Origin: Lytechinus pictus | Taxonomy: Eukaryota | NCBI RefSeq assembly: GCF_037042905.1 | Contig: NC_087246.1 | Location: 66,650,001-66,714,000 of the forward strand | Length of the DNA: 64,000 bases | Direction: 5' to 3' | Part shown: positions 1 to 64,000 of the stretch, one piece after another | Layout: each line of letters opens with the position of its first letter | How positions within the stretch are numbered: the stretch's first letter is position 1 | Translations under genes and position numbers: made by a program | The notes under the pieces: generated by a model | The model's database searches: none | The model's input: only the letters and a program-made list of their open reading frames with translations | Told to the model about the DNA's origin: nothing

Positions 1-1032
1 TGCAATGATGTTTTGGAAGCTCATGGTGGAAATGGACAAACAGCAGATGATATCACCAATGAAGGGATTGACAATGTTGATTCATCAGATATGCAGCAAA
101 CATCCACCTTGAGCGATGCAGATGCAACAGGAGCAGGGGACATGGGCTATCAGGCTAATGTGAATCGGGATGATAGTTTGCAGGATCAGGTGTCGGCTTT
201 GACTGACTGTGCTGACACATTGCAGGAAGCAGTGGTCTCCAAAGTTATGGATTGTGGAGATGGTCCTGTTGCTGACGCCATAGATGCATCACCAGATGCA
301 GCTTTCTCATCACTAGCTTCCACCCCTCCGTCTCACAGTGACTCTATCCCTGCAACAAGTGACATGGATGAACTGTGTAGCAGGCCAGGAGACTCCATAC
401 AAATGTTCTACGATGAACTGCAGACCTATTTCTCGTGTTACACAGTAGAAATGAAAGGACGAAAAGGCTTCGGACTGAAGCACTTCTCATGTCCAAAATG
501 CGAGAGGAAGGATCTGCGTGGCAATAACTTGCAAGGTCACTTGGAGAATCACATTGAGAAAAAGGTGGTGGTCACTCCTGTGGATAACATACTTGGCAGC
601 CATGAGAATGCAAAGTGCCCAGAAGATTCCCAGAGCCTACAGATCTCATCTGAAGCAACAGATGTATTGCAACAATCGGTGACTGACACTCCTGTCACCA
701 GTCATGAGAATACAATGTCTCCAAATGAAACAGAGATACCAGAAGTGTCCAAAGACCATGGCAAAACTGTGCAGATGAAATCTGAAAGCCCAAGAGAGGA
801 TAAGTCAAATTCTGAAGAACTTGATAATCAGCCAGACATCAAGGCTACGGATGATGCCAACACTATCTACCTCACTGAGGATGAAATTTTTCATAAATAT
901 TTCACCAAGGACTTAAATGTGAAAGTCGAATTAGGGTTTGGATGTGAGTACCTTCAGTGTAACCAGTGTTCTTTTCGAACTCTGACCATCATGGACACGC
1001 CTTCTCATATTGGATCACATATCAAGAAAAAG
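1..1032 (+). CDS. Large exon, open past the left edge, of an unidentified acidic protein with two isolated C2H2-type zinc fingers
   Basis: Frame is open from base 1. Two C-x2-C-x12-H-x3-H motifs: CPKCERKDLRGNNLQGHLENH (~490-552) and CNQCSFRTLTIMDTPSHIGSH (~958-1020). Phase-0 donor AAG|GTAATT at 1032/1033, just before the ORF stop at 1050. Confidence 0.7.
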
Positions 1033-1965
1033 GTAATTCTTAAGAAATGAAAGAGTAAAAATACATGTATGTTCCGATAGCCAAAATCTTACGATAATGG
1101 TGACTTTACCTTGAATGGTACCTGTCCATCATGTTGTGATGCTAATAGGCTTGTTGAGCACTATGAGCATGGCAGCTACCATTGATGGCAAAGTTACCAC
1201 TATGATGATTTTATGCAACCAGTCCCTGGACATGATTTTGATCAATCTTTAGATAAAGGAAGGAATGATGGGGTTAATTCTAAGGGGTACTTTCATATTT
1301 TCAAGATATTTCTTGTTGAGAAGCCATTAACCATTATACAGATTTCATTGAGTGAAATGATCATCTTTTTATTTTAACATGCATTTGGAAACGTCAGATT
1401 CGATCTTCCTTTTCATCTACCCAATTGGTTTAATAACCATTCATGATAATTAGTACATTTTACACCAAAAGAAAATTTAAATTGCAGACATGCCAACAGG
1501 AGACAGCATAAGTATTGCAAGGTTATTCCTGTTAAGAGTTGAAAAACTATTTTGTATTTTTATCACATAATGTGATGTTCTTAGTTCCGAGATGCCTTCT
1601 TCCCCCCCCCCCCATTTTTTTTTTGCAGTATTTATTTATTTTTTTGAATAAAAATACTGCAGGTTTTAGAGAAATACTTTTTTTTCTCAAAATTGTGTTA
1701 TAAAGAATGTCTATTGCAGAAAACTTGAAAAGACTGTTTTTCTACCAGAAATCCTTTTTTTTCATCCCTATTTTGCAGTTCATTTTAGGAGGTTGGCATT
1801 TCTCTTGGTTTGAATAATAGCATTCAAAATTTCATATGAAAAGATATAAATAGTTATAATATTTTTTGGTAATTGATGTATTTAATGTGTAAAGGGCTGA
1901 GATACATAATGTCTTGAAAATTCATAACTGAAAAATAATGGATTATTATAATATGTGTTTTGTAG

Positions 1966-2019
1966 GAAATTGTTTTGGTAGACTCGATGTGCACTGTAGT
2001 AATCAAACCAAGTGTGTGA
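1966..2019 (+). CDS. Candidate short terminal exon of the zinc-finger gene (EIVLVDSMCTVVIKPSV*)
   Basis: Acceptor gtgttttgtag at 1965, phase 0 compatible with the donor at 1032, TGA at 2017-2019 followed directly by ATTAAA. No homology support. Confidence 0.25.
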   Translation, partial: EIVLVDSMCTVVIKPSV

Positions 2020-4829
2020 TTAAAAAGTGATTTGAATCTCTGTGCCTTTTGTTCTATTCTTCTTAGACTGGCTTTGTATATATTTAATCAAAATAAATGG
2101 TAGCTATTAACGTTTCTACTGCTATCCGCAAATGTGTTTAGATTTTATGTTTCAGTGGTTTTCCTCTTTATTATTTGGAATTGATGTTGCATTTTGAACA
2201 AACCAAATTTATAGTTATTTCCTAGATAGTGGTAAACATAATTTTGTTTTTTTAGATAACAAACTATAAAATTTTATGACTAATTCTCTTGACCCATCAA
2301 ATTGCACCATCTCAGTCGTGTTCATAAGAATTTTTTATTGTAACTTTTCATGTTGACATTTAGTTTTTTTGTTTTTTTTAAACAGGGCTGTGTTAAATTA
2401 AACGGATATGACAGAAGTTGTTATAATTATTGAAAAAAAATTGTTGAATTTTGATTACTTTGGCCTAACTGGAAAAAAAACTACTAGTATAGGTATACAT
2501 ATATTGTTGGCCTTGATTAATTGAAGGATTTAATAAGTCTACTGGTCTTTCAAATAATTGAATTAATATATGATTAATAATTTTTGCTTATCATTTTCCA
2601 ACGTAGAATGAGAAGTTTCATATTATATAATGGTTGGTTGAAAAGGAAGTTTTTAAAAGACACTTCAGGTGGTATGTGATTGCTATCAGGCAAGGATTTC
2701 TTCAGATTAGACACAAAAGTTTTTAGAGGCTGACTATTATACAAAAACAACATGGCCCCTGAAATGGGATTTTGTCAACTAGTATTCTGGCTGGATCTGT
2801 TCCTGATCGATTTTTGTTTTTTAAAGTGTTATTAACATACATTTGCTTTGATAAAGTGTTGGATTACCAGGCTTGCACAAGAGATCATCACGAGGATGAT
2901 GCTACGGCCTCATTCAAAATTAAAGTTGTTTTTTTTTCCTAAAGCTTTGGTGAATTGTTCAATGATAACATTGAGCTATCATCCAATATTCCAGTCTTAC
3001 AAAAGTATTTGGTTTTCTTTCACTGATTCTTTGTGAACCATTGAAATTGTGCATTGGATGATCCTAATCACCATCTTTCAGTAATGCTTTAATTTTTCTT
3101 TTCGAAAGGCTTGTTGAAAATTCTGACATAAATGCAGTGATTATATACATGTATCAGAAAATTAAAGACAGATATTATTTTCAAAATGTTCAGCCCATTC
3201 CCATGCTTGAGAAATGAATTCATACCAAAACCAAGAAATACACAATTAGGGATCCTGTCCAAACAATTTTGTTCAGTGAAATCTCAAAATCATCCACTAA
3301 AACATGTTTTCTTTTTTTAACTTATATCATCCACACATGAGATCAAATTGGAATAGTGACCAGTAATTTTGACGAGATTTACCAAACGGAAAAGAGGCTT
3401 TAATCAAAATCCAATATTTTTAATACAAGATCTGTCTATTCCATTGTTTTCTTTTATCCATGTCAGTTAAATTTTGTACAGGACAACACTTTTTTTCCTT
3501 CATACTCTCATTAATCTGTTGCATTGACTGGACATATTTAAGTAAAATCTGCTACTTTTTTTTATTTGATTTTTTTTTTAATGTAACCTTAATGCCATTG
3601 TGTGTTTTTTTGTTTCTACTTTATACTGTATGATTAGCTTTGTTTTTTTTTCTGTTGTTTTATGCTAAAATACTAAAATAGTGTTGCACATACATGTATA
3701 TTCATCTCATTACATGAAGAGAAGTTATCCTTCTTGCCTTAGTACATGTTTTCCTCCTTTTGTTTGGTGTTTCCAATACCTTTTTTTCCAAATAATGAAA
3801 ACTAGCAAGGGTGAATAAGGGTGATACATGAAATTTAACTTGTCGTTGTTAATACAAGAATGAAGCATGACTAGTAGAAATAGTTCATGTTCATTTAGAT
3901 AATCATTTGATAGGAAAAATAGAGCAAATATTATTTTCATGATTTTAATTCTATTCAAGATACCGGCTCATCAGATAATATGGTTTAAATGATAATACAC
4001 TGTACTGGTAATTGATACTTGATATCCCCTTACTGCCCGAAAAAAGAAAAATCAAACTTGAATTAATAGATATTGCTTTCTGGAGAGATGTCACTGTATC
4101 TCTTTTAGATATATTTATCACATTTAAGAGACTAATGTCAAAATATGAACATCCAAGGAACAAAAAAAAATTGAAAAACTACATGTATAGCGACTGCTCA
4201 TGTATTTCCTTTTGTAGTGTGTTTAACATTCCAGAGTGATTTGAAAAGACTTCATGTACTTGTGTAGAACAGCTTATTGTTACTGTTAAATTCAATGTTA
4301 TTCATGGGAAATGTACATATGCAGGAATTTTCTTTTGCCTTCTGTAGTTGTATTACATTAGTTTTGGAATGTAAATTTTCTTTTGTACCCTGCTACATGT
4401 ACGTACATAATTGTGTATCTTAACATTTGAGTTGCATACCGTACTATTGTTAGAGAGCTGATTTGATTGGCTTGGACAAGATGTTATGGATTTTTTTTGG
4501 ACCAGTTGTTTGGTTTGATCGAACAAAAACATATATTTCATGTGAAATTAAAGTCTTGAGGAGCAACTTATCTATTGTTCAAATTGAAATTTTGTGTTTT
4601 AGCTTGATTAAGTTGAAATCTTACTATTATCATCAGCAATATCATCATAATTATAATAGTATGAATTATGAAAGTAATAATGGTATCCATTATGGTATTT
4701 TTTTTTAAAATAATTAATTTACTTACTTTATTCATCAAAAATTGACCACTCAACCTTTTAATATGTCACTGATAATTCAGTTTACATATTGAATATTTTG
4801 TTTTCATGATTGGGAGCTTATTCAATTAA

Positions 4830-5580
4830 AGGGAGTACTTCAGGCTGAATATGATTTGAACAAATAGAGTAAAATCAGACAAGCACTAAATATTTGATTA
4901 AAATTTGGACAATGAATTAAAAAAGTTGTGATATTTCAATTTTTTTCATTATTTTGATAAACAGGTCTTCATGAATATGCAATGAGTGAGCTGATAATTC
5001 TTTTGTATTTTACTATAGGAAATGATGTTTATTCAAATTTTGTCCTCCAAGATTACATACATGTAACAATAGTATTGTCTTCAGATTTACTTGTCAAGAT
5101 AATTATAATATGCTGATTTGATTCATTACGAGGGCGACATGGTTTAACACACTCATCTATGAAAATGTTAATAGTGATTTCTTGAATAGCATAAAAAAAG
5201 GAGAGTCAGGCCATGACATCAGCTCACCTACTGCATATTCGAGATTGCAATTGGCAAATTACTTTTTCACAAAATATTGCAGAACTTTCAAATTCTATAA
5301 CTCAATATGCAACATTTATATAGCGCTTAATACAAATGTTTCTAAGCGATTTAACTATTACTTCGACTTTAGCATGGCTATCCTGATCGTAAACTCAAGC
5401 ATTCAAGGAATTCCTACCTACCGGTACACATTTACTACACCTATTCAAAGTGTAAACTGGATGGTTGAGTGGTCAATTTTTGATGAATAAAATAAGTAAT
5501 CAGATTTTGATGAAAAATTTGTTCATTGAATTTTACTCCATTTAGATACAGTATAATTATTTTCACCCTGAAGTACCCCT
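4830..5580. mobile_element. Non-autonomous TTAA-targeting DNA transposon (Kolobok-like MITE)
   Basis: TTAA|AGGGAGTACTTCAGGCTGAA at left and TTCACCCTGAAGTACCCCT|TTAT at right form terminal inverted repeats. Confidence 0.65.
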
Positions 5581-5889
5581 TTATGGATATATACCTACTA
5601 TTATTACATTAGTATGTCAAATGAATGCACACTTGTTTATCAATACATGCACATTTCAGGCATATACTGCAATCAGCATGGAAGATTGCCCAGATCAAGC
5701 AGGGAGTTGGGAAAAGCCATGTATGTAACTGGATTTATCATTATTATGAATACTCCATGGGACTCAAGGGGAAAAGCACAAAATTTGACTGCCTGTTGAA
5801 ATTGTTGATGAAATTTGAAAACTTGCCAAATAACCAGCCAATAATGATTACTCCATATGAACAGGAGATCAATGAACAATATTAAGCTC

Positions 5890-6328
5890 AATCGTCGAAG
5901 TGGTTTACAGTATACTTCATGTATGTGTAAAGTATTGGAAGGACCGAGATAAAAGTGGATAGAGGTAGAAGTGAAATGGAAAGGCAAGAAAGTGGATGTT
6001 TAGGAAGTATAGTATTGTCTTTGGAATGAGTGTAGTCCTTAAAAGGACTGAAAACCAGGAGTGGAAAGCTTGAGTAGTAGGCAGGGTGAGAGGTTTGAGT
6101 AGAAGGCTGATTAAGTTGGAGGGGTTACTCGAGTAGATGAGACAAGACCGGCTTGAGTCAGACTGGAGCTGTAGAGCAGGAGAGAAGATGCATTCTGAAA
6201 AGAATACTCTACTTTTATACTTAACCTCCACAATCTCACCTTTCCATTTCACTTCTATCTCTATCCATTTTAACTTGGTCCTTCCAGGACTTTACACATG
6301 ATGTACCATAAACGACTTCTGCGATTGT
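5890..6328. mobile_element. MITE-like element with ~95-bp diverged inverted repeats
   Basis: ...ttggaaggaccgagataaaagtggatagaggtagaagtgaaatggaaagg (~5935-5984) is the reverse complement of cctttccatttcacttctatctctatccattttaacttggtccttcca (~6239-6286); the match extends outward. Confidence 0.55.
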
Positions 6329-9141
6329 TCAAACCACCATCATGCAAACCTTCAAATATCTAATTATCATGCTTGGTTGTTTTTTAAATCAATGGTTATT
6401 TTATTTGTTTGTTTTTTCCGAAGTTGGTTAATATCAGTCCCACATGTATGACCACACATATAGCATTTGGCATTGACTTTTAACTTGAAGTTACTGATAA
6501 ACCTAGAGGTAGTTTAATGGACAGTCAGTGCCAAAATACATGTAGATGAAATTCTAATTGGAATACATGTACCCAAAGGTAGGGGGAGACCAAGGGCTGG
6601 AAAATTTGACAAGCAAAAAAAAAAAATAAATAATATTTCAATTGTGAATTATGTATTTTTCTCCATCATAAAAGACCAAAAATAGTAGAGGGGACATTTG
6701 ATATTGTGTCCCCCCTGGGATTTCCGCCCATGCATGTACCTGCCCAAGTCAAATCTTTTTTGACATGTTTCTAATAATCTGGTCTAAAAAATGCTTCCAA
6801 TTAGGTGAATATTCAACTTATAAAAGGTCGACTTAGGCAGAGTTACCTGTGTCATAATCCCAAAATTAGAAATTGCTTTAAGCTTCATTGTTCCATTTTA
6901 ATTAATTTTTTACATTTTTTTCATGATAGAATTCCCCTTAAAAACATTCCATGTGACTTCAAATTTACAGAGAATGAATTAAAATTTTGAAAATATAAAG
7001 TAATTAAATGTCAAACACAAAATGTAAAACCGGTGATTTACTTCCTATGAAATCTAGGGTAAGAATATAATTATCATTGTTTCAGAGTTAGTACGTTTGT
7101 TCCAATGCCACACAAACTTTATAAAGTAAGAGCAATAAGAGATAAATTATTGACTAATAAATCATAAAAAATGACAATGAAGTCACAATTACTGATAAAA
7201 TAAGTATTTTCATTGTCAAAATTAATACATTTTATTGATAAAATTCATTGCATCAAACATGAAAAATATACTATACCAGTATGTACAAAGGATAAACAAT
7301 GTTTCTGTGCACTGACCAGAAAATACATCACATACTTCGAAGATGAAATACTAGAAAATAATGAATACTTTCAAAATGGGAAAATTTATCCAATAAAGAA
7401 TTATGTGTATTATTAGAACTTGATGAATATTGATAATGATAAAGTAATAAACTTATAAAAGCTACAATTCCAATGAAAGGAAAACATGTATGTATACATG
7501 AAAACTAAAGTTTTTTATTTTCCATTTTCAACTATGATCAGTAATGACCCTGACCCCCTGAAAAGGGAAAACACTTTGACAATCATCTTATTCATGTAGC
7601 AAAATGATTTTTTTTTTAATTTTCCATGCATGCAACTACATTTTGATTTTTCCTTGATCATGTGTATATTCTTACGGTATTGAAAGTTCTAAAATGACTA
7701 ATGAAAAGTGTGGGAAACCTTTTTTAATTTCATGGCATGATAATATGAGATGATTAAGAAAAAAAGTAATCGCATCACATTCACATTATGTCAAATTATT
7801 CCATAATGCTTTATTTTGCTTTATTTCTTTCTTTTTTAGGGGGGGGGGTGGAAATATTTACTGAAGAATTGCACAAATTTTCCCAATTTCTGCAGACCCA
7901 TTTCCCTTATTAATGGTTAAATGGTTAAAGATGTGAATCATATCAAATGGAAAATTGGAATATCACACTCTTTCCAATCATGAGATTGAAATGTAGAATT
8001 AAGTTACTGCCGGTATCTCCATTATTCAGTAATGTAGCTTATAATGCTTATTGCTGTAGAGTGGCAATCACGAACCTTCTTATTACAATTCCTAAATAAC
8101 ATGAAAAGAAGTTTGAAAGACTCGCTTTACACCCAGCTCAAAATAGAATGATACGAGTATTCAATAAACTGAAAAACTTGACATTTCTACTATCCCTTTC
8201 TAGACTGAACAAAGAATGATAGAATACCTTTCCTTACCAAAGTTTTTCTGCGTATTGTAAATCTAAAATCTGAGGGACATTTCACAAAGTTTTTTAGTGT
8301 GAAATATGACAGTGCCAATACACAAAAAACATTGAAAACATAATGTCAATGATGATAACATAGCAATTCCTCGTTTACGAGCATAAGCTGATACATGCCA
8401 TGTGTGATAATGTCTTGTATAATACAACTAGGAATTTAAGGATGACATATGTCACAATTAAGTCTTTGTGAAACACTGAATTGTAATTTGCCCCCCCCCC
8501 CCCCCCCCCCCGAAAGAAGTAACTACTTATGTACAGCATTGTTATTACTTCTTTCTTCCGGGGAGGGGGGAGGGGGGGTGGATATTCACCTCCAGTATTG
8601 GGAGGTACATCATCTACTTTCTCCAATACATTGAGCTTGAGATACAGTAAAAGATCAGTAAGTGTTTTTCAAAGGAAAGTACTTCAACTCCTATTTTCAC
8701 CATCTCCATTAGACCAAGAACTTGAGTCTATGTACCGTTTATTGTTCCGCTGACTTCGGGATGGGAAAAGTGGAGAAAAGTCAGAAAATGATGAATAAAC
8801 AGTTGATGAACAGGTCTCTCTAGGATCAAATGAGCCTATTTGGGCCTAGATTGAGGACTGAACCTCCCAGAACATGATCAAGCCTATAAAAAGGGTAATT
8901 CATTGATGATTCAGCCTGACAAGTGACAAACAAAAAGGACTCCTTTTCAACGAAGCTCTTGTTCACCTGATGAAATTCAATATATCCATAATCCTGTGAT
9001 GTAGTACATGCACAGCATGTATAATAGTGATGTATTGTCATTTCACAAGGTTCAAGATTCAATTCCCTTTGATCTCAAGTATAACAGATTCATTCAAGGA
9101 GACTGCATCTGATGGCGAAGAGAATCCTGGCAGCACATCCA

Positions 9142-9300
9142 TCAATTTTCACTTTTGGAAATGTTGATCCCCGTCCGCCTGTAGAATTCGGATTTAACAT
9201 GGCCGACGCGGACATGAGCACGTCCGGGAGGATCCGCAAACTGGTCCAGCTTATGACCGTAGTTTGATGATGATAAAGTGGGTGTGACTTTCTCCTTCTC
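9142..9300 (-). CDS. CFAP90: CFAP90/C5orf49-like, exon 3 (EKEKVTPTLSSSNYGHKLDQFADPPGRAHVRVGHVKSEFYRRTGINISKSEN*)
   Basis: Acceptor tctttcag, phase 0. LSSSNYG and V..EFYR match the recalled C5orf49 C-terminus (LTSSVYG...VQADFYRKN). TGA at 9144-9142. Confidence 0.85.
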   Translation of the reverse strand, partial: EKEKVTPTLSSSNYGHKLDQFADPPGRAHVRVGHVKSEFYRRTGINISKSEN

Positions 9301-9848
9301 CTGAAAGAATGGATAGTAATTAATAATATCTCAATGAAAGATTATACATGTAGATTATACATGTAGATTAGAGTCCCACGCATAGGCCTATACATGTAAT
9401 TCTCTTTATGATCGTTCCAAATCTGAAGTCGTATATGTTTCAATTTGAATTTGACCGTTCTTTCTCTTTGCTTTCTTCTTAAAATGCTTGGAGCATTTTT
9501 ACCCCAAAATATGAAAACTGATTAATTAGCAACAAAATCCATGTGGCAGCATTACACGTCATCTTATTCAATGTACACAAATTCACCTACATCATAGAAA
9601 TCAACTCTTTTAGACCAATTTAATAGAACTTTTTGACCTTTCTTTGAATCTAGTCAATCAATATTGAAAATAGTCTGGCGAATGCAATCATTATTGTTAT
9701 GATTACAACATTAATAAAATAATGAATGCATACTGTACCATCATTTCTCTTTTTTAAGAGTTTAATATATTTTGCTTACAACAATTATGAAATAAAGAAT
9801 TTATTATTGGTAAGTGATGAAAAGGTGAATGGATATCATGACTCTAGG

Positions 9849-9978
9849 TACCTCAAGCGAAGTTCGTGCAGGCTCCACTCCACTTAACTACCGCTACACT
9901 ACACTCCACCTACCTGAGGTGGAGTAGGTGTAGTGTAGCGGTAGTGAAGTGGAGCCAGCACGAACTTCGCTCGAGGTA
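9849..9978. mobile_element. 130-bp foldback MITE with 9-bp TSD (Mutator-like) in CFAP90 intron 2
   Basis: TIRs TACCTCAAGCGAAGTTCGTGCAGGCTCCACT... and ...AGTGGAGCCAGCACGAACTTCGCTCGAGGTA; direct repeat GACTCTAGG at 9840-9848 and 9979-9987. Confidence 0.75.
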
Positions 9979-10027
9979 GACTCTAGGCAAAATTTCTGCT
10001 TTTAGATAGATTTAACATTAAAATTAC

Positions 10028-10144
10028 CTCATCATTAACCGTTAGTCCTTTGGATTTGGCATGTTCCCTGTCGCATCGATGAAGCTTGTTGTTATACCCT
10101 TCTGACCAATTGAAAAGTCGATCATATGTGGAATGACCCTTGGG
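10028..10144 (-). CDS. CFAP90: CFAP90/C5orf49-like, exon 2 (PKGHSTYDRLFNWSEGYNNKLHRCDREHAKSKGLTVNDE)
   Basis: KLHRxDREHAKSxGLxVN signature of C5orf49/CFAP90; acceptor catcacag and donor GAG|GTAATT; 117 nt, phase 0/0. Confidence 0.9.
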
Positions 10145-10584
10145 CTGTGATGAAATGGAAAACATTTTTATTCAGCATTATAATTCATATCATTTTATAA
10201 AATCATAATATTAATACTTCATAAAAACTTATTGGGATTTTTAACAAGCATTATTTTTAACATACATTTTTGCCCAATAAATAGGAGTCTTACTCTTAGG
10301 GTCTTAGGACTGTAACTTAGCCTTATAAGTTATAGGTACACCGAAAGAAAGTTATCACATTCACAATCACAGTTTTAATATCCCAGACATAATATTTTCT
10401 TACCACTTTGCTCTTTAGTCACGTAGGCACAAAGAATAAAATCATTAAGTTAGAATCCATAACAACTAACAGAATTAGTCTATTAACTAATACTTTATAG
10501 TCTATTTAATAACTAATATATTATTACTAAAACATTTCCCTAGGCCCAGACTCACTTTTGTCTGAGGCGAAGTTAAATACTCAC

Positions 10585-10737
10585 CGGCACTTTACTGTTG
10601 AAAGCGTTCATCTCGGCAGGGTCATTTCTTTTTGTTGGAACGAAACAAAACGCTGACTTTGCAGCGAGTGGATGTCCATCTTCCATCAAACCAGGGTACT
10701 CTTTCAGTGTCTTCCTTGGTGAAAGTTCCGAATCCAT
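10585..10737 (-). CDS. CFAP90: CFAP90/C5orf49-like, exon 1 (MDSELSPRKTLKEYPGLMEDGHPLAAKSAFCFVPTKRNDPAEMNAFNSKVP)
   Basis: ATG at 10737, donor CCG|GTGAGT. SAFCFVPTKRNDPAE resembles recalled SAFSYIPPRRLDPKE of C5orf49. Spliced protein is 142 aa. Confidence 0.85.
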
Positions 10738-10867
10738 TTTCCTTTAATATTATCCTATAAAGATATAGCCTATGTCAGATATTTGTAAACCTCAAATCAA
10801 CTACCCCCGATGTACCAATACCGTATAAAAGCCGGCATATATACGGTATGTGCATGCAGCGCGATCT

Positions 10868-10900
10868 ACTTCCGGGTATACACATTGGTTTCCAAGGCAC
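10868..10900 (-). promoter_or_regulatory. CFAP90 proximal promoter: ETS-like ACTTCCGG, CCAAT box and RFX X-box-like GTTTCCAAGGCAC
   Basis: Motifs lie 130-165 bp upstream of the ATG of a ciliary gene. X-box consensus is GTTNCCATGGNAAC. Confidence 0.45.
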
Positions 10901-11189
10901 AGATACAACATTTGTTCATGAATATTCATGACTTTAAGGGATCCGCGTCGCTCATTGGATAACTGCTAAATGATTGATCTGCTCCACTAATCAGTATACA
11001 GATCAGCTGCAGATGGATATCTCGTCAAGCTAACTACTGGGAGATATTATACACAAGACGTTCAATCCATGCATAGGCGCAGGCCTATACAAATATATAA
11101 TTTAGCAATTATATTACTGGTTTGAGATTGATAAAAGATTTATCTTTAAATGTTGTTTACTGAATCTAACTTGAATCATTGTAATATAT

Positions 11190-11615
11190 ATGATTGATCT
11201 GCTCCACTAATCAGTATTCGTCAAGCTAACTACTGAGAGATATTTTCTCTTTCCTTTTCTTTTTCCTTCTCTTTTTTCTTTCTCCCCTATCCCCCTCCTT
11301 CTCATTCGCTCTCTCTTTCTTTCTTTCTCTCACGCGCTGCCGCTCTCTCTCTTCGTCACTTTCTAATTTTCTCTCTAAACTTACGTTTCCCCTTTATGAC
11401 GTATCCTTTTCGTCATCCTTTGTGCGCTTTTGCTCACTGTTTTGGATACGCGCATCTTTATGATGCATTCGGATGCATTATTTTGACGCACTCTAATAAA
11501 TTTGTCATAACTTGACAAAGCCCTATGGGCGAAAATTCGTTAAAATATTACTGTCCACGGAGTTTTTATACTTTTCTTTGTTTGAACCTATTTATAATCT
11601 CCGAGCAGATCATTT

Positions 11616-11620
<5 letters not shown>
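11190..11620 (+). mobile_element. Probable solo pseudo-LTR of a Penelope-like (Neptune-type) retroelement beside (TA)n
   Basis: Pyrimidine-rich body, minimal hammerhead motif at 11508-11542, ends in a (TA)n microsatellite at ~11619. Confidence 0.45.
11508..11542 (+). ncRNA. Minimal type I hammerhead ribozyme motif (U3-A8 variant)
   Basis: TAAC-TTGACAA-A-GCCC-TAT-GGGC-GAAAATTC-GTTA: stem I TAAC/GTTA, core UUGAnAA, stem II GCCC/GGGC, GAAA, palindromic AAUU stem III, predicted UC cleavage site. Confidence 0.65.
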
Positions 11621-11650
<30 letters not shown>

Positions 11651-11699
11651 CGTAAATAATATATATATATATATAGGCGTAAATAATTCAAGCATTTAG

Positions 11700-11900
11700 T
11701 GTGCTGCACTGAACCCAGTGTGCTGCACAGTGTGCTGCACTCAACCCAGGTGAGGTAAATGGGTACCGGTAGGAAGTAATTCCTTAAAAAGCTGTGTGCG
11801 CTATGAACGCCTATAGCTTAGCCGGGTAATATAGGAGCGCCTTGAGCACCTAACAAGGTGGATATGTGCGCAATATAAATACCCTATATTATTATTATTA
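11700..11900 (+). mobile_element. SINE fragment (central conserved domain plus (TTA)n tail)
   Basis: tgtgctgcactcaacccaggtgaggtaaatgggtacc core shared with copies at ~21850 (-), ~31550 and ~35140; ends gcgccaatataaataccctatattattattatta. Confidence 0.7.
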
Positions 11901-11907
11901 TTCAAGC

Positions 11908-11943
<36 letters not shown>

Positions 11944-13494
11944 ATATATACATATATATATATATACGGTCTTACATTGGCCTTTATATATTCTTTTTTT
12001 AGTTTTTTTTTATCAAATCAATGTATGTATAATTGGTTTTGGCTTCCATGTAGGTTTTCAAAATGAAAGAGTGGGCTTATTATATTTTATAAAAATCAAT
12101 CACATTTCTATCAAAATGTAATTAAGCAACGATGCAATGGCAACTCGGAACAAAACTTTAAGGAGCTGTGGACAGTGGCGGCTGGGTGGCGGCTCCACTC
12201 GGCATGGGACAACACCCCGCGCCTCTTTAGAATTATTGCTTTCCCAGTTGCCCCTCCCTGAAATGTTGACAAGTAAAAAAGAAAAGATGGTAGGCATAAT
12301 AGGAAATGCTTTAAACGTCCCATGCATTCTAGCTGTATTAGGTTTTCCCTCTTAAGTTTTCTCACTCGGTCAACATCACCGTATAAGCTATTATATGATT
12401 ATGAGCACTGATCAGTGATTATGAGCTACACGTACCAGCCACTATTGCCGTTTGCTCTCATCTCATCCCAAATGGAGTAATACTTCGTCTACAATGGAAG
12501 TCAATAGAGTATGGGGGCAGATGGACAAGTCTCCCCCCCCCAAAAAAAAAAAAAAAGTTTTAAGGGTGGGGGATACAATAGGCCATGCCCCCACCAAATA
12601 TTTGGAAGTTAATTAGAAACTCATTATTATCTTCAAACGACAGTTAAAAAGGCAACTACTTAAAGCTTATTAATATTTGAATAACTGTTCTTTACATCGT
12701 GCATTGTGGGTTGGTGGTTCGGGTTATTATTTAAAGTATCGTATAAATATGTGATATATCATTGATAGAAGTTTATCCAATTAGTATCCCATATAACTGT
12801 ATATTATATCATTTACTGATTCATATATTTTCTGGGTGACCCAACCCTACAAGCATACTGCTTCCATGCATGGGCATCCAATTTTCCTAATATGTATATA
12901 TAAAACGAAGTATGATACGTCATTTGTATAATATTTCATTTTCATACTTTGTAATGTTTGTATATTCTTATTGTGCATGACTGTTTTTTTCATGGAAAAG
13001 TCTATATACTTATACTGACAAACGTATATGCGCGTAAAAATTTTCTCTTCTCCATATTCAGATCAGTACCAGAAATATCAGCTACCTTGGAACATGTTTA
13101 TGTCTTACAAAAAACTGAGTTAAAATGTTCCATTTTCAGGTCCGAATTAAAATAAATCAACTGGCGTATCGAGCTCGCAATGTATCCCCTTCAATAAGTA
13201 GTCCTTGAAATCTTAATTTCGTTATATCAAACATTAATCAATCACAGTTCGTGATCATGATTGCATTAATTATTTAGTTAGATAAGCCTTCTTTTCATGA
13301 TTACAAAAAGTGCGTATAAATATCCAGTTCCTATAGGCCTAGCTTTATATCCAAAAATCACGCTTTCCTCTGACACATTTCATTTCCTGACAATGTCATA
13401 CCATGGACCTATTCGTAATAGGTCCATGTCATACGTACTCTTTATGATTGTATTACATGTCAAACAGTGCTTAAAAATTAGTCAGGGTTAGTGT

Positions 13495-14660
13495 CAGTGG
13501 CGTAACTACGGGGGGGGGGGGGGCACGTGCCCCCTCAATCGGCTGACCAAAACAAAAAAAAAACGGGGAAAAGGAGAAAAAGAGGGAGAAAGGAAGAGAA
13601 ACGTAGTGGGAAAAAAGACATTATTGTTCATTATAATGTTAATATGTTATGTTATATTACATACGAAACATTTTTAATAACTTTATGAAACATAATTTGC
13701 TCAGGGCCTATGTTTTCATTGCTCCTGATGCTCGCATTGTCTGTTTACCGAGATATATAACCCTGTTATACTAAAACCTCCCGTTTTCAAGTCAATATAT
13801 ACCAAACTGCCAAATATATTTCCTCGCACTTCGAGTTATTGTTTTATGTACAATAGTATGCTTCTTTTTCATGACTACTTAAAGTGATTGCCCCGTTTTA
13901 AGGTCTTAATATAAAACATTTCCTGTCCGTGCTTACGTTAGCAGTAGCGGATTGGTGAAATATGTCTGCACTCCATGAATTCCTAGAATCAGTCCTTAAA
14001 ATGTTCCTTTTTCTGATCTGAATATCAAAAATTTTCAGATCAGAAAAAGCGCTCGCACCGTTTGGTTAGTGAACTACCTATGGTCTTCGTGAATTCCTAC
14101 AAACAAGCCTTAAAATGCCCCTCTTCAGGTCTGAATTTCCTAAATTTTCAGCTCGCGCTTCGCGCTCGCAAGATTTGATTAGTGAGATGGGTATGTTAAT
14201 CATGATTACAAGTGCTTTATGTGCATATGTTTAGATGTAATTCTAACAAAATCAGCAAGCGCTTATTGGCACTCGCATTAGATGACTATGGTGAGATGTG
14301 TATACTCTTAATGGATTCCTAAAATATAGTCCTTAAAATCTTTCTGTTTGGGGTCAATATTTACAAAAATTTCAGCTCGCGCTTTGCGCTCGCATTATTT
14401 AGCGAGACAGGTACGTATCATGATTACAAAAGAATTTTATAATGTCCTTCTTTAGGTCTGAATATCACAAATTTCAAGCTCGCGCTTCGCGCTCGCATTA
14501 TTTGACCAGTGAGATACATATCCGTTTAATGGCACTGTCCTTAAAATGTCTCTATTAGGTCAGTATACCTGGCAACTGGGCGCGCTTCGCGCGCTCACTA
14601 AGTGACTCAATTTTTTTGCTGGTGCCCCCCCCCAATGCCGTGACCCACGGTACGCCACTG
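13495..14660. mobile_element. Non-autonomous hAT-type DNA transposon
   Basis: TIR CAGTGGCGTA.../...TACGCCACTG, exact 8-bp TSD GTTAGTGT (13487-13494 and 14661-14668), internal repeated GCTCGCGCTTCGCGCTCGC motifs. Confidence 0.85.
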
Positions 14661-14793
14661 GTTAGTGTTCAGCTCGCGATAGCATTAGTGCCTCTCTTCT
14701 TATTAAAGTGCGGATATTTTTGTGTGATTTAAACGGTGTTTAAAATCTTAAGTTTTCAGGTCTGAACATTAACAATTTTTAAACTCGCATTAC

Positions 14794-15000
14794 TACACTT
14801 AAACAATGTTAAGTATTTGGCCATATTTGGTAAACGGGGAACATGCATGTTGGTTGGGTAGAGATACCCAACATTTTGTAAATTTTACACAATGTTGCGT
14901 TGAAATAGCCCAATATGGGGTAAGAAAAATACCCAGCAAACATGCATGTTCCCTTTTTACCAATATGGGTAAAATTTTACCCGAGTATTTTTAGAGTGTA
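14794..15000. mobile_element. Palindromic MITE (TACACT...AGTGTA ends)
   Basis: Inverted arms ttggtaaacggggaacatgcatgttggttgggta and tacccagcaaacatgcatgttccctttttaccaa, with terminal TACACT/AGTGTA. Confidence 0.55.
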
Positions 15001-15191
15001 GTATTTGTTTAGTATGAGAAATGTTAATGATTTCACTGAGATGCTTATACAATTTTCCGTTTCCAGCTCGCGCTTCGCGCGTGTTTCATTGATTGGTGCG
15101 ACATGTATACTCTTAATGAATTCATTCCAAAAGTCGTTAAAACGACCCCTTTAAAGAAAAATCCTGGATCCGCCCCTGCTCATTATATGAA

Positions 15192-15700
15192 GAGCTTGAT
15201 TCCAAAAGGGGCTAAATCCAGTTTTGACCAATTGATTTTTTGATATAAATATCTTAGACCTGGGAATTAAATGCACCATATCGCATTCGGAAACTGGGAA
15301 GATTGGTAAAAAATTTGATTGCAAATTTGAGTTTTATTCCAAAAAGAGCTAAATCCAAAGTTTTATTAAAAAAAAGAGCTAAATCCACTACCGGGTCATT
15401 TAAGATCGGTCAATTTATTACTTTACATAAAATTATGCATTCAATTCTTGACTACAACTCATGTATATTGTGGATACACTGGTTCGCACCATCTGTGCAA
15501 ATTTTAATGAAAGTTACATAATTTTATAAATTTTAAAAAATTCTTAAAAGTTGATGATTTGAATGATAGATCTTAAAACATGATGTAGCACTATCCGATC
15601 GTATCAAAATAAAAAAAGCTGTAGATGAGTGGTGAACTAAAAAACCTTGATTTACAGAAAAACACTAAAATAGGACTTAGCTCCTTTTAGAATAAAACTC
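15192..15700. mobile_element. MITE with ~28-bp TIRs
   Basis: GAGCTTGATTCCAAAAGGGGCTAAATCC versus GGACTTAGCTCCTTTTAGAATAAAACTC; the motif is repeated internally at ~15330-15390. Confidence 0.5.
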
Positions 15701-15719
15701 TTTATATGAATATTCCTAA

Positions 15720-15922
15720 GATTGACAATGACATTGGCCGTTTGTTTGGTCGAATAGTGCATTTGGGCCAAAGATACTTGAAACGCGATATAGGGCCATG
15801 GATTTCGCTCAAGGGCGCCCAACAGCGTTTAGTAATGGCGAAACAAGAAGTGCAAGCCGCAAGATTAAGAATTCAACGACTTCCGTGTTTTCCACGAACT
15901 TAGTTTTCACTGAAATATTTAG
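15720..15922 (+). promoter_or_regulatory. Candidate ELMO promoter and non-coding first exon
   Basis: Locally CpG-richer segment with CCAAT (attgg 15733), ETS-like ACTTCCG (~15879) and donor-like AG|GTAGAT at 15922. The first coding exon has an upstream acceptor (tatag, ~19128), implying a 5'UTR exon. Confidence 0.35.
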
Positions 15923-16334
15923 GTAGATATCTTTGCTATTATATTTTTTAATTTTTTTTTTCGTTATTTAATTCGTGTATTTCTGAATCTGATTTTCTGT
16001 TAGAAAGTGACAGTTTGAGCCGAGCCTTAGCACCGAAAATTAAATTAACTTTGTCGGTTTGTGACTTGGTCTTCTCGCGAAAAATGATTATGAAGCCCCA
16101 CCTATTGGCATTGGTGTATGTGTGTGTGAATTTGAGTTTATTATGGGGATTCTTTATTATAACTTAATTATGAACCATTGATTGACCTTGATTGAATGAA
16201 CTAACGTTAGATCTAACTTATTAGGCACTTTCTGTCACTAGAACCCCAAGTTTGGGGTATTTTTTCTTGTTCTTGGGGATAAATTCTTGATTTTTGAACA
16301 TTGTTTTTCAGTTTCATGCTAACTCCTTAGTTAA

Positions 16335-17756
16335 CCAGGGAGCTCTCTCCGGCCCGCGAATCGGGCAGGAGCTCACCGTGCATTTACTCATACTCACGGG
16401 CACTCACACAACATGCGAGGTTAGTATACTAACCTCGGACAACGCGTGTGATTACATCGTGCATTTTGACGTTTTCATTCATCACACGAATGTCAGGGAA
16501 TGAAACACGCCAAAATGGCAAAAAGTTCAACATATTTCCTATACGTAATTTACAACAATCACCTAGCTTAATTTTATAAATTTATTCGAAATTATTTGTA
16601 AAAATGATTTTTTAATGCTTACCTCCGAATTTCGGCCAAGATACTCCATCTGTCCGTCCAAGTACAGTACTGCGGTGGAAATCACTCGAACAACAATTGA
16701 AATGCGATTTTTCCTATCGAACAGTCTCGATTTAAGTCGTCGGCGCATAGGAGATTGTAGAAAAAAATCAACAGGTTGCATTTCATGTATATACTTATAG
16801 GTAAAGTACGCCATCTTTTGACAGATGATGATGAAAGTGGATTGAACGAGCAAGAAAATAATGCTGAGCGCCTAGAATGTAGCTAGCAGTACAAGCAGCA
16901 GACAAACGATACAAACTGGCATATGAATAATATTGCGCGCCCTCTTTAGGCAAAAATTGATATCCACGCTGATCAGGAGGCATCTACGTGAAGATCAAGC
17001 AAAAATGCTTTTTTATTTAAAAAAACAGCAAAGAGAATTCAACAAATGATCCATATGGTTCGGTAAGTGTCATAGCACAATTAGAAATCTTAGCTATAAT
17101 GGTATGTCATAGTTATTTGAGCAAAAAGGGTGTGAAAGATTCGTGTGCACCAGGCGCATATGAATCCTTCGCACGTGAGATGAATTGAACCCATGGGTGA
17201 CTCACAGGACTAGGGTAGATTGTGGTCACAATAACTAGGAAAGTAAATTGTGAAAACAGAAATTATGCACTTACCATGATTATATGGATGAAGGTCTATC
17301 GTGTGGCAGTATCCTGACATCGAGGCACAGACTGGAACCTCAAAAAACGAAAAGTTCTGTCGCGGTAGCTCTCTTTCTTTCAGAATTCATAGCAAAAATG
17401 GCCATTCGAGACCAGTACCGTGGGTGTAGGGCGCATGTGTGAATTTGACCAAGTCTATATGCGCTAGTGCTATAGCCTCGGTCTCGAACAACCATTTTGT
17501 TTTGAATTCTGAAAGAAGGAGAGCTACTGCGACAGAACTTTTTGTTTTTTGAGGGTCCAGTCTGTGCCTCGATGTCAGGATACTGCCACACGATAGACCT
17601 TCATCCATATAATCGTGGTAAGTGCATGATTTCTGTTTTCACAATTTGCTTTCCTAGTTATTGTGACCACAATCTATCCTAGTCCCGTGAGTATGAGTAA
17701 ATGCACGGTGAGCTCCTGGGCTCCGGCCCGCAAAGCGGGCCGGAGAGCTCCCTGGG
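16335..17756. mobile_element. Non-autonomous DNA transposon with GC-hairpin termini and a long internal palindrome
   Basis: ~65-bp TIRs (CCAGGGAGCTCTC...GAGCTCACCGTGCATTTACTCATACTCACGGG), flanking TTAGTTAA on both sides, inner inverted arms ~17200-17413 and ~17478-17691; related partial copy at 61655-61945. Confidence 0.75.
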
Positions 17757-19160
17757 TTAGTTAACTCCCAAACAAGATTGGTTATTTTAGTCGTTAGGCT
17801 TTGCCTTTTTTTTTCTTTGACATGTTTGACCAATTGAGTTTGAGTTTTCACTTCTCAAGACTCAACACCAAGTCCGTTGCCAAGTACTGAGGAGACTACT
17901 AGGGCGTAAAACAGGCCCAAAAGTGCGAACAACAATCCATAAGACAGTCTTGAATTATTTTTTCTAAAAATAAAATTATTATTTAGTTGGAATGTCTTAT
18001 ATGTAGATCTACTTTCCACCAATCATTGCCAATAAAGGGCCCTACAAAAATATGCTCAAAATTAAAGAACAAGTCCACCCTAACAAAAAGCTTGTTTGAA
18101 TAAAGAGAGAAAAATCCAACAAGCATAACACTGAAAATTTCATCAAAATTTGATGTAAAATAAGAAATAGGAAGTTATGAGTCGACATTTTAAAATTTCA
18201 CGAAACAGTTATACTGTATATGCCCATTCTGGTCGATACGCAAATGAGACTGATGATGTCATCCACTCACTATTTCTTTTTTATGTTATATGAAATATTC
18301 TTATTTTCTCATTGTCAAGTGAAACAATTAATTCCTCCCTGAAAGTCAGCCATTGTTATACTGACTGTATGCTCAAACATGTTAGATGGCGCTGTCTGTA
18401 ATGCAAGATGAGGCCTAGCGAGACATGTGATGTCCCCCCCCCCCCAAAAAAAAATATAATAATAGAGAACGTGATGAAATACTTACGCATCCCTATGTGG
18501 TTAGCAGGGCGCCATATTTGTGATCCAGTACAAATGTATGCCAAAGAACAATTCACATTGATTTGAAGTTTCCATGCTTTCATTTATTTTGACACCCAGT
18601 AGTCGGTTTCTTAGAACCCCTCCCTCCCCCCCCCCTTTCTAGAGGGATTCGTGAGCAGTAGACGTGCATGACCAGTATGGGAGACTATATCTTCTAATCC
18701 ATATCATTTATCTTCTTCCATTAGAGTACAACCCTCTTGAAGAATATTGTTATACTTGTCAAAAAAAGTGCGCGGTTGTAGAATCTGTGCAAAGGAAGTG
18801 CAGTGATAAACAATACTAAATAAAGAAAACATTTTTAGCCAAAGTGTGATTATATAAGGAAAGTCATCTTTAACTTACACTGTTTCAAAGTTTTTTTGAA
18901 AACAAAAAAAAGTAAATGGCACTTAATTGTTTTAATTTCTGTATTGATAAAAGCAGTTTCCAATATCTTCAAAGTTCATGAAAAGCCTGAGACATCAGAG
19001 TGTTGATTGAAAACAAATTTTATATTATTATTGAGAAGGCCAGTATCAGAAGATGTTTACATGCATTAATTTCTTATCACTACCCACTTCCTATTTCTAC
19101 CTTTCATTTACAATTACAACATGTATAGTTTGAGGGCTGAGATCACTACAGATCTTCAAA

Positions 19161-19286
19161 ATGGCAACCCCAGCGCAGCAAGTGCAACTGACCCTGATTG
19201 ACCCGACACAGCGGACGGATCCAAATATCATTCGTTTGGCCATTGTGATGGCTGGAAAGGGTGGCAAGCTCTATTGCCTTGATCAG
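19161..19286 (+). CDS. ELMO: ELMO coding exon 1 ([10 protein letters not shown]...[21 protein letters not shown])
   Basis: aaaATGG start context; resembles ELMO DIVKVAIEW...LMEIDQ; donor CAG|GTATGA. Confidence 0.85.
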
Positions 19287-22200
19287 GTATGAAGTGTTTC
19301 TTCCTGTAGCTGCCAGGGATCATTATATCCATTGATATGTCAGTCATTATTTTATTAACAAATTTGTCAAATTTGGTAGGTTATAACAATTTTTTAAAAG
19401 TGAAAATCATCTATGGACAATAAAAAAGCATGCAAGCTCCCCATTAATACAATATTAGTATAATAGGATGCAAGTGACATGAAATGCTACTCTGTCTTGC
19501 CCCCTGTCGTAAAGTTACCTCGGTATAATTGTGCCAATGAGAAGATATTGATTCTTTTTCATGTGAAAAGCAAAACCTGGGTGTTTTTGTATTGGTCATA
19601 TTGGATGCGATGTTACCAGGAGAACAAAATTTGCTGATGACTGTATGCTTTTAACTTTATAATGAAGTTAAATTAATAAGTTACTTTCATTTATTATTTT
19701 ACAGATCCATTTTAAATCATTCCCAGGCCATCCAAATCCATGGCCCTGGATTCCGTACTTGATTTACCTCAATGCCTCCCTCAGAGACCTTGAATATTTG
19801 GAGTGCCTTTTTTTCCCCTCTTCTGTGCTTTAATATAGACATTTGCCCCATAGAGAAGAAGAATTTCCCCCCAAATCCTTGTATGAATTACAAGCATCTT
19901 TGAAAATCACTTTATTCTGTTGTTTTTAATAGGGTAAACCTTTGAAAGAGATTGTGGAGGAGGTGTGTTCAGATTACAGCATTAATACAGCAACCGCCAC
20001 AGAGTATGCATTACAGTATGCAGAGGGAGAGAAGTACATCACAGAAGAAAACAGAAAGGATCTCACCAATGGGGACATGCTCAAACTCACAGACTCGCCT
20101 GTAAGTAATGTGCTTTCTAATTCATGCCAAAATATTTTTCATCTTGTGTCCGTAATAAGAGTCTCATTTCAATAGAATATTGGTTGTTAGCTTTGTATTT
20201 GCTAATGGTTGACCAGGAAAGGAGCTGCCAAAATAGCAGTAAAAGCTTTGTAATCTAGGTTGCTGTTGCTGTCTGGATTGTATTATCATTCCTTTAGCTG
20301 ATTATGTACTTCCAGTAAATCTGTCAAAAGCGCACTTTGAACAAAGAATGTGATTTTATTAGATTGGTTTAGATAGCATATGTTTCCTCATGAAAAACAA
20401 AAATCATTTTACGAAAAACTGTAAATTTTTTTTTTTTAGTCACTTTGGGTATTGGAGCAAAAGGAAGAGAAGTCGCTACCCTACATGAAATCACATATAC
20501 GGCCAATTTGTAGTCTCCATAGGTATCTAGTGAAAAAAAAAAATTCATTGTTATTGTTAGTCTGACATTGTTCGAACTTTCACCTATCTGCTTGTCTGAT
20601 TTGTCCTCCTCTAAAAACAACTTTGCATCGGGGTTTAGAATCTATAAATAATTTCTTCTTCATATCCCGTAGAACAAGTCAGCCCTTGACATCTACAACA
20701 AACTTCAATCCAGCACTCCAGAGGATATACGTAGTGCCCTGGTGAGACTCTCTACGGCTTCCACCGATCTGACCTTTGCACAAGATTTCATTTCCAACCA
20801 TGGTGTGGATCTCCTTGTTAAGATGGTGGAGGAAGGCAACCAGTAAGTCTCTCAAATTTTTAAAACACTTTTCAGGACAAAACAGCGTGTCCCACCAACA
20901 ATGTTGATGGCACTCTAAATGAGTATAATGTAAAAATTACCAAATCATATTGTATATAATTTCATATTTATAAACTAGCATTTATTTTGTACAACTGGCT
21001 TGAGATTTTTGCAATATGGTCCATAGAACACAGAGATATGAGCCTTCTTTCAGCACTCATCATAAAATCTCTCAATCCAAGTTTCATTTTATTGAATAAA
21101 GTACGTCGTCCAATTACGTCTTCATTCACTCTTATTTTATTTCCTTTTTTCGATTTTGGGCCAACAGCTTGCAGGCTAATAAAGATTTAAGAAAATTGGC
21201 ATGATATCTTTAATCAAACACAAGAATTATACTTAACAGTAACTACAAGGAAATAAATTAAAACATATTTTTTTTAATCCATGATCCCATCTTAAAAAGT
21301 TCCGTAATTTTTGTTTCTAGCTTGTACTTACATTATTTACATTTACTATTTATATAAGCAAAAATAAATTATGTGTAAAAAAAAGGAAGATGTTTATAAT
21401 AAATCCCAGAAAGGCTTCATCAATGGACTAGGGAGTATTTGTTTTATTATCATAATTATTGGCGCTTTTTTGTTGCCATGACTGGGGAAATTTACAAGTT
21501 GAAAGATTTTTTTTTCTGTACTAAATCGTGGCCTAACTGATCTGCCTTTAACTTGATGTCTGTCAGGCATTGTTGAACACCTTCAGCCATCTGGAGGACC
21601 ACTCGACCGACAATTATTGTCCTGACTACAAATATATTGCTCTCTTGTATGGAGAGGTTTCCTGATGTGTAATGAAAAAAAATATATCTTTGTAATTATT
21701 GGACCATATCACATAAAATTTCATCCAGAACGTTGTTGTTCTTCTTCTTCCTCCTCCTCCTTTCTCTTCTGGCTTTATCTCGAGCTACCACTTTATCATC
21801 AACTCCTAATGCATTAATTCCAGTCAAGGAAGTAAAGTTACTTGGTAACCATTTACTTCACCTGGGTCGAGTGCAGCACAATGTGGATTAATTTCTTGCT
21901 GGGATTTGAACCAACTGCCCTCTGTTTCAAATTCTTGCGACTAATCCACTGAGGAAAGAATTCTTGCAATCATAGCAATGTTTAGATTTGCCTACTTTCC
22001 TAATGAGTTTAAGAATGGTTGCGACATGAAATGCCATTTGAAATGAACAATTCACATGTTCACAATTGTCTGATTATTGTTTTTTTTTTGGGGGGGAACA
22101 TCAAACTTACCCTTCTGTTATTTCTTATGCAGGAACGGAGAGCCTCTGTCACTGACACTCAAGTCTTTTATTGAACTGTTGGATCATAATATCATATCTT

Positions 22201-25200
22201 GGGACACACTTTCTGCAAACTATGTTAAAAAGGTATGTTCAACTTATCAATGGTGGCTCAGTGGTATAGCAGGTGCCTCATAAACCAGAGGTTGTGGGTT
22301 CAATCTTCACTTTTATGGAGTGCCAGTTGTCAACTCATTCACCATGTTAAAAAATTATTCTAATCATGCTGCAAAAAGTTTTGAAATATTAATTGAGTCG
22401 TAAAATGGGAAGAATAGGAAAATACAGAAATGTTATGAATTTTAGTTAATTATTTATTTCATTATAATTGCCACGAATATGGAAGAAAAGTTATAAAGCC
22501 AGCAATCTGTAGAAGTGTGGTTTGAAATTCTAGTTTAGACTAGGGTTGAACCTAGATTAAATTATCAGAGTACCACCAAACAGTCTAAAATGTATAATGC
22601 ATGAAATTGTCTACTGAATGCTCATTAGGTTTAATACAACAGGACTAGCAATGGTAATAAAATAACATCATCTGGATCAAGTTTGCAAGATCAGAATTGG
22701 TATCGTAAAACGTGTTGGTTTCTTTGTTTACAGATTGCATCCTTTATGAACTAATATCACATAAAGCGAGTCTTACTCTTTGTAAGATTAGAATCATAAT
22801 CATGAAATATTGTTTTGTTTCTTTACAGATCGCATCGTTTGTGAACCGATCAGGTGGAACAGATGTGCAAGTCACAGAGAGGGCTTTAAATATACTTGAA
22901 AGCAGTATCTTAAACAGGTAAGATTATATAGCATGATCCCTTTGACATGATGATCCACTCTTGTAGAATAAACTTCCTTCATAGATGAGAAAAAATAGAG
23001 ATTCACCTTACCTCTTTGAAATACATGTTTCTTAAAACTTTTCATCATCAAGGATAACATTCTTATTATTTTCTTTGTTCACAAATCTCTTTCTAATTCA
23101 ATCATTTTTGATATGACATGCAGATGTCTCCAAAGGAACAGAAGGTATCTTTATCTAAGTTTAATTTTTTTATTGCATAAATATATATGACTTAGGACAA
23201 TTGAATTTACTATCAAATGTAATGCATTATTTGTTAAATTGCTTTGACTCAGGTGGTTGTAATTGACTTATAGAAAGTTGATGTGTATGAAGAATATTTG
23301 TTATTATTGCTGTGTTGATATGTATAGGTAGTTTTGAATGAACATCATTTCTATTCTGATAAGTTTGAAAATTTCTAAATTTAATGACTTATTTTAGAGA
23401 TCATCTTAACATTCTTTCAGTACCAAGCTCTACAATGTGATTGCCAATGAGATAACGTTTCACAACATGACTCAACACTTGGAAAATGCGTAAGTACTAA
23501 TCATACTGTCTTTCTTATTTCATCCTTTTGTGACTATGGTCAAAGTCTTAGTGGATCTTTAATTTTTCTTCAAATTGGCAACATTATTTTTTCTATTCAT
23601 TGTTGCATTATCTTGTTGAAATATTTTGATTAGAAATGAATGGAGATCAACAGGGAATATGTTCAGAACTTAGCCATATTTTCATCATGTTGTGCAAACA
23701 TTTTAGTGAATATTTTGCTTTGAATATTTCATCTAATCAAACAAAAGGTACTCATGTAAAATATGTGAACACGCTTTATGTAATTTTTTTTAATTTTTAA
23801 TCTGAAGTATTTGATATGATTGTTAAGACTGCATCAAAAATTATTAGACCAACCAGAATTAAAGTAGTGATAGGGAGGGGGTAGCAGTTTGCAGGCATTC
23901 CCACGAATGAATAATGACTTTGAAAGGATATTAAGTTATTGCAGAAACTTATTAAGTTATTTTGTTAATGTATAGTTTTCTGCTGTTAAGATATATTATT
24001 TTTCCATCTTTTTGAGCATTGGAAGCTAAATTTCTTTGTATGTTTTCATTCATACGTATGCCACTAATATTGCCATGTTATTCTTTGAACTGTTTGATTG
24101 ATTGATTTTTGTTTTGTTCTCTTTTATTAAAAAGTCAAAATCCTGGTATCCAGCAGAATTGTCTTGCCCTGATGAATGCTCTTTGTCTGAAAGCTCCAGA
24201 AGACAGGAAAAAGGTCAGTTCACACAAATATTTACAGAGTATAATCCTTTGGTGATAATGACAATGATAAATGGTGCACTTGTATAGAGAACACGCACCA
24301 TCCAGAGATGGTCATGGTGCTAGCTAGCCCAGCAACAGTTCTCTTGTACATAAAAAAGCTACAAATATAAACAAAATGTACATATTAACCTAAAATCACA
24401 CAATGCAAATGTTACAATCATTTGCTAGTTTTAATATATAAATACAATTTTGCATCATTTATCGGATGTAACAAAGTAACTCAGTGACTCTGATTGGAGT
24501 CAATTTCAGTCACAGTTCGAACTTGAGTCAGGAAGGCAAACTTACTCCACTTGACTTGTGTGCATAGCAGGGAAAGCTGAAGCTTTTCTGAATGAACTGG
24601 GGCTATTGTTTCTTCTTTTCTGTTCTGCTAAATCATGCTTTGTATGGAACCCATATGAAAATTACAATGGCTTTTATGTAAAGGCTAGTTTTGGATGTTT
24701 TGAGGTTAATAGCCCTTTGCTTTCATAGTTCTCTTTGCCTGCTCCATAGTAAATGACCTGTCTTGACCTAATTACACCATCAAAGTATACACACCCTCTC
24801 GTAATCTTTGTTCAATTACTGACCCTTTTAGATATTGCATTCCCTTGTCAAAACTTTCCTCTTTTGCTATAGCAGCTGCCAGGACTTGGAATGCCATCCC
24901 TCTTCCAATAAGAAATCCTTAATGTATTCTTGGCTTCATATCTTCCCTCAAAGCATTTTTTTTCTTCAATGATTAACTTCTGCTTATCTTGAAAAACCTG
25001 ATTGCGATAATCATTGTTAGTATGGTTATTATTTGTCATACTTTGTACGTGCTATGGTACTTGTTATTTTTAGCGCCTCTAAATATTCATAATTATTATT
25101 ATTCATTATTATTATTGTGGCTCAATACTGGATGACTTGACAAGACTTTTGATTTTACTACCCACTGATTCATGCCTGCATAGTGATAAGAGGTGTATCA

Positions 25201-28200
25201 CAACTGGTATATGCAACCTTCAACCAAGGGTGTGAAGAACAATAATAATAATAATGATAGCTAGTTTTTATACAGTGCTTTTCCCATAATGGCCCAAAGC
25301 ACTTAACAGCATATTAATACCCCTGTCATTGGATTCATTTCAATCCCGCACAAAAAGTGCACAATATCCACTCCCTGGGGAGCATTCCTGCAATGAGCCA
25401 TCTAATAGCTTGATTTGTCATCTTAGACATTGATTGTTGTTGACTTAATTTGACTCGTAACTCAACCCAAGTATGACTTCATGACGTGGTTCAACTCTGC
25501 ATTCTTTTATTTATCTTTTGAGGAATTCTTTGTAACCGTTAGCGATCTTGGGCAATTTTCACTTTATATACGTCACAAACGTTTTAGACATTTTGGAGAA
25601 TAACACATGTCCCTATCAGATGTTTACAAACTAAAATTGCCATTCCTATCAAAGAAATGAAAACATTTTCTCTTTACAGAGATTTGAAGAAGCACTTTCA
25701 GCAAGAACGATACGTGTTGTCATCATGGAGGTGAGAGAATGTTTAAGTGACCTTAGTTTGGTTCCTCTTCTTCTCGTTTTAGAATTACATGTATAAAGAA
25801 GAAATGAAATTCCGACCCTGACTGAAAAGAAATGTCCTTGATTGGTCAAACTGTCTTCAAGTTTGAATATATGAATTTTGTGTTTTAGTGTTTTAATGGA
25901 TAAATATCCATCAAAGTGTAAATTTGGCTGTTGCATTAAAACACTAGAATAACAAAATTGGGACTGGTGTGTCAGACATGTAGACCTTAATTGAACGAAC
26001 ACAATCATATGTTACAACTTGAGAAGAAAATTAAGTCTCCATGATTTGTTACGTTGTTTCCGCACACACTTTCTCTCTCTCTCTACCCGCTCTTCCCTTT
26101 TCCTTTCTCTTGGTAATTTTCAAATATATTTTTGTATTTGTCGTAGAAAATAATCCGCTCTCAGAACATTGGAACAGAGATGACCCACCAGCTATACGTC
26201 TTCCAGCAATTGACCTTTAACCTTTTGGAGAAGCGTAGAATGACTCATATTGACACAAGTAGTACTGTAAGCATATTTCCTCTTTAGTTATAAGATTCTT
26301 ATTTTTAGTATTTTTTATTGAACATAATAAAAATAATAATAATAATAAGATTAATCGCTAGAGGGTATTCATTTGTCTCGCAATCTACTATGGTCAACAA
26401 GGAAATTCGTGATCACTCTCGCAAAAAGTGTTCACTGGCTTTCTAGGAAATTCGTGATCACTCTCGCAAAAAGTGTTCACTAGCTTACAAGTTCACGAGC
26501 TTTCGAGTGCCGCTGCAACTCTTTATCAAGTGACGAAAATTATCTGATGACGTACTCTATTTATACTAATCTCCAGGACCGTACGCACGAACGCGAGAAC
26601 AATAGGTGGGTATTGATCCGTTGCGTCGGTATGCGGCGCGGCCGGTAATCCGTAAACGCATTTCTGAACACAAGCGCGATGTTCGGTTACAGCGAACCGA
26701 CACATCCGCAGTGGCAGAACATGCTTGGGAGAAACAACACCACCCAGATTGGGAGGGTGTACATTGCATTGCCAAAGAGAGACATTGGTATACACGCAGG
26801 ATTAAGGAGGCTATTAGTATACGTCTTTGTCCTAACAACTTCAACAGAGACAGCGGGATCGACATCCCCGACTTCTGGATGCGAACCATCAGACAGCACA
26901 ATACCCCCTTGCCTGGCAGTGCACGCCGACCCGATCGTTCCCGGCCCCGAACGAGGGACCGCTCAGCTAGTCAGCCCCCGCCCACGGGAAACTAGCGAGC
27001 CCGCCAATTTTGTCTAATTTGCATATCGCCGACCCACGGCGTATTTGCATATACCCCCGGCTTATTTGCATATACGGATTACCGGCCGCGCCGCATACCG
27101 ACGCAACGGATCAATACCCACCTATTGTTCTCGCGTTCGTGCGTACGGTCCTGGAGATTAGTATAAATAGAGTACGTCATCAGATAATTTTCGTCACTTG
27201 ATAAAGAGTTGCAGCGGCACTCGAAAGCTCGTGAACTTGTAAGCTAGTGAACACTTTTTGCGAGAGTGATCACGAATTTCCTAGAAAGCCAGTGAACACT
27301 TTTTGCGAGAGTGATCACGAATTTCCTTGTTGACCATAGTAGATTGCGAGACAAATGAATACCCTCTAGCGATTATTTCAATCCGCAATAATGAACCTAT
27401 TTAGTATTAATAATAAGATTATTTCTATAGTGCCTTTTCTTGGGAAGGTACAAAGCACTTTACATATATATAAAATATTTTCAATGGAAGAAAACATAAA
27501 CATATACATAAATGCAAAAGGGAATTAAAGAACATTGAATGACCATTGCTGACAAGCAGGCGTTAATAGAAAAGATGTGTTTTTTTATTTTTCTTGAATA
27601 CATTGAGTGAAATTGCGATCTTTATAGTGTTGGGGAGATTGTTCCATTCTCTTGGAGCAGTGGCTAGGAAAGCTTGCTTGCCAGCATTGGTTCGACATCT
27701 TGGGATATGGATAACTTCATTGACATTAGACCTTAGATTATAACTAGATTGCTTTACATGAATAAGATCACACTTATATGTATAATAATAATCCTCTTTT
27801 ATATAGCGCTAATGCTTCGACGTCTCTAAGCGCTTTACAGATATATTATTACCTTGGTCATCAGATCCTGGCATGCCTGCATACAACGTAGTCACTTTCT
27901 CCACTCCCTGTGGAGCATTATAACAATTGCTAGACATGCTACATAGGCTTTCACATCCTACCGGGTACCCATTTAATACCTGGGTGGAGAGTGGCAAAGT
28001 GTGGATTGATGCCTTGTCAAAGGACTCTAGGCCATGGGGGATTCGAATACACACGACCCTTTGATTACAAGGCGAGAGTCAGAACAGCTACACTACAACG
28101 ATTCCACTAAAAATGAGGGTATGAGGGCAAATGACCATTAAGGGCTTTGAAAAAAGAGTGTAGCAGTCTTAAACTGGATTCTCTTTTGTACAGGTAACCA

Positions 28201-31200
28201 TTGCAGAGTGTTTAGTATGGGGAGTGTTCTTGGGCTGACAAAAGAAGAACACGATACGCTCCCTGGACGAAGACCTGGTGGAATACACAGAAAAACTCTA
28301 AGGGATACCACAGAAGAAAATGCCACTCTCCCAATCAACTGGAACTAAAACAAAGCCATTTTCTTTGCAATTGCTATAGTACTGCATTTGTCCTTTTTTG
28401 TTTGTCTCTGTTTTCACTGAAAGGCGACAATAATCTTTGATTTGCTTCAACAGAAACATAAAGAGTTCATTGAAGAACTGCGATCACATGCGTTTGGTCA
28501 CGATATGGATTCAACAAGGGGTCCTGCTAATGATTACAAGAGATTAGGCTTTCAGGTAAGGGCTAGGAGCTTTCTTGTATAATGTCTGAATGAGACTGAA
28601 ACTTCCTGTTTTCTTTTATGAAACTCTTAAGGGATGTTACAAGAAACTTACAATTGATCGCAAGTCAATTTCATGTCCCAAAATCAGTTGAAAGTCATTC
28701 ATTTCATTTCAAATTATGCAATAGATTGATGGTCTGATTCTTGCATCAACAAGTATGAATTCATATGTTTTAGGTAAAATTGATCTAAGACTTGTAAATT
28801 TTCATCTGAACATTTTGCAATTGATTGCAACTATTTTCTTAGATACATACAGTGTGGGAAAGTAATTATTAGACCGCTTTCTTACTAAGCTCCCATATGG
28901 TATGATCAAATAATGATATCCCAATCTTTACTAAAGTTGTTGAATTCACAATATATTGCGTGAGTTTAGATTTTGCAGATGTTGTCATGGAAAATCGGTA
29001 AAAATAAATCCCCTAGATATTTTCCTTGATAAAAGAGTAAAGTTAAGATATTTTATATTCACTAGTAAGTAATAGTTTGTTATATTACCCTCTTCAGAAT
29101 GCAGAACACCCTATCAAGGATTTCATGGAAGTCCCTCCAGGATTACTAGCCTTGGAGTGTACCACACACTTTGCCAATGAGCACAATGAGGATTACACAA
29201 GGGTAAGAATACCAGCTTTTTGATATTTTTATCACAGATGCATATATCAGCATTCAACAAGTAAATGGGCAATATGGCCGATATTATAAAAAAAATATTG
29301 TTTTTTGTTTCGTCATATTTTCTGTCAGAGTACTTGGTATCAATTTTTGGGGGAATTCATAGTGTTATATTGCCTTTTACTTGCCGAACAACGATGTAAT
29401 GTAGATGGCAAATATGAGTTACCTTGGACCAGGGAGGTGTGGGCATTATAACAGTAAGAGCATCAGAGAAAGTATAGTGTTTTAGTTTATTATTGAACAG
29501 GTGTTTATTTCTTATGAAATAGTAGAAATTGTAAAATATACTGGACATAATTCTTGCATTAAGATTAACAAATATTTGTTTCATTTACAATGTAATTCCA
29601 CTCAGTGTATCAGAATATATAGTGGATGAACCTAAAATACGCAAAATGGTCATTTGGTGAAGTTGGTAAAAGTAGGAAGACAGAATAGTCCAAATTTGCT
29701 GTGAACAAAATGACAATGGGCCAGAAGTAGGTTTGCAATACCTGATTAGATAATAATTAAATGATTATTGGACCATAAATACCAAATGATAATAGTCCAA
29801 ACATGCTGAGCTTAGACTAATGTTTAAATTTCACCTCCATAAAACAAGGATCCTTATATCTTATGGTAGTTTAGAAATTAACATGCCACTCTTTGTGCAT
29901 CATGGCTTCAAACAGTTAAATAAGGTAATGCATGTGCTAATGAACTCTAGTGAATTCAGAGATCCATGTTATTTGTTAACTTCCCAACGTAACCTATGAA
30001 TCACATGTCTTTCTTGAATGATCTTTTTCAGGTTGTGCTAGAAAACTGCTCTCGAGCAGATGAACATGAATGCCCCTTTGCCCGATCTAGCATCGCTCTT
30101 ACCAAAATGCTCTGTGAAATTCTCAGAGTTGGAGAATCACGTAAGTCATGAAATTATTGTTACCAGTTTTCAAGCTGTGAGGTGGATTTATGTCAATGGG
30201 GATATTTTTTCCACCCTTGAAGACCAGAATGGGCTGTGGGAGAAAATTTGTTTTTCATGTGGAATGATAATTCGATTGATTTAAAGGGGAAGTTTACCCT
30301 GACAAAAAGTTTATTGTAAAATAGCAAAAAAAATAAATAAATGAAAGTTTGAGAAAAATCCATCAAATAATAAAATAGTTGAAAGAATTTTAATTATTTG
30401 ATTTGTGAGGTCATATGTTAGTAGCTTTCCTACATATCGTATGGTAGAAAATCAATGAAATGTAATTTTTTCAGAAAATTGAAAATGGTTTTACTGCACC
30501 TTCAGTATATCAATATACAAATCATTTCACACCCATTTCTAAAAAGAAAACAAAAATAAGTCATCACAAACCATTAAAAAATTGAAATTCATGAATTTTA
30601 TATGACATATCATATGGGGTCGCTGCTTGCTTAGGACGTCACAAATAAAAAAAACTTTGAAATCTAATAATTTCTTAATCTTTAATGGATTTCCTCAAAT
30701 CTTTACCAATATTTTTTCATTATTTTTTCTGCAATTTTTACTACAAACTTTTCTTCAGGGTGAACTTCCCCTTTGATTATTATCATATTTTATAACCATT
30801 TCATGACTATTGGTTGATATTTTATTTTGATTCCAATGCTCTCCTTCGCACCCTATGCATCATTACCTTTTAAGAAATTTGTACTTTTATGCATGTTTCT
30901 ATTTTTTTGTAAATTTGTACAATTTGTACTTTTATGCATGTTTGTACTTTTGTAAACCACCTACTTATGTGGGCGTACCTATTGACTATCCCAGGAAACT
31001 GGTCTGTTTCTTTTCTGTGAAATCAAATAAATGGATGAAAATGCTGAATGAATAAATGAATGAATAAGTGAATAAAAAAAGTAAGCAACAACAAATAAAC
31101 AAATTAGATAAAGATTAAATGAATTATTGATTGAATGAATGAATGAATGAATAAATAAATAAATGAATTTATAGGTTAGGAAGTTAATACCTGTATATGA

Positions 31201-34200
31201 TTTTGTAGCATAGAATTCATTTATGTAATAACCGGTACACTTATGTTCTGTTTGTAGCCAATGAAACAGGAGCAGAGTACTATCCAATGTTCTTCTCCTG
31301 TGATAGTTCCTTTGAGGAATTCTTCTGTCAATGTATCAAGCTCTTCAACAAGACATGGAGAGAGATGAGGGCATCCCTGGAAGATTTCCCAAAGGTAGGA
31401 ACTTGTCTGGAATACTTTCATGTTACATTAGCTCTCATAGGCACATCGTGTTGTAGTAGGTTCGACTCTTATTTTACACTACAAATGGGTTGTGGTTTAT
31501 GTATCACAGTCATTGCATGTATTCCTTCAGCACGAATTGATCCATATTGTGCTGCACTCAACCCAGGTGAATTGAATAATGGGTACGCAGTAGTACTAAT
31601 TCCTTGAATGCACTTAGCGCTGCGGAAAAAGTGGTAGCTTCAGCTGCATCTGAGGTAATAATACTTACACATTGTCCTATGTAAAAAGCGCTATATAAAT
31701 CTAGCTATGATAAGTTGTTTCTTTCGAGTTTTATGTTTTCAGCTGGTAATCAGTAAGGCAAAAGAAAAAAAAAAGATGCTCTAAGATACTTTGATAGAAA
31801 TAATGATTTTCCACTTTTATCAAAAGATAAATTCTAGTTCTGGATATGATAATGAATGGAAGTAACTGTTTCATACTGATTGGAAAATATTGATATATGC
31901 TCTTGAGAATTAGCGTACATTAAAAATCTGGTGTAGTTGAAATACATGTGTATCTGCTTGATATATCTTTCATCTTGCTTGTTTTACATTCTTAAACGAT
32001 GTTATGTTTACAGGTCAAGTCGGTCCGATTAGAATTTCTGCCAATCTTGGAAATGTACTTGCCCTGAAATGTTTTTTACCAGTTTCAAGCCCTGCCAAGG
32101 TAATGAATGTTGTCCAGGACCAGATAAAGAGAGCCCTGAAGGAGCAAAAAAAGCCAAACACCTAGGAGAACTCCGACAAGATGCTTCATGAGCCCTTCCT
32201 ATGACCTTACCTCACCACCATGTTCTCAGCACTACTTTCATTGAAGTGTTGAATGTTCATAGTCATGGATGATATTGAAAAATATGATCAAGTGAAGAAT
32301 CATGGAGAATTCCGACAAGATGCTTCATGAACCCTTCCTATGACCTTACCTTACCACCTTGTTCTTTCTTTGTGTTTCCTTTCTAAGGTAATGAATGTTG
32401 TCCAGGACCAGATCAAGAGAGCCCTCAAGGTAAAGGAGCAGTACAAGCCAACCACCATGGAGAACTTCTGGTCCAAACTGCAGCACTTCAACTACAGTGA
32501 GATCCTCAAGCTCAGGCACCAGGAAAGGGACAACAAGGAAGAAGGCGCGGCCCAAGCCAGGCCAGTTGTGTAAGTTAAGTTAATTGATAAAAAAGAACAT
32601 TAGTATTAGATCTACTGACAAATCCTACACTAAGAGAATTCTGCTTCACCTTCAGCCTTATCTTTCAGTAAGGATCCATCTGGTACACCTTCTCTTCTAC
32701 TCCCCCTGTATCTTCGGAAACAAAGCTATCAAGGATAAAGAAAGTTGCTATGTAATCCAACATAGATGATGAGCATTTTGCTTTAAACTACCCAAATGTA
32801 AATAAACATCTCCCAAAAGTGGTGACAGTAGATTGTTTTGCCGTTAAAAACAAACCATTTTAGGGAAATTTATACCAGGCCACTGCAGGAAAATTGTCTT
32901 TATACATTAGACCTGTATAAGTGGTGGAAAAGTAGGAACCATTTATTGTTAAGGCATTCATCCTCATTACATTATTCTTCAGAATAATAAATATGAAAAT
33001 ATGAACCAGGATTCATTAGAGGATATTCATTTTGTTTGTTTCAAAAGGAGTTGCCAGATAATCATCAACAACATTAATTACTGCAATCATTCTTCAGGTG
33101 ATTAAGTAATGTTACAAGGAAGATCAGTATTTTCAATATATTATTATCCTATTCTTTTTTTGATACATGCATATATGTTCCTCTAGATCCCACTCTTAAA
33201 CAAATACTTTGTATATGTTTTTGCTTCAATTTTGCCTCTTCATGGGCTTTTGTTGCGCTCTAACATCAAATGTCTTTCATGACGGAATAAACCTGATTAG
33301 CCTTTTCATGTGATATAAGCTTATACATATCATCATTTTTTTGTGATTATTTTTCTATTTTTTGTCTGAATTTCAGAGACCTAAGGAATCAGATCAAGCC
33401 TGAAATGATAGAGCTAATCAGACAGCAAAGACTACGGTTCCTAGTTGAAGGAACCATGTTCAACAAATACAACCAAAGAGGACGTGCCCAAGGTCAGTAT
33501 GGCCCCCATTCAACAGAATGGAGACACTTGAAAGACCACCACAAGACTTAAAATTGGCAATGTTTTTCAGCAGTCTCCAAGATCACTGAAAAGGTGGTCT
33601 CTGTGGAATTGCTCTAAAAATTCCTGAAAGACCACTGAAAGATCAAGCAAATATCATGGTCTTTTAAGGTCTTTCAGTGGTCTTGTTCTCTGTGGAATGG
33701 GGATTTAATAAAGCCTAAGGAAACGGCCCCCTGGCATAAGACTAATTAAAAGTAGTTAAATTATGGTCCGACTCCCATGAAAAGATCTATGCAAGAGCTC
33801 ATGTGATATACCACACATGTTTTCTGGTAATGTATACGTGTTTATAGAAAATTCAGTATATGACAGTAGCATTCTGTACAATGCTAGAGACAATAGCACT
33901 GGCAGCTCCTTGCTCTGCTATTCACATCACTTCATATAGGCCTACTTATTGCTTAAACTTAAATTTTAACACACACCAAATTACTTTTGGAATTTACCCA
34001 TGTTCAAGAACATTATTTTGAATGCCACTGATTTGTGATGCATGCCTTAATCCAATCTTGTTCAAATAAACATCACTCATGTTAAAAATTTGCTGTTTGA
34101 TATCAATATGGTTTTATCAGGAAATCATTTAACTTTCAAATTTAATAAGCAATTTTAGCAGTTGGGAGATTTCAACACTGTTCTGTCAGTACATGCCTAT

Positions 34201-37200
34201 GTAAAGAAAAAAAACTTGCTACACTGGAGAAATTTATGTAGTTTATACAATTCATGCAAAAATTCATTACATATTACAATATATCAGGAAAATTGATCCC
34301 TGTATGTAGTAATTCTTAGTCCAGCTTACATAATAATTGAATTGTAAAATTTGCCACTAAATTCAGTGCTTTGTTACACAGTGCTTAGTATTGATGTCAT
34401 TGACCTTAATTTTTCAATAAATCCTAATAATCAATTGTATGATGAGTCGCTAAGCACTGTGTTAAGGCCCCCGGGACCAAGTTTATAATCATGTGTCTTG
34501 TTTTTTTTCTTTAGATCGATTTTGGTTCTGTCGTCTTTCACCTAATCATAAGATGATACATCATGGTGATATAGAAACTCACCAATCACCACCAAGCTAC
34601 GAAGCTCTCACCAACAAGAGTAAGAATTCTACAGAGATCATCAAACAAATATATTCCTTCCTACTAAAACAATGCCTCAAACTAAACTCAAAGCATTTTT
34701 TTTCAAAATGGCATTGTACAGGCGATTTCTTGTCTTCGTATCACTACTGTCATTAAAGATTTAGAAAGGAATCATAACATTAATTCTTCTTGAAAATTAT
34801 ATTATCTTTTATAGTACTGCCACAAAGAATTTTCTTGTTATGTTTATGTATATGAATATTGACTTTGTATTATAGCTTTACTTAGGACATTGATCTGATT
34901 TAATTAAATTTGTATGATCTGTAGATTATTATATGAAATTTATCAATTTGTATGATTTATGAGTAAATCATAAAAGTTATCCCTTCAAAGCATTTTGGTT
35001 CAAACTGCCTGGTAGTTGTGACTGTCACTATGTATTAATGAAAGGCTGTTCCACTTGTGCTACTTTGTTATTTTTTAAATGTTGAGGCCTTGATCCCAGC
35101 CATGGCATAATTTCCTTCGGCAAGAAATTTATCCACATTGTGCTGCACTCAACCCAGGTGAGGTGAATGGGTACCTGGCAGGAATTTATTCTTTGAAATG
35201 CATGTGCGCTGTAATCTTAGTAATTACGGCTGCCAAGCTACAGCTGGGGTAATAATATCCAAGTCCTTTGGAAGCGCATAGAGACATTATTCATAATTGT
35301 GATATGCGCTATACAAGAACTGTGTATTATTATTGTTATTATAATTACAGTTAATAGATATTGCATTTTATGTAATTTTAAAGTTAGCTATTGTACAAAT
35401 TGTTTTCCAAAAATAAATTTACTGCACTATAGTAAGTAGAGTAAGTTCTGCCTATTTTGGTTGTTGTTGATAAAATGGAAATCTCTTGGATGGGGTGTTA
35501 TTTATAGTTATCACATTAATGAGACAATGTTTAAACAAGATTTTATCTCTTTATTTTTTCAGTTGCTGTGGCTGATATTCAGGAGATCCAGACAGGGAAG
35601 GACTGCCAGCATGTCCGCAATGTCAGGGTATGTGAGCATTGCCTGAGGGAGTCCTGACATTGATCAGGATTCATGATCAGATCATTATGTTTGGATTACT
35701 CTGTTTTATGTTAATACAATAGAGTATTGGTTTAAACAGTGAATTCCAGAATACAAAATATTGCTGCCTAGGTCCATGAGATCCCATTAGGGAAAAACTT
35801 TTATCTTTTCTGCTATGTTAGAATAATTTAATGTTGTCAGAGAAGGATTCTTGACATATTCTACCCCATGTTCCATCTTTAATTCTTAGACAATACAATA
35901 AAGTTGGAGTACTAGTTGCATTTTCTTGATATATGATATGCAGATGAAAGGATTGTCAGCATGCCCGCATTTTCAGAGTAACATGAGTGATTGCCAGAGG
36001 AATTCCTGAAATGCGGTCATGCTATGATGTTGTAATAATCAGTCAGATTTTGTTTGTTTTGCCTGATTATCCAATGAGATTTTATTGAATTATTCACTAT
36101 TTCATCATTGATCTTATAGTCTACAAAATCAAATCCCAGTGATGAAGGAAGCTGTCATGTATCTAAGACATTTTATAAAACAAAGTTTTGAAGATTGATG
36201 CCAGTTGTGACAATTTTGAAATGAGTTCAAACAGAATCCAATAAAATGACCACCTTAAAGGGGAATCCAGCCTTGGCCATAAATTGTTGCGTTGGGAAGG
36301 AGAAAAATAAATAAATCAGAATGGTGAAAGTTTGAAAGAAATCAGACAAGCAATAAGAAAGTTATAGCTGCTTTAAAATTGAGATCACTAATACTATGTA
36401 GATTTCAAATTGGCAACTGGGTAATAAATTATGACAAGGGGCAAGGACAACTTTCCCATAGGCCATGTACTTTATTATCAGGGATTTGTGGTTTTCTCCT
36501 AAGTACCCATTCCCCTGGGGCAGTAATCTAGATATAACCCAGGTAGTACATTGTTTTATGTCCTCATGAAAGAAAAATATAATTTGAAATAAAACTTTTG
36601 GGAAAAATGACATTTTAGCCATAATATGTATTAGAGTACATGGAAGAGTAGTCCTTGCCTTACATCACTATGACATCCCATATGCGGCCAATTTGAAGTC
36701 TCCATGGGTATAGTGATTACCAATATTTACAACTTTTAAAAATTCATAACTTTCTTGTTGTTTGTAAAATATTGTTCAAACTTTCACCTATCAACTTGTC
36801 TGATTTTTCTTTTCCTTATAAAAACAAGTTTTTATTTGGGTTGGATTCCCCTTTAATGTTTATATGTATGAAATCAGTGTTTACTGTAACTACATTTATC
36901 TTTAAGCCTTAATTAACTCAATTTTGTCCAAGCTTCTAGAGCAGAGTCTGTTATATCAATATTATTGATATTATTTGTAGGTTGATGGTAGCTTAGCCTT
37001 CTCCATCTTACATCAGCTAGACCATCGTCTAGATTTCATCGCCAGGTCACAAGAGATGGTGAGTACGGAATGCCTTCCATAATTGCACCGTCAGAAGCAC
37101 ATGTTAACACATTGCCAGTTCATCCTCGGCAAAGCCCATTTAGCCTCCACATAACCAGATCATCTTCACCATCATCATTACTAGCACTAATCATCACCAC

Positions 37201-38209
37201 CATTCTACCCATGTAATGTGAAATAAAAAATTAGCCTTGGCGAAAGGATAAATGATCATTTTTAGGCGATTTGGATGTAGCTTATATTTCTGAAGTGGAG
37301 CATTGAGCATTTATATTCATATTACTGAAGAAATTATAGTTTGTCTTATCCATTAAAAGCAATATGATATTATTTTCTTAATATTCCACAACGAAAAATG
37401 ATATATTGTCAAAAGTGACATGAGTGGCCTGTATTCTGGAAAGAGATTTCAATTGTATGATGGTACAAAACCATGGACTATGCAGATTTCTCATATTATT
37501 CATTCAAAAGCACATATTTGTAATTGGACCTTTCTAAGTGTACGCAAATAGGCATAATCATGTACACAATCAGCATGGTCCATGGTTTTGTACCATGGAA
37601 CAAAAAAAACTTCTTCCGAGAATACAGGCCATGATGTATATAAAAATGACACCTAAAGTGAAATGTTGTACAGTCCAAGAAGTTGCTCCAGGGTTTGCAT
37701 TCCTGTTTCCTTGTATTGAGTTCATAGATGATATGTGCTTGTACTGAAGTTTTCTTATTGAGAGTAGTACTAGTGCAATACACTTTCATTTTGCTCACAT
37801 ATAGAAGTTATGATTACATTATATGTGACTCTATAGATAAATAAGTGTAACTTGATAGATCAGCAAAAAGGCAGACCTCCTTGTCTTTGATGGACAAATC
37901 TATAATTTATCACACGATTCACTTTTCATCAATCAGATAGCAAAACTTTAAGTGCAGATTGTAGAATGAAACCTTGATGATGAGTATTCCACTGCTCTTC
38001 CCACACAGTTTGACATGTGGACGGACGGTCTTAACGTGCTCCTAGGTAAACCCATGCAGAGCAAGCAGAAGGAGGCTGACCTGGAAGCACTTCTTGGGAT
38101 GGAGATGAAGATTCGTCTCTTGGACATGGTTAACATCCCCATCCCCACCACGGCTCCTGTCATACCACCCCCACCCACGGATTATAACTTCTATTATGAC
38201 CAGATATGA
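19161..38209 (+). CDS. ELMO: Engulfment and cell motility protein (ELMO/CED-12), whole spliced gene span: 19 coding exons, 2172 nt, 723 aa
   Basis: Hand-spliced exons give one open frame with GT-AG introns. N-terminal RBD-like region, ARM region, ELMO domain ([34 protein letters not shown]), PH domain ([21 protein letters not shown]) and C-terminal PxxP tail. Confidence 0.95.
19933..20100 (+). CDS. ELMO: ELMO exon 2 ([12 protein letters not shown]...[22 protein letters not shown])
   Basis: AG/GT boundaries, phase 0/0, strong ELMO similarity. Confidence 0.92.
20673..20842 (+). CDS. ELMO: ELMO exon 3 ([11 protein letters not shown]...[25 protein letters not shown])
   Basis: AG/GT boundaries, phase 0/2, D.TFAQ.FI motif. 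Confidence 0.92.
21780..21950 (-). mobile_element. SINE fragment
   Basis: Reverse-complement core ccatttacttcacctgggtcgagtgcagcacaatgtgga plus a B-box remnant gggatttgaacc. Confidence 0.6.
22133..22232 (+). CDS. ELMO: ELMO exon 4 ([33 protein letters not shown])
   Basis: AG/GT, phase 2/0, F.EL.DH.I.SWD motif. Confidence 0.93.
22829..22917 (+). CDS. ELMO: ELMO exon 5 ([29 protein letters not shown])
   Basis: AG/GT, phase 0/2, IASFVN and ILES..LN motifs. Confidence 0.92.
23421..23489 (+). CDS. ELMO: ELMO exon 6 ([23 protein letters not shown])
   Basis: AG/GT, phase 2/2. Confidence 0.88.
24135..24213 (+). CDS. ELMO: ELMO exon 7 ([26 protein letters not shown])
   Basis: AG/GT, phase 2/0, NAL.LKAP motif. 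Confidence 0.9.
24750..25115 (+). mobile_element. Degenerate L2/CR1-like LINE 3' end
   Basis: gcagctgccaggacttggaatgccatccctcttccaataaga (WN.LP..IR-like) followed by agcgcctctaaatattc and an (ATT)n tail. Confidence 0.45.
25680..25730 (+). CDS. ELMO: ELMO exon 8 ([17 protein letters not shown])
   Basis: tctttacag acceptor, GAG|GTGAGA donor, phase 0/0, fills the expected gap in the protein. Confidence 0.82.
26147..26266 (+). CDS. ELMO: ELMO exon 9 ([40 protein letters not shown])
   Basis: AG/GT, phase 0/0, [15 protein letters not shown] motif. Confidence 0.93.
26493..26533 (-). ncRNA. Minimal hammerhead ribozyme motif (inverted copy)
   Basis: Exact reverse complement of 27194-27234. Confidence 0.65.
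27194..27234 (+). ncRNA. Minimal type I hammerhead ribozyme motif in the PLE pseudo-LTR
   Basis: TCAC-TTGATAA-A-GAGTTGC-AGCG-GCACTC-GAAAGCTC-GTGA: stem I TCAC/GTGA, core UUGAnAA, stem II, GAAA, palindromic AGCU stem III, UC cleavage site; ~30 nt downstream of TATAAATA. Confidence 0.7.
27410..28235 (-). mobile_element. L2-clade LINE 3' fragment interrupted by a SINE
   Basis: [21 protein letters not shown] (~28160-28225) resembles the L2 RT C-terminal L..LHWLPV..RI.FK; WNNLP-like segment at ~27630-27650; (TTA)n tail into which the PLE inserted. Confidence 0.7.
27782..28106 (-). mobile_element. Near full-length tRNA-derived SINE
   Basis: tRNA-like head with B box (ttcgaatcccc on -), central cacccaggtattaaatgggtacc domain, aagcgcttagagacg...agcgctatataa tail and (TTA)n end. 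Confidence 0.8.
28454..28555 (+). CDS. ELMO: ELMO exon 10 ([34 protein letters not shown])
   Basis: AG/GT, phase 0/0, ELR..AF and DYK.LGF motifs. Confidence 0.92.
29098..29202 (+). CDS. ELMO: ELMO exon 11 ([35 protein letters not shown])
   Basis: AG/GT, phase 0/0, P..DF...PPG.LAL motif. Confidence 0.93.
30032..30140 (+). CDS. ELMO: ELMO exon 12 ([36 protein letters not shown])
   Basis: AG/GT, phase 0/1, highly conserved ELMO-domain segment. Confidence 0.95.
30285..30772. mobile_element. Kolobok-like non-autonomous element
   Basis: TTAA|AGGGGAAGTTTACCCTGA at left and TCAGGGTGAACTTCCCCT|TTGA at right. Confidence 0.7.
31258..31394 (+). CDS. ELMO: ELMO exon 13 ([46 protein letters not shown])
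   Basis: AG/GT, phase 1/0, conserved motifs. Confidence 0.95.
31445..31710 (+). mobile_element. SINE (degenerate)
   Basis: B-box-like ggttcgactc, core tgtgctgcactcaacccaggtga...aatgggtac, aagcgctatataaat tail. Confidence 0.6.
32097..32171 (+). pseudogene. Decayed duplicate of the 5' half of ELMO exon 14
   Basis: aagGTAATGAATGTTGTCCAGGACCAGATAAAGAGAGCCCTGAAGGAGCAAAAAAAGCCAAACACCTAG matches 32385-32465 with a 6-nt deletion and ATG changed to TAG. Confidence 0.75.
32388..32569 (+). CDS. ELMO: ELMO exon 14 ([14 protein letters not shown]...[14 protein letters not shown]...QARPV)
   Basis: AG/GT, phase 0/2, Y.EILK.R..ER motif. Confidence 0.93.
33377..33492 (+). CDS. ELMO: ELMO exon 15 ([38 protein letters not shown])
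   Basis: AG/GT, phase 2/1, ELI.QQRL..LVEGT.F motif. Confidence 0.95.
33503..33703. mobile_element. Palindromic MITE immediately after exon 15
   Basis: ccccattcaacaga...tgaaagacc is inverted against ggtctttcagtgg...tctgtggaatgggg. Confidence 0.5.
34515..34619 (+). CDS. ELMO: ELMO exon 16 ([35 protein letters not shown])
   Basis: AG/GT, phase 1/1, PH-domain [10 protein letters not shown] motif. Confidence 0.95.
35085..35340 (+). mobile_element. SINE
   Basis: tttccttcggcaagaaatttatccacattgtgctgcactcaacccaggtgaggtgaatgggtacc...aagcgcatagagac...gcgctatacaag with (TTA)n tail. Confidence 0.75.
35563..35627 (+). CDS. ELMO: ELMO exon 17 ([22 protein letters not shown])
   Basis: AG/GT, phase 1/0, VADI....TGKDC.H motif. 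Confidence 0.92.
36259..36852. mobile_element. Kolobok-like non-autonomous element
   Basis: TTAA|AGGGGAATCCAGCC ... GGTTGGATTCCCCT|TTAA with perfect TTAA flanks. Confidence 0.75.
36981..37058 (+). CDS. ELMO: ELMO exon 18 ([26 protein letters not shown])
   Basis: AG/GT, phase 0/0, LAFSIL and L.FIA motifs. Confidence 0.92.
37426..37631. mobile_element. Palindromic MITE
   Basis: TGGCCTGTATTC...tggtacaaaaccatggactatgc inverted against gcatggtccatggttttgtacca...GAATACAGGCCA. Confidence 0.6.
38009..38209 (+). CDS. ELMO: ELMO exon 19, last coding exon ([13 protein letters not shown]...[24 protein letters not shown])
   Basis: Acceptor cacacag; WTDGLN.LLG, ME.K.RLLD and the proline-rich tail; TGA at 38207-38209. 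Confidence 0.95.
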   Translation, partial: FDMWTDGLNVLLGKPMQSKQKEADLEALLGMEMKIRLLDMVNIPIPTTAPVIPPPPTDYNFYYDQI

Positions 38210-39737
38210 TTCACCCATCCCCCACCGTAGCCCCCGTCATACCACCCCCACCCACGGATTACATCTTCTATTATGACCCGATATGAATCACCCGTCATAC
38301 CACCCCCACCCACGGATTACAACTTCAATTTTGACCAAATATGACTCACACTTCCACCCTTCCCTTACCGTAGCCCCCGTCATACCACCCCCACCCACGG
38401 ATTATAACTTCTATTATGACTAGATATGACTCACCCTTCCACCCATCCCCCACCTTAGTCCCCGTCACACCACCCCCACCCACAGATTGCAACTTCTATT
38501 ATGACCAGATATGAATCACCCATCCCCCACCGTAGCCCCCGTCATACCACCCCCACCCACGGATTATAACTTCTATTATGACCAGATATGAATCACCCAT
38601 CCCCCACCGTAGCCCCCGTCATACCACCCCCACCCACGGATTATAACTTCTATTATGACCAGATATGAATCACCCATCTCCCACCGTAGCCCCCGTCATA
38701 CCACCCCCACCCACGGATTATAACTTCTATTATGACCAGATATGAATCACCCATCTCCCACCGTAGCCCCCGTCATACCACCCCCACCCACGGATTATAA
38801 CTTCTATTATGACCAGATATGAATCACCCATCTCCCACCGTAGCCCCCGTCATACCACCCCCACCCACGGATTATAACTTCTATTATGACCAGATATGAA
38901 TCACCCATCCCCCACCGTAGCCCCCGTCATACCACCCCCACCCACGGATTACATCTTCTATTATGACCCGATATGAATCACCCGTCATACCACCCCCACC
39001 CACGGATTACAACTTCAATTTTGACCAAATATGACTCACACTTCCACCCTTCCCTTACCGTAGCCCCCGTCATACCACCCCCACCCACGGATTATAACTT
39101 CTATTATGACTAGATATGACTCACCCTTCCACCCATCCCCCACCTTAGTCCCCGTCACACCACCCCCACCCACGGATTGCAACTTCTATTATGACCAGAT
39201 ATGAATCACCCATCCCCCACCGTAGCCCCCGTCATACCACCCCCACCCACAGATTGCAACTTCTATTATGACCAGATATGAATCACCCATCCCCCACCGT
39301 AGCCCCCGTCATACCACCCCCACCCACGGATTATAACTTCTATTATGACCAGATATGAATCACCCATCCCCCACCGTAGCCCCCGTCATACCACCCCCAC
39401 CCACGGATTATAACTTCTATTATGACCAGATATGAATCACCCATCTCCCACCGTAGCCCCCGTCATACCACCCCCACCCACGGATTATAACTTCTATTAT
39501 GACCAGATATGAATCACCCATCTCCCACCGTAGCCCCCGTCATACCACCCCCACCCACGGATTACAACTTCTATTATGACCAGATATGAATCACCCATCT
39601 CCCACCGTAGCCCCCGTCATACCACCCCCACCCACGGATTATAACTTCTATTATGACCAGATATGAATCACCCATCTCCCACCGTAGCCCCCGTCATACC
39701 ACCCCCACCCACGGATTACAACTTCTATTATGACCAG
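38138..39737 (+). repeat. 77-bp minisatellite (~21 copies) derived from the ELMO C-terminal coding sequence and stop codon
   Basis: Unit CCCATCCCCCACCGTAGCCCCCGTCATACCACCCCCACCCACGGATTATAACTTCTATTATGACCAGATATGAATCA; ATATGA recurs at 38204, 38281, 38339, 38424, 38509, 38586 and onward to 39661. Confidence 0.95.
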
Positions 39738-39954
39738 GAGGGTACCAGCCAGTACTGACTAAATTGTCAGCTTTGGCAATTTCAGTGAGATCCTTGGTTT
39801 TGAATGGCTGAGAAACTTTGATCTCTGATTGTAACTATGACAATTTAATCAGTGCTGACAACTTCGATGAAACACTCCCAAGATATGAATCATTCAGCCT
39901 TATTCACTTTCTAATGGATATCAATAAATGCCACACCAGGATCTAGCCAGTATA

Positions 39955-40202
39955 CAGTGCGTTCCACAAAAAACGAAACCGAGATTTATCATAACTGATA
40001 CAGCCCGCCAAATGACTTTTTGGTATCCTTTCTTCAAATTGTTTTTGCTCACTCATGCGTGAATGGGGAATAATCTCAGTAATATCAAATGAAAGAGGAG
40101 ATTCTAAGTTTTACATTGGTAGGTCATTTGTCTATTGTATTTGTGATTAAATTATGATAAATCATCGCTTAATCTCGGTTTCGTTTTTTCTGGGACGCAC
40201 TG
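39955..40202. mobile_element. Tc1/mariner-type MITE
   Basis: TA|CAGTGCGTTCCACAAAAAACGAAACCGAGATT ... AATCTCGGTTTCGTTTTTTCTGGGACGCACTG|TA. Confidence 0.8.
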
Positions 40203-40584
40203 TATAGTCGACGTGTATCTGTCAAGCAGGTTATTATTGAACCATATTTATGGATATCAAAAAATAGAATTCTTTTCATCAAGAAATAAGATATTGCCTG
40301 TGTTCAGAATCTTCCCTGTGTATCCCTCAGTGAAAATATGATTGCAATATATATGTCAGCATAGATAGCCCATAACAGATAGAACAACTATCCCTAAACC
40401 AGTTATTTAGTATTGGTATTGATCTTCCACATATGATAATTTGATGTTGGGAGTAACCCGATGAGTAAGTGGATGATGGAATACAGTAATTATGCAATTC
40501 GAATGGATCATGCAGAACACGGAATACGGTAGTATTTTAGTGTAGTTTTCATTTTCAAAGCTGAGGAGACCATGTGCGGTGATT

Positions 40585-41553
40585 TTTTGTCTCACCTGCA
40601 TAGCAGAGTGAGACTATAGGCGCCGCTTTTCCGACGGCGGCGGCGACGGCGACGGCGGCGGCGGCGTCAACACCAAATCTTAACCTGAGGTTAAGTTTTT
40701 GAAATGACAGCATAACTTAGAAAGTATATGGACCTAGTTCATGAAACTTGGCCATAAGATTAATCAAGTATTACTGAACATCCTGCCTGAGTTTCATGTC
40801 ACATGACCAAGGTCAAAGGTCATTTAGGGTCAATGAACTTAGACCATGTTGGGGGAATCAACATCAAAATCTTAACCTAAGGTTAAGTTTTTGAAATGTC
40901 ATCATAACTTAGAAAATATATGGACCTAGTTCATGAAACTTATACATAAGGTTAATCAAGTATCACTGAACATCCTGCATGAGTTTCACATCACATGACC
41001 AAGGTCAAAGGTCATTTAGGGTCAATAAACTTTGGCCGAATTGGGGGTATCTGTTGAATTACCATCATAACTTTGAAAGTTTATGGATCTGATTCATGAA
41101 ACTTGGACATAATAGTAATCAAGTATTACTGAACATCCTGTGCAAGTTTCAGGTCACATGATCAAGGTCAAAGGTCATTTAGGGTCAATGAACTTTGGCC
41201 AAATTTGGGTATTTGTTGAATTACAGCCATAAATTTCAAAGTGTGTTGGTCTAGTTCATAAAACTTGGACATAATAGTAATCAAGTATCACTGAACATCC
41301 TGTGCGAGTTTCAGGTCACATGATCAAGGTCAAAGGTCATGTAAGGTCAAAGAACTTTGGCCACGTTGGGGGTATTTGTTGAATTGCCATCATATCTCTA
41401 TAAGTGTATTGGTCTAGTTCATAAAACGTGGAAATAAGAGTAACCAAGTATCACTGAACATCTTGTGCGAGTTATAGTAGTTTTCAAAATCAGCACTGCT
41501 GCTATATTGAATCGCGTGATGCAGGTGAGACGGCCAGAGGCATTCCACTTGTT
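40585..41553 (+). mobile_element. Helentron-associated interspersed element (HINE/DINE-1/Tsp-like) with internal ~160-190-bp tandem repeats
   Basis: Starts in a T-run; subterminal inverted repeat GTCTCACCTGCA/TGCAGGTGAGAC; (GGC/GAC)n microsatellite; five satellite-like units (aaacttgg...caagtattactgaacatcctg...aaggtcaaaggtcat); ends ccacttgttt. Confidence 0.75.
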
Positions 41554-42737
41554 TAGAAAAGAAGCTATTTCTCAACTCAACCTCATTGATGACCTGTGCT
41601 ATTATGGATAATCATGTATTATACCTACCATCTATAATAAAGTTATAGTGCATGATTTAAATTGTAACAAACTTTAGTCAGGTTACATATGACAGCACAT
41701 ATTTTTGTATTTGATATATTTTGATATGTACATTGTAGATAAAATGTAAGCATGTTTGTTAACTTATTACAGGGTTATTGTCTGAATACATCAGTTAATA
41801 TACTCTGGTTAAAGGATGGTTATCAACTTTTTATACTTTGTTACCAACAATTGTTGTACGATTATTATTGAGAAAAAAGTAGAATTGTTTGATATTATTG
41901 TTACTGGTATACATTACGATTATTCAGTTTGTTTACTTGTATCAGAAATGTTATTTATTTGATTAGGTATCTTGTACACTTCAATCTTTTTTATTATATA
42001 TTTCAAGACTTTATATTCCATCAGAAGGGGAGTTCAAAATGTACATTAACCCGACTGATTCATGCATTATAAATAAAAATATGCCATTATCAATTGTGTT
42101 TTGTAATCTAGGAGGAGGAAAAACAATGTTAACTCTTTTATTTTAATTTATTATCAGTGTAAGATCACTCTCTTTTCCAATTTTTTAATCATTTTTTTTT
42201 CATCGTACTTGTGCATGGACCAAGATGTATTTTGTATGCAGAATTTTCACTGTAGCAGACCTACACAACATACTGCAGGTTTAAGCACCTATAGAGAACA
42301 GTAAAATTGCAATATTCTAGTACATGTCTAGAATATTAATATTTTGTAGATTATATTATTTATGTATCATATTACATACCTACAATGTATAATTTTCCCA
42401 ATATGCTAGACATGTGCATTATCTCCAGTATATTCTAGTTCTTTATCTTTTGTCATTAAAGACAGCTGTCATTTTATATGTACACATAACACACTTGCGC
42501 ACCCTCCATTCCACATATGAGTATAAGAGGAAGGGGACTTTGTATTTATTTCATGATAATGGTTATCTTAGTGTGTTAAGAAAGCCAATAACAGTTCCTT
42601 TTGCGAAAATCTTCAATTCTGAATTTTTTTTTTTTGCAATATGGTCCAGCCAGTCCCCCCCCCCCGAAAAAAATACATAGGGGCAATTGGCACCCCCTTC
42701 CCTGTTCAAAATACATGTTCCCCATGTGTGACATCTT

Positions 42738-42979
42738 GGCCCTGTCTTACAAAGAGTTATGATTGATCCAATCATTCTCAATATGGAAATCCATCCATAC
42801 CATAATTTTTCACTGGAAATTTGCACAGTAAGTAAACAAAGAGAATCACACCGAATCTCCAAGAGAACGATGAATGAATGAATATATTTTGAACAAAATT
42901 GCATTTTAGATGTTGACGTTGCTGGCTTTCCATAGTCGTGGTTGACGGATCAATCGAATCTCTTTGTAAGACAGGGCCC
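42738..42979. mobile_element. MITE
   Basis: TIR GGCCCTGTCTTACAAAGAG ... CTCTTTGTAAGACAGGGCC. Confidence 0.65.
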
Positions 42980-43177
42980 TCATGTCACAGTCACACCAGA
43001 GATGCCGACTCATGGGGCATGTTTCATAAAACTTGTTATAATAATAAATTTGCAATAACAGTTAAAAGCTACTGAAATCCTTCAATCTGATTGGTTGATG
43101 GGAGTTTATTACAGAACTTTGCATTTGCTACTATATAACAAGTCTTTATAAAAAATGGGGCCCAGATTATTTCCAAT

Positions 43178-43448
43178 GAGGGTCGTGTGGTCCAGTGGTT
43201 AGAGCATTGGACTCATAATCGCAAGGTTGTGAGTTCGAATCCCAACTCTGCCATTGTCTCCACTTTGATAAAAAGGCCCAAGAGTGATATCTGTCGTCTA
43301 TTACGTCAGCCACTATGACTGATTAACCTAGACGTAAAATGTTTCCAAAGTAATTGGTTATATACCAGCTTGGCGTTTACCAGCAAAAAATGCTGTCCTG
43401 CCGAGTTCCTACGGGAGATACCACAAACAGAAACAAACAGAAACAGAA
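43178..43448 (+). mobile_element. Full-length tRNA-derived SINE (second family)
   Basis: A box TGGTCCAGTGG, B box GTTCGAATCCC, unrelated body, (AAACAG)n tail. Confidence 0.75.
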
Positions 43449-44135
43449 TGACATACTATGTATTGGTTTGAAGATACGTTTGTTGGTGGGACTTGAGCAG
43501 TAATTGTACCTGGGAACTACTACTCAAAGCATAATATTATGTTGGGAAAATGGGCACCGTTCAGAAAATATACATTTCCTTCATGTTCAATATCTAATAG
43601 TTTGTTGAATGTTGGTTGTCTATTCACATTGTAATGATTGGAAAGGGTGCTAATTGTAAATAATTTTTAGGGAAAGTTTACACTCTAGAAGATATAATAG
43701 TAATAGTATGAGTAGATATTTTATTAAAAGAAATATGAATATCAATGGAATTTTGTAAACTTTAGCATGACCGGGCTGATAAAACCTTTTATCTCAAAAT
43801 TTAAAAATGTTGAGGGCAGTGTGAAAAAGGCTGCATTTTAAAAATATATCAATGATCGCAGTCTACTGATACCTGTGAAGAACTCTTTCAAAACAAAAGA
43901 AGGTGGCCACCCACCCATGTTATAACTATAAAATCTAACTTATTCTGAGCTGTCATCAAAATATTTGAATTCAGAGATACAAGGTTTTATCAGCCCACCA
44001 GCGATAAGAACCTTCCAAAGTAAGTCTTGCCAAATGTCACTGTTTGTATATCGTCTTAAAGGCCTCAACCAGATATGACCTTTAAAGCTTATGCAGATTA
44101 TCTGCATGGTCCATGGTTTTGTACTACGGTACAAT

Positions 44136-44810
44136 CCCGGGGCCGCTTCCATTGATGAGTGGATACCATGCCCGACCATGGGGTCTCGATAAGTACCCTA
44201 AACAAGTAGTTTCCATGTTCTGAAAATGCACACCTTAACAAGTATTGGAAACAAAACAATATCCTTGGCAAGTATTCTCTGAATTGAACCCCTAAACAAG
44301 TACATCCATGTATTAATTGTTTTATGTCACAGACTTTGGTCGTGGCCCCACCTCCTACACCTCACGCAAATCGGACTCTTAACACTTACGTGTTGCTGCG
44401 ATCAATTGCAAATATTCTGTTGCACTTTTACAAGTGATAGATCAATTTTAACCGGAGCAAATCAGATTACACTCCTTGTTTCAAGAAGCAGATAAGCAAT
44501 CAATTGTAAATTCACAATTACTTTTAAGACTTGTGATTGATTTAGGGACAGAAAATAACCTTGCAATTGATTGCAAGTTTCTTGCACAACCCCAGTACTG
44601 TTGGGGCAAAAAGTTCATCCTTTTTAAAACATTTTAGTCTTTTTTATACCCTCGCAAATTTGACCTTAAACACGTAACTTTCGTAGCGAAATAGATACCC
44701 TTTTTTCATTATTTTAGTGTTTTTTTACACCCTTATTACATTACGTACGTAACGTGCCCTTTAAAAAAAAAGACATCCTTTTTACATGTTTTTTTTTACC
44801 CCTAGGGGTA
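44136..44810. mobile_element. Dispersed repeat with a related inverted fragment at 61965-62088
   Basis: cttccattgatgagtggataccatgcccgaccatggggtctcga...ccctaaacaagta matches the reverse complement of ~62000-62070. Confidence 0.55.
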
Positions 44811-45448
44811 CAATTGAACCGCTTGAGAATACTGGCCAGGTTTTTTAGCTTATCGCACCATGTCTCTATGTGGTTGTCTACTTTCCTTATTTGTAAAAAA
44901 TGCTTGTATTGTTGACTTTTAAAAAGGATGTCACCATTCTGGCGAGTAACGATGTATTGTACATGATGTTTAGATCACTGAAATTTGCTGAAGAAAAAAC
45001 AGAAATGATATTATCTTGTATAAAATTTGACAAAAATTGTGTTTAAAAAAAATGTAAAGAATTTTTAACTTGCATTTGGGACTTTTCTTTAAATCTTAGC
45101 ATTACAAAGTTTCTTGTTTATGCTAATCTCAAAGATGTTATTTCATGTACTTTGTCAGCCTTGTGCACTTAGATAAAAGTATGTGTGCTAACGCATTTGT
45201 ATTATGATATATGCAATAAACTAAGACACCATAAAAGACAACGATTTGAATGCCTCTCTGATGCTGGTCATTTCTTTACCGTGCCTTGATAACCAGGAAA
45301 TAGTAGAGAAAGAATTAAAGTGTGTCAGAAAACGTAATACCCCAATCTTTTTTATGAATTACTTAGCAAATTAGTGTCACCGCATGAAGTCTACATGTAT
45401 CACTCATAGGTACAAGAAGTGCAGGTTCATAGGTCACAAATCACATCA

Positions 45449-45608
45449 TGGCCCCGTGACACAAGGGTTAGCGATTAATCGCTAAATGAAATGGCCTATC
45501 AGGATCGCCGGTGCATGCACAATTTGCTCAGTGGACTGACTAGAAACCAATCAGAATCCATCATTCAAATGATTAATCGCCATTAAAACCTTTGTGTTTC
45601 GGAACCCA
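45449..45608. mobile_element. MITE
   Basis: acacaagggttagcgattaatc is inverted against gattaatcgc...aacctttgtgt. Confidence 0.5.
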
Positions 45609-45825
45609 GTAGTGTATTTGGTGTTGTGATAATTTGTCCAGGGTTTGGGAGGGGAACACTTGAATTTAGAAAGAGTCAGGGGTGCAGGCCCCAAAACTGA
45701 ACCCATACTCTTAAGAACTGAAGTTGCTTTGAAATGCAGGGCGTAAGAATTAGATGGCCCTCTGCCAATGGGGTCGTTTAGGAACTGCAATGAGGGGTTT
45801 AGGAGCGGAGGAGAACATGGGGGTA

Positions 45826-45940
45826 TCACTATCACTATCATCATCATCTCATCATCACCACCACCATCATCCTCAGCAGCATCATGCTCATCATCACGAA
45901 CTCCACCATCAGCATTACCACCATCATCATCCTGATCACC
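45826..45940. repeat. Degenerate (CAT/CAC)n microsatellite
   Basis: atcactatcatcatcatctcatcatcaccaccaccatcatc... Confidence 0.8.
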
Positions 45941-46917
45941 GCACTATGCTGGTAAACAGAAGCAAATGTCATGGAACCTGATAGGTGACAACATTTGCTC
46001 CTGTGACATTTGCTCCGGTCTTGATACCTCAGTGGGCATGGGGTTAGAATTAGGATTGTAATATAGTTTTTGGTTCAGAATAATGTAACAATAAGGATTG
46101 GGGTTTATCTAGCTTTGGAGGTTAGATTTTATGCTGGGCTTAACGTGCAGATTTTCCATCGGAGCAGTTGTCGCCAGAGCAAATGTCATAGAACCTACTG
46201 ATTTTTGCAATTTTGAAACCCTTTTCAGTCTACTTGCGTATAAAGCCCCCCTTTTTTTACATGATTTTACGGACAAGCATGGTGTGGTCCATCTTGTAAT
46301 GACAGGACCCCCCCCCCAAAAAAAAAAAATCCTCAGAGACCTTGTAACAATCAAGTCAGTCGCACATACAAGTTTTAAGTTGTTTCAAATGGCATGTTTT
46401 TATTGCAACAAGGTAAACTACTATGCTACTCCAAACAATCATAGTCAGGATTACAGGATACAAACATTTTGTATATAAGATTATATTCTGTTATATTATG
46501 TATAATATCAATATATTATGCATTTTGTTGTATAAAGAAATTTAAGAATATCACCTGGACGAATTATACCCTGAATTATACAATATCAATATAATTTTCT
46601 CCAAAAATATTGTTTACAATACTTCTGTGTGCATATTTTCTGTTAAAACATGTAATTTCAAATTTTCTAAATATCTCCCATTTTCAAAAATTCTATGCCA
46701 TTCTTAACACAAATATTTTAATATTTTGGCAGCTTTCCCTCAATCATTGAACAACTTGTTTGTTACTGTTATGGACCCATCAAATCATTTACAGGTGTGC
46801 ATGGGGGCTTGGTCCGCATCCATTTATGCAGCAAAATTGATAATTTTCCCATAGTAAAGGTAAACAATATAATATGTTTTATTAAATGTGCTCACTCAGC
46901 TATGATAAGGTTACATC

Positions 46918-47053
46918 CAGGGGCGGATCCAGGATTTTCCAAAAGGGGGGGGGGGGCAAATTTTTCGGAGGAAAATTTTGACAAGCAAAAAAAAAAAAAG
47001 AAGGTTTTTACCCCCAAATAAAGGATATTTCGTACCCCCTGGATCCGCCAGTG
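46918..47053. mobile_element. Small hAT-type MITE
   Basis: CAGGGGCGGATCCAGG ... CCTGGATCCGCCAGTG with 8-bp TSD GTTACATC/GCTACATC. Confidence 0.7.
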
Positions 47054-49852
47054 GCTACATCCTATTATATCCATATATTCCGCTGACAAATATCTGAATG
47101 CATGTTTGAAAATAAACTTACAGGATTTTACAACCTCACAATTTGGGAAGAATGAACATATCACAAACTGAGCACATTGAACCATATAAATCTATGGAAT
47201 GTGTCAGGAGATAGATGATTAGCACTTCATGATACACCAAACACATAATTACTTTAGATTTGGCATCATAATATCCCTAATGACCCTTGTGACTTTTGAA
47301 AAGTGAAATTTGTGCATTTAAAATGCTTTTATGTACCTTCTTTATTAAAGGAGTAATATATGAAATTTCTCCACAATTACAGTATTCAACTACAAAATAT
47401 TCTATTTTTGCATAACAATTTCTTCCATAAATTGACAGTATATGCCTGATCAATAATTGTTTAAGAGTTATACATGTACTAAATGACTTTTAAAAAGGTG
47501 CAAAACAATTTACCAACAAGCCATATAAGAAACAAAGAGATATAAAAACAGAAATATGCAAATCATGAAGCGCCTCCCAACTACAAATGCATACCATACT
47601 CTATATCGTTCAGAGAAAATGTTGCTCCTTTGCTACCAAGATCACTTCCATAAAGTTGGCAGAGGTTAATATTTCTCACAAACAATGGTTTGTGCATCAA
47701 TAGGTACCTTCAAAATGTGCAAACACAGTTATTTACAAGCATAATAGACAAAGTAAATGGACACAATAAAAGCATTGAACACCTTCTAACTTCTGAAGGT
47801 GCATGCTCTGGAAACTTGTATGTAAGTCAGATAATCTATTTTAGATAGCTAGCAGATACTAACGGCTGATTCGTCAGTAGCTGGTTACATCATATTCATT
47901 ACAAGCATTGTTATATTTTTATACCTGTTTATCTCGGATGAAAATATACCAGTCAAAATTTTTGGCAATGAAGAAGGAACAAAATTCATTTTGCTTTTTT
48001 CATAGAGCTGGCCAAACATGGAGATTAAGCCATTCGATTAATATTAAAAGCATACATATATACAAAGGGTATAAGATTAAAGGTAAGGTATTGCAATCGA
48101 TTTTTAAATGCAATAAAATAAGTGTGCAGCATTGTAAAAATAGTTTTGCACTCAGTCGTCAGTTGATATCACACAAATATTGACTGAAAGGGTGTGTAAT
48201 ATGTAGATATTTTCCCGAAGCGAAAGCGCTTAAGAAAAAATATAATTCCTCAAAAAATATAAATCTGGTGGTCCAAAGAATGTTATTCTACACAACCTGT
48301 CAGTCAATATTTGTATCAACTGACAACTAGAGTCTCATGTTCTTCAAAATTACAAATACAGGTGTATATATATATATATATCTGACAAAAAAGCACCATT
48401 ATTATTCTCTCCTCTTATAATTCTCCATTATTTTGTTTTTAAATGCATAAATAAAACAAAGCAAAATATTTCAAGTGAAAATGACATGAAAATGAAAATA
48501 AAGGACAAGTTTTACGGTAACCAGACTTTCAAAGAAAAAAAATAAATAATGAAAGATAATAAATTAATAGAAGAAAGACAATTAAAAGGATGACCAACAC
48601 AGTCGAATGATAAAATAATTGTATATGACTATAGCCGACTCTGCATAATTCAATCTTCCATTTAATAATCAAATAATCATTACACTCAAAGCATTATTTG
48701 AGACAAGGATATGCAAAACGTGCTTCTCCTGTCCCAAGAGACTTGACTTTAAATCACCTGTAATTATGAATTCTATGTTCAGTGGCGTGAGTTGTGCAAG
48801 TGTTGTTCATACAAAATAAAGCTTAAGATACTCTTGGACTGACAACTAATTTGATATTTTTATTTATCAGTGTATCAATTGGTTTATGCCTGTTCATTTT
48901 TCTCAGTAGTTTGATACAAATCAGAACTTATACAATACACACTCCTCTTCAGTAATACAATTGCCAAGACACAGGACATGTTCTTATCAACATAATATCT
49001 GTTTTATAGGCCTGAAAAAGTGGAATAATTTATATACACACATCAGAAATGCACCATCATTGAATTACTTTAAGACGAAACTAAGGAAAAATCTTATGTC
49101 CAGTTCCTAAATTGAGTGATTTGCTTAGTTTCAGTTGTGAGATGATTAGTTTGACGATTCAATTACTATTTCATTTGATATAATGCATATAAAGTTGCCG
49201 TTTTGTTTTTGTTTTACCTTGTTATGTACTGTACTCTGTATGGAGATAAGTATTTAGTTTTATATTGTCTTTATTGTCTATATGTCTTGGTGCACTCGTC
49301 ACAAGCTTTGCTTCCGAGTTGCTACCTCCATTTTACTGTATCTTTTAGAAATGTATTAATGCTTTTACATTTGGAAATAAATGTTGAATTGAATTGAATT
49401 TGAAATGAAAATGTACTTGATAAGGTACTAGTATGCATTTATAGATTGTTCCTTAATATTCAGGACAACAATTTGTTTAGTAAAATATGCAAAAAGGGTA
49501 ATAGAAAGTAGATACTGAAAGGAAAATTGAGGGTAAGAGATGCAGGGGAAATAAATCAGAAAATGCATCATATACTTTACATGAAATCATTGGGTTTACC
49601 ATAACAACGCACTACAATCAGCAAATGACTCATTTAAATGAAGATTCTCTGTCCCCTCTCTTTATTTCAATATTAACCCCCTAGATATGTCTTCCTCTGT
49701 TGAATCAGGCTAACCAACATCCAAATAACATGAATATGAACGCAGTCACTGAAAGGCAAAAAAAAATAACACTCCAAGGCTCTTTTTATAAGGAATATTG
49801 CTGGAACTATATAACAATGACATAGATGACAACTGACAGATATCACAATCTT

Positions 49853-51928
49853 TTAAATGTGAAGTAAAGCAAATCTTTTATTTGATCCCCAGTCTCGGTC
49901 AGAGTCTATATCTTCAGTGGCTTGATTGCTGCTCTTTGGTGTTGCTCCTTGCTGCTGTATTCCCTTCTGCTGCTGACCTTGACCGGGCTTGGACTTCCTG
50001 GAGGACTGTTTCGATTGTTGACCATCACTAGCAGACATCTTCTGGCCAACCTTCCTAGCATTTGAAGTGATGAACTTATGCATTGAAACAAAGAGCTGAG
50101 ATGCTATTGGTGTGTCTTTGAAGAACATGACCACTGCGTACCTATTGGGTGGTACTGAATCATACCAAAGTGTCATGTACAAATTGTGCATTAACAGGCC
50201 ATTGAAGAGGATAGAAGCATCACGACAGTCTGGCAAGGGACTCTGAAGCAGTTCATTGAAGCAGATGCCATAGTATAGGCACTGCTGCCACTGAGAAAAG
50301 CTTTGAGAAATAACAGGATCAGGTTTTCTCTTTCTTAGCCGTCTTAGAGAATGGCTGAAGTTGGTGTACATAATCTTGCATTCACTCTTCAGATCCCTTG
50401 ATGGAGCAGAAGCTGCACATTGCCCTTGTAGTTCAGATGGTCCTCCATCTTTGCACATTCTGTTTTGTCTTTGGGTGTAGAGATAGACCCATCCGACAAG
50501 CAAAGAATTGATATGAAACTCATTGTAGTGGGAGTGTTCTGAGTTCATCCAGTATAACATCACAAGAATAGCAAGCTGGAAGGCAGCAGGGAACGTCAGA
50601 AGTTCCATGTGTGATGTAAGATTTGGTGCAAGAGCCTGAAGCAATAGTTTCTGCTTGTCTGTCTCATGGAGTGATGGAATTGCAGCCAAAGTGGGAAGCT
50701 CCCCATACCCCTCTAACAAGTCTAATGGGGAAACCTTCTTTCTCTTTAACCCACCTCCATCTCTAATATACACATGACATTCACTTGCTCCTTCATTTCC
50801 TTGCCTCCTATCAGCAAGGGCAATCCCAGACATCACTGAAAATAAAGCCTCTGATGGAAGCCAGACACTAGGCCGTCTTAGATCTTCCAATTGGACAGCT
50901 GAAAAACAGTATCCCATGCTCCTGATATTGATTAGCAAGCTGTCGATAGACCCTTCCTGATGAGCAGCAGCCACCCACACAGGTATCCCGACTGCAGTAC
51001 ACAGTTGAGACTTTGCTTGGAAATCTCTTGGATGTCTTTGTTTACCAAGGTAAGACACAAGGTTAGAGGAATCGTCCCTCGTCTGATACATTCCAATTGA
51101 AGCTTGTAAACAGGGCTCCAGGTCCTCATTTGGAAAACACTTCAGCACATCTTTCAAAATATTGGTAAATGACCTGTGTTCACTGAGCCAGCAAAGGAGA
51201 TCCTTCAACTTCTTTTGCCGCTTACTGCCGGTGCTGTCATACTTTCCGTACACCTCGCTTGAAAGAAATGGATCCAGTGAGTCAGGATTAATATAGTCAT
51301 TGCCAGCCAGTGTGGCGAAGAGAGGCAGCGACTCTTTTTTGACACGGAAGAAATTACAGAAATTGTTGACTTGATAGATGCGACTTCGAATATAGAATTT
51401 TCCTTTTGACTTCTGAACAACTGGCCACTTCAGCAATGACAAAGGAAGGTAGCCGCCAACAATATCCATTACCATAAAGTCACTATCTTCTCCTACCACT
51501 GGACACTGCCAATGATTGGCCAGCATGGCTATCTCTTTGTCTCCTTCAAACTCACTGATGGCAAATCCAATGTTCATCTCGGTAAGAACCTGCTTCACTA
51601 TGTATATATCTAGTGGAGACAAAAACACAATGTCTTCTCCATCGAACGCATCTTTGATTGATGAGATTGAGTCCCGAAGACGGTTTACCATGGTGTCGTG
51701 CTTTTTACCATCAAGGTCAAAGCATCCATCAAAGACCACATAGGGGGTACAGTTGCACTTAAGGAGACATTGGAAGAAGTCTCGGATCTCACTTTGAAGC
51801 TCAGCGTCAAGCAAATAATATACAAGTCCAAAACCATCTATAACAATCTTGGTATCCTGGAGGCAGAAGTCTTTGTAAAGTACTCTAGAATATGTGTTTA
51901 CAAGTGAAGTCAAGCCCCTGATACCCAT
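49853..51928 (-). CDS. ASTE1: Asteroid homolog 1-like protein (XPG/PIN-like nuclease fold), paralog A, 691 aa, single coding exon
   Basis: MGIRGLT start, IVIDG, YVVFDG, EGDKEIA, DSDF, AGNDY, FSQWQQC and C-terminal NKRFALL are asteroid-family features; 5'UTR acceptor at ~51995. Confidence 0.88.
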   Translation of the reverse strand: MGIRGLTSLVNTYSRVLYKDFCLQDTKIVIDGFGLVYYLLDAELQSEIRDFFQCLLKCNCTPYVVFDGCFDLDGKKHDTMVNRLRDSISSIKDAFDGEDIVFLSPLDIYIVKQVLTEMNIGFAISEFEGDKEIAMLANHWQCPVVGEDSDFMVMDIVGGYLPLSLLKWPVVQKSKGKFYIRSRIYQVNNFCNFFRVKKESLPLFATLAGNDYINPDSLDPFLSSEVYGKYDSTGSKRQKKLKDLLCWLSEHRSFTNILKDVLKCFPNEDLEPCLQASIGMYQTRDDSSNLVSYLGKQRHPRDFQAKSQLCTAVGIPVWVAAAHQEGSIDSLLINIRSMGYCFSAVQLEDLRRPSVWLPSEALFSVMSGIALADRRQGNEGASECHVYIRDGGGLKRKKVSPLDLLEGYGELPTLAAIPSLHETDKQKLLLQALAPNLTSHMELLTFPAAFQLAILVMLYWMNSEHSHYNEFHINSLLVGWVYLYTQRQNRMCKDGGPSELQGQCAASAPSRDLKSECKIMYTNFSHSLRRLRKRKPDPVISQSFSQWQQCLYYGICFNELLQSPLPDCRDASILFNGLLMHNLYMTLWYDSVPPNRYAVVMFFKDTPIASQLFVSMHKFITSNARKVGQKMSASDGQQSKQSSRKSKPGQGQQQKGIQQQGATPKSSNQATEDIDSDRDWGSNKRFALLHI

Positions 51929-54067
51929 ATTTAGATCCGAGTGTGCACGTCAACTGACATTAAGTCTGCCCTTGGTTGTATGCTGAATGGGCACCTGAAA
52001 GATATGAAGTTTAAAATTGATAACAATCATCAATTTAGTCAAATAAAACATCTAGTTGGTTTACCTATTCTTCATGATATTGGTATTTGCTTGTGGGCAT
52101 GAAAAGTAGAAGGCACTATGGACTTTTACCAGTTATGAGGGGTGATCTCCACTTGTCAAACTTCCCCAGTAGATGGCATCCTCATGTTATCTGTAAGCAG
52201 TCTGTTGAAGTATCTAGCTCCTAATTGATTTTCAGTAAGACAGTGGCCAGTCCATTAAAAAAATAATGTTTATGCAAGCCAGAGAGGTTAAAAGTGAGAA
52301 AAAATGTGATAATTATATTACTATTTGATACAAAATGTATACATAAACCTTTAGAATGATATGGAGGAAATTTATTTCAACCCGAAAAGAAGGATTTTTC
52401 TCTTAACAATCCACTACAAATTACAGTCTTGATTTGCTTTCAAAAAGATAATCCTCCGTCAAATTGACAATTATGCTTAGAAATAGGAACTTTCCAAGAA
52501 GAAACCTCAATATATTTTGCACACAAAGTTTCATATCATTTCATATGATCTTGGAAGATGCTGCTTGTGTCTTTATGAAATTATATAACAAATCTTGATG
52601 ATTGGGTATTGTGAGCTCAAGAGCCAAATTGCAACTTGATAGATTATGGAGAAAATATGAAATTTATGAAAGAAACAACTCCCATTTACAGTAAAATTGT
52701 CCATTTGAGGATTAATGCAAATCTGAATGTGATTAGATAATGTAGATCTGTGCACTTATATAATAGCACTTTGCTAGGAAGGAATTCTTTCTAGAGTGGA
52801 GAATGTGCATGTGTGGAACAACCTTTAAAAGAAAGACACAAAAAAAGACCCAAAAAAAGATGACTGGGGTAATGTAGATATAAAGTGCATGATGGAAACA
52901 CTGTATCAAGCAAAATACATAATCATCATTATCAATATTATATCATAAGAATTTGTCTTTCTGAAACTATCAAAAATTTGTCATTTTGCAATCTACTTGG
53001 ATGGAAGTTTTTTAAATACTTGTAGATTCTCTCTATCTCCCTCTTCATTTATTTCCCATGAGTTGTCTTCCTCTGAATCTGTTTATTCAAGTTAATCAAC
53101 ATTCAAATAGCATGAAAGTGATTGAAATCTAAAACCAAAGGATCGCTATAAACACTGAAACTCTTAAAAGGAACATCAATGAAGTTAAAAAACAATGGCA
53201 AGATTCATACAGAATAAAGAGTATAAAGTATGCATTAGATGCATAAGAAACAGACAAATGAAACTATACAAATGAATTGTACGTACATGGAACTTTCAAT
53301 TCATCAGACAAAAAAAATATCAAGAGTCAAAAGATACAAAGTATTTAGAGGCATGGGTATCAACTCAAATGTGTGATATAAACAGTAAACCATAAAATGA
53401 AACTAAATGACAGTCTGGAAATGTGTCCAAGATATATAGACCACTAATGTCCATGTCTGCATGCTCAGAATCAATGGTAAAAACAAGAAAAACCATGAAA
53501 AATAAACTCCAGTTTACATTATCAGTGAATGAGTAATTGCACTTGTAGAAAGAGGCTTTGTGGGAATCAAATGTGAAGTTGGACAAATCAATTTTACATC
53601 AACAACAATTGACCATTACTCTAGTCAATGATTTTACTGGCAGGATATAAAAAGGGAATATCACAAGCACAATTTATCTAATAATTTTAAAAACAGTATG
53701 GATAATTATGAATGTACTTGTCATTGAACCAAATGAGTATGAACAAATTATCATACTACCATATAGCCTATGACTACTATGCATTGCAAATTATTGGAGC
53801 AACAGTAGATATTACAAAGAAATTATTTTTCTACACAATCTTTGTGTACAAAAATAATGTATAAATTTAACATAATAAAAAAAAAATCACATACCCTCCC
53901 CCCACAAAAAAAAAGAATGAAAAAAAAAATCCACATGAACTAGCATACCAGATTGCACATTCGATTATTCACTAAAAAGCTTTGTTAAGTAAATCTAATC
54001 CAATCACTTGTCTTTCACAAAATATTTATCTGACAAACGACAATGGTTAACAAAATATCACAATCTA

Positions 54068-55040
54068 CAGTGCATATCAAAAAAAAGTTTACACTTAGAA
54101 AAAATCCTGTAAAATTATATATTGTAATATCCAGAAGATTTTTTCACATTTTAAGATTGGTACAGATCCATTTAAGCAAATGACAATATAATTGTTGAAA
54201 AATATTTCTGCTTGAGTGAGCACCACTTACTTTTGAAAAGTTAGTGAAAAATGATTTGCGTAGAACTTTGAAATAGTTATGCGAATAAAAGTAGACCTTA
54301 ATCATGAAGAACACGGGGAATTTAGCTAGTAAAATTTATTTGAAGATATCTTTTACCTGTTTTAACTTGTTTCCTTGCCCAAAACACTTTGAAGAGTGCA
54401 TTGCACCCCACACACCGAGGCCATCGTGACGATATTTGCTTTACACTCAGCTGTGATTTACATGAAATGGCTTAGGCTTGATTTTCATTTTGTTAATCAT
54501 TGTCAAGCTTGGGAAAAGTGTGCAGAAACAAGTATTAAATGTAAAATGAAATGTAAACCCACTTTAAATGATAAAAGACTTAGTAAAAAAAATGCTGGAG
54601 ATGTCTGATATAAACCTTTGTTCAGATTCAGTTATGTCCTCAGATCCAGCTTGCACAAAAAGGGGAAAGGTTGTGCTTACTAAGTGTTGAAATTTCAATG
54701 TGGGTGGCAAAATTGTTACAAAATGCTTGAATGTATCCGTTTATTTCAAATGGCTAAAAGTGCAAGGGAAATGTATGAGAAATGTTCCGCAGTGTAAGTT
54801 TGATTTCGCCCTTTCCCCTCGACACAACGTGAAAATGAGCATTTCTGCGCAAACAGATTTCTGTGTGCTTTAAAAAATGGACAGTGCTCACTCAAGTGTA
54901 ACATTCTGTCAAAACTTTTACTTTCATTGGATAGATGAGACCCAAACCCAAGATTATACGTGAAAAAATTACCCACATGTTGTATATTTTTAAATTCCCA
55001 GGGCTTTTTCAAAGTGTAAACCTTTTTTTGATACGCACTG
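54068..55040. mobile_element. Non-autonomous Tc1/mariner element (~970 bp)
   Basis: TA|CAGTGCATATCAAAAAAAAGTTTACACTT ... AAGTGTAAACCTTTTTTTGATACGCACTG|TA. Confidence 0.8.
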
Positions 55041-55047
55041 TATAATG

Positions 55048-57192
55048 TTACTGAAGTAAAGCAAATCTATTATTTGCTCCCCAGTCTTGGTCAGAGTCTG
55101 AATCTTCACTGGCTTGATTGCTGCTTTTTGACATTGCTCTTTGCTGCTGTCTTCCCTTCTGCTGCTGACCTTGACGGGATTTAGACTTCCTGGAGGACTG
55201 TTTGGATTGTTGACCATCAGATGATTTAGCAGACTTCTTCTGGCCAACCTTCCTAGCATTGGAAGTGAGGAACTCATGCATTGAAACAAAGAGCTGAGAT
55301 GCTATTGGTGTGTCTTTGAAGAACATGGCAACTGCCCACCTATGGAGGGGTTCCCTACCTGAAGCATCCCGAAGTGTCATGTACAAGCTGTGCATTAACA
55401 GGCCATTGAAGAGGATAGAAGCATCAGGACAGTCTGGCAAGGGACTCTGAAGCAGTTCATTGAAGCAGATGCCATAGACAAGGCACTGCTGCCACTGAGA
55501 GAAGCTGTGAGAAATAACAGGATCAGGTTTTCTCTTTCTTAACCTTTCTTGATGGTGGCTGAAGTTGGTGTGCATAATCTTGCATTCACTCTTCAGATCC
55601 CCTGGTGGAGCAGAGGCTGCACATTGCCCTTGTAATTCAGATGGTCCTCCATCTTTGCACATTCTGTTTTGTCTTTGGGTGTAGAGATAGACCCATCCGA
55701 CAAGCAAAGAATTAATATGAAGATCGTTGTAGTGGGAGTGTTTTGAGTTCATCCAGTACAGCATCACAAGAAGGGCAAGCTGGAAGTCCACAGGAAATGA
55801 CACAAGGTCCATGTGTGTTGTAAGATTCGGTGCAAGAACCTGACGCAAAAGTTTCTGCTTGTCTGTCTCTGGGAGTGATGGAATCATCGCCAAAGTTGGA
55901 AGCTTCCCATATCCTTCCAACAGTTGCAATGGTGAAACCTTCTTTCTTTGGAATCCATCACCATTTCTAATATACACATGACAGGTTTCTGCTCCTTTAC
56001 CCTTATTACCTTGTAGCCTTCTCGCAAAAACAATACCAGACAACACTGAAAACAGAATCTCTGACGGTAGCCATGCACTGGGCTGTCTTAGATTTTCCAC
56101 TTGAATACTGGAGAAACAGTACCTCTTACTCAAGACATTGATCAGTAGGTTCCCAAATAAACCTGCCTGGTGAGCTATGGCTACCCATACTGGTGTCCCT
56201 ATGACAGAACACAGTTGAGACATTGATGGGAAGTCTTTTGAAAGTCCTTGTCCCTCAAAGTAGGGTAGAAGGTTGCTGGAGTCAAGTCTTGTCTGATACA
56301 TTTCCATGGAAGCTTCAAATGAGGGTTCCAGTTCTTTCTTATTTGTGAGGGATTTCCACACATCTTTCAAAGCAGTAGCACTTGATCTCCGTTCACTTAG
56401 CCAGTAGAGAAGGTGTTCCAATTGTGTCTGTCGTTTATTGCCACTGCCACTGCCACTGTATTTTCCATACACCTGGCTTGAAAGAAATGAATTCAATGAC
56501 ATAGGATCAACATAGTCATTGCCAGCCAGTGTGGCGAAGAGAGGCAGCAATTCTTTTTTTACATGGAAGAAGTTACAAAAGGCATTGACTTGATAGATCT
56601 GACCCACAATGAAACACTTCCCTCTTCGGGACCTCTGAACAGTTTTCCACTTTAGCAGTGTCAAAGGAAGGTAGCCTCCAATGATATCCATCACCAAGAA
56701 GTCACTGTCTTTTCCAAGGACTGGACAACGCCAATAGTTGGCCAGGATAGCTATCTCTCTGTCCGCCTCAAACTGACTGAAGGCAAATCCCACGTTCAGT
56801 TCTGCAAGAACCTGCTTCATAACACAAAGACTCAGAGGAGGCATCAAAAGACCATTCCCTCCATGAATAAGCTCTCTAGCCATCCTGATCTTATCCTTGA
56901 ACCTGTCCAGCATAGTACCATGTTTCTTATCATCAAGGTCAAAACTGCCATCAAAGACCACATACGGGGTACAGTTGCACTTGAGAAGGTTCGTGAAGAA
57001 GTACTGGATCTTGGAGCGAAGCAGTTCATACTCCCCACCATGTGACATACGGTCTGCATGTTGAATTTGAGAAATAAGGTACCACAGGAGTCCAAATCCA
57101 TCAATGACAAGTTTAGTATCCTGGAGGACGATGTCTTTGAAGAGCTTCTTGGAGTGATTCTCCGCCAAAGTAGTGAGACCCCTGATACCCAT
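55048..57192 (-). CDS. ASTE1: Asteroid homolog 1-like protein, paralog B, 714 aa, single coding exon
   Basis: MGIRGLT, LVIDG, HGGEY, YVVFDG, EADREIA, DSDF, AGNDY and NNRFALL motifs; 5'UTR acceptor at ~57255. Confidence 0.9.
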   Translation of the reverse strand: MGIRGLTTLAENHSKKLFKDIVLQDTKLVIDGFGLLWYLISQIQHADRMSHGGEYELLRSKIQYFFTNLLKCNCTPYVVFDGSFDLDDKKHGTMLDRFKDKIRMARELIHGGNGLLMPPLSLCVMKQVLAELNVGFAFSQFEADREIAILANYWRCPVLGKDSDFLVMDIIGGYLPLTLLKWKTVQRSRRGKCFIVGQIYQVNAFCNFFHVKKELLPLFATLAGNDYVDPMSLNSFLSSQVYGKYSGSGSGNKRQTQLEHLLYWLSERRSSATALKDVWKSLTNKKELEPSFEASMEMYQTRLDSSNLLPYFEGQGLSKDFPSMSQLCSVIGTPVWVAIAHQAGLFGNLLINVLSKRYCFSSIQVENLRQPSAWLPSEILFSVLSGIVFARRLQGNKGKGAETCHVYIRNGDGFQRKKVSPLQLLEGYGKLPTLAMIPSLPETDKQKLLRQVLAPNLTTHMDLVSFPVDFQLALLVMLYWMNSKHSHYNDLHINSLLVGWVYLYTQRQNRMCKDGGPSELQGQCAASAPPGDLKSECKIMHTNFSHHQERLRKRKPDPVISHSFSQWQQCLVYGICFNELLQSPLPDCPDASILFNGLLMHSLYMTLRDASGREPLHRWAVAMFFKDTPIASQLFVSMHEFLTSNARKVGQKKSAKSSDGQQSKQSSRKSKSRQGQQQKGRQQQRAMSKSSNQASEDSDSDQDWGANNRFALLQ

Positions 57193-57655
57193 GTTTAGGT
57201 TTTCATGTGACTTGAAGTTGACTGCAGTATGGGATGTTCATTGCTCAAGGCAACCTGGGAAACAACAAAACCAGAAAAAAAATTTTTCTATGAATCCTCA
57301 CAACCTACCCCATATCGACTGGCTGATTTAAAGTATTGAATGCAAAAATAACAGTTTGACCTCACGTGCAGGGTTGAAATAAAAGAGTTTTTATTTTAAA
57401 AATCAAATAAAACATTTTTTCTTGTTTAAAACTTTTCCCCCCAAGGAATGATGCAATTTTCTGTAAACTATACACTTAGTACAGTATGATTTAAGCTCTT
57501 GATGTTTTAAATAAGAGATGACTACAATTTTGTTAATGAATTTCCAACAGAAAAGTTCATATTTCCCCCAAAATTACTAAATCATGGAAATTGAATGCCT
57601 ACAAAAAAAAGAACACTAAAAGTAAGTTGACATTTTATTCCTAATTCATGACATG

Positions 57656-58073
57656 CAGACCTGCCAACCTCTGGGAATGAAAAAGTGTATTCTGTGATAA
57701 AAAAAAGTGTATTTTCCCCCAAAAAAGTGTATTTCATAACAAAATGCGTGGCGCACTCGCTCATCGCGGTGCTTAAGCTGCATGCAAGCTAACATGCGCA
57801 CTGCTCTTGCAGATGAAAAAAACAAACATTTAAACATGTGTATATCTCATAATCTCACCCTGGTCTTAACAAAATGATTGTAAAAAAAACAGTTACCTGA
57901 AATTACATTGATCTAATAACCATATTTGTGTAAGTTTTATGAAATAAAGAAATATTGAGGTGATTTTTCTCAATAAATTACGATTTTGTTTTTTTAAAAG
58001 AAAAAACGTACTGCCGTATTTTGGTTGCAAAAACGTACTAAATACGCCAAAAACGTACTGGTTGGAAGGTCAG
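57656..58073. mobile_element. MITE (CAGACCTGCCAAC family; related degenerate copy at ~1485-1803)
   Basis: CAGACCTGCCAACC ... GGTTGGAAGGTCAG imperfect TIRs with subterminal aaaagtgtat/aaaacgtact repeats. Confidence 0.5.
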
Positions 58074-58320
58074 TACATGTACATAATAGTCCCAAGGTAT
58101 ATTGAGTCTTGTCAATCTAGGGAGGGGGAGAAAATTTGCACAATGGAAGAAATTGACATAATCTATGGGGTTTGAAAGCTTAACTTCATTACATAAATAT
58201 GCTTTATTTCATTTGAATCAATTATACCAATTTTAGTGCATGAAATACAAATTGAGTTCAAATCTTAAAATAAAGCCCTTTAATTTTTTAATTGAGGAAT
58301 TCTGATCAAAGTCATATTAA

Positions 58321-59749
58321 AAACAAGTGGAGCGCCTCTGGCAGTCTCACCTGCATCACATGATTCAATATAGCAGCAGTGCTGACTTTCAAAAATTACT
58401 ATAAAATAATTATTCACAAAAAAACACCATTCATATAATGATACAATACTATGTTCACTGACCTTAAATTACCTTTGACTTTGGTCATGTGACCTGAAAC
58501 TCACATGAGATGTTCAATGATACTTGATTCCTCTATGTCCAAGTTTTATGAACTAGATCCATACACTTTCAGAGTTATGATGGTTATTCAACAAATACCC
58601 CCAACATGGCCAAAGTCCACTGACCTTTGACCTTGGTCATGTGACCTGAAACTATCACAGGATGTTCAGTGATACTTGATTACTCTTATGTCCAAGTTGT
58701 ATGAACTAGACCAATAAACTTTCAAAGTTATAATGGTAATTCAACAATTACCCCCAACTTGGCCAAAGTTCATTGACCTCAAATGACATTTGAACTTGAT
58801 CATGTGACCTGAAACTCGCACAGGATGTGTAGTGATACTTGATTACTCTTATGTCTAAGTTTCATGAATCAGATCCATAAACTTTTAAAGTTATGATGGT
58901 AATTCAACAAATACCCCCAATTTGGCCAAAGTTCATTGACCCTAAATGACCTTCGACCTTGGTCATGTGCCTCAAAACTCAGGCAGGATGTTTAGTAATA
59001 CTTGATTAATCTTATGTCCAAGTTTCATGAACTAGGTCCATATATTTTCTAAGTTATGATGACATTTCAAAAACTTAAAGAGAAATTCCAGTAGTTGCAG
59101 TAAACACTGATTTCATGAGAAAGTCTGTAAAACCAGGCTTAATTGTCAGTATATCATCGAGGATCTAGATCTGGTACAGTTACATAAACTGAACTTTGTG
59201 AAATCTTGAAATCTACGCTGAATAATGTTCAGACTGAACTTCCCCAACACAGATAAGCGCACGTGGGACAGTGTATAATTATTGCTTTGAGCGTCGGGCC
59301 CGACGCTCGACCCGAATCCTGTGCTTATTTGCTGATTTCTCAGCAATTACACAATTTCTTCCAGAATCCTTTGGCACATGTGTTTTATTCATACAAACAG
59401 ACACTTTGGTGGTCATTTCATTGGATTCTGTACGAACTCATTTTGATATCGTTACCAAAACTAGCATTTACCTTTAACCTTAGGTTAAGATTTTGATGTT
59501 GATTCCCCCAACATGGTCTAAGTTCATTGACCCTAAATGACCTTTGACCTTGGTCATGTGCCTCAAAACTCAGGCAGGATGTTTAGTAATACTTGATCAA
59601 CCTTATGGTCAAGTTTCCTGAACGAAGTCCATATACTTTCTAAGTTATGCTGTCATTTCAAAAACTTAACCTTCGGTTAAGATTTGGTGTTGACGCCGCC
59701 GGAAAAGCGGCGCCTATAGTCTCACTCTGCTTCGCAGGCGAGACAAAAA
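58321..59749 (-). mobile_element. Second HINE copy, same family as 40585-41553, inverted
   Basis: Reverse complement matches both termini (aaacaagtgg...gtctcacctgca and gcggcgcctatagtctcactctgc...agacaaaaa) and the internal satellite units. Confidence 0.78.
59079..59473. mobile_element. TTAA-targeting (Kolobok-like) element nested in the HINE
   Basis: Interrupts caaaaacTTAAccttaggttaag, which is continuous in the other copy. TTAA duplicated at 59075-59078 and 59474-59477; imperfect TIR AGAGAAATTCCAGT/ACTAGCATTTACCT. Confidence 0.8.
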
Positions 59750-60222
59750 TCAGTATGAAACGTTGTTTAATGTTTTTTACCTTTTTTCAAATATTTCTTC
59801 TGTACATTTGTTAAAACTTTTTTTTGTTATTAATGGAAATTATTGGCAATAATTTTCCAATCATTAACAATAAATAAAAATAATGATACAGATACAAATT
59901 TTGGCAAGAACTCACATTGGGCTTATACATGAAATCTTTGTTTTTGAGCAATTCAAAGTCCAATAATATGCACTTGTGGTGTATATTATAACCGAATACC
60001 CATGCATGCATCCCAAAAATAGTCTTGAACGATATGGCATGGTCCTGTCGTGTTTATGGATTTCTCATATAAATTTTTGAGGGGGCCATTAAGGTCTCCT
60101 GGGATTGTTAGGGTTAAGGTTTGCTAGCTGATTATCTTATACTGTTTAAAGTACTTTTCTTCATCTTAACGAAGCACAAAGTTTCACCTGATTTCATGTG
60201 TACCTCAAGAGTATGATGACAG

Positions 60223-61517
60223 CAGTGGCGTAGCTAGGATTTTTTTCGTGGGGGGGCACTGGGGGGGTCCTTGCTTTTTCAGGGGGGGCACCATTTTTTC
60301 CGGTGTGTGTGTATGTGTCACAAGGGCGGTGTTTCCGACTTTCGCCAATAGGGGACGGTGCCCGAAATTATCTCCACCTATATTTTCCCCAATCAGTCAC
60401 TTCTTAGTTTTATTCTTATAAAACAACATAAACATGAAATATTCTCATAAGCCTTATAAAAAGTGCGAGCGCGAAGCGCGAGCGATTTTTTTTTTTACTT
60501 TCATGTATTTTGTCCTGAAAATTTGATATTCTGGGCAATCATTTATGTGTGATCGTGAACAAGATTCGTATGTAACTAGATGGTTACTGCGAACGCCAAG
60601 CGCAGGCAGAAATTTTTTATTAACTGTTCTAGCATTATCGAAAAGGGACATGTTAAGGACTGCTTACAGTTACCCACGAAGACCGTATATATTTCAATAA
60701 TGCGAGCGCGAAGCGCGAGCAATTTTTTTTGACATTCCGACCTAAAAATTGTCATTCTAAGCACTTTTTGTATTAATAAATGGGATAGGTATGTAACTAA
60801 ACAATTGATGCAAGCGCGAATAGGATATAGTTAATTGGGTATCATTAATAATGCCATCGTGAAGCGTGAGCAGACAATTATTGATATTCTGATGTGAAAC
60901 TGGATAATTTAAGTACATTTTAAATAAAGAACATGCAGGCTATCGCGCATGTTTTAGATTTAGACCTAGAATCTGGGCAGTCCGAATACAGTTGTTTAAT
61001 GGAACATTATGGAATACACGTAGACAATATGAACTTGGCAAATCAAACAATGAGACCACGCAGCGTGAGCTTTAAATGCTGATATGTAGACCATAAAACG
61101 GACCATTTACAGAGCACTATTAAATCTGTAAAAAAAAAAAAAAATGAAAGCTCGATGTCCGAGCTAAAATATGTTTTGTATATTGACTTCAAAACTTGCT
61201 CCAAATCAGCCTATTGAGCAAGATATGAATCTCATCGAACAGGCAATTCTGGCGCGAAGCGCAAGCAAAAATTTTATATGGTAACATGAAAGATGTTTTA
61301 TTTGCAAGTCTTCCCCTCACATTATTTCATTCACTAGTCTTCCTCCTCTTATTTTCCTCTTCTTTTTTTCTTCTGTCTTTCTTCTTTTTTCCTTTTTTTT
61401 AATTCTTTCTCCCTTTTTTTCTTTTTTTTGCTCTGCCAATTTTTTCAGGGGGGCACACCAAATCTCAGGGGGGGCACGTGCCCCCCCAGGCCCCCCCCCC
61501 CCATAGCTACGCCACTG
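60223..61517. mobile_element. Non-autonomous hAT-type DNA transposon, related to 13495-14660
   Basis: TIR CAGTGGCGTAGCTA/TAGCTACGCCACTG, exact 8-bp TSD GATGACAG (60215-60222 and 61518-61525), repeated GCGAGCGCGAAGCGCGAGC. Confidence 0.85.
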
Positions 61518-61654
61518 GATGACAGTCTATTTGTAAAATTCCATTTCATTCAAGCACTACCATTACATATACATGTATTTGAGCTCATTTTAAATAGTGT
61601 TTCTTTCCCTGTCCAAAAAGTGAGCACAACACTCAGATATGTTTGTTAGACGTC

Positions 61655-61945
61655 TATGTCGCGTTCGTCTTGGTATCGATCGGCCATTTTGTTTTCAATT
61701 TTGACAGAAGGAGAACGAACAAGACAGAACTTTTCCTTATTTGAGGGTCCAGTTTGTGCCTCGATTCTGTGTCACGATAGACCTTCATCCATATAATCGA
61801 GGTAAGTGCATAATTTATTTTTCCCCTTTCATTTGGAGTGCTATTGCAACCCAATTCTACCCCATTTTGGAGAGTATATGTTTGACTAGTATTACACGGA
61901 CGAGTCCTGGGCTCCGGCCCGCCAACGGGCCGGAGCTCCCTGGGT
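61655..61945. mobile_element. Partial right end of the 16335-17756 element family
   Basis: gagggtccagtttgtgcctcgat...cacgatagaccttcatccatataatcg and terminal cctgggctccggcccgccaacgggccggagctccctggg. Confidence 0.7.
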
Positions 61946-63559
61946 TAGGGTTTCACATGCCAATAATTGTTAAGGGGTGCATTTATGATTATCAGAATAT
62001 GGAAAATACTTGTTTAGGGTGCTTTTCGAGACCCCATGGGCGTGCATGGTATCCACTCGTCAATGGAAGTGCCCCCCCCCCCCCTGGGTAGCGCATGCAC
62101 AGCGCTATATAAGCATAGAGCTATTACAGAAGGAGAACCATCTTCCAATTCCTCTGTTAATCCTTTGTTATCGCTTCCTTCGGGCAAAGGAACGATATAT
62201 CTAACAGCAATCGGCGAGCCACCAGGCGAAAGTTAGAGCCCGCTTACATAACGCGATAAGCCCGCTCAAAAAATCTGTGGTCAGAGATTTTTTGAAGGTC
62301 CCTGCGAGGCACCGCCGTAAACGACGTTCTCCCACGTAACTTCTCTTCGAGCTCAGTTTTTTTTCAAAATCGAAACACGACTTGCTGTACTTCTAACATC
62401 CATATCTCTTCGTACGGATTCCTGATGTACGTCTTTTATGTATGGTTGAACTTCTGAGATGATCCCCTTTGCATACATACCAAATACGTTACAATCTCAT
62501 TCGACTCAACAAAATTACAAACGGAGAAAGTTGGAGATGGTCATTTTAGGTATGTCTGTCTTTCTTCCGTAGTTAAATCTTTCCCTGCTCGTACATGTTT
62601 TAGAAATTATAATAACGTGAAAAAGCATACTTTGAGCTTAATTTTTATGCAAAGATCATTTGCGTGATTACAATGGCCTTGAAAATATACGAATCTGCGG
62701 GGCATTTCTACGTCGATTGATGCATCGTCGAGTATCTTCCGGTGCCCCACGTACTCCTTTTTGTGTAAGTTAAAGGTGAGTGTGACGCTTGAGCTCCGAG
62801 CTCGCGCGCTCAGCTCATTCACACAGTACAGGCCTCAGCTCCGGACCGTTTCGGAAAAATACTAGGATTGACGCACTTGAAGAGATAGATCTCCACCTAA
62901 CTTTATGATATTTCGTTGATTATGATCTGTAAATTTTATTTATATTAATATTACCCATTGGGTCCGAATGACGGCGTTTTAAATTGCATTCGATCAACTT
63001 TCCCAATCAGATTTAGGGCTGATTTATGGGCGGCATGCGCCTGTAAGTGTGAAAGTGCCGTGAGGGGATTAGCAGTGCCGCGCATGGGGCAAAGCGTTCG
63101 AGAGAGTCAGTCCTCCTTCTGTAATAGCTCCATGGTATAAAGATACACAGTGCTGCGATTCCATTCCAGACCCTGTTTTTCACACCGCGCGGGTCTATAT
63201 TTAGATCCATCTAGTGCCCAAGATATCAAGACCTCGTACTATATCCTTACTTAGTCAATTCCTTGGACCCCCATTTCAGAGTTTCATGAGGCACACAAGT
63301 TCACAACATTTATGGTTCCATGAGCCTAATTACAACAGGAAGGCTAAAGATATTCGTTCGACCCAACCCCAGGCCTCTACAAAAAAAGTGTCATCACTTG
63401 CCCTGTCGGGCAAGTGATAAAAAATTTGCTTGCCCGATAGAAAAAACTGCTTGCCCGATTTTTTTTCAAAAATTATTTTGCTCTTAATTATTCTTTTCTG
63501 TCCTGGTTGAACTTGATTTACTGGCGCTGGCCTCGGCATTTCTTTTTCTTGACTCTTGT

Positions 63560-63900
63560 TCAAGTTGTTCTGGTCGCCGATCGCGACGACAAAAGTCGCC
63601 TATTTTAGTCTGACGACTCATTGTTTATTTGGTTTGAAGTTGAAGCCGAGTCCTGGCCGAGTCAGTCCGAAGCTTGCATGCATTCAGCGCAATCTAGCTC
63701 GAGAGTCGGCTGGCTCACGATTGCTCGTGTACGTATGTACATGTACTGTAGCGCCGATGTATTAGAGCATGCGCTAAGAGGGCGAGAGAGGGGTTTCCCC
63801 AGCTAGGTTCTTCGTCGATTAGTAGCGCATGCGCACAGTATAGTTTAGAAAGTAAGATGGCAGCCCCCATCGAACGGGACCGTTGGCGATAAATTGTCGG
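63560..63900. promoter_or_regulatory. CpG-rich promoter-like region, with a probable first exon of a + strand gene ending at ~63899
   Basis: NRF1-like GCGCATGCGC (63825-63834) and GCATGCGC (63766), YY1-like AAGATGGCAGC (63854-63864), donor-like TCG|GTAAAT. Confidence 0.5.
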
Positions 63901-64000
63901 TAAATTGGCGCTGATTTGACACGTTTCCACTGTTTTTTGACTGGTATGACATTTTGTATGAGAGATAATTGGCTGATAATTACAATTTATCGAAAAATTA

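Follow-up and report, generated by a model that had tools for sequence, protein, structure and literature searches.

The 64,000-nt stretch of DNA analysed here (the window) raises the question of what the end of an ELMO gene has become. The last codons and the stop are repeated many times over past the gene, and the copies form a chain of short ORFs in which one stop overlaps the next start. The initial annotation read this chain as a possible source of serially made ELMO-tail peptides, copy number setting the dose, or as a set of regulatory downstream ORFs. The alternative is that the ORFs are a by-product of how the DNA was copied.

The gene itself is readily recognised. Sea-cucumber ELMO1 (P0002) matched at 70% over 38009–38200 in a tblastn search, with upstream ELMO exons in the window from 19185. 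The terminal coding exon (38009–38210, plus strand) holds 66 codons and the TGA (38208–38210); it codes for the last part of the PH region and for the PxxP/YNFYYD tail. It is single-copy in the genome and has 265 homologous matches (E up to 0.001), of which the best reach 69–70% identity. The 66-aa exon drew no matches in a word-based protein search, and a search with the sea-cucumber ELMO C-terminal region matched only echinoderms and one arachnid. ELMO homologues stop one or two residues past YY[DE], and the stop position here is normal. The first repeat copy aligns to the C-termini of ELMO/CED-12 proteins, sharing with them PxxP, Y-x-F-x-Y-D/E and the place of the stop. Judged from this alignment, the protein still ends at its usual position and the first repeat is its working end.

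Tandem Repeats Finder delimited one array at 38138–39737 on the plus strand (about 1.6 kb; period 77, 20.9 copies, 84% matches, score 2226); no other tandem repeat in the window comes close to it in strength. It begins within the last ELMO exon and repeats the ELMO tail together with its ATATGA stop. The first, genic copy (38138–38214) takes in the final 22 codons with their stop and the opening bases of the 3′UTR; against the array consensus its last 47 nt are identical, whereas its first 22 nt carry five differences and one indel (Fisher p = 0.0006). All unit matches in the 812-Mb assembly fall inside this single locus. With several head-to-tail units at one place, neither dispersed as a satellite nor borne by a transposon, the array is a minisatellite. 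It also has a higher-order structure that had gone unnoted: units u1–u9 (38206–38895) and u10–u18 (38896–39585) make up two 690-bp blocks with 7 differences in 690 nt, and this 99.0% identity points to a recent unequal exchange in which block 2 arose as a duplicate of block 1. Beyond the array lies a unique tail (39738–39950) which has no other copy in the genome and contains the sole canonical poly(A) signal between the ELMO stop and 40000, an AATAAA at 39923–39928.

The gene ends ATA TGA at 38205–38210, with an ATG at 38206 overlapping the stop. Thirteen 26-aa ORFs start at 38206, 38511–38896 and 39201–39586 in 77-bp steps, each stop overlapping the next start, and a fourteenth (39663–39758, 31 aa) reads on into the unique tail. 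Apart from the ORF at 38206 they fall into two runs, the first of six intact ORFs (38511–38976) and the second of six plus the final 31-aa ORF (39201–39758). ATGA overlaps are present at 14 junctions, and the encoded peptides carry PxxP and the YNFYYD tail. The chain is automatic, because the duplicated piece contains ATATGA, which places an ATG over the TGA at every junction, and because the unit length is 2 mod 3. Alignment of the units and their ORFs showed that u2 (58 bp), u3 (85 bp, with an in-frame TAG) and u4 (85 bp), at 38283–38510, are frame-broken, as are u11–u13 (38973–39200), which the block comparison identifies as their copies; 6 of 20 units are thus broken and 14 keep an open tail frame. 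On the minus strand of the array all ORFs are of 48 aa or less, and the nearest long ones lie about 10 kb downstream. Readthrough of the ELMO stop into the array was considered and rejected as unproductive, since direct reading of the sequence finds a TAG in the same frame six codons on. The initial annotation had already described some 21 copies of the ELMO end and stop, the ATG at 38206, about 13 intact units and an AATAAA near 39923, all of which are borne out here.

That annotation had also asked whether the array is in the mRNA and whether related species have it; both are the case. The RNA evidence consists of assembled contigs matched to the terminal exon and first units (37700–38345), which carry no strand, transcript ends or levels. 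RNA contigs of two species start at 38008/9, have zero intron depth and run on into the upstream exon. In one run, X1, depth was 0 in the intron and 92 in the exon, and this, with the continuation of the exon contig into the upstream exon, identifies X1 as spliced RNA. Its unit junctions have a summed depth of 2900–5400, many times that of the exon, and the array-to-tail junction is seen as a loose end. Words from the unique tail were found at 0.89–1.00 in runs of RNA study P1, the same study as the spliced contigs. The presence of both the unit junctions and the array-to-tail junction among spliced contigs from the reference's own species places the array within the ELMO 3′UTR. About 6% of a raw-read RNA run, X21, was sampled and placed no reads on 37700–38345, which does not bear on transcription. 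The array thus belongs to the mature ELMO transcript, downstream of the stop codon.

A transcribed array is also present in a sister species, B, in which the exon is identical and the intron differs by 3 substitutions and 2 indels in about 80 nt, a divergence of a few percent. Junction depth there exceeds that of the single-copy exon in RNA (1073 versus 83) and in DNA (175 versus 31, over several distinct contigs), so that the B array is multi-copy but smaller. The DNA excess is about 5.6-fold, against 20 units here; contig depth is not copy number, but the two species seem to differ several-fold. The B array is shorter, has other unit variants and another 3′ flank, and terminates after ATATGAATCA, in the same phase as the array start in the gene, which fits simple whole-unit duplication. 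Even with 3 mismatches allowed, a 30-mer from the B flank is absent from this genome, its local alignment at 40218–40246 is not significant (34 of 500 shuffles do as well), and unique-tail words were found in no B run. We also considered whether the Asn-type and TCT-type units might be private to the reference, as the contigs gave no T>A entry at 38210. This was rejected: differences close to contig ends do not enter the contig difference table, and those unit types are compatible with two junction contigs of high depth that have 1 and 2 differences outside it.

The variants show little sign of constraint on the ORFs. As had been noted, the three common ones (TCC/TCT, TAT/TAC and ACG/ACA) are synonymous in the tail frame and some others are not; four further variant sites proved non-synonymous. 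The resulting 3:4 ratio in intact units compares with a neutral expectation of 0.23–0.31 synonymous (p = 0.2–0.37), a comparison of little power given few counts and many recently copied units. In B none of the changes listed for the units is synonymous (P>R, V>L, A>V, P>S, P>L, P>L and P>S, besides a 1-nt deletion at 27–42% of depth), while the allele of its genic copy has four synonymous changes and one non-synonymous (V>I). Purifying selection on the mini-ORFs was detected neither among the units nor in B. The broken block u2–u4 has itself been re-duplicated as u11–u13, and this, with 6 of 20 units broken, the 3:4 ratio and the non-synonymous or frameshifting changes in B, argues against selection on the ORFs.

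We therefore favour, at a probability of roughly 80%, a near-neutral and fast-evolving minisatellite of the VNTR type in the ELMO 3′UTR, with the ORF chain as a by-product of copying. It would have originated by tandem duplication of a 77-bp segment that runs from the last 22 codons through the Ile-stop ATATGA and reaches a few bases into the 3′UTR. Slippage and unequal exchange would then have enlarged and reshuffled it, duplication of the 690-bp block being the latest step. The array is carried along in ELMO mRNA with the end of the protein unchanged, its ORFs presumably not kept by selection and probably translated little or not at all. Some features count against this reading: the tail frame is open in 14 of 20 units, all three common variants are synonymous, and each unit's tail sits in some ATG-started ORF.

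Some function of the array RNA or of the ORFs may nevertheless exist, given that two species have kept the array and that it forms part of the mRNA. The best placed of the alternatives, though an improbable one, is a functional RNA-level 3′UTR element, in which about 100 C-tracts recruit poly(C)-binding KH proteins, or downstream ORFs tune the stability or translation of ELMO mRNA, with array length acting as a quantitative allele. C makes up 42% of the sense strand and G 10%, three or more C stand in a row 104 times (about five per unit), and the array is in the mRNA of both species and predicted to be unstructured (three units fold at −18 kcal/mol, z = +1.0 versus shuffles). Downstream ORFs can moreover be translated and increase the output of the main ORF (PMC7544200; also Wu et al. 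2020, cited through PMC10275272). However, the C-richness is inherited from proline codons and requires no selective explanation, the apparent copy number differs several-fold between the species, and the 3′ flank is not conserved. If the array does have an effect, it is likelier to be exerted on the mRNA, as a long, unstructured, C-rich 3′UTR, than through peptides.

Less likely still is the broader proposal that the stop/start-overlapped ORFs, as a heritable and copy-variable array maintained in at least two species, are translated and either release free ELMO-tail (PxxP) peptides or tune ELMO output and hence DOCK-Rac signalling. Slightly more doubtful is its specific form, in which ribosomes that have terminated on the ELMO stop restart on the overlapping AUG and go on serially, so that free PxxP peptides compete for the DOCK SH3 domain at a dose set by copy number. 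The 14 AUGA junctions in a transcribed array, with PxxP and the YNFYYD tail in the peptides, invite this idea: the SH3 domain of DOCK is a partner of the ELMO PxxP motif (PMC7351999), translation in the 3′UTRs of cellular mRNAs is known (PMC10275272, PMC7544200), and in caliciviruses and influenza B ribosomes reinitiate with the help of AUGA/UAAUG overlaps (PMC10275272). Viral reinitiation, however, needs a structured, rRNA-complementary element, and even then yields only 3–20% (PMC10275272). Of the features of a TURBS-type cassette, the overlapping stop and start are present here and the 18S-complementary motif and structured element are not. TGGGA (the UGGGA core) occurs nowhere in the array; its single occurrence, at 38095, is 111 nt ahead of the first ATGA. 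Rfam gave no family match in 37000–41600 at E up to 1. The initial annotation had likewise seen no TURBS-like element.

The chain is in addition broken after u1 in the reference. Walking from the ELMO stop to each next ATG leads through the u1 ORF, a 46-aa ORF and a 10-aa ORF and then through u5–u9 in another frame, so that the walk departs from the tail frame after two ORFs and bypasses the first intact run. For a per-junction efficiency e, the summed yield would be about e/(1−e), and later copies would add almost nothing, so that copy number would not set the dose. A free peptide would also be a weak competitor at DOCK, because the main interface is formed by a helical bundle and the PH domain and not by PxxP alone (PMC7351999). 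Frameshifted units in both species, and variants that look neutral, weigh further against serial peptides. Of the earlier interpretation, the anatomy, the origin from the ELMO tail, the chained PxxP mini-ORFs and transcription hold; the inference of function, whether through peptide dose or regulatory downstream ORFs, found no support.

It is very improbable that misassembly created the 690-bp duplication or inflated the copy number of a much shorter array: the two blocks are 99% identical and the u1–u2 and u2–u3 junctions stand at about 1x and not 2x exon depth in run X1 (record 8; joint 38345>38212), but unit-junction words reach roughly 30x exon depth in an RNA run, junction contig depths of 394 and 470 match the 6:7 ratio of TCC to TCT units in the assembly if the contigs are rightly assigned to unit types, and modern long reads greatly exceed the array in length, in an assembly that is chromosome-scale with 368 contigs.

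The near-neutral minisatellite has familiar relatives; the SLC6A3 3′UTR VNTR, for one, has a unit of 40 bp. VNTRs of this type within genes and 3′UTRs have been surveyed genome-wide in humans (PMC8096271, PMC11701250), and like them the array consists of single-locus, head-to-tail units of tens of bp transcribed in a 3′UTR. Unequal exchange typically leaves variant units and higher-order duplications such as those seen here, and its copy number apparently differs between close relatives. Unlike them, its unit copies the gene's own coding tail and stop, the first unit is the working end of the protein and further units are self-contained ATG-to-TGA frames; the literature searched contained no described case of such a unit. 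The array is thus an ordinary kind of object, a transcribed 3′UTR minisatellite, with an unusual origin. It shares with the TURBS systems of caliciviruses and influenza B (PMC10275272, PMC2793014, PMC3035654) an AUGA overlap after a long ORF, but its units lack a UGGGA-type 18S-complementary motif and flanking structure, its downstream ORFs are not conserved, and its chain is serial and interrupted. Cellular downstream ORFs (PMC7544200) are, like those here, short and AUG-started in the 3′UTR of a cellular mRNA, whereas the array ORFs are predicted, repeat-generated, polymorphic and partly broken. The units repeat the motif of the ELMO/CED-12 PxxP tail (PMC7351999), but they do so past the stop codon and without the PH domain and helices of the main DOCK interface.

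Support from RNA contigs, the sister-species array and the two 690-bp blocks are new in this analysis. A duplication across a stop codon can at once yield many AUG-to-stop frames encoding a known binding motif. Such an array could serve as raw material from which micropeptides arise de novo, and as a natural construct for gauging how far an AUGA overlap allows reinitiation without the viral tethering element; should its length affect ELMO mRNA, this engulfment and cell-motility gene would have a quantitative allele. The otherwise unique tail also contains, at 39881–39892, an exact 12-nt match to the unit junction, with a score of 24 against a maximum of 23 in 500 shuffles.

The ELMO gene lies on the + strand of the window; its exons begin at about 19185, and the terminal one, at 38009-38210, is single-copy in the 812-Mb assembly. 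A protein search with the 66-residue translation of this exon matched 265 ELMO-type proteins, the best of them 69-70% identical, which terminate 1-2 residues past a YY[D/E] motif; the stop at 38208-38210, reached through Gln-Ile-stop (ATA TGA), is therefore the protein's normal end. At position 38032 the reference carries T (CTT, Leu), whereas a same-species RNA run, X1, and both runs from the sister species, organism B, carry G (CTG, Leu); the reference base is probably a private synonymous variant.

Tandem Repeats Finder returned a single array at 38138-39737 (period 77, 20.9 copies, 84% matches, score 2226), the top-scoring tandem repeat of the 64-kb window. The array starts inside the terminal exon, where its first unit, the genic copy, is the working coding tail, and continues with 20 more units (u1-u20, likewise on the + strand) 3' of the stop. 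No copy of the unit was found outside the array in the 812-Mb assembly. Unit boundaries were set by cutting at every ATATGA, which gave 77 bp for u1, 58 bp for u2, 85 bp for u3, with an in-frame TAG, and 85 bp for u4, followed by u5-u9 at 77 bp each, u10-u13 as repeats of u1-u4, and u14-u20 again at 77 bp each. ORF reading recovered the same 13 26-aa ORFs that the initial annotation had picked out, each TGA overlapping the following ATG. Their 26-aa product contains neither Lys nor Arg and would thus escape trypsin, and it differs from the C-terminal peptide of ELMO itself in its N-terminus. The last unit, cut off after GACCAG, holds a 31-aa ORF that reads on into the unique 3'UTR sequence behind the array (the tail). 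The segment 38206-38895 and its duplicate 38896-39585 differ at only 7 of 690 nt, so that the reference array is in essence a nine-unit block present twice, in which many of the intact ORFs were copied from one another very recently. The otherwise unique tail repeats 12 nt of the unit junction exactly (AGATATGAATCA, 39881-39892), 145 nt past the array, at a score of 24 against a maximum of 23 among 500 shuffles; this is possibly a piece of the ancestral end of the array that an insertion has split off.

Four sequencing runs were compared over 37700-38345, a stretch covering the end of the intron, the terminal exon and the first repeat units; one of them, the raw-read RNA run X21, gave no reads there. 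X1 gave zero depth in the intron and a depth of 92 in the exon, and its exon contig runs on into the upstream exon, identifying it as spliced RNA. Unit junctions reached a summed depth of 2900-5400 in this run; the u1-u2 and u2-u3 junctions were found at about exon depth, and one contig, which differs from the reference by one substitution, passes from a unit (...GACCAG) to the unique tail. The stretch of tail at 39730-39950 is unique in the genome, and its sequence words are present at 0.89-1.00 in four runs from the study that produced X1. No poly(A) signal lies inside the array, the only AATAAA being at 39923. Together these data place the array in the ELMO 3'UTR, bearing out the presence in the mRNA that the initial annotation had presupposed, as judged from RNA contigs that carry no strand, level or exact 3'-end information.

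Organism B was represented by spliced RNA (X9) and DNA (X20), both of which match the exon perfectly except at one site that also differs in X1. The X20 intron shows 3 substitutions and 2 indels over about 80 nt, indicating divergence by a few percent. Unit-junction depth was 1073 versus 83 in the RNA and 175 versus 31 in the DNA, the latter from several distinct contigs of single-copy depth, and these multi-copy junctions make the array older than the species split. The organism B array is probably shorter than that of the reference. In both runs a contig exits the array directly after ATATGAATCA (window 38290) into other sequence, for which this genome has no match, and the reference tail was found in no organism B run; the ELMO 3'UTR thus ends differently in the two species. 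The end phase of the organism B array matches the array's starting phase within the gene, consistent with one 77-bp segment having simply been duplicated.

Selection on the mini-ORFs (the ATG-to-TGA frames of the units) was assessed in both species. The frame is broken in 6 of the 20 reference units, and the broken block has itself been duplicated. The intact reference units vary at 7 sites, of which 3 are synonymous and 4 non-synonymous, against a neutral expectation of 0.23-0.31 synonymous (p = 0.2-0.37). The unit variants listed for organism B, small in number and some of them probably in its terminal unit, all replace an amino acid of the mini-ORF (P>R, V>L, A>V, P>S, P>L, P>L and P>S), and a 1-nt deletion in a C-run accounts for 27% of the depth in RNA and 42% in DNA. 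In contrast, alleles of its genic copy, taken from two contigs beginning in unique exon, show 4 synonymous changes and one V>I relative to the reference. These substitution patterns indicate that the real ELMO tail is constrained and the repeat units are not, and the array lacks the conservation by which functional micropeptides are recognised.

The best explanation of the array is a near-neutral, rapidly turning-over 3'UTR minisatellite, in which the ORF chain results automatically once an Ile-stop is duplicated in units whose length is 2 mod 3. It belongs with the known intragenic and 3'UTR VNTRs (PMC8096271, PMC11701250), among which a unit derived from a coding tail and stop codon is unusual; our literature search found no described case of such an origin. 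It is possible that the array acts as a long, unstructured, C-rich 3'UTR with a putative regulatory effect, given that C makes up 42% of the sense strand, where each unit has about five C-tracts, and that C-rich RNA is recognised by poly(C)-binding proteins (PMC1885661, PMC3367169), although proline codons fully account for the C-richness.

The initial annotation had proposed that serial reinitiation at the ATGA overlaps yields free ELMO-tail peptides competing for the DOCK SH3 domain, or that the units act as downstream ORFs. Downstream ORFs of cellular mRNAs are known to be translated (PMC7544200), but for this array the idea is unsupported. Viral reinitiation after long ORFs requires a structured, rRNA-complementary element and even then yields only 3-20% (PMC10275272). 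The only TGGGA lies in the exon, 111 nt upstream of the first ATGA, and the array contains none; three units folded at -18 kcal/mol (z = +1.0), no better than shuffles, and an Rfam search of 37000-41600 gave no match. Two defining features of TURBS cassettes are thus missing. A stop-to-next-ATG walk from the ELMO stop passes through the u1 ORF, a 46-aa ORF and a 10-aa ORF, then takes the unit's other ATG and remains in a 22-aa frame through u5-u9, regaining the frame that encodes the PxxP tail only at the tenth step. At any realistic per-step efficiency e the total output would approximate e/(1-e), so copy number would not set the dose, as had been suggested. A helical bundle and the PH domain make up most of the ELMO-DOCK interface, to which the PxxP-SH3 contact adds a second segment (PMC7351999); a tail peptide on its own would therefore compete weakly.

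Other repeats surround the array. A 256-bp MITE-like element with terminal inverted repeats lies at 39951-40206, about 25 nt past the ELMO 3'UTR AATAAA, and has more than 2,500 candidate genome copies at 90-97% identity, frequently arranged in inverted pairs with a spacing of about 600 bp. Within the last ELMO intron lies a high-copy element of 605 bp (36255-36858) that has inverted ends; its more than 2,300 candidate copies are 96-98% identical, pointing to very recent amplification. A 163-bp (and 192-bp) unit forms tandem arrays at 40667-41473 and 58466-59061; in opposite orientation and about 17 kb apart, these look like a dispersed satellite or transposon-borne repeat and flank two XPG_N-like genes. 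The two genes are tandem paralogous, apparently intronless minus-strand ORFs of 691 and 714 aa (49853-51928 and 55048-57192) that start MGIRGLT and resemble Asteroid/XPG-like nucleases; for the second, Pfam gives an XPG N-terminal domain match at E = 9e-5 and 23.3 bits, barely above the cut-off of 22.
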